Shown in pieces: positions 1 to 41,101 of a DNA stretch of 41,101 nt (position 1 is its first letter; each line of letters opens with the position of its first letter). This stretch comes from Candidatus Sigynarchaeum calidifontis (lineage in GTDB: Archaea > Asgardarchaeota > Lokiarchaeia > Sigyniarchaeales > Sigyniarchaeaceae), in assembly GCA_030587475.2 (NCBI GenBank), contig JAUQYZ020000111.1, forward strand, positions 1 to 41,101. Direction: 5' to 3'. Under the pieces are notes generated by a model that did no database searches, was not told where the DNA came from, and worked only from the letters and a program-made list of their open reading frames with translations. The translations under genes were made by a program, and so were the position numbers.

Positions 1-57
1 TCTCGAGGATCTCGTCGTGATCGCTGATTTCTTTCACGGCATCGTGATCCACGCGGC

Positions 58-1149
58 ATGTTCTCTCTTTTCCTTCGCAAGTTCATGCTCGCAACGCGCC
101 TTTATCAAGCTCGGGCGGCACCCGCTTGGCCTTCCCTCGCAATAAGAGTCCGGTATTGCGATATCTCAGTACGGATCCTTGCTATCATTGATTTTTCTAA
201 ATTAGCGCTTAATCCTAGCGACTTGTGGGGTGCCGTTCATCTCGATGGTCCTAGCGGATGGCCTAGCGACGTGCCCTTTGGGCGTGAACAAATCGTGAAA
301 CTTCTTGACATCGTACGATCAGCAGCTCAATATCATGTTGGCTCGAAAGATAGTCAGAGAGTATCTCTCGGGTTATCCGCTATTTCATTCGATGGAACCC
401 GCGTGGTTGTTAAGTATAATATGGTGAAACTTCAAGTGGTGGCTACGACGTGCACACTTTCGTCGGATATCCGCTCAAACGCGCCTGCCTTGGGCGGTTG
501 GTTTACGGTCGACACATTTGGGAAAAGGGGCGGAAAATATGATCCTTATGTGGACGGGAAAGGTATTGCATTCCCCAGCATCGGCGCATGGATGCAGATG
601 GAATCTTTGTGGCAGAGTGGATATATCGACCTAGATTCGCCTAAATTTAAGATGACGCAGCAAGGATCAAACCAGTTGATCGATATACCCATTTGGGTGC
701 CGCAAGCGACGATCTTTGGTGGCGATCCCGTGTTCGCAACATTTACGTTCCACTACGACACCACGCCCGGTAGTGCTGGAGATGTTATCATTGACGGTCC
801 GCTTCCCACGACAGACATCAATAATCAACCATTGACCTTGCCAATGCCGATATGGTTGCATCCCGGTATGGATATCGGTTCATTGGCCGTACTTATTGAC
901 GGAATCACTCGAGATAGGAATGCTCAGCCATATACAAGGGAAAAAGGGCGTTCATGGACAATGATGTTCAATTCGATCAACTTTGGAACGGCAGTCGGCG
1001 ATTTCACCCCGCTCACGGTCGTGTGCTCAGACACCAACCGCCCTGTCACCGTGTATCTTGATCAGACGAGTCATTATTTCTACTTAAACGCAGCGAAGAG
1101 TGGGATGGATTGTTGGTCATTAGCAGACGCTGTGCGAAACAAACGATAA
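58..1149 (+). CDS. Hypothetical protein, beta-rich, no recognised family; true start uncertain
   Basis: 363-aa open frame with no long competing ORF and no recognisable motif. Confidence 0.5.
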   Translation: MFSLFLRKFMLATRLYQARAAPAWPSLAIRVRYCDISVRILAIIDFSKLALNPSDLWGAVHLDGPSGWPSDVPFGREQIVKLLDIVRSAAQYHVGSKDSQRVSLGLSAISFDGTRVVVKYNMVKLQVVATTCTLSSDIRSNAPALGGWFTVDTFGKRGGKYDPYVDGKGIAFPSIGAWMQMESLWQSGYIDLDSPKFKMTQQGSNQLIDIPIWVPQATIFGGDPVFATFTFHYDTTPGSAGDVIIDGPLPTTDINNQPLTLPMPIWLHPGMDIGSLAVLIDGITRDRNAQPYTREKGRSWTMMFNSINFGTAVGDFTPLTVVCSDTNRPVTVYLDQTSHYFYLNAAKSGMDCWSLADAVRNKR

Positions 1150-1321
1150 TCCGGTACTATTGGAGCCGGTCTTTGATCGGTTTTCGTCGTGGTTGAAACA
1201 AGAAACCTGGCCGGGAGCCTAGCTAATTACACGCCCTCGGACATTAAATAAATTATGCAAGGGCAGATCGAACCGGCTCGGTACCGCGACTTTTTTATGT
1301 CTCCACGAGAATGAGGCCAGG

Positions 1322-3454
1322 ATGATGCACGCGATGGACCGGTTCAAGGGCGGAATTTACAAGATCATCGTGAAAGCCGCTCGGCGCGTCGTTAATCGGA
1401 AGGCATGGGTAACAGCCGCGGTCGTGATATTTCTTTCCGGTCTCGCGTGCACGGTCGTCGGCCGGTTCCAACCCGACGAGTCCATTCCTGCCCGGTTCGA
1501 ATTTTTCACCAAGTCACGATACGCGAGCGAGATCAACGATTTTTTCAACCGTACTGTCGTGACGCAAGCAGAAGACGCGTGGAACAAGCTGGTGGAGAAT
1601 TACTGGGTGCGCGGGTACATCATCCTTCCCAAGCAACCTGCCCCGCCCACCGGTTTTCCCGTGGCTATCTGGATGCACGGCTTCGGGGTGAACGCGGAAA
1701 GCCAGCTGAACTACGCCCGCCAGCTCGCGAAAAATGGTTTTCTCGCCATGGCAATCAACCTCCCCGGCCACGGGGATTCCAGCGGGTTCTGGGACATGTG
1801 CATTCAAGAACTCGTGGGTATCTACTCTGCAATCGACTGGCTTCTCGATGAATCGGAATACAAGGCTATGGTCGATCCGAACAAGGTTGGGGTTTCGGGA
1901 CACAGCCTCGGTGGTATAAACACTGCCCGCGCGGGCATCTTCGACAACTGGACGAACCCGCGGACGGGCAACCCGGTCGGCACCGGCGGGCGAATCCGCG
2001 CCAGTTGTTCCATCTATTGCTGGGACAATCTCACCTCGATGGCCGAGATCCTCGTTCGAGAGCAGCTCAACGTGGATGACATCTGGAACCACCCCGTGGT
2101 CATCGACATGCTCGAGCAATGGCGATGGTTTTCCAACCACGATCCCTCCACGATGGCCGAGGAAACGCGGCTCCGTTCCGTGTCGAATTTCATCAACGCG
2201 ACCAACATCCGCAATTTCTGCTTGATCACCGGCTCAGACGACACGTTCACGAGCGTGGATGCCCAGTGCCACATCATGGCAAACGCGACGATCGACGCGA
2301 CGGGCATCCCGCAAGTGAACGCGAGCGCGGTACGAGCGGCGATCGACGCGTCCCCGTCGAGCACGTGGGAATTCGGGAACATAACCGCGGGGACGGGCCG
2401 GCGCTTGACAATCTTGCATGGCAAGGGTCACATTGCAGAGGCGTTTTCCGCAGACGCGGCGAACGGCCTGGTCACGTGGTTCCGGCAAGCCATGGACGTG
2501 AACTCGACCTTCGTCGCCGCCGAGTCAATCTCGTGGTGCGTCCCGCATTTCCTGGTCATGGGCGGAAGCTTCCTCATGCTTGCCGGGACGGCATGCGCGA
2601 CGATGGCGCTGTTCGCTTACCTCGCGCGCACGAAGTTAAACCCGCGGGTTCTCTCTCCCCCAGGAGAGAGCACGCTAGCCGAGCTGCCGGGCACCTGGAA
2701 GCAAAAGATGACGTGGCTACATGGTGCCATCGTGGCAGGAGTCATCGGCGCGAGCGGGCTCGTCTCGTTCAAGTCGATCACGCATTATTGGATATTCGAC
2801 CTGGTCATCCCGCGGTTCCTCGCCGCAGCCTTGTTCATCGCGGCCGCGACGATTGTCTTGATCGCGCTTGCCGCCCGGCGCGAGAAACATCGGCCGGCCC
2901 TCGAAGACCTGGGCCTGCATGCCACGTTGCGTGGCAGCATGGCGAGCCTGGTACTCCCGTGCATGGCCATCGGTGCCTGCGTCGCGGTGTTCGACGTGGT
3001 CTCGTGGCTGCTCCAGGTACCGATGCTCTTGCCGCGGCCACTGGACGCGTTGACGGCCATCGACTTCGCGACGCTCGTCGGCATTTTCTTCTTGTTCAAT
3101 GCCTTCATCGAAATATTTTTCCGTGGCATCTTGCTCCGTGATTACCTCGCGGGCGCGAGCCTCCGCGGGCGCCGGCGGAGGTGGAAGGCGACCGTCTCGT
3201 CGGGATCGTTCAGTGGCCTCTTTGTCGGTGCCGGCTTCGCCATCAACATCTTGATCGGGTTCGGCGGCGTGTTCACGCAAAGCGTGGTTTTCATTCCCTT
3301 GATATTCGCGGGATTGATGGGTTTATTCGTCGTGCTCGGTATCATCTCCACGTACATGTTCCAAACCACGCGCAATGTTTGTACGGCGGCCTTGTTCCTT
3401 GCAATAATCGTTTCATTGGCCATGGGCGGCAAGTTCTTCTGGCCATACGCGTGA
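1322..3454 (+). CDS. Membrane-anchored alpha/beta hydrolase with a multi-TM C-terminal domain
   Basis: N-terminal TM; HGFG oxyanion motif; PGHGDS; nucleophile elbow GHSLGG; candidate Asp (GSDD) and His (GHIAE); many hydrophobic helices in the C-terminal ~300 aa; T-rich TATA-like box at ~1290. Confidence 0.85.
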   Translation: MMHAMDRFKGGIYKIIVKAARRVVNRKAWVTAAVVIFLSGLACTVVGRFQPDESIPARFEFFTKSRYASEINDFFNRTVVTQAEDAWNKLVENYWVRGYIILPKQPAPPTGFPVAIWMHGFGVNAESQLNYARQLAKNGFLAMAINLPGHGDSSGFWDMCIQELVGIYSAIDWLLDESEYKAMVDPNKVGVSGHSLGGINTARAGIFDNWTNPRTGNPVGTGGRIRASCSIYCWDNLTSMAEILVREQLNVDDIWNHPVVIDMLEQWRWFSNHDPSTMAEETRLRSVSNFINATNIRNFCLITGSDDTFTSVDAQCHIMANATIDATGIPQVNASAVRAAIDASPSSTWEFGNITAGTGRRLTILHGKGHIAEAFSADAANGLVTWFRQAMDVNSTFVAAESISWCVPHFLVMGGSFLMLAGTACATMALFAYLARTKLNPRVLSPPGESTLAELPGTWKQKMTWLHGAIVAGVIGASGLVSFKSITHYWIFDLVIPRFLAAALFIAAATIVLIALAARREKHRPALEDLGLHATLRGSMASLVLPCMAIGACVAVFDVVSWLLQVPMLLPRPLDALTAIDFATLVGIFFLFNAFIEIFFRGILLRDYLAGASLRGRRRRWKATVSSGSFSGLFVGAGFAINILIGFGGVFTQSVVFIPLIFAGLMGLFVVLGIISTYMFQTTRNVCTAALFLAIIVSLAMGGKFFWPYA

Positions 3455-3527
3455 CTCGCATCCGGTGCCATGTATTTTTATGTACCCGGACGGACAAGAT
3501 GACCATGAGAAAGCCATTAGCGCGGAG

Positions 3528-4694
3528 ATGAAGCAAACCATGCCACTCTCAGCGAAAACACGGTACGCGATCCTGGGGCTGGTCTTGTGCATCGGTCTGG
3601 GCGGGTTCATCATCAACCAGATAGCCATCGAGGTGGAGATCCCCGGGATCGACCTGAACGTGAAGGATGCCCGCTTGTTCGCGGCCGATTACACGTCACG
3701 CTTCAAGCTCGAGAACGGCACGAGGGGCGCGAGCACGCAGTTAACGTTATCGACAAGGGTACTCAACCAGACTCACACGAACGTTTCGATCAACATTGAC
3801 GGGGTCACGAGCTGGTTCCTCGTCCATCCGAACGGGACGGTCTACCAGTACGGGGGCCAACTTCGTGGCAATTATAGCATCTGGTGGATCTACATTCCCA
3901 ACGTGTTAATGGGCTTCGGGGTGAAGGGCGGGGAAGAATACAACGTCGTGGATCCGACGGGCTTCCTCGGCATCACGGGCCACGCCTACTTGCTGGTCGT
4001 CGACCGGAAGCTGACCTACTGGCCATCCGACCCGGAGTTGATCGCCCTTTCCGGGGCGCAAGCAAGCATCGCGTGCAGCGTGTGGGACAAGGCGACCGGC
4101 CAGCTCGTGTCCCGGGCGACCATCGACATCACGTGCGGGATGATCGAGACGTGGGAGGGCGCGCAATCGTCGTACATCCGCATGACGCTGGTAACCACGG
4201 ATTTCCCCATCTCGCGCAACCGCCAGGTCGTGCTCGCGAGCGCGGTCATCTTGAGTTTTGTCGTGTTCATCATCGCGTTGTACCTGGTGCGAGTCCCGAA
4301 GAAAGCCAAGTCCATGGACCCGAAACAACGAGAACAGATCCTCGTGCTGGTGGGCTCCGGGGCTGGCGCCATCTTGATCGAGATCATCGACATCTGGTTT
4401 TACTTGTACCCGGGGAAACTCGGCATGTACCTCATCCACATCGCCTACACGGCCGTGGCCGGCCTTGCATGTGCACGGTACAAGATGGGATACAGGTGGC
4501 TCATCCCCTCGATTCTCGAAATCGCCTTTGTTTTCTCGCTGAGTACATTCACCGGGGACGCGATCGTCCCGTCGCTGACAGCCTTTATGGGGTCGACGAT
4601 CACCTGGCTCGGCATGATCTGGGCAATCGGCATCGTGAAGCACGTCAACGATGAAAGCCGTGGCATCAGGAAGATCTTGGCAGGTCTCGCATGA
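3528..4694 (+). CDS. Hypothetical membrane protein (N-terminal TM, extracellular beta domain, about 5 C-terminal TMs)
   Basis: ORF 3465-4694; ATG 3528 preferred because it lies downstream of TTTTTATG at ~3475; hydrophobicity pattern. Confidence 0.7.
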   Translation: MKQTMPLSAKTRYAILGLVLCIGLGGFIINQIAIEVEIPGIDLNVKDARLFAADYTSRFKLENGTRGASTQLTLSTRVLNQTHTNVSINIDGVTSWFLVHPNGTVYQYGGQLRGNYSIWWIYIPNVLMGFGVKGGEEYNVVDPTGFLGITGHAYLLVVDRKLTYWPSDPELIALSGAQASIACSVWDKATGQLVSRATIDITCGMIETWEGAQSSYIRMTLVTTDFPISRNRQVVLASAVILSFVVFIIALYLVRVPKKAKSMDPKQREQILVLVGSGAGAILIEIIDIWFYLYPGKLGMYLIHIAYTAVAGLACARYKMGYRWLIPSILEIAFVFSLSTFTGDAIVPSLTAFMGSTITWLGMIWAIGIVKHVNDESRGIRKILAGLA

Positions 4695-4886
4695 ACTTTC
4701 TTTCAACCTTTCGTGGATCATTTTTAAAAGGATATATGAAAAGTCAGGTCGAACGATTGTAATTTCGCGACCCGTACATGCCGGTATATGGGCACGTGCT
4801 GGTATCGTGCCGCCGCTTCCCGTGCGCGTGTTCAGAAATTCCGTGGTGCGTCACGGTTCAAGAAGCATGAACACGACACGAGATGC

Positions 4887-6449
4887 ATGGTCGAGCAAGC
4901 CAGCTTCACGGCGAACGGGCACCAGCTCAAGGACATCGATCGCTCCATCGGAACCGTGATCTCGTACGGAAGCACCCCTGACATCTACAATTTCTACTTC
5001 GTCATCTCTAACTCGCTTGAAACCAGCAAGCATGCCAAGGTCGGGAAATACGTTTGTACGCTAGAAAATGGTGGCTTGGTTGTTGGTCAAATCGTCAATC
5101 TCATCAAGATCAACGAATATTTTCTCAATGCAAGCACCTTCAAGGAAGCACGCCCACAAGTGAGCTTCACCTCGATATTCCCGACCGACCAGTGGGAATA
5201 CGTGCTCGCCGAAGTCAATGTAATGGGCTATTATCCCAAGGCCACCGATTTTCAAGGTTTTAATGGCACGGTCGAAAAATCCATCACTCCTGTCAGTCCT
5301 GGCAGTACCGTGCAGGCCATGGATCATTCCTTGCTCGGCAAGTTTCTCGGCTTCAACCTGTCAGCTGGCCTGCACCTCGGCATTATGGACGTGGATGGCC
5401 TCCCCGTCAAGATCGATCTGGCCAAGCTGTTCCAGAAACACCTCGCCATTCTGGCCATGTCCGGCGCGGGCAAGTCTTACCTCGTTAGCGTGCTCTTGGA
5501 GGAAATGATCAAGTCCCGGGGGCCGATGCCCCCGGTCATCATCGTCGACACGCACGGGGAATACACGGCAATGTTCAACGCATCGAACGTGAATGCCAAG
5601 TTTCCTCGTGCACGGATCGAAATCGTTGGCGGCTCGTTCATACAGGTGGGCACGTCGTTCCTGAGCGGCAGTTCTTTCTTCAATTACATGCCGAGCATGA
5701 GCCCAGTTCAAGGCCGGGATCTCCTGCGCGTCTTCAACGAGCTCAAGCAGGCCAAGAAACGGTTCGACTTGCGAGATCTCATCTCGGCATTGCAAGCAGA
5801 TGGCAAGCTCGGGAAAAAGACCAAGGACGCGCTGGAGGGCTGGCTCTACCAGCTGGACCAGTACGGAATGTTCTCCACGACCGAACATCCCCGCGTCGAC
5901 GAGATCTTGAAGCCTGGGACCATTGTCGTGTTGGACCTCAGCGGCCTCACGAGTGCCAAGCAAAAGCAAATCATCGTGGATTACATTGCCTCCAGGGCAT
6001 TTTACTTGCGAAAGAACCGGGTCATCCCGCCGTTCGTCTTGGTCATCGAGGAAGCTCACCAGTTCGTACCACAAGCCGCTGCTGAACACGCGGTCGCGCG
6101 TCACACGATCGAGACCATCGCTCGCGAGGGCCGTAAGTTCTTTGCTTCCTTGTGCTTGATCTCCCAGCGTCCGGTCAACTTGAACACGACTGTCTTGTCT
6201 CAATGCAACACGCAGATCATTCTCCGCGTTTCAAACCCGTATGATCTCGATCACATACGGTCTTCCTCGGAAAAAATCACGCCGGAAGCCCTCAAGATGA
6301 TTTCCTCTCTGCCCGTTGGCAGCGCCATCATCGTCGGTAGTGCCGTGAACACGCCCGTGTTTTTCAAGGTACGGCCCCGTGAGTTCCTTGTTGACGGGAA
6401 GCAAGGTGGCCTCATTGACGAGCTCGCTGCCTTCATCCCGCAGAAATGA
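4887..6449 (+). CDS. herA: HerA-family DNA helicase/translocase ATPase (HAS-barrel plus FtsK/HerA ATPase)
   Basis: HLAILAMSGAGKS (Walker A), IIVDTHGEY, VIEEAHQF (Walker B), AREGRKF, ISQRP, LSQCNT: canonical archaeal HerA motifs. Start at 4887 is inferred (ORF opens at 4788). Confidence 0.9.
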   Translation: MVEQASFTANGHQLKDIDRSIGTVISYGSTPDIYNFYFVISNSLETSKHAKVGKYVCTLENGGLVVGQIVNLIKINEYFLNASTFKEARPQVSFTSIFPTDQWEYVLAEVNVMGYYPKATDFQGFNGTVEKSITPVSPGSTVQAMDHSLLGKFLGFNLSAGLHLGIMDVDGLPVKIDLAKLFQKHLAILAMSGAGKSYLVSVLLEEMIKSRGPMPPVIIVDTHGEYTAMFNASNVNAKFPRARIEIVGGSFIQVGTSFLSGSSFFNYMPSMSPVQGRDLLRVFNELKQAKKRFDLRDLISALQADGKLGKKTKDALEGWLYQLDQYGMFSTTEHPRVDEILKPGTIVVLDLSGLTSAKQKQIIVDYIASRAFYLRKNRVIPPFVLVIEEAHQFVPQAAAEHAVARHTIETIAREGRKFFASLCLISQRPVNLNTTVLSQCNTQIILRVSNPYDLDHIRSSSEKITPEALKMISSLPVGSAIIVGSAVNTPVFFKVRPREFLVDGKQGGLIDELAAFIPQK

Positions 6450-6532
6450 GGTCATGAGCTAAACACCAACGAAGATTTTATATCGCATTATTTGCACCAG
6501 GTTCTCTGTCGCAATGCCGCGGGTTCTTGGCG

Positions 6533-9436
6533 ATGAAAACCTCATCCTACACTCTCAAGGAGAAGCTGAACAAGTTCTATGAAGAAGGCAAGTTCGGAGA
6601 GGTGATGGGGGAATTACGCCATTACTTGGGCACCCTCGCGAAGCACACGCGATCGCCACTTGTCATTGAATTACTTGACATGTTCAAGATGACCGTCGAC
6701 AAGGACATCGAGAACATTGACAAGAACCTTGAAGTCCTCGAAACATTGTTCAACACGCCTGGATTGGACGTGCAAGTCGAAATCCTCGCTATATTCTCGC
6801 GCCTGGCCACCATCCCTTCCATAAAGCAAGGCCTTTTCGACAGGTACTTCAACGAGGTCCAGACGCGCTTCGGGGCGATGTCCACCAGCGCGCGATCGCT
6901 CATCATCGAGATCCTCGAAAACATGTCGAGGGGCATGCCGGCGCTCCAGAGCTCCACCATCAAGTTCCTGCTCGCGCATCTCGATAGCGTCGAACCCGAG
7001 GTGTTGTTGGACATTCTCGCGGTTTTTTCGAGGATCCTCGCGGATGCACCGGAGAACGAGACTATTTTCGAGGTACACGGCCAATTGTTACTCGACAGGT
7101 TCGCGTTCGAGTCTGATAGTGGAATCGAAACAGCGTTCGTTGAATTGTTCATGCATCTGCCTCGTTGCAAGGACACGATCTTGGACACGAGCTTGCACTG
7201 GTTGCAATCCAAGGATTATCACTTGAAACAAAAAGCCCTCAAGATCATCCCCGCGATCATGGAAAGCCGCGTGGAAATGCTTTGCATCTCGACGCTCCTC
7301 GAAAACTTGAAGGACAAGAATATTGAGTTTCAATCGAGCGTGGTCGACACCCTGGCCGCGATAATGGCACGAAACACATCGTATTACACCACGCGTGCGA
7401 TCAGGTACTTCCTCAAGCGTGACATGGTAGAAAGCGAGATGCTTGGCTTCGTGGAACTGATGACCGCGCTCGCAGGCAAGGATTTCGAACCCGTGTTTTC
7501 CAAAGTGTTCGATTGCATGACTGTTACTGGATATGTCGCCGATCCTGTCACGATCGCCATTATTAAAAGTCTTAATGAGGAATATCCTCGCCAGCTCGAC
7601 GCTGCCATCTTCAAGACAATCGAATCGTTCGGCTCGATGCGCACGGGGGTGAAACTTGCCATCCTCGATAAGGTCGCGGCGATAACGAGCGGCTTGAAAA
7701 GCGAGATCATCACCGTCTGGTTCGCAAAATACTTGATCAAACTCGCCAATGAAAACGAAGGCAACGAGATTTCCCGCAAAGCAATGACTATAATCGAGCA
7801 TATCCGGCAGTATGAAAAAGAACTCGACCAAAAAATAAACAAGATCAACGAACACATCAAGAATGTCGAACTTAATATCTCGACAATGAAGAACTATCCA
7901 CGATTGCTGCGCGAGCGAGCGCCTATCTTCACGGAAACCGGGGATCCTTCCAGCGCAGCGCGGATGCTCGATGCCGAGTACCACTCGATGCTCCAGCGGA
8001 TCATCGATTTTGATAATTTCATCAATTCCCTGGAATTTAAACACCTGATCATGGATCTGGTCGACGAATGGTGCCAGGCAAAGGATTACATTCTCGATGA
8101 CTTGAATACCGTGAAAGAATACATATCGAGCCAGATCGACTCGTTTTTCAAAGAAAAACAAGCCGATGCAGCGGCCATCATACGCAACTTGACCAACAAA
8201 AAAGAGGTTGTCCTCGCCGAGTTCGATGACTTGCGGTCACAAATATCACGCATCGATACCCTAGATCATGATCAAGTAGGCGCGATCACCGGCAAAATCA
8301 CGCAATTCACGACGAACTTGCTACTCTTCGACCTGGAGGCTAGCAAGATGCTAATCGAGCAGCCCGTGTCCATGGAGGGCTATCAAACCTTCATCGATTC
8401 GTGGGCGAAGGCAAAGGAGTGCATAGAACGGGAACTCGACGGCGGAATCGCAGCCATCGATCGCTGGATCGAGAAGAGCCTGCACGGCAACGTACAAGAT
8501 CCTGGAAGCGCGGAACGCACCATGGCGATGCACAAGTTCTTTTCTAGTTTCATCCGTTCTTCAATACAAGACTTCCGTGCCATCTTGGACGAGCTTCAAT
8601 CGAAGAACGAGCAAATAACAAGCGATCTATCCTCTAAAAAGTTCGAGGACATCGAGAAAGCCATCAACTTCAAGAAAAGCAAGTTGCTCGATCTCATCGA
8701 GAACAAGGCATTCCTCATCGAGAAGTACTGGCGTGCGCTCAACCAGGCATCGCACGACATCGAGTTTCTCGTGGGCATAAACCGGCTGAAGGAGGAATGG
8801 TCGACCACGAAGGAAAACATCGTGGAAAAGATCCAACGCCATTATCATGCCCAGCTGGAACGCATCGATGCGGAGAAAATAAAACAAATGCTCTACATCG
8901 TGCATCCTATCCCTATCGGTTCGCTGAAAGGCAAACTCAGGTCAATTCCACACGAAGACGATGTCAAGTTCATCGCTGGGGTCATTGACATCGTGCAAAA
9001 GCATCAGATCAACGCGCTCGTCCAGAACAACATGCTTGTTAACATGCATGACTTTATCGACCCCGACGTGTCCGGCGTACCCGTGAGAATCAAGTCGAGT
9101 TTCTTTCCTCGCGATGCGGTGATGACGTTGAAAGTCACGGTGGAAAACAAATCGATCCACGAGATCTACGACGTCGTCGCGTCGCTCCATTTGCCACCGT
9201 TCCTCGTCTTGAGTGGAAAAAGCGGCTCGGATCACCGGAAAAAGATTCCTGCAATAGAATGCGGGAAAAATGCCGTCTTTACCTGGGATCTTGAAGATAA
9301 CAAGGTCAAGGATCCTGATGCAGCCGATGTTTCAGTTCAATTATCGAAGATCAGTATCATCATTGGCGGGAAATTGCCTGGGGAGAGATTCTTCAGCAAA
9401 AAGGAAGACGTGAGCATCATCTTCAAGCGTACATGA
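6533..9436 (+). CDS. Large alpha-solenoid (HEAT-like)/coiled-coil protein with a winged-helix-like segment and a C-terminal beta-sandwich
   Basis: ~970-aa ORF. Amphipathic helical repeats at about aa 1-430 (e.g. LQSKDYHLKQKALKII, LKDKNIEFQSSVVDTL), heptad-rich middle, beta-strand pattern at the C-terminus (TLKVTVENKS...IPAIECGKNAVFTWDL). TTTTATAT box at ~6476. Confidence 0.75.
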   Translation: MKTSSYTLKEKLNKFYEEGKFGEVMGELRHYLGTLAKHTRSPLVIELLDMFKMTVDKDIENIDKNLEVLETLFNTPGLDVQVEILAIFSRLATIPSIKQGLFDRYFNEVQTRFGAMSTSARSLIIEILENMSRGMPALQSSTIKFLLAHLDSVEPEVLLDILAVFSRILADAPENETIFEVHGQLLLDRFAFESDSGIETAFVELFMHLPRCKDTILDTSLHWLQSKDYHLKQKALKIIPAIMESRVEMLCISTLLENLKDKNIEFQSSVVDTLAAIMARNTSYYTTRAIRYFLKRDMVESEMLGFVELMTALAGKDFEPVFSKVFDCMTVTGYVADPVTIAIIKSLNEEYPRQLDAAIFKTIESFGSMRTGVKLAILDKVAAITSGLKSEIITVWFAKYLIKLANENEGNEISRKAMTIIEHIRQYEKELDQKINKINEHIKNVELNISTMKNYPRLLRERAPIFTETGDPSSAARMLDAEYHSMLQRIIDFDNFINSLEFKHLIMDLVDEWCQAKDYILDDLNTVKEYISSQIDSFFKEKQADAAAIIRNLTNKKEVVLAEFDDLRSQISRIDTLDHDQVGAITGKITQFTTNLLLFDLEASKMLIEQPVSMEGYQTFIDSWAKAKECIERELDGGIAAIDRWIEKSLHGNVQDPGSAERTMAMHKFFSSFIRSSIQDFRAILDELQSKNEQITSDLSSKKFEDIEKAINFKKSKLLDLIENKAFLIEKYWRALNQASHDIEFLVGINRLKEEWSTTKENIVEKIQRHYHAQLERIDAEKIKQMLYIVHPIPIGSLKGKLRSIPHEDDVKFIAGVIDIVQKHQINALVQNNMLVNMHDFIDPDVSGVPVRIKSSFFPRDAVMTLKVTVENKSIHEIYDVVASLHLPPFLVLSGKSGSDHRKKIPAIECGKNAVFTWDLEDNKVKDPDAADVSVQLSKISIIIGGKLPGERFFSKKEDVSIIFKRT

Positions 9437-9474
9437 AAAGATATTAACGCGCGGGGCATTGACGGGATCGAGCC

Positions 9475-9777
9475 ATGATCACCATCACGGTAAAGAAGCT
9501 CGAGGAATTCACGAATTTCTTCAAGAATCACAGGGCGACGAATTATTTGTTCTATGAAGTTCGCCAGTGCGAGAATGATACAAGCGGATTACGCGTTGTC
9601 AATTTACATTTCCTTGGCGTTCTCGGGTCATTGAATATCTTGTTCCAGCACGTGGAAGAGTTTTCATCCAAGGTTGATATCGACGCAATTTTAACCAGTA
9701 TCAAATCTACAATTGCTGTCGACGGGATCAGCGTGGTGGAAGGTGCGATAAAGGAAATATTCCTGTCGCTATCATGA
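9475..9777 (+). CDS. Hypothetical protein (100 aa)
   Basis: Compact ORF tightly packed in a co-oriented gene run. Confidence 0.6.
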   Translation: MITITVKKLEEFTNFFKNHRATNYLFYEVRQCENDTSGLRVVNLHFLGVLGSLNILFQHVEEFSSKVDIDAILTSIKSTIAVDGISVVEGAIKEIFLSLS

Positions 9778-9780
9778 GCG

Positions 9781-10017
9781 ATGAAAATGCCGAAGAAAAA
9801 GAGAGAAATCCAGCTGTGCCCGAAGTGCAAGCAACCGACCTTGCGACATGCAATGAACGTGTCCGGTTGGCTGGACTCGCCCTCATACACGTGCACCGAT
9901 CCGAAGTGCGGTTATATAGGCCGTTTCTTCATCATGGTAAATCCAGACGAGTTGGTGGAGCCAGACGCGGGCAACCGGGAAGGAGATAGTCCCAAGGATG
10001 GTGCAAGAAATGGGTGA
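9781..10017 (+). CDS. Small zinc-ribbon protein
   Basis: CPKC...CTDPKCGY motif typical of small archaeal Zn-ribbon proteins; overlaps the next gene. Confidence 0.7.
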   Translation: MKMPKKKREIQLCPKCKQPTLRHAMNVSGWLDSPSYTCTDPKCGYIGRFFIMVNPDELVEPDAGNREGDSPKDGARNG

Positions 10018-20339: not shown

Positions 20340-20803
20340 ATGGACAGTAGCGATAAGGTAAAACGGATTATCGAGCGGAACATTCTCAAGGGGAACGAAG
20401 CCGCTGAAAACGGGAAATGGGAACGTGCTGGATGGTCATACTACAAGGATCTTCTAATTCTCGATGCTTTCAAGCAAATGAATCCAGCATTGGTCTCGAT
20501 CGATGTTCACGATGAGTTGATGCAAAAGCTGGAGCGCGTGGAGGCCCAGCTATCTTGCAAGCGAGCAGAATCGAGCAAGAACGCCCAGAAAAATCTTGAT
20601 ACCTTGAAGGAAACGGTCTTCAAAGCACCTTGAAGGAAACGGTCTTCAAAGCAGAGAACGAGGAACGACAAGAGAACTGGAAGGCTGCCGCCAAGCTCTT
20701 TGGAAAGGCGGTCATGTTGTCTGAACGGTCGATGAAATTCATCGACGCCATGCGGTTTCGGATGAAATGCAGAGAATTATTGGAAAAAGCAAGAAAAAAA
20801 TAG
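20340..20803 (+). pseudogene. Two-repeat helical (MIT/TPR-like) protein frameshifted by a 26-bp tandem duplication
   Basis: As assembled, the frame stops at 20633. Removing one copy of ACCTTGAAGGAAACGGTCTTCAAAGC restores a 145-aa ORF ending ...TLKETVFKAENEERQENWKAAAKLFGKAVMLSERSMKFIDAMRFRMKCRELLEKARKK* (TAG 20801-20803). Confidence 0.75.
20601..20652. repeat. Perfect 26-bp tandem duplication (2 copies) with an internal inverted repeat TTGAAG...CTTCAA
   Basis: 20601-20626 is identical to 20627-20652. Confidence 0.95.
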
Positions 20804-20845
20804 GTGCAAGAAATCCATCGATCAACCACAAGGCTCCTTCGAGTG

Positions 20846-21253
20846 CTATGTTTTCAGCTCGCACGCGACCTTTGTACACGTGTCAACGCCGAGGGTGCGC
20901 GTGGCGATGATATCCGCACCCAGGCCAAGCACGTTCTGTACCACGACGGCACCGCATTTGAACGGGGCTTGCACCTCTATCCTCGCGAGCAAGTCAAGGA
21001 TGTCGTTGAGCCGATCCTTGGGCACGGGTACTGAAGATCGCACGGGGAGCAGCGGCAAGAACGCGCCCTTGATGCGGACGGTCGTCGCGAGCGTGCGCTT
21101 GGGGAGGATGAACTCGTCCGTCGCGTAGGTCTCGCCGCGCTTGCAGCCATGCCCTTCGATGAGCAGCTTGCCGTCCGGCATCTGCTTGACCGTGATCGAG
21201 CACGAGTTGGGGCAAATGATGCACGTGACTTCCTTTTTCGTGGCCGTGTTCAT
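20846..21253 (-). CDS. DUF1667-type small Cys-rich subunit of the GlpA-like oxidoreductase operon
   Basis: TCIICPNSC, GHGCKRG, PKRTLATTV, LLPVRS; ATGA overlap with the upstream gene. Confidence 0.85.
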   Translation of the reverse strand: MNTATKKEVTCIICPNSCSITVKQMPDGKLLIEGHGCKRGETYATDEFILPKRTLATTVRIKGAFLPLLPVRSSVPVPKDRLNDILDLLARIEVQAPFKCGAVVVQNVLGLGADIIATRTLGVDTCTKVACELKT

Positions 21254-22569
21254 TCGTTTTTCGCCTCCGGTGATTCCTTTGCCGGTTTTGGCTCGAGATA
21301 GACCTCGATCGGCTTTGTCTTGTCGATGCCCTTCAACACGTCCGTGGCGAGCTCGAAGATGACCATCTCGCTCGGGCGGAGATGCTTGTTGTATTTCTTG
21401 TATATCTCGTTAGCGCCGTTTCGGACTTTGATGTACATGTCTTTCTCAGGCTTTTTCACGCGTAATGAAACCTTCACGGGACCGATCTTGCTCGCGAGGG
21501 CTAGATCCACGTCGATGTTGATCTTGTTGGGAAGGACATAGCCGATGCCGTTCCCGGCAATCATGGGAACCGCGTCTGCCGAGTTGATCGATGGCAATTT
21601 CACGCCCGTCGCGTACATTGCTGCCATCACTCCCGCTCGCTTCGCTTCTATGGCCACGTTATCGACCAGGTCGTGCACTTGCAGGACATTGCCGCTGGCA
21701 AAGATGCCATCGACGTTCGTCTGCAAGAACTGGTTGACTTCCGGGCCGTTCGTCTTGGCCAGCTTGATGCCCGCTTTTTTCGATACCTCGTTCTCGGGGA
21801 TCAAGCCAACGGAAAGCAGTAACGTGTCGCAGTTGAAGAAGATCTCGGTCCCTGGCACCACCTTCCAGTTCTCGTCGACCTTGGCGATCGTGATGCCCGT
21901 GACACGATCCTTGCCATGTACCCGGACGACCGTGTGCGAGAGATACAAGGGAATGCCGTAGTCATCGAGGCATTGCACCTTGTTGCGGACAAGGCCGCTG
22001 GGGTATGGCATTATCTCCACCACGGCCTCGACCTTGGCTCCCTCCCACGTGAGGCGCCGTGCCATGATCATGCCGATGTCACCCGAGCCGAGGATGACGT
22101 ACCGCGTGCCGGGCATGAACCCCTCGATGTTGACGAACCGCTGGGCCGTCCCTGCCGTGTACACGCCCGTCGGGCGGTAGCCCGGGATCTTGATGGCGCC
22201 ACGCGTGCGCTCGCGGCAACCCATGGCGAGCACAATGGCCTTGGCCTGCACTTTCACGACACCTTGCTCGTTGATCGCGAAGATTTCCTTCTTCGGGGTC
22301 ATGTCGAGAACCATCGTGCCAAGCATGACTTGTATCTTGGTTTTTTCCAACATGTCGATGTATCGCTGGGCATATTCCGGCCCGGCGAGTTCCTCCTTGA
22401 ACTCGTGCAGCCCGAAGCCCGGGTGGATGCATTGCTGCAAGATGCCACCCAGCCCGTCGTCGCGCTCGATGATCATGACCCTGCATCCTGCCTTGTCGGC
22501 CTCGATCGCGGCGGCCAGGCCTGCTGGCCCTCCGCCGATGACCGCCACGTCGGTCTCTGTCTGCTTCAT
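21250..22569 (-). CDS. Pyridine nucleotide-disulfide (NAD(P)/FAD) oxidoreductase
   Basis: VIGGGPAGLAAA, GGILQQCIHPGFGL, LAMGCRER, ILGSGDIGMIMARR, GNVLQVHDLVD; ATGA overlaps on both sides. Confidence 0.9.
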   Translation of the reverse strand: MKQTETDVAVIGGGPAGLAAAIEADKAGCRVMIIERDDGLGGILQQCIHPGFGLHEFKEELAGPEYAQRYIDMLEKTKIQVMLGTMVLDMTPKKEIFAINEQGVVKVQAKAIVLAMGCRERTRGAIKIPGYRPTGVYTAGTAQRFVNIEGFMPGTRYVILGSGDIGMIMARRLTWEGAKVEAVVEIMPYPSGLVRNKVQCLDDYGIPLYLSHTVVRVHGKDRVTGITIAKVDENWKVVPGTEIFFNCDTLLLSVGLIPENEVSKKAGIKLAKTNGPEVNQFLQTNVDGIFASGNVLQVHDLVDNVAIEAKRAGVMAAMYATGVKLPSINSADAVPMIAGNGIGYVLPNKINIDVDLALASKIGPVKVSLRVKKPEKDMYIKVRNGANEIYKKYNKHLRPSEMVIFELATDVLKGIDKTKPIEVYLEPKPAKESPEAKNE

Positions 22570-24050
22570 GGCTGGACGACCTCCCCGTTGTGCCCGTGGG
22601 CAGTTTTCGGGTGCCTGAACCCCTTGGTCTCGCCGAAGAAATATTTCGTCGACGGTTCCCTCTTCACGATTTCCTCTTCATCAACGCCGAGCTCGCGGGC
22701 GAGGATCTTGATGACGCGCGGGGTGCAGAAACCGCCCTGGCACCTTCCCATGCCGACGCGCGTGCGGAACTTGACGCCATCGACCGTCCGTGCACCGACC
22801 GGGCGGCGAATGGCTTGCACGATCTCGCCCTCCGTCACGGTCTCGCATCGGCAGATGATATGACCGAATTGCTTGTTCCATTGCACGAGCGCGTCACGCT
22901 CGCTCCACGGGAGCTCGGCGAACACGATCGGTTTTTCGCGCGTCGGGTTGAAATGCTCCTTGAGCTTGAGTTCGATTCCAGATGCCTTGATAATGTCGAT
23001 GATCTCCTCGGCGATGCCGAGGCACGAGCTGAGCCCGGGCGACTGGATGCCCGCGGCATGGAACAGCCTGGGGGTAACCTTGGATTCGCCGATGATGAAG
23101 TCGTTGGTCGAAGAAACCGCCCGCAAGCCCGCGAAGTTCGTGATGCTGTCGACGAGCGGGATGCCCGGTATCAGCTTGCGGCCGCCTTCGATGACCTCCT
23201 CGAGGCCGTTCAAGGTGGTCGAGTTGTCTATCTTCGAGTCCTGGTCGCGGGCGTTGGGCCCGAGAAACACGTTCCCGTCGACCGTTGGCGAGACGAGTAT
23301 GCCCTTGGATTTTTTCGTGGGAACCGGGAACAAGACCTTCCGCACGAAATCCCCCATTTTATCGAGCAAGATGTATTCACCCTTGCGGGGCGTGATCGTG
23401 AATGACTCGTCGCCGGCCATCTTTGAAATTTCATCGGCATACAGTCCCGCCGCGTTGATGATCGCCTTGGCTTGGAAAGACTTGCCTTGCGTGTCGATGA
23501 TGAAAAACTTGCCCATGTTCTCGATAGCTTGGACAGGGGCATTGAAGACGAATTCCACGCCGTTGATGTTGGCATTCTCGGCGAGAGCGATCGCTAGCAT
23601 GAAGGGCGATATGACGCCGGCGGTCGGCGCGTGCAAGACCGCCTCGACCTCGTTCGAGATATTGGGCTCCATCTTCTTGATCTGGGCAAGATCCTTGATG
23701 ATCTCCACCGGGATGCCCCGCTGGATGCCGTTCTGGTAAAGCTCTTCGATGTACGCGGTTCCCTGGCCTGCCAATGCCACGACAAACGAACCGAGCCGCT
23801 TGAACGGGATGTAAAGTTCCTTGCAGACCTCGTCGTACAACGGGTTGCTCCTCACGTTCATCTTGGCTTTTAATGAGCCCTCGGGGGCGTCATACCCGGC
23901 ATGGATGATGCCAGAATTCGCTTTCGAGGTTTCACACGCGATGTCGGACAGCTTTTCGATGACGATGGCGGAAACCTTGTATTTTGACAGCTCCCGCGCG
24001 ATCGCCGTGCCCGTGACGCCCGCACCTATGATGGCAAAGTCGTAAAGCAT
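22566..24050 (-). CDS. FAD-dependent dehydrogenase with a C-terminal BFD-like [2Fe-2S] domain (GlpA/LhgO-like, probable glycerol-3-phosphate dehydrogenase)
   Basis: IIGAGVTG, TSKANSGIIHAGYD, INAAGLYAD, PRKGEY, AGIQSPGLS, ICRCETVT...GRCQGGFC. Confidence 0.88.
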   Translation of the reverse strand: MLYDFAIIGAGVTGTAIARELSKYKVSAIVIEKLSDIACETSKANSGIIHAGYDAPEGSLKAKMNVRSNPLYDEVCKELYIPFKRLGSFVVALAGQGTAYIEELYQNGIQRGIPVEIIKDLAQIKKMEPNISNEVEAVLHAPTAGVISPFMLAIALAENANINGVEFVFNAPVQAIENMGKFFIIDTQGKSFQAKAIINAAGLYADEISKMAGDESFTITPRKGEYILLDKMGDFVRKVLFPVPTKKSKGILVSPTVDGNVFLGPNARDQDSKIDNSTTLNGLEEVIEGGRKLIPGIPLVDSITNFAGLRAVSSTNDFIIGESKVTPRLFHAAGIQSPGLSSCLGIAEEIIDIIKASGIELKLKEHFNPTREKPIVFAELPWSERDALVQWNKQFGHIICRCETVTEGEIVQAIRRPVGARTVDGVKFRTRVGMGRCQGGFCTPRVIKILARELGVDEEEIVKREPSTKYFFGETKGFRHPKTAHGHNGEVVQP

Positions 24051-24269
24051 AGATGATCGATGAAGTAAAAGTCTTGATCGAAATAAGCTATTCCATTGCC
24101 AAGAGCAAGCACGGCTCCCTTTGAGTTGAATTGAGGCCGGGGTGGATGGAAAAGAACCTCGCGGTTAAGGAGGCAGAACACGAGAAGGTTTCTAGAATGC
24201 GACCTTGTCTTCGGGGAACGTGATATTCGATAAATTGACGAAAAAAAGCCGAGTGCGAGTATTTTACAC

Positions 24270-24584
24270 TTATTTGAGCAGCTCGATTTCCACCGTCACC
24301 GCATCTGGGATTTTGATGCGCATGATGGCACGCATCGTGCGGTCATCGGCATAAATGTCAACGAGGCGCTTGTGAATGCGCATCTCCCAATGTTCGTAGG
24401 TCGCGGATCCATTTCCGCACGGGGACTTCCGGATGCCGAGTTTCATGTGCTGCGTGGGGAGCGGGACAGGTCCCTTGATAGAAACACCGGTTTCTTTTGC
24501 AATGTCCCTGATCTTCTGGCAAACGCCGTCGATTTCCGATACTTCCAACGCCGTAAGGCGTATTCGAGCTTTTTGACTCGCCAT
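24270..24584 (-). CDS. rpsJ: 30S ribosomal protein uS10
   Basis: KARIRL, GPVPLPT, RKSPCGNGSATYEHWEMRIHKRLVDI (archaeal/eukaryotic-type uS10). Confidence 0.96.
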   Translation of the reverse strand: MASQKARIRLTALEVSEIDGVCQKIRDIAKETGVSIKGPVPLPTQHMKLGIRKSPCGNGSATYEHWEMRIHKRLVDIYADDRTMRAIMRIKIPDAVTVEIELLK

Positions 24585-24813
24585 GACACGAATAACCTAG
24601 TTCTGTTGATTCCGGGGAATTACACGCTGCTTGCCTTGGTGGTTAAAGTTCTAAAATGCTCCGTACTCATTTTAACCTTCTCACTGCAGCCCCTCCTAGC
24701 AAATCCCGTCGCACCACATGTCCAATTTCGGTCATGGTGCTGGTGATCACGTGCTTCCATGCAATAGACAAGGAAATCTAGATTAGGCATCATTTCGATT
24801 TTACACTTGCCTC

Positions 24814-26730
24814 ATGTTTCAAAATCCGCCCTTCTCGGCAAAGGAGCTCGCGCTCATCTCGGCGTCGCTTGATGCCGCGGGCTGGAAGCAGCGCAACGCG
24901 GCCGGCATCAAGCATCGATACTTCATTGGAAAGAAAGAGCGCGTCGTCAATCTAACGGTGGTTTACCCGATCGAGCCCAACGTGAAAATAAAGAAGGATT
25001 TCTACCTGTTTCGCTTTCGTTTCGGCCTCATCGCGTCGTTGGGCCTTATCAACGAGGATTTCATCAAGAAACTGTTCATGTACTGGGCTCAAAAGATGAA
25101 AGACATCGACGTGGTTTTCGAACAATTGCCCATCACTGAAAAGATCAAGGGCCTCGACACGAGTCCCGATATCAAGAATCGCGTGAAGGTCGAGTTCGTG
25201 GACAAGTTACCGGAAGCCGTGGAAGACAAGGACGAGAACATGTTCCATGAACGCTTGCGCCTCTTCTTGGCGACCCAGAAATTCACGATCGATTATGCAA
25301 CTTGCAAGAAAATCGCTGCCGCGCTCGTGGATCTTAAACTCGAACCCGTGAACCGGTATGACAACATCTTCGAGCTTCAAGATGGCGTCTCGGCAAGCTT
25401 TATCGACCGGTTGCTCGTGTTCAAGAATCCCGAGTACGATGAAATCGTGTTCTTGGAGCCTGGGTACTTGACGTACTACAGGGACGTCGAGGTGGAAAAC
25501 GTCCGCATGCGCATCCTCGTCGATTCCTACGCGATCGAGCCGATGATCACGCTCTGGAAGGTTGACATCGCCGAGCTCTTGAAAGATATCATCCGCAGCG
25601 CGCGAGCGGGGCTTGCAGCATGCATCAATGCCACGGGCATCGCTGAATTCACGAAAGTCTATTTCATCAAGAAGAATTTCGACATTTACATGAAAGCATA
25701 TCTAAAGCAGTTCGATCCCGTCAAGAATGCAGATGCAAAAGAGCTGGCATTCCCCGTTCCCAACACCTGGCACGAGATCTTGCACACCCCCAATCTAGTT
25801 CAACCGCCATGGAATCTCTTTACCAAGCCCCCCGAAACCTTCGAGGAGCTGCAGGCGCGCCGCGTGTACATGGAGAGCCAGCGGCAAGGCAAGCAAGGGA
25901 ACTTGTCGGAGACGGTGTCTGCCCTCTCGCAAACGCTTGCCACGTTCAACAAGGCGGGGCAGAAGTACGCGTTCTACCTCGTCATCGTGGAGCTCGCTCG
26001 CATAGCCGTGAAGGTCGGGAATCATCCTGAATGCAAGGCAAAATACGATCTCGCCATGGACTTCGCTATTAAAAGCGACGGGCTCGTGATGCCAGATGAA
26101 ATCATGAAATTACAAGAGGAATATGCAGAAGCTTGCGTGAAATTCGCGGATTACGACAACGCCGTGCGTCAATACACGCTTCTCTTCAATTATCTCGAGC
26201 GCGCTCGTCCCGAAACGGATTCCAAACGAATCGATGTCCTTCTCAAGCTCAACAAGATTTTCATCAACCGGAACGACTTTGCTTCCCTTGAATTCGAAAT
26301 ACAGAAATATTTCAAGCAGATCAAGGACTTTGCAGACAAGCACAAGGATAAATTCATCTTGGCAGCTTATTACCGGGTTCTGGGGCTCTATTACGAGAAA
26401 AAAGGCAAGTTTTCAGACGCGCTTGCTTGTTACAAGAGAGCAATGGAGGAGGCGGCTAACGCCGGGGCGATCGAGACCGAGCTCGAGGCGATCATCGAGC
26501 TCGGGAAGAATTACCTGTCGGGCAAGAAGAAAAACCTCGAAGCTGCCCAGAAGGTCCTCGAGCGAGGAAACACGATCGTCGGCAAGACCGATGACCTCGT
26601 GAAAGAGCTCAAGATCTACGAGATGCTCGAGGAATTGTACAATCAGATGAATAATTACCAGCTTGCCAGTCACTACAACAAGGAGTCCCAGCGGTTGCGA
26701 ATGGCCTTGAAATCACGGGGCATGCTCTGA
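24814..26730 (+). CDS. TPR-repeat protein with an unknown N-terminal domain
   Basis: C-terminal ~34-40-aa helical repeats (AYYRVLGLYYEKKGKFSDALACYKRA; IIELGKNY; YEMLEELYNQMNNYQLASHY). Confidence 0.8.
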   Translation: MFQNPPFSAKELALISASLDAAGWKQRNAAGIKHRYFIGKKERVVNLTVVYPIEPNVKIKKDFYLFRFRFGLIASLGLINEDFIKKLFMYWAQKMKDIDVVFEQLPITEKIKGLDTSPDIKNRVKVEFVDKLPEAVEDKDENMFHERLRLFLATQKFTIDYATCKKIAAALVDLKLEPVNRYDNIFELQDGVSASFIDRLLVFKNPEYDEIVFLEPGYLTYYRDVEVENVRMRILVDSYAIEPMITLWKVDIAELLKDIIRSARAGLAACINATGIAEFTKVYFIKKNFDIYMKAYLKQFDPVKNADAKELAFPVPNTWHEILHTPNLVQPPWNLFTKPPETFEELQARRVYMESQRQGKQGNLSETVSALSQTLATFNKAGQKYAFYLVIVELARIAVKVGNHPECKAKYDLAMDFAIKSDGLVMPDEIMKLQEEYAEACVKFADYDNAVRQYTLLFNYLERARPETDSKRIDVLLKLNKIFINRNDFASLEFEIQKYFKQIKDFADKHKDKFILAAYYRVLGLYYEKKGKFSDALACYKRAMEEAANAGAIETELEAIIELGKNYLSGKKKNLEAAQKVLERGNTIVGKTDDLVKELKIYEMLEELYNQMNNYQLASHYNKESQRLRMALKSRGML

Positions 26731-26924
26731 GCTGCGGTGCTGGTCGCACGAAAGGATCGATGATGCGGGCTAAATATTGCTAATATCGACGACATCCCGC
26801 AACGGAACCTTGTAACCGTCATTGTTCACGAAAGCGAGCAATGTGGATGATTTCTATAATGCGGAATTTAAGCAATGGACGACTCTTTTGAAATTAACTG
26901 AATCACATCTCGGCGAAGATCATC

Positions 26925-27437
26925 ATGGCCAAGGAGGATATCCACGTGATCATCACGGGTTCCCGGAATGCAGGTATAAGTTCATTTATCAACCAGAAAG
27001 CGGGTGATTACGAGACCCACGAGGAATCCGGGATAGGCATCGACATCCAGTCCACGTCGGTATACGTCAACAAGGAAGAATATAACATCATATTCTACGA
27101 GATAGCCAGCACGTTCCCGCTCGAATCGCTGAAGAAGATATTCCAGAAAAAAAACGTGGGCCTCGCTGTCATGTTCGACTTGAGCAACCCCGTCTCCCTC
27201 GAGTTTGCCGAGCTTATCTACAATCAAATAGCCGAGAAGATCGGCACCAGGATGCCGAAGACCAAGTTCCTTCTCGGTTCGCACCTGGATCTCCCGAGAG
27301 CCGTTCCCTCAGAGTCGATCGACGCGTTGATGGAAACGATGGGGGGCAAGACCTACTACCTGGAGTTTTCCGCGAAAACGGGAGAGCGACTCTACGAGAG
27401 CCTGGAACAGATTGCAATAAAGATTCTAGAGAAATAG
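26925..27437 (+). CDS. Ras/Rab-superfamily small GTPase-fold protein with degenerate nucleotide motifs
   Basis: 170 aa. G1-like IITGSRNAGISS, GIDI switch I, G3-like FYEIAS, VMFDLSNPVSLE, G4-like LGSHLD, intact G5 EFSAKTG. Confidence 0.8.
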   Translation: MAKEDIHVIITGSRNAGISSFINQKAGDYETHEESGIGIDIQSTSVYVNKEEYNIIFYEIASTFPLESLKKIFQKKNVGLAVMFDLSNPVSLEFAELIYNQIAEKIGTRMPKTKFLLGSHLDLPRAVPSESIDALMETMGGKTYYLEFSAKTGERLYESLEQIAIKILEK

Positions 27438-27456
27438 AAGAATATAGACATTCCCT

Positions 27457-28788
27457 TCAAGCATTCACTTTTTTCATGTGATCGATGCGTTTCTGCAGTA
27501 ATTCTTTACTGCCGATGTCCTTGCGATGGAAAAGGTTTCCGGAGACAAGCGCGGTGCCTTTTTCCGCGATCGCTTCCGCCTGCTCGATCGTGCCCGCGAT
27601 GCCGAGGATTCCGATCGTGCGCGACGAAGACGTCACGATGGTTCCATCGTCCTTTTGATTGACAGACGCGTAATATAATCTGGCGCCGATCTTTTTCAAG
27701 CCATCCTCGTCCACTATAATGGGACTATTAACTGCTGGCTTGTCCGGGTAACCGGCGGGCACGAGATACTTCACGACCGTCGCGGCATTCTTGAATTCTG
27801 CTTTCATCTTGTGAAGCGAGCCATCAACGATGGATTGGCACACGTTCGTGAAGCTGGTGGTCATAATAGGCAAGATGTTGATCGCTTCGGGATCGCCGAA
27901 CCGTGCATTGAACTCGACGAGCTTGACGCCTTTCTTGGTCTTCATGAATTGCCCGTAGAGAAAGCCCTTATAGGCCGTGCCGGTTTCTTGCTTGAGCGCG
28001 TCGATTGCCTTTTTCATGTTCGCGATCGAATATTCCACGTCTTCCCTCGTGATGAAAGGCAAGAGATGGTCTTGCATGGAATAGGACCCCATGCCGCCCG
28101 TGTTCGGGCCCTCATCATTCTCGTACGCCCTCTTGTGGTCTTGCACGAGCGGGGTTGGCAAGATGGTCTTGCCGTCCACGAAAGTCTGGAGGGTGAATTC
28201 CTCGCCGTCGAGGCGCTCCTCGATCACGACCCGGCCACCTTGATGGAATATTTCTTTGCAATACGCGAAGATTTCATCCTTGCTTTTCATGTGTTCACCG
28301 AAAACCTTGACACCCTTTCCTCCCGTGAGCCCGTCTGGCTTCACCACGACGTTCTCCATGCCCAGCTGGTCAACGAACGCGGGGATGCCATCCATGGTGG
28401 TGAACGTGGCGAACTCGATATTGATCGGGTTGTTGGATTTCTTCAAGAGCGTGCGGGTGAAGATTTTCGAGCCCTCGAGCTGGGCTGCATCGATGGCCGG
28501 GCCGACGCACGGGATACCCGCGCTGTCGAATGCGTTTGCGATACCAACGACGAGGGGTGCTTCCGGCCCGACGACGATGAAATCGCAACCCGAGGCAAAA
28601 GCGGTCGCGTGCTCGAAGTTCTCGAGATCGTCGATCCGGAAGTGCCCATTTGCAAGGCGGGCGATGCCCGGGTTTTTCTTGTTCATGAAGGCGCGCAATT
28701 CCGCGCCGCTGTTGACCAGCGCTTCGGCGATGGCATGCTCCCGGGCGCCGTTTCCGATTAACATTACCTTGACCATTTTTTCGTTCAC
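27457..28788 (-). CDS. purD: Phosphoribosylamine--glycine ligase
   Basis: IGNGAREHA, VVGPEAPL, AAQLEGSK, VVKPDGLTGGKGV, QDHKR...GPNTGGMG, EFNARFGDPE. Confidence 0.96.
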   Translation of the reverse strand: MNEKMVKVMLIGNGAREHAIAEALVNSGAELRAFMNKKNPGIARLANGHFRIDDLENFEHATAFASGCDFIVVGPEAPLVVGIANAFDSAGIPCVGPAIDAAQLEGSKIFTRTLLKKSNNPINIEFATFTTMDGIPAFVDQLGMENVVVKPDGLTGGKGVKVFGEHMKSKDEIFAYCKEIFHQGGRVVIEERLDGEEFTLQTFVDGKTILPTPLVQDHKRAYENDEGPNTGGMGSYSMQDHLLPFITREDVEYSIANMKKAIDALKQETGTAYKGFLYGQFMKTKKGVKLVEFNARFGDPEAINILPIMTTSFTNVCQSIVDGSLHKMKAEFKNAATVVKYLVPAGYPDKPAVNSPIIVDEDGLKKIGARLYYASVNQKDDGTIVTSSSRTIGILGIAGTIEQAEAIAEKGTALVSGNLFHRKDIGSKELLQKRIDHMKKVNA

Positions 28789-28846
28789 CAGATATATCCC
28801 GTTTTCGGGAGGATTAAATGACCGTTATTAGACCCGCGATAAGCAG

Positions 28847-29797
28847 CTAGTTCCCTGTATCCTTGCCTTCCTTGATGATGTCCAGCGACCGCTTCGCCGC
28901 GGAGTTGAAACGAAACCCCACGGACTTGAACTCGGGGACGACAGAGAAATATTCCCTGATAGCGATGAATTGCTTGATAAAACCATCGTAATCCTTGCGT
29001 TTCAAGATGTCGATGAGTTGTTCTGAGATTTTTTTGAATTCTGATAGCATGTCGATAAATATTTGGTTTTCGAGCTCGATCGTGGCGTAAATGAATGGCT
29101 CTTGCGTGACGACTTCTTGTGAAATCAAGTGCTGGAGATGAAAGGTGGTTCCCTCGAATTCCACGAGCTTTGATATGTCGGCGCCTTGATCCATCAACAA
29201 CTTCCCGAACAAGATGTTGAGCATGTGCGGGATACCGAGCGTGAACGCGATCATACGGTCGTGTTCCGTGGCTGTTGTTTCGATGATCGTGGGCTTGTCG
29301 GGCGTGATGATGTTCCGGAATTGACCAAGAACTTTTTTATCTCCTTCCAGGTCGATAAGGATGAAGTTCTTGTTCTTCATGCTCTCCGCGCCAGGGCCAT
29401 ACATAGGATGGGTGCTCAGGACATGGATGCCGTAATCCTTCTTGGCAGCAACCAGCAGCTCCGGGATCCGCCCCTTGACCGATGCGATATCGAAAAGCAC
29501 GGCATCCTTGCGCATCAAGGGCACGACCGCCTTTATCGCCTCCTCGTGCGCGGTGATGGGCACGGAGAGCATGACCCAAGTGGATCTCGGGATGCAGTCT
29601 TTCAATTCAGTCATGTAGGAAATATGGCCCTTGGCCTTGGTGTTACCTAGTTCTTGCTTTAAAGCATCGAGTTTTTCCTTGGAACGAGAGACGGCGTACA
29701 CGTGCCAACCGCGATCGGCAAAATATTGGGTGAACCATTTGCCCATTTGACCCGTGGCACCGATAATCGAGATATCCCGCGATTTTTTGTCTATCAT
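28847..29797 (-). CDS. tyrA: Prephenate dehydrogenase
   Basis: IIGATGQMGKWF, LSVPI, DIASVK, STHPMYGP, EHDRMIA, LGIPH. Confidence 0.88.
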   Translation of the reverse strand: MIDKKSRDISIIGATGQMGKWFTQYFADRGWHVYAVSRSKEKLDALKQELGNTKAKGHISYMTELKDCIPRSTWVMLSVPITAHEEAIKAVVPLMRKDAVLFDIASVKGRIPELLVAAKKDYGIHVLSTHPMYGPGAESMKNKNFILIDLEGDKKVLGQFRNIITPDKPTIIETTATEHDRMIAFTLGIPHMLNILFGKLLMDQGADISKLVEFEGTTFHLQHLISQEVVTQEPFIYATIELENQIFIDMLSEFKKISEQLIDILKRKDYDGFIKQFIAIREYFSVVPEFKSVGFRFNSAAKRSLDIIKEGKDTGN

Positions 29798-30061
29798 GGC
29801 GCTCGTTCCGCGATTTTTACTAATGTCTAGTTTTCATGGCATTAATCGTTTCGATAGTTTTCGGAATGGTGCGATCGTGCTATTGGAAACGGCGGTTCTG
29901 ATCAACAACCCCGATTCCAAGATCAAATTCTTTGCTTTTTTTCGCACGATGTGGACGCGTGGATACTTTTTAATACCAGCAGATGCAAAAAAGGATACAA
30001 GCCGTGTCTCTTCCATTATCACGTGATTATTCATAGAATTCAATTATAGGAGCGAATTAGT

Positions 30062-30493
30062 ATGGTTTCCATCGGAGATTTCGACTTCCCGGAAGATAGG
30101 CTGTATTCACGGGACCACATCTGGATCAAGGTCGAGGATGAGGCCAACAAGATCGCAATAATGGGGATCGATGCCATGGGATACTCGATCGCCGGGCAGA
30201 TCTCCATCATCCGCGTGAAGAAGGGCGGCAAGCCGACGATCAAGGGGAAAACCTTCGGTACAATGGAATCCGGCAAGGGAGTCGTGCCGTTGAAATCACC
30301 GATCTCGGGGCTCATCACGGATGTCAACCCGTTGATGGAGCAGAAAAAATACGACACGATAATGGCGCAGCCATTCGAGAACTGGCTCGTCAAGATCCAA
30401 TACGAAAATCCAAGCGAGCTCGCCGAGCTCATGAAAACTTCCGCTGAAATCGCGAAATGGGCCAAGGAAGAGCTGTCCAAGATGAAAAAATAA
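30062..30493 (+). CDS. gcvH: Glycine cleavage H-like lipoyl carrier protein
   Basis: LYSRDHIWI, MGID, FGTMESGK (lipoyl-Lys position), SPISG, VN, WLVKI. Confidence 0.85.
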   Translation: MVSIGDFDFPEDRLYSRDHIWIKVEDEANKIAIMGIDAMGYSIAGQISIIRVKKGGKPTIKGKTFGTMESGKGVVPLKSPISGLITDVNPLMEQKKYDTIMAQPFENWLVKIQYENPSELAELMKTSAEIAKWAKEELSKMKK

Positions 30494-30524
30494 AAGTGAG
30501 AAACACTTTTTTAATCTATTGATA

Positions 30525-31979
30525 TCACAAGCCATATTGCAGCAATTCCAGGAACGAGATCGATGGCATAAGCCAGAGGAGCAAGATCAGGACAGCATTG
30601 AGCGCGATCATCATCCCGATCGTGGCCTCCTCCTTCTTCAAGCTACGGGGCTGGGCGTTTTTCACCGGGGCCGGCAAGTCCTTGCCACCAAAAATCCACG
30701 CGATCGAGATTGCCACCCATGTCGGCGTGAACAATATCACGATCAAGATGCTCCAAAATAGTACCTGGGCGGTGATCGAGCCAGAGATCGAGGCAGCGAC
30801 CTTGTAGACTTCATCGAGAATGAAGATACCGAGATAGATCGCACCCGTTGTTCCCATGACATATCCTACAAGCGTGACGGGCCGGCGGAGCTTAAGCCCT
30901 TCCATATCGTCGATGAGATCCGAATGGAACACCTTGGTGATGTTTTTGACCGACAGGATGAGCATCACCTTCGTTGCGAGCGTGATGATTATCTGGAGCA
31001 TCATGGCTTGCTGGATCTCGTGGCCGATTAATCCGGTCTCTCCCGCCAACCCGAATAGCGCGAGCACGATGCCGAAATCGATCATGTACGATCCCATGAC
31101 GATCATCTCGATGCGATGCTGCTTGCGACTGAGCAGCTCTCGTGAAATTGAAGCGATGCCGGTCACCACGTTCCCCATTCCCAGGATAAAACTCGTGGCA
31201 TCGAACCATGTGCCCGAAAGATTCAGCGCATCATGTACCTGCAAGAATTTCCAATACAACGCGCCCATGAAAAACACATTAAACACCTTCACCGAGACGT
31301 GGGATTTCACGTGCAAGCCAAAATGCACGAGCAAGCTCACGGGGAATGCGGCAAAGACGACCAGGAATCCCGTGTACAGGAAATACATGGCAAGCGTTGG
31401 CATGGACGCCGGCTCAAGCAATGCGAGGTACAAGTCTTGCGCGCTGCCCGGGGTATTGGAGATGATCAAGCATCCGGCCATGAGTAAAACGAAACCCGTG
31501 GTGAAAGTCGCGATCAGCGCGTTGAATAGCCTCTTGTCGATGGACGGGTAGATGAACTTGAGAATCGAGATGAAAACCTCGGTCGCAAGGATAAACGTGC
31601 TCAAGATGAACAAGTTGTCCGCGTAGACAAGGCCACAAACCGTTCCCGCGATGAGGAACAAGAGCACGTGGTAGAACCGTTCGACATTCTTGTCCGAAAA
31701 ATCGTCGAAGCCATTGACGAGGATTATAGACGTGATGGCCATGCACGCTGCAACCATGAAGGTGTTGTTCCTGGATATCACGAGGTTCGCTGGTGCCAGC
31801 TGAATTTCCGTGATCGAGCCTGGTCCTAAGAACTGCACGATCGCTAGCACAAGGACCAATAATGGCAAGGACAACAGCAGTATCTTGCTCCCGCGTTTCT
31901 TGAAATCGATCGACAAGGATGCCATGGCCCCGAAGTACATGGCCAGGATAGGCATGAAGGTAAGTATCGGTTCAAGCAT
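30525..31979 (-). CDS. MrpD/NuoN/MbhH-like antiporter-type membrane subunit (divergent)
   Basis: About 14 TMs; FYHVLLFLIAGTVCGLVYADNLF..F...E; SYMIDFGIV; IDDMEGLKLRRPVT. Confidence 0.7.
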   Translation of the reverse strand: MLEPILTFMPILAMYFGAMASLSIDFKKRGSKILLLSLPLLVLVLAIVQFLGPGSITEIQLAPANLVISRNNTFMVAACMAITSIILVNGFDDFSDKNVERFYHVLLFLIAGTVCGLVYADNLFILSTFILATEVFISILKFIYPSIDKRLFNALIATFTTGFVLLMAGCLIISNTPGSAQDLYLALLEPASMPTLAMYFLYTGFLVVFAAFPVSLLVHFGLHVKSHVSVKVFNVFFMGALYWKFLQVHDALNLSGTWFDATSFILGMGNVVTGIASISRELLSRKQHRIEMIVMGSYMIDFGIVLALFGLAGETGLIGHEIQQAMMLQIIITLATKVMLILSVKNITKVFHSDLIDDMEGLKLRRPVTLVGYVMGTTGAIYLGIFILDEVYKVAASISGSITAQVLFWSILIVILFTPTWVAISIAWIFGGKDLPAPVKNAQPRSLKKEEATIGMMIALNAVLILLLWLMPSISFLELLQYGL

Positions 31980-32487
31980 CGGTATCTCCCCTGTTCTTGC
32001 TCGTCTTTAATAAATAGCCCCGTTCATGCCCGTCCTCCTTTTTCATTGGAATGTTGAAATCCTTGATGTAATCCTCGTTCGTGATCCCTTCCTCGCGGGC
32101 CTGATCGATGCACGTGGTGTAAATACCAAGGTAAAACACGATGTAGACCATGTTCCCCGCCACGAAAAGGATCAAGAAGATCTGTACCGTGGTGTTCGTG
32201 ATCGTGATGAGCAACAGCGTTAACACCACGAACGTGACGATGCCGTTCATGTGGATCTTGAATCTTTTCGGCACGAACACGTGAAGCGCGAGTATTATAA
32301 GCACTATCAACCCGATAATCATTAAATCTATCAATATCTCTGTCGTCATCATGTGTGTAAAAATGCCAAGCGCGAAAAACCACGCTGCGGCCGAGAAAAA
32401 CAACACGATGAGTTTATTCGACGTGCTTGGATCCGAGGCCTTGCTCATGGTCGCCATCCTTCCGTTTTTGCGCGTGCGTGCCGTCAT
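31972..32487 (-). CDS. Small 4-TM membrane protein co-transcribed with the MrpD-like gene; start may be ~32448-32457
   Basis: Hydrophobic helices; 8-bp overlap with the downstream gene. Confidence 0.6.
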   Translation of the reverse strand: MTARTRKNGRMATMSKASDPSTSNKLIVLFFSAAAWFFALGIFTHMMTTEILIDLMIIGLIVLIILALHVFVPKRFKIHMNGIVTFVVLTLLLITITNTTVQIFLILFVAGNMVYIVFYLGIYTTCIDQAREEGITNEDYIKDFNIPMKKEDGHERGYLLKTSKNRGDTDA

Positions 32488-32642
32488 CTAAAGAATAGGT
32501 GCTCTATTAAAAAAAGCATCTAGATGCTTGTCGAAGCGTGAATGGACATCCCGCCATAAAGACAGCTGGAGCAATCTCGATTTATCGCTTTTTTCACCAG
32601 CCAGGTGAAGATTTAAATATCCCATTCCCGCTTTCTCGATCC

Positions 32643-33371
32643 ATGGTTGCCGAGGCCGATTTGCCAATCTTTTTCATCGAGTTGGGCACCATCATGCTCG
32701 ATTTCACCCTTGGGCTCGTCCTGCTCTTTAAAACGATAAAGCTCGCACCAAGCCCGCCCCGGCGGTATTACAAGGGGGTCGTGTTCTTCTTTTTCACTCA
32801 TTCCGTTTGCAGAACCGTGTTCTTCGTCCGGGGATATTTCATCGAAAAGACCAATAATGCTACACGCGTCCCGATGTTCGACATCGGGACGATCCTCGGT
32901 TTGTTGAGCGTGTTATTCCTGGTTTTCGTGATTGAAACCACGATCGTGACCCAGACGCGAAAGATCTTCACGATCATGGGATTTTGTGCCCTGGGTATCA
33001 TGGTGCTGGACTTTTTCATACGATTGACGGTCAACGGTCGCCGATTGCTGCTCACGGTTCAGAACATCGCGATACCCATCCTCGCGGCTTTCATCATCGC
33101 TGTCTACTTGAGGGCGCTGTTGAAATCCACTGGACGGGTGAGAACGAACGCGATGGTCATGTTGATCGCGATCGTGCTATTGGCCCTTTCCGAGCTTGCA
33201 AACTCCGACATCGCCGGCAATTTGCTCGGGAGGGACCTGGCCAGATATCTCGGCCCATCGGTGATGGCGGCAGCGCTCATCTTGCTCTACTATGCCGTCA
33301 CCAACCTCTCTATATGGAAAAAAGAGAAGATATCGGAGAACGAGCCAGCACCATCAAACCCGCGTGAATGA
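32643..33371 (+). CDS. Seven-TM membrane protein without an output domain
   Basis: Seven hydrophobic segments in ~240 aa; ATG 32643 follows an ATTTAAAT box at 32611. Confidence 0.75.
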   Translation: MVAEADLPIFFIELGTIMLDFTLGLVLLFKTIKLAPSPPRRYYKGVVFFFFTHSVCRTVFFVRGYFIEKTNNATRVPMFDIGTILGLLSVLFLVFVIETTIVTQTRKIFTIMGFCALGIMVLDFFIRLTVNGRRLLLTVQNIAIPILAAFIIAVYLRALLKSTGRVRTNAMVMLIAIVLLALSELANSDIAGNLLGRDLARYLGPSVMAAALILLYYAVTNLSIWKKEKISENEPAPSNPRE

Positions 33372-33547
33372 ACCGAGGATTGTCCTGATCCGTCGCTTCA
33401 TCCCGGTTTTTTTTGGCAGCCCGGGCTCGACGTGCTCCCGGCACGCGTGCGCGTTCAAGATATCGTGCAAGGCGCTCGCCTTCGCTTTCCGAATGACGTC
33501 ATTTATGATGGAAAGGAATAATAGTTGTGATATACACCGGTATATCA

Positions 33548-34069
33548 ATGGACAAGATTATCCCTCTTCGAATTGACGAAGCAATCGTCACGCGGCTCGA
33601 TATCCTCGTTGCTCGCGGGATATTCCGCAACAGGAACGAAGCTTTACGGCAAGGAACCCGTGACATGATCGAAAAATTTCAAAATAACATGCACGAACGG
33701 CGCATGGTTGCAAGTAAAATCATCGCGAATTATCTGGTTACAAAGTATTCCCACCTCGTTTCCCGTGTCCTGTTATTCGGTTCCGTCGCAAAACACGAGG
33801 ACGCGGAATGGAGCGATGTCGATCTGCTGATACTGACGCGGAAACGACTGGGTTACATCATCGAGCGGGAGATCACGTTTGATATCTATGATTTGCTCGA
33901 GGGCACAGAATTGGTCATGTCGCCGCATTTTCAAGCAGAATCCACGTTCCTGGAACGTTCACGCGTTCCAAACACGATCGAGGCAATAATAATGAAAGAA
34001 GGACTTGTCCTGGCAGATAATATGCCGAACAAGCAAAACGTGCATGGCAAGAGGAAGGTGGACGAGTAA
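33548..34069 (+). CDS. Ribbon-helix-helix plus minimal nucleotidyltransferase (MNT) antitoxin
   Basis: IIPLRID...LVARGIFRNRNEALR (RHH); VLLFGSVAK...SDVDLLIL (Pol-beta NTase GS/DxD motif). Confidence 0.85.
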   Translation: MDKIIPLRIDEAIVTRLDILVARGIFRNRNEALRQGTRDMIEKFQNNMHERRMVASKIIANYLVTKYSHLVSRVLLFGSVAKHEDAEWSDVDLLILTRKRLGYIIEREITFDIYDLLEGTELVMSPHFQAESTFLERSRVPNTIEAIIMKEGLVLADNMPNKQNVHGKRKVDE

Positions 34070-34071
34070 TC

Positions 34072-34503
34072 GTGGCTAGATCTCGATCACCGCGGTTTGC
34101 GAAAGCATGGGAAAAGCATGACAGCGCCGTCCTGCTTTTTAATAAAGGGTTTCTTGACGATGCCATTTCCCGCGCATACCATGCCGTGTTCCACGGCATC
34201 GCCGTGCTCTTGCGGGACAAGAACGTGAAACTGGACGTTCACAAGCACGCGTACATCTTGACCCAGTTCCAGAAAGAATTCATCGAGCCCGGGTTGATCC
34301 AGCGAGATACCTTCAAGAAAGTCATTGCCATCAAGAGTCGACGCGAGGCTGCCGATTATTCGCTCGAATCGGAAACAAATGCCGAAGATGTCGAGCACAT
34401 CATCTCGGACGCGCGGTCATGCCTGGAGGAGTTTGAAGCATGTATCGCGAGCCATGCCAAGCCTGCATCGAAACAACCAGGAAAACCAAGCAGCAAGCCC
34501 TGA
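34072..34503 (+). CDS. HEPN-domain protein (DUF86/UPF0332-like), partner of the MNT
   Basis: AISRAYHAVFH, KHAYIL..F...FI, RREAADY; starts 2 bp after the MNT stop. Confidence 0.85.
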   Translation: MARSRSPRFAKAWEKHDSAVLLFNKGFLDDAISRAYHAVFHGIAVLLRDKNVKLDVHKHAYILTQFQKEFIEPGLIQRDTFKKVIAIKSRREAADYSLESETNAEDVEHIISDARSCLEEFEACIASHAKPASKQPGKPSSKP

Positions 34504-34551
34504 ATGCCGGCGAGACGCGCCTTGGATCGATACACGAACGACGGGATCGGC

Positions 34552-34604
34552 GGCAGGTCCAAGGCGGCGTTGCGGAAGCGCATCAAGGTGCCGGGCGGTT
34601 GATC
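34552..34604 (+). repeat. Degenerate copy of the 3' end of the UPF0175-like gene (partner at 35534-35586; shorter trace at 36512-36536)
   Basis: 46/53 ungapped identities by manual alignment; shared core ATCAAGGTGC. Confidence 0.85.
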
Positions 34605-34667
34605 CTGGCATGGTCATCATGTCTATTGACGTCGAGTAGATCGAGCTGATCATCGATTTTTTAGCTT

Positions 34668-35147
34668 TCATGATTTGTTGATCACTTCAAGCAAGTGTTT
34701 TTTCGAATGCTCGTCGATATTCTTCCATTCCCGGAGGGCTTTGACGACACGGTTTCCATCATTCTTCCGGATCATTCCATTTTCCACGAGCCAGAGCGCG
34801 TATTCCGAGATTTTAAAAGCTTTCACGTGAAAGAAATGTAGTATGTCCATTTCTGCTCCATCGTCACATATAACGACCGCGTTCTCTTCCGCCCGTGCTA
34901 GTGCTATGATCGAAAGATCAGCATCATCGAGGGTCTTATCGGTCAAGTCTTGATATGTTTGCAATTTGACGGGACGAATGGTAAACTTGCTGAGATCCAG
35001 ATAATCTGCCAGATAATGCTTGTATTCCTTCACGAGCTCGTGGGTGGCGTGAAGATCGCTCTCGTAAAAGAAATCCTTCAAATAAATTATCCCTTCCTTC
35101 TCGAGTCTCTCTATCTTATGCCATGAGCACGTGTCGATGACATGCAT
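34668..35147 (-). CDS. PIN-domain (VapC/DUF3368-like) ribonuclease
   Basis: HVIDT, ELVKE, LDDADLSIIALA, VICDD acidic PIN motifs. Confidence 0.8.
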   Translation of the reverse strand: MHVIDTCSWHKIERLEKEGIIYLKDFFYESDLHATHELVKEYKHYLADYLDLSKFTIRPVKLQTYQDLTDKTLDDADLSIIALARAEENAVVICDDGAEMDILHFFHVKAFKISEYALWLVENGMIRKNDGNRVVKALREWKNIDEHSKKHLLEVINKS

Positions 35148-35203
35148 GCTAGCAGTATTCCATAAGAATATATAAATAACTTGCTCGCAATTGCTAGAAT
35201 AAC

Positions 35204-35584
35204 GTGATGCGGATGAAGCAGATCAATTTCAGGGTTTCCGAGGAAGAGTACCAATTTGCCGTGAATATCGCGAAGCTCCTGGGAAAATCGGTTCCCGTGC
35301 TCGTGAAAGAACTCGGGATGAAGGGATTACGCGAAGCGAGCACGAATCTCGCCTTGGATTTGTACAAGAACGACAAGATTGGCTTGAAACAAGCCTGGCA
35401 GATGACCGGCCTTTCGTTTCACGAGTTTACCGGGCTCTTGATGGCTCGCGGGATCGAGCCACCAACGAATATCGCACGGTTCAATCGCTCGCTCGATTCC
35501 ATGCGGTCGGTTCGCTTTGAAGACCTGTTTCCTGGCATGTCCAAGGAGCAGTTGCGGCAGCTCATCAAGGTGCCGGGCGATTGA
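35204..35584 (+). CDS. UPF0175-like antitoxin with an N-terminal RHH-like segment
   Basis: KQINFRVSEEE; ALDLYKNDKIGLKQAWQMTGLSFHEFTGLLMARGI matches the UPF0175 HTH pattern. Confidence 0.8.
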   Translation: MMRMKQINFRVSEEEYQFAVNIAKLLGKSVPVLVKELGMKGLREASTNLALDLYKNDKIGLKQAWQMTGLSFHEFTGLLMARGIEPPTNIARFNRSLDSMRSVRFEDLFPGMSKEQLRQLIKVPGD

Positions 35585-35639
35585 TCTCGATTTCACGATT
35601 CCTTTTGTTTATGCTCAGTCATGTTCGCGCATCCCTTGA

Positions 35640-35804
35640 ACCAAGAAATACTGTCGAGACAGGGATTAACTAGTTTTCCATGTCTCCTCAGCGATCTTTT
35701 TACATGTACAAGGCTAAAAAAGACAAAAACTCTCTCGCGATTAGCCACGCCTTTTCGTGATAGCAAGTCGTGAAAGGGAAACTTGCACGAGTCCGGTGAC
35801 GTGA
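35640..35804 (+). repeat. Heavily decayed copy of the promoter/5' UTR of the gene at 37902
   Basis: Conserved blocks at conserved spacing versus 37755-37898: TGTCGAGAC-28nt-CAGCGA..TTTTTA.ATGT; TTCGTGAT-14nt-GGGAAA; TGCACGA-3nt-CGGTGACGTGA. Confidence 0.7.
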
Positions 35805-35878
35805 TTTTAGGATCATTAAGGTATTTAAGCTGACATTTGTATGGTGTCCTCACCTAAAAAGAAAAAACGTGATAGATA

Positions 35879-36511
35879 TTGGCCTTGCTTCTTAAATATC
35901 CCAAGGATTTTCTCATCGAAGGAGAATATGTCGTGTTAAAACCTGACGTGTCAGAAGAGGAATTCTGGGCTATTTCAGACGAGGATAGTAATTTTGAACT
36001 AATAGACGGGGTGCTGATCATTCACTCGCCAGCATCTGAAGAGCACGAGGACATTTTTCGATATTTACAAACGATTCTAACCCTTTTTCTCGAAAAAACT
36101 AAACAAGGAAAGATTTATGGTTCTAGATTCGTGATGCGGTTATCAAAGAAATGGAATCCCGAGCCGGATCTCATCATCATTCAACCTGAAAATTATAAAA
36201 ACATCAAATACAATTATTTTGAAGGGCCCGCTGACATTGCAATCGAAATCCTTTCAAAAGCTACTAAGGAAATCGATTTGCAGAAGAAAATACCGAAATA
36301 CTTGGAGGTGGGAGTAAAAGAGGTCTGGGTCATGGACCCCGAAGATAAGAAGATTTCCATTCGCTCCCCGAACCAGGTCATCGAATATACCGATCCAAAT
36401 TCCGACCGGAAGATCGAGTCCGGGATCTTGAAAGGCTTGCCCATCGAGATAAGGTGGATCTGGAACCGTGAAAAACACCCTATAATCGAAGTCGTGAAAA
36501 ATATTCTCTAA
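35879..36511 (+). CDS. Uma2 (DUF820) family PD-(D/E)xK endonuclease
   Basis: FELIDGVL..SPASEEHE, PEPDL, PADIAIEILS, KIPKYLEVGVKEVWVMDP; visibly more AT-rich than the core genes. Confidence 0.9.
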   Translation: MALLLKYPKDFLIEGEYVVLKPDVSEEEFWAISDEDSNFELIDGVLIIHSPASEEHEDIFRYLQTILTLFLEKTKQGKIYGSRFVMRLSKKWNPEPDLIIIQPENYKNIKYNYFEGPADIAIEILSKATKEIDLQKKIPKYLEVGVKEVWVMDPEDKKISIRSPNQVIEYTDPNSDRKIESGILKGLPIEIRWIWNREKHPIIEVVKNIL

Positions 36512-36610
36512 GCGGCGTTATGCGTGATCAAGGTGCGAGCCGTGGCCGATCGAGGCCATGCCATGTAGCAAGGAAACCTCTGTTCGGTTCCCTAGCAGGG
36601 AGCGTCCGAC

Positions 36611-36799
36611 GCATCCCCGCCGAATTCTTCCATGTCCAGAGCCAATGAAATGCACGATAATTCGTGTTCGCGTGCTTTTACCGGGAAATACGCGCACGAA
36701 GTCGATGACGTGAACCCTGCCATGCGGACTCTTCATTCTCGGTTATCGGATCGACCTTGACGCCGAGAAGATCGAGCCGAAGGCCGTCGCCGAATCGAA
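36611..36799 (+). repeat. Degenerate direct repeat of 37796-37984 (promoter, 5' UTR and first ~27 codons of the gene at 37902)
   Basis: Ungapped at offset 1185; 36661-36799 vs 37846-37984 gives about 123/139 identities. ATG is changed to CTG (36717) and the TATA-like TTTTTATAT to TTCTTCCAT. Confidence 0.92.
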
Positions 36800-36856
36800 T
36801 GGAATCAGATCGACATCGATTATTATAAATATCATGATAATCATGGTCATCATGAA

Positions 36857-37123
36857 ATGGCAACGACGATCCAGATCTCGGACGCGGTACAAAAACGCCT
36901 CTTCATGCTCAAGAACCAGAAGGAAAAGGAATTTGGGCGCCGGCTTACCTACAACGACGTGATCGAGCTTCTCCTTGAAAACCAAATCGCTCGCGTTGAA
37001 AAAGATGAGTTCATTAAACATGTAGAGAAATACCAAGGTATCATCGATTATAAAGATGCAAAAAAGGCACGAAACGAGGAGAGGCAATTAGAACGTGAAC
37101 GGGAACGCGCGCGCCAGCACTAA
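36857..37123 (+). CDS. Putative VapB-like antitoxin (RHH/HTH type)
   Basis: TTIQISDAVQKRL..LK......TYNDVIELLL pattern typical of archaeal antitoxins; overlaps the PIN gene. Confidence 0.75.
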   Translation: MATTIQISDAVQKRLFMLKNQKEKEFGRRLTYNDVIELLLENQIARVEKDEFIKHVEKYQGIIDYKDAKKARNEERQLERERERARQH

Positions 37124-37538
37124 TTCCGCTGTCCTTGACACGAGCGTGTTGCTGGAAATCCTCGGGAACACCCGGTTGGGTGAAACCATCAAGAACGTGG
37201 TTCTCAAGGATCCTGCAATGGAGCGATTCTATATCAGCCCCATCGCTGTCACGGAGCTTCTATATCTCGTCGCCAGGACAGTGGATTTTCAAGTGGCGCG
37301 GCAGCGAGTGGAAGGATTCACGAGGGTGTTCACGATTTGCGACGAGAAAGAGCTCCGGATCGAAGCAGCCAGGATAAAATCTATCTTGGCACTTTCTCTC
37401 GCCGATTGCTATGCACTCGCCATCGGTAGCTTGCAAGGCATTCCCGTTTACTTCAAGCGAGAATCGGAATTCGACGCGATATTGAAAAAAGGGCCGATCC
37501 CCCTTCCAATTGACCTGCGATTCGTTGATGATTTGTAA
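37095..37538 (+). CDS. VapC-like PIN-domain toxin
   Basis: AVLDTSVLLE, ISPIAVTELLY, AARIK....LSLADCYALA. Confidence 0.88.
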   Translation: MNGNARASTNSAVLDTSVLLEILGNTRLGETIKNVVLKDPAMERFYISPIAVTELLYLVARTVDFQVARQRVEGFTRVFTICDEKELRIEAARIKSILALSLADCYALAIGSLQGIPVYFKRESEFDAILKKGPIPLPIDLRFVDDL

Positions 37539-37901
37539 CTTGATGCGTATCGGTTCAGTTACTCCACGAAATTTTGACACGTTCATTTCGACGCGAACCA
37601 GGAGACGTTTTTCGTCGCGACGGCACTGGAGAAGATCGTCGCGGATCTCGCCAAGAAAATCTTGAACACGTGAGCAATGAAATGATGGACATCCAGATTG
37701 TCGCTTGTGGGGGTGTGTTCCCTTCTGGCCATCCCTCGTCGTAGATCGCGAATAACAAGGGAATATGTCGAGACTCGTGATGGTTCTGCTCCCGCGCATC
37801 CCCAGCGAATTTTTATATGTCGAGCCGCAATGTTGAAAACAACTGTTCGTGATCACGTGCTGTTGTCGGGAAATACGTGCACGAAGTCGGTGACGTGAAC
37901 C

Positions 37902-39173
37902 ATGCCATACGGACTCATCATTCTCAGTTATCGGATCGACCTTGACGCCGAGGAGATCGAGCCGAAGTTCGTCGTCGAGTCGAAAGAAAACATGGAGGAG
38001 GACATCGACGTCGAAAAGATGTTCTCGCTCGACGACCGGTTCCGCGTGTACTACGCACACACGGCGGGTGAATCGGGGGTGACAGGCGGTACGGGCGCGG
38101 GATACTACACGGGGCGCCTTCGGGACTCCCGGTGCTCGATCATCTCGTATTATTCGGGGTTAGCGAAGGATTCCAAGAAGCCAGAATACTTGATCTGCGC
38201 ACTCATCCAACCGGACGAGTCATTCGACATCTTCAAGGACATCATGGAGGAATACCGGAACGAAGCCATCCGGCTGCTCGATAAACTCGGTGACAACGAT
38301 GACAAGCTCGTCGGCACGAAACTCTGGAAAGAAGTGCACGACAAGCTCGATTCAACGCTGAAATACGTGCTGTTCCAGATGAGCAGGCTCGTGAACCTCA
38401 ACAACGAGCAGAAAATCGCCATGATCTTCAACTCGCTCGAACGCATCGCCATCTTGCGAAAGCTGGCGCAGGGGCCGATCGCCAAGGAGAAGCTGCGGGA
38501 ATTTATGGAGCAAACGGCGCTCACGCTGTACCCGAACATGGAATTGCTGCTCAAGCCATTCGTCGCGTGCGACCTGATTCGCCAGGACTGGTCGAAGGGC
38601 GAGAAAGACGCCAAGACAGGGCGCATCAAGGGGCGAGGCGAGTACATCTATCTCGTGAAGGATATTTCGCTCATCCGGGTGCCGCCCGAGGAGATGCTCA
38701 AGAAGGTCAAGGAGAAAAAACCGCCATTCGACGACAAGGAGTTCACGAAGGCGTACTTGTCGGCGATTCAAGAATTCTTCTACAAGTACAACCCGCTGGA
38801 CGACCTGGATTATAAAGATAGCGGGGACCTCGCCAAGATTCTCCTGGATCCCGACACCTACGACTTCTTGGTCTTGCTGCGATTCCGATCTTATCCAAAG
38901 AAGAAAGTACCTAAAGTCGGCTACGGCGAGACTAACATCATCCTTAAGAAGCTCGTCGACTTGAACATCGTCACGGTCATCAAGGACAAGAAGGACGAGG
39001 ACTGGGTGCTGCTTTTGAGCGATCCCCATGCTTTCATGCTCTTCCCTGAATATTTACTGGAGAATATCCGCCAGCGCCTCGACCCGCAGGCCGTCGACCC
39101 GATTCTCAAGCAGGTCGCCCTCCAGCACCTCAACTACCTCGAAGGCACGTACTACGAGAAGCGCGAATTCTAA
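37902..39173 (+). CDS. Conserved-looking 423-aa protein with a putative longin/uDENN-like N-terminus and tandem winged-helix-like C-terminus
   Basis: Strong core-gene codon bias; beta-beta-helix-beta-beta-helix N-terminus (SIISYY...YLICALIQPDE..DIFKDIM); two wHTH-like segments (ERIAILRKLAQGPIAKEKL...; ILKKLVDLNIVTVI); intact TTTTTATAT box at ~37810. Confidence 0.75.
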   Translation: MPYGLIILSYRIDLDAEEIEPKFVVESKENMEEDIDVEKMFSLDDRFRVYYAHTAGESGVTGGTGAGYYTGRLRDSRCSIISYYSGLAKDSKKPEYLICALIQPDESFDIFKDIMEEYRNEAIRLLDKLGDNDDKLVGTKLWKEVHDKLDSTLKYVLFQMSRLVNLNNEQKIAMIFNSLERIAILRKLAQGPIAKEKLREFMEQTALTLYPNMELLLKPFVACDLIRQDWSKGEKDAKTGRIKGRGEYIYLVKDISLIRVPPEEMLKKVKEKKPPFDDKEFTKAYLSAIQEFFYKYNPLDDLDYKDSGDLAKILLDPDTYDFLVLLRFRSYPKKKVPKVGYGETNIILKKLVDLNIVTVIKDKKDEDWVLLLSDPHAFMLFPEYLLENIRQRLDPQAVDPILKQVALQHLNYLEGTYYEKREF

Positions 39174-39265
39174 ACCCTTCTCCCGATTCTTTCTATCTTC
39201 TCCATTTTTCACGATCCGGCACGCACGTCCAGTATCGCCTCGTCGCCGCGCCCGGCAGCACGGTC

Positions 39266-40099
39266 TTGGGCCACCCGGATTATGACGTGAAGGATCGCAT
39301 TTCAGCAAATTACGACGTCGAGTACCGCATCAGCCGCCCCGCCACGCCCGAACCGGCCGTCCCCGCTGGCCAGCCCATCCCTGCGAACCTCATCGAGCGC
39401 CAGGGCACGTGCTTCTACCGCTTCCACCGCGATGCCTTGAGCCATGCCGACGCCATGAAAGTCATCGATAATTTCATCGATAACATCATCGTTCATCCCG
39501 GCGCGCAGGTGCAGGCCCCATCACCCCCGAGTTCTGCCTCTTCAATTCACGAGCTTGACAATCTCCGACTCGGAACCGACAAGTACAGCGTCCTGAAATA
39601 CATCGCCAAGTTGGCCAAGTTGGGATTCGCCGTGACGAGCAGTGAAGTGAGCCTCAAGTTCGGGAGGACGTCCGTGTACACGACCCCCCTCCTCGAAAAT
39701 CTGATGAGAATTTTCGGCGTCGTCCAGCAGACGCGAGCGCAGCTGGTGAAATTCCCGGTCAGCACCAGGGCAAAGACGACCGGGGAAGGCCTTTTCTGGA
39801 CGCTCGCATCGATCAACGGCGCACCCATCACGAGGGCGCAATTCGACTCGATGATCGCCCAGCACAACGCGTTGCGGCAGGCGTGCCTGGATCTCGCCCA
39901 GAAACTGGACGTCATCACGCGCTTGGGCCAAATGCTCGGCGAGATCGAGTGGGCGGTAAAACACCCGAAAGCGGGTCGGCCGGCCACGATCAGGAGCATG
40001 ATCCTCAAGCTTAAAGCACAATTCGCGCAATCCATGTTCGATTACTTGATGACGGTCCGGCCCGACTGGTTGAACCCGAACCCCACGTGGCATCCATGA
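39266..40099 (+). CDS. Hypothetical protein with a possible winged-HTH; start uncertain
   Basis: 277-aa ORF; KYSVLKYI....VTSSEVSLKFGRTSVYTTPLLENL...GVV is wHTH-like. Confidence 0.6.
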   Translation: MGHPDYDVKDRISANYDVEYRISRPATPEPAVPAGQPIPANLIERQGTCFYRFHRDALSHADAMKVIDNFIDNIIVHPGAQVQAPSPPSSASSIHELDNLRLGTDKYSVLKYIAKLAKLGFAVTSSEVSLKFGRTSVYTTPLLENLMRIFGVVQQTRAQLVKFPVSTRAKTTGEGLFWTLASINGAPITRAQFDSMIAQHNALRQACLDLAQKLDVITRLGQMLGEIEWAVKHPKAGRPATIRSMILKLKAQFAQSMFDYLMTVRPDWLNPNPTWHP

Positions 40100-40251
40100 C
40101 AAGTCGGGATGGTCGAAAATCCCACGGAATTTCAATTTTTTTCTTGATATTTCTTGGAACATGCCCGTTACACGAGTTAACCACCGTCATGCCAGAAAAG
40201 TATATATGCTTGAACTTCCACCAAGTAACAAGAAGAATCGAGGCGAACCCG

Positions 40252-41101
40252 ATGGATCTGAAACCTATCTACTTTAAGAATAACGAATTTCCCATCAAGC
40301 AATCGGGTCGGTACCAATCCCTCTCCATCATCAACCAAGATATCGACCGCATCTCCGACATCGAAGGCCTCGACGAGCTCACGGGGCTCACCTCTCTCAA
40401 TCTCAGCACGAACAACATCAAGCGCATCGAAGGGCTTGAAAAACTCGTGAATCTCGAAGTCCTCAACCTTTCCGAAAACCAGATAACCAAGATCGAGGGC
40501 CTCGACTCGCTCGTTAATCTCAGACGATTAACTTTATACCGTAATAATCTCCGTCGCATCGAGGGCCTGATCAATAACAAAAATCTTGATTACCTCTTTT
40601 TAAACCGCAACCAGATCGAACGGATCGAGGGGCTAGACGGGTTGAGCAATCTCAAAGAGATTTTCTTATCGGGAAACCGGATCAGGGAGATTTCTGGCCT
40701 GGAAAGCCTGAAGAGGCTCGAAACGTTGCAGCTGCATGGTAACTTCATACGCAACATTGGCGGGCTCGATTCCCTTCACGGCTTGCGCAAGCTCGACCTC
40801 GGAGAGAACGTGATCGAAAGTATCAATGGACTTGAGAACTTGAAAAACCTGGTCGAGCTTCAACTGAACACGAATCGCATCCGTCGCATCGAGGGATTGG
40901 ATGCATTGGTGAACTTGGAATCCTTGTGGCTGTCCCGGAACTTCATCCAAGAGATCCGCGGGCTTGGCAATCTCGCCAAGCTCAAAGATCTCACCCTCGG
41001 AGACAATCCTCTACCCGAGGATCTAGTGAAGCACCTTGGCGGATTCTGCGCTGACCCTATGGCCAGAACCAACGTGGCCGACCCGCAAGCCTTCGACCGC
41101 T
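40252..41101 (+). CDS. SDS22-type leucine-rich repeat protein (truncated at the window edge; absent from the ORF track)
   Basis: Manual translation from ATG 40252: MDLKPIYF...IEGLDELTGLTSLNLSTNNIKRIEGLEKLVNLEVLNLSENQITKIEGL..., about 10 regular 22-aa LRRs ending LGDNPL; no stop before 41101. Confidence 0.92.
   Translation, partial: MDLKPIYFKNNEFPIKQSGRYQSLSIINQDIDRISDIEGLDELTGLTSLNLSTNNIKRIEGLEKLVNLEVLNLSENQITKIEGLDSLVNLRRLTLYRNNLRRIEGLINNKNLDYLFLNRNQIERIEGLDGLSNLKEIFLSGNRIREISGLESLKRLETLQLHGNFIRNIGGLDSLHGLRKLDLGENVIESINGLENLKNLVELQLNTNRIRRIEGLDALVNLESLWLSRNFIQEIRGLGNLAKLKDLTLGDNPLPEDLVKHLGGFCADPMARTNVADPQAFDR

Follow-up and report, generated by a model that had tools for sequence, protein, structure and literature searches.

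The array upstream of gene X

The DNA analysed here (the window) comprises positions 1 to 41,101 of contig JAUQYZ020000111.1, 41,101 nt in length, from the MAG of Candidatus Sigynarchaeum calidifontis (G000). The MAG is 89% complete with about 5% contamination, and its contigs are short. Upstream of a conserved gene, here called X, four cassettes alternate with copies of the promoter and 5′ end of the gene (Table 1). Each 5′ remnant sits distal to a different cassette. The ORFs adjoining the array are housekeeping genes or have no assigned function, and no tRNA gene or Rfam family was found within the window. The C-terminal half of the membrane protein is common to G001, a MAG from the same genus, where a homologue on contig L034 shows 61% amino acid identity over residues 154–277 (tblastn) and 70% identity in DNA.

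Table 1. Features of the array and its flanks (positions in the window)
Feature	Position	Strand	Remarks
Membrane protein gene	32538–33371	+	ORF; distal to the array; no Pfam match
Cassette 1, MNT-HEPN toxin-antitoxin pair	33527–34503	+	MNT 33527–34069, HEPN 34072–34503; Pfam PF18765/PF01909, PF05168
Decayed UPF0175 gene copy, 3′ half	34511–34604	+	Direct repeats; internal deletion of ~150 nt
Copy D, remnant of X codons ~9–21	34612–34649	+	Core 34626–34649
Cassette 2	34668–35584		159-aa ORF 34668–35147 (−) and UPF0175 antitoxin 35204–35584 (+), PF03683
Copy C, X upstream remnant, −181 to −4	35601–35804	+	Alignment to 37721–37898
Cassette 3, Uma2-family putative restriction endonuclease	35879–36511	+	PF05685, E 1.6e-27
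Copy A, X remnant −112 to +91	36605–36807	+	ATG and TATA-like box mutated
Cassette 4	36857–37538	+	VapB-like antitoxin 36857–37123 (weak PF02697), PIN toxin 37095–37538 (PF01850, E 2e-10)
Copy B, live promoter, 5′ UTR and first 30 codons of X	37721–37992	+	A homology from 37790, C homology from 37721
Gene X, 423-aa protein	37902–39173	+	Conserved across the order
X 3′ terminal segment, last 39 codons plus 43 nt	39057–39216	+	Orphan copies on C63, G001 and metagenome contig L060

Remnants of the 5′ end of gene X

Copy A (36661–36807) is 87% identical to copy B (37846–37992) over 147 nt, and the block in front of it (36605–36647 against 37790–37832) is 74% identical. In a global alignment, the identity is 79.8% upstream of the gene (−112 to −1) and 86.8% in the coding part (+1 to +91). 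The local alignment of the two copies scores 215, where dinucleotide shuffles score 19 ± 2. The start codon has changed from ATG to CTG, and the box TTTTTATAT has become TTCTTCCAT. These values agree with an earlier note made from the letters of this DNA, which put copy A at about 88% over 139 nt with the ATG and TATA lost.

Copy C stops 3 nt short of the ATG position. Its identity to copy B is 76% over aligned pairs and 62% when gaps are counted, and with each of three scoring schemes it scored above all 300 shuffles (z about 7–11). The spaced blocks quoted for this copy in the earlier note are present with identical spacing, and the claim stands against the shuffles. Copy D matches copy B at 21 of 24 positions (34626–34649), as had also been reported; by itself it is marginal, its score being attained by 0 to 6 of 300 shuffles depending on the scheme. 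It lies 7–21 nt downstream of the decayed UPF0175 3′ half, which is 76% and 87% identical in two parts to the intact UPF0175 gene (genome-wide BLAST E 8e-9). The order of UPF0175 3′ end followed by X 5′ region recurs at 35534–35586 and copy C, and this colinearity makes copy D credible. The D unit carries internal deletions. Taken together, the alignments and shuffles support the repeats as genuine remnants of the gene X promoter and 5′ end.

The junctions of the 5′ remnants vary. Relative to the X ATG they are located at −4 for copy C, about +64 for copy D, about +84 for a remnant in G001, and about +91 to +107 for copy A. The right ends of copy A and the G001 remnant are no more than about 25 nt apart. 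Over the 76-nt coding block, copy A agrees with the live genes of G000 and G001 at 68 and 69 positions, respectively, and the G001 remnant agrees with the live genes of its own genus at 62; the live genes of other lineages agree at 40–56. Copy A and the G001 remnant have thus diverged 10% and 18% from live genes that are themselves nearly identical, indicating that the decay took place after stranding.

Cargo of the cassettes

The four cassettes are mutually unrelated and consist of self-contained toxin-antitoxin (TA) pairs and the Uma2 nuclease, whose segment is low in GC (42–43%). MNT with HEPN, and PIN with the VapB-like protein, score above or near the Pfam cut-offs, and UPF0175 scores above its own, in keeping with type II toxin-antitoxin genes. 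The cargo was thus mostly named correctly in the earlier note, with MNT, HEPN, UPF0175, Uma2, the weak VapB-like antitoxin and the PIN of cassette 4 all found by Pfam. The exception is the PIN assigned to cassette 2. The 159-aa ORF there, the presumed partner of UPF0175, has no match in Pfam, NCBIfam or PDB and is PIN-like by motif only, and its fold model is unusable (pLDDT 38). The pair of this ORF and UPF0175 has a homologue of 72% DNA identity at an unrelated locus of another relative, G003.

A second copy of any cassette was not found elsewhere in the genome; therefore the cassettes were not templated from there. Pfam identified no transposase domain in the four cassettes, and the cargo units of 1–3 kb hold no integrase fragment.

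Comparison with related genomes

G001 has the outermost and the innermost cassettes without the middle ones. Its MNT-HEPN pair is 74% identical to cassette 1 and is preceded on the distal side by an X 5′ remnant, which is absent at the G000 pair. Its VapBC is 86% identical to cassette 4 and occupies the same position, with the homology starting from 36813, right after the end of copy A.

Five relatives retain X together with g484 and/or g171, the genes flanking the variable segment; G003 shows g171 alone. Between the retained flanking gene or genes and X, these relatives carry 1.5–7.5 kb of differing cargo, and their DNA similarity to the window starts exactly at the X ATG. The turnover of cargo upstream of X that had been anticipated is therefore found. 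From these sequences, donors with other cassettes beside X plausibly exist.

Gene X and its 3′ remnants

Homologues of X are present in 41 of 41 related genomes. The structure model (pLDDT 76) has a longin-like N-terminal domain, a helical region and two winged-helix domains, and the Foldseek matches include the longin domains of FLCN and Lst4 and ArsR-type wHTH proteins, all with E of at least 0.01. X is not a recombinase, and with its longin/wHTH-like model and no toxin domain by Pfam it is not a polymorphic toxin either.

The locus had been regarded as special to the gene start. This does not hold, because the 3′ end of X leaves an array of remnants of the same type. Orphan 3′ copies with 86–100% identity are located on contig C63 (3584–3617, 5276–5434, 6407–6472 and 7483–7597), in G001 (L034 12577–12736 and 13861–13956; C384 634–776) and on metagenome contig L060 (1146–1246). 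The left ends of six of them, from two MAGs, all fall within 39051–39062. The stretch 4218–5375 of C63 is syntenic with the G001 region downstream of X.

Duplicated gene termini across the genome

The G000 genome was scanned for repeat pairs of 40–300 nt with at least 80% identity and a spacing of 0.5–6 kb. The scan returned 34 direct pairs and 0 inverted pairs. Among the direct pairs, three come from repeats internal to proteins and one is assembly-repeat-like; most of the others pair an intact ORF terminus with an orphan copy. Other loci with the pattern of X are thus found, as about 20 further genes have a terminus duplicated around inserted genes. The cargo between the repeats is made up of toxin-antitoxin genes, archaeal ATPases and further accessory genes; it includes ParE, MazE with PIN, RHH, HepT and PIN, as well as two ATPase_2+DUF234 proteins, one AAA_14+DUF4143 protein, and LRR and BNR proteins. 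The duplicated anchors measure 43–248 nt. On C103 and C215, G000 has the order repeat, cargo, repeat, and G001 has a single repeat and no cargo; the duplication is coupled to the presence of cargo. On C132, the 3′ end of a tRNA-Leu gene is duplicated in the classical manner around 3.7 kb.

Recombinases and mobile-element features

Recombinases are scarce in this MAG. Only two PF00589 (tyrosine recombinase) matches were found, on C86 and at the end of C48, and PF00239 (serine recombinase) has 0 matches in the whole MAG. Neither family has a match on the array contig (C106), and PF00589 has none on C63, in line with the earlier statement that no integrase is visible. With a completeness of 89%, the MAG may lack a recombinase that was not assembled or that sits on an extrachromosomal element. 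In a scan for inverted repeats, the cassette borders showed no strong repeats able to form hairpins; the separators there are colinear copies of gene X. A core common to the repeats of different loci was not found either, the best score being 13 where shuffles gave 11. Terminal inverted repeats, expected of a transposon or IS, were not found at the cassettes, and the duplications are 43–248 nt long. A DDE transposase occurs at only one other locus, C250.

A proposed route for cassette addition

Two mechanisms had been offered for the array, namely homology-anchored illegitimate recombination and a trans-acting recombinase for which the gene start serves as att site. The former is the best fit. 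We put at about one in two the probability that the array results from homologous recombination by the host, for which the gene terminus is the anchor, together with one illegitimate join, the 'terminal displacement' route. Incoming DNA from a related strain, with a different cassette beside X, would use the conserved gene terminus as its anchor for pairing with the recipient, and its other end would join illegitimately within the same terminus of the recipient. Equivalently, the fragment could circularise and enter by a single crossover. The product would be the old truncated terminus, the new cassette, and a fresh terminus on an intact gene X. Repeated rounds would displace the older cassettes and stranded termini outward, where substitutions and deletions would degrade them. 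The X 3′ end and many other genes of this genome would be subject to the same process. With similar confidence, we suggest that cassettes are added on this route and older ones not removed. The cargo is mostly toxin-antitoxin, and therefore recombinants retaining the resident cassettes should outlive replacements, which would favour stacking.

Some points count against terminal displacement. To our knowledge, DNA uptake has not been demonstrated in Asgard archaea. The anchors are short, and random fragment ends would predict longer ones. Where measured in bacteria, this recombination route is rare (PMC5361080). The clustered starts of the 3′ remnants and the close right ends of the 5′ remnants could reflect a preferred cutting site instead of illegitimate joins at random, or else the re-copying of a single ancestral remnant.

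A rather unlikely alternative is tandem accretion by site-specific integration, in which the cassettes would be small integrative elements or cis-mobilisable remnants, the attP would hold a copy of the gene terminus, and a tyrosine recombinase would act in trans or have since been lost. Integrases typically use gene-terminus targets and leave direct repeats, and the clustered left boundaries of the six 3′ copies in two genomes, the tRNA-Leu duplication on C132 and the incompleteness of the MAG all speak for it. However, two PF00589 and zero PF00239 matches would have to serve about 20 different target sequences, the repeats of different loci have no core in common, the 5′ junctions vary in position, and the cargo units lack integrase fragments. 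An att-site recombinase acting in trans at the gene start is disfavoured because the junctions differ, the repeats have no core and recombinases are scarce. Somewhat less probable still is an undescribed duplicative insertion with long target-site duplications, needing no homology in the incoming DNA; foreign DNA might be captured between widely staggered nicks, or between offset breaks on sister chromosomes of a polyploid cell. It would account for the exclusively direct pairs (34 to 0), the diversity of the cargo types, and the cleanest loci, C103 and C215, where both copy boundaries coincide and the empty sites of G001 are single-copy. Yet we know of no prokaryotic mechanism that yields duplications of 50–250 nt, and the X copies differ in their boundaries (−181 to −4 for C, −112 to +91 for A). 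Moreover, a gene terminus beside strain-variable DNA is part of nearly every duplication, as an anchor would predict.

Local segmental duplication followed by deletion and decay, without cassette import, seems improbable. The UPF0175 remnant plus D does resemble a decayed duplicate of UPF0175 plus C, and C63 3584–4077 is a deleted copy of the stretch from the X 3′ end to the LRR gene. But a tandem duplication would duplicate the cargo too, and the four cassettes are unrelated and have no second genomic copy. As the sole process it is largely refuted by the unrelated cargo, and individual steps may still come from it. An assembly artefact joining strain variants is very improbable, even for a short-contig MAG with contamination whose repeats, at 77–98% identity, look like strain variants. 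Independent assemblies (G001, JAFGBX010000326.1; Ga0315277_10483330) hold remnants of the same type, some in the same places. Decayed start codons and deletions set the remnants apart from allelic variants, and a de Bruijn assembler would need read support for a path from the cargo into a second gene-end copy.

If terminal displacement is the route, the array should be roughly time-ordered, which is the part of the earlier chronological reading that stands. It is not a clean chronicle like that of a CRISPR locus or an integron, as seen from the absence of the middle cassettes in G001, the extra G001 remnant and the deletions at D. The order is not strictly chronological because deletions also occurred. 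More tentatively, this Asgard lineage may have a general recombinase-independent addition of cassettes at gene termini, or an unrecognised enzyme, that duplicates a target of 50–250 nt each time and leaves a roughly time-ordered record on both sides of the anchors, with TA addiction biasing the outcome to stacking over replacement.

If the terminal-displacement reading holds, Asgard chromosomes receive horizontally acquired genes for defence and addiction via host recombination at ordinary gene ends, and every entry leaves a datable scar. Orphan gene termini would then be a practical marker of recent acquisitions in archaeal MAGs without recognisable mobile-element genes, and the acquisitions could be ordered in time. 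The locus would also provide a test case for TA addiction turning gene replacement into gene accretion. The idea of terminal displacement, so far tied to bacterial polymorphic toxin loci, would then also apply in archaea, at ordinary genes, and at promoters and 5′ ends.

Relation to known systems

The orphan arrays that lie downstream of genes for Rhs, CDI and T6SS effectors have been attributed to 'C-terminal displacement' (Kirchberger et al. 2017, PMC5361080, citing Jackson et al. 2009 and Poole et al. 2011). Like the X array, they stack horizontally acquired modules in polar order beside a conserved anchor, with the orphaned older 3′ regions displaced outward in strings and no integrase. 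The proposed route is homology-facilitated illegitimate recombination, and selection is thought to keep the old modules (PMC5361080). At X, the displaced units likewise keep part of the conserved anchor and follow a polar order in direct orientation. In those systems the anchor is a polymorphic toxin, and the cargo consists of its variable tip and the immunity gene, which is not the case at X. Here the anchor is a longin/winged-helix protein with functionally unrelated cargo, both the 5′ end with its promoter and the 3′ end are used, about 20 unrelated genes are involved, and the host is an Asgard archaeon.

ICEs, IMEs and cis-mobilisable elements accrete in tandem at gene 3′ ends or at tRNA/tmRNA genes, for example in the Dehalococcoides ssrA islands (PMC3146451; review PMC5704250). 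As at X, direct repeats lie between the elements, each repeat being a partial copy of the end of the target gene, which remains intact. The repeats in those systems are short att sites that have a fixed core and are produced by an element-encoded recombinase; at X, neither the enzyme, nor a fixed att core shared by all repeats, nor a fixed junction was found. The clustered left ends of the X 3′ remnants leave some weight on accretion of this kind.

Integrons also hold TA-rich cassette arrays with the newest cassette beside a fixed site, and they have been reported in archaeal MAGs. The X array differs from them in that no IntI tyrosine recombinase gene was found beside it, the separators are gene-derived remnants where an integron would have folded attC sites, and arrays are present on both sides of the anchor.

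Bacterial recombination hotspots are flanked by core genes, and turnover by double crossover replaces their content and leaves no duplicated gene ends. The X locus is similar in having a variable accessory segment between the conserved g171 and X, with different content in every relative. Unlike ordinary hotspots, it carries duplicated gene ends.

Remnants of the X 5′ end and their cargo

The earlier note had described a row of toxin-antitoxin and nuclease cassettes separated by decayed copies of the promoter and 5′ end of gene X. The array is confirmed, and it is wider than first described. The live copy B and the nearest remnant, copy A, are 87% identical over 147 nt and 74% over 43 nt more, and both matches are offset by 1185 nt. 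Identity is 79.8% in the upstream part and 86.8% in the first 91 coding bases; the local alignment score is 215, compared with 19 for shuffled sequences. Copy C ends 3 nt short of the position of the ATG; its score was reached in 0 of 300 shuffles under three scoring schemes. Copy D, with 21 of 24 positions matching, is marginal against shuffles when taken alone. However, it directly follows the decayed 3′ half of a UPF0175 gene, which had been missed, and the order of UPF0175 3′ end and X 5′ region recurs at copy C, which makes D a credible remnant. The D unit looks like a copy, reduced by deletion, of an earlier arrangement of UPF0175, promoter and X start. A further X remnant was sought upstream of the MNT-HEPN pair, and none was found (score 12 versus 11 ± 2 for shuffles).

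The assignments of MNT with HEPN, UPF0175, Uma2 and PIN are confirmed by Pfam; that of the VapB-like antitoxin is weak. The 159-aa ORF beside UPF0175 had been taken for a PIN protein; it has no match in Pfam, NCBIfam or PDB, and its single-sequence fold is unusable (pLDDT 38).

Relatives at the X locus

In five relatives X still has g484, g171 or both as upstream neighbours (only g171 in G003). Between these genes and X they carry 1.5 to 7.5 kb of different genes, including a UPF0175-like gene, TPR proteins, MazE with PIN, a GH113 enzyme and acyltransferases, which bears out the predicted turnover of cargo. In the five, DNA similarity to the window starts exactly at the X ATG. The relatives at about 80% DNA identity (L056, L058, L059, L035 and L036) show no remnants of their own X termini in the fetched flanks. 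Homologues of the PIN/UPF0175 and Uma2 cassettes lie at other loci in G003 with no flanking repeats, and the cassette ends are undefinable from them.

The same-genus genome G001 has the order 5′ remnant, MNT-HEPN, weak trace of copy A, VapBC, X. Thus the outer and inner cassettes are common to both genomes, and everything from window 34485 to 36812 is missing in G001. The distal remnant beside MNT-HEPN is kept in G001 and has been lost in the genome under study. Upstream of X -112 the two genomes are not significantly alignable. Over a 76-nt block of X coding sequence, the live genes of both genomes and of L057 match at 73-75 of 76 positions, whereas copy A has 7-9 differences from the live genes and the G001 remnant 14-15; both remnants are closest to the live X of their own genus. 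This divergence fits stranding followed by neutral decay. It also dates the VapBC insertion to about the split of the two genomes, and the middle cassettes were therefore probably deleted in G001. The array, proposed as a chronological record, is accordingly a chronicle roughly but not strictly, and the analogy with integrons or CRISPR loci holds only loosely.

Orphan copies of the X 3′ end

The final 39 codons of X, with about 40 nt more, are also found again as orphan copies. Four lie on contig C63 of the same MAG, roughly 1.1-1.7 kb apart; two are downstream of X in G001, one is on a second G001 contig and one on a metagenome contig. Their identity to the live gene is 86-100%, and six of them begin within 39051-39062. 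Of the last two cassettes on C63, one is a UPF0175-type pair and the other combines an RHH/NikA-like antitoxin with a 168-aa ORF. The window ends inside a repetitive leucine-rich-repeat (LRR) gene. Part of C63 shows synteny with the G001 sequence that follows X, and the C63 array is therefore very probably an extension of the window.

The LRR gene 3′ end is present in three copies on C63. The X 3′ orphans are unusually well kept, and some form the in-frame end of short ORFs, such as one of 92 aa on C63. Both points suggest that the orphans undergo gene conversion with live X or have retained some function.

Coordinates of the array features, orphan copies and insertions
Feature	Location	Description
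Gene X	window 37902-39173 (+)	423-aa protein
Copy C	window 35601-35804	aligns to X -181 to -4
UPF0175 3′ half, decayed	window 34511-34604	
UPF0175 3′ end, then X 5′ region	window 35534-35804	
LRR gene, contig break	window 40087-41100	also C63 1-1309, 3607-4077, 5067-5127
Stretch syntenic with G001	C63 4218-5375	
Deleted copy of "X 3′ end ... LRR"	C63 3584-4077	
Best-kept X 3′ orphans	C63 (L032) 5114-5392, 6407-6472; L034 12577-12736	93-100% identical, one exact over 66 nt
ATPase single-gene insertions	C215 2534-3952; C131 805-2163; C182 5569-6900	ATPase_2+DUF234 or AAA_14+DUF4143; gene-end duplications of 190-250 nt on both sides
Insert at tRNA-Leu(CAG)	C132 23183-27025 (L053 3184-7026)	51-nt direct repeat, 96% identical
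Ras-family GTPase gene	window 26925-27437	PF00071, E 5e-13; adjoins gene for 638-aa TPR/RPN7-like protein
X orthologue of G003	JBGLND010000001.1; L012:1501-2763 / L036:10001-11260	match covers residues 1-339

Duplicated gene termini across the genome

The MAG was compared with itself for repeat pairs of 40-300 nt, at least 80% identical and 0.5-6 kb apart. There were 34 direct and 0 inverted pairs. Three of the direct pairs represent repeats within a protein, and a fourth resembles a repeat from the assembly; in most of the others, an intact ORF has one of its termini, 5′ or 3′, repeated as an orphan copy. The genes enclosed include those of toxin-antitoxin type (ParE, MazE with PIN, an RHH protein with a PIN-like partner, HepT and PIN), two ATPase_2+DUF234 proteins and one AAA_14+DUF4143 protein, as well as LRR, BNR and Ig-like proteins and one DDE transposase. 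In this genome the two ATPase families seem to be mobile as single genes.

At C103, G001 has the final 107 nt of a gene for a 610-aa protein only once, where the present genome has repeat, 2.6-kb cargo, repeat; at C215 it likewise has one copy against repeat, ATPase gene, repeat. These empty single-copy sites indicate that the duplication is coupled to the arrival of cargo. A classical duplication was found on C132, where the repeat is a tRNA 3′ end and brackets 3.7 kb encoding 840-aa and 351-aa proteins with no Pfam match. This insert resembles an integrative element that lacks a recognisable integrase.

Proposed mechanism of cassette accretion

No common motif was found among the repeats of different loci (best score 13 versus 11 for shuffles). 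In the MAG, tyrosine recombinases account for two matches, both away from the array, and serine recombinases for none; no cassette recurs elsewhere in the genome, and the 5′ junctions in X fall at differing positions. All this speaks against a single site-specific enzyme and fits homology-anchored illegitimate recombination, one of the two mechanisms offered in the earlier note, which is the best available account of the array but unproven. Incoming DNA would come from a strain whose copy of the same gene has a different neighbour. It would recombine through the conserved gene terminus as anchor and be joined illegitimately inside that same terminus, so that the old truncated terminus would end up distal to the new cassette. 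The same product would result if a circularised fragment entered by a single crossover. Addiction by the resident toxin-antitoxin pairs may favour additive over replacing recombinants.

The main observation that the anchor model does not predict is the clustering of the left ends of the 3′ remnants. A preferred break site may be responsible, or one ancestral remnant may have been re-copied repeatedly with its neighbours. A direct case of such re-copying is present in G001, in which a unit of more than 300 nt, made up of the LRR 3′ end plus the X 3′ remnant, is duplicated around a 248-aa gene.

Aloposons and the other described Asgard mobile elements (PMC8813620, PMC11529989) are unrelated, being either viruses and plasmids or elements that target tRNA genes and carry giant genes. 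Among known systems, the X array comes closest to the terminal-displacement orphan array, from which it differs in its anchor, cargo, two-sidedness, genome-wide spread and host; these are what is new.

Gene X and its setting

The window, contig C106, belongs to a 5.0-Mb MAG (89% complete) whose closest public relatives are labelled Promethearchaeota, the Asgard archaea. Ordinary chromosomal genes precede the array region (purD, prephenate dehydrogenase, GcvH and a small Ras-type GTPase). No tRNA gene was found in the window and no Rfam family within 32.0-41.1 kb.

Gene X is present in 41 of 41 genomes sampled from the order and is covered by no Pfam family. Its model has a longin-like N-terminal domain, helices and two winged-helix domains, with weak structural matches. 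A hidden recombinase was considered and rejected, as fold and searches gave longin-like and wHTH similarity only, all weak. It belongs to an Asgard family with several paralogues in each genome; across the order, identity is 35-40% for the top match in a genome and about 30% for the additional paralogues. In the G003 orthologue, the match ends at residue 339 and is followed by about 80 unrelated, GC-rich-looking residues. The missing 3′ part was not found within 10 kb or elsewhere in the G003 genome, and the tail could be a frameshift or a replaced 3′ end.
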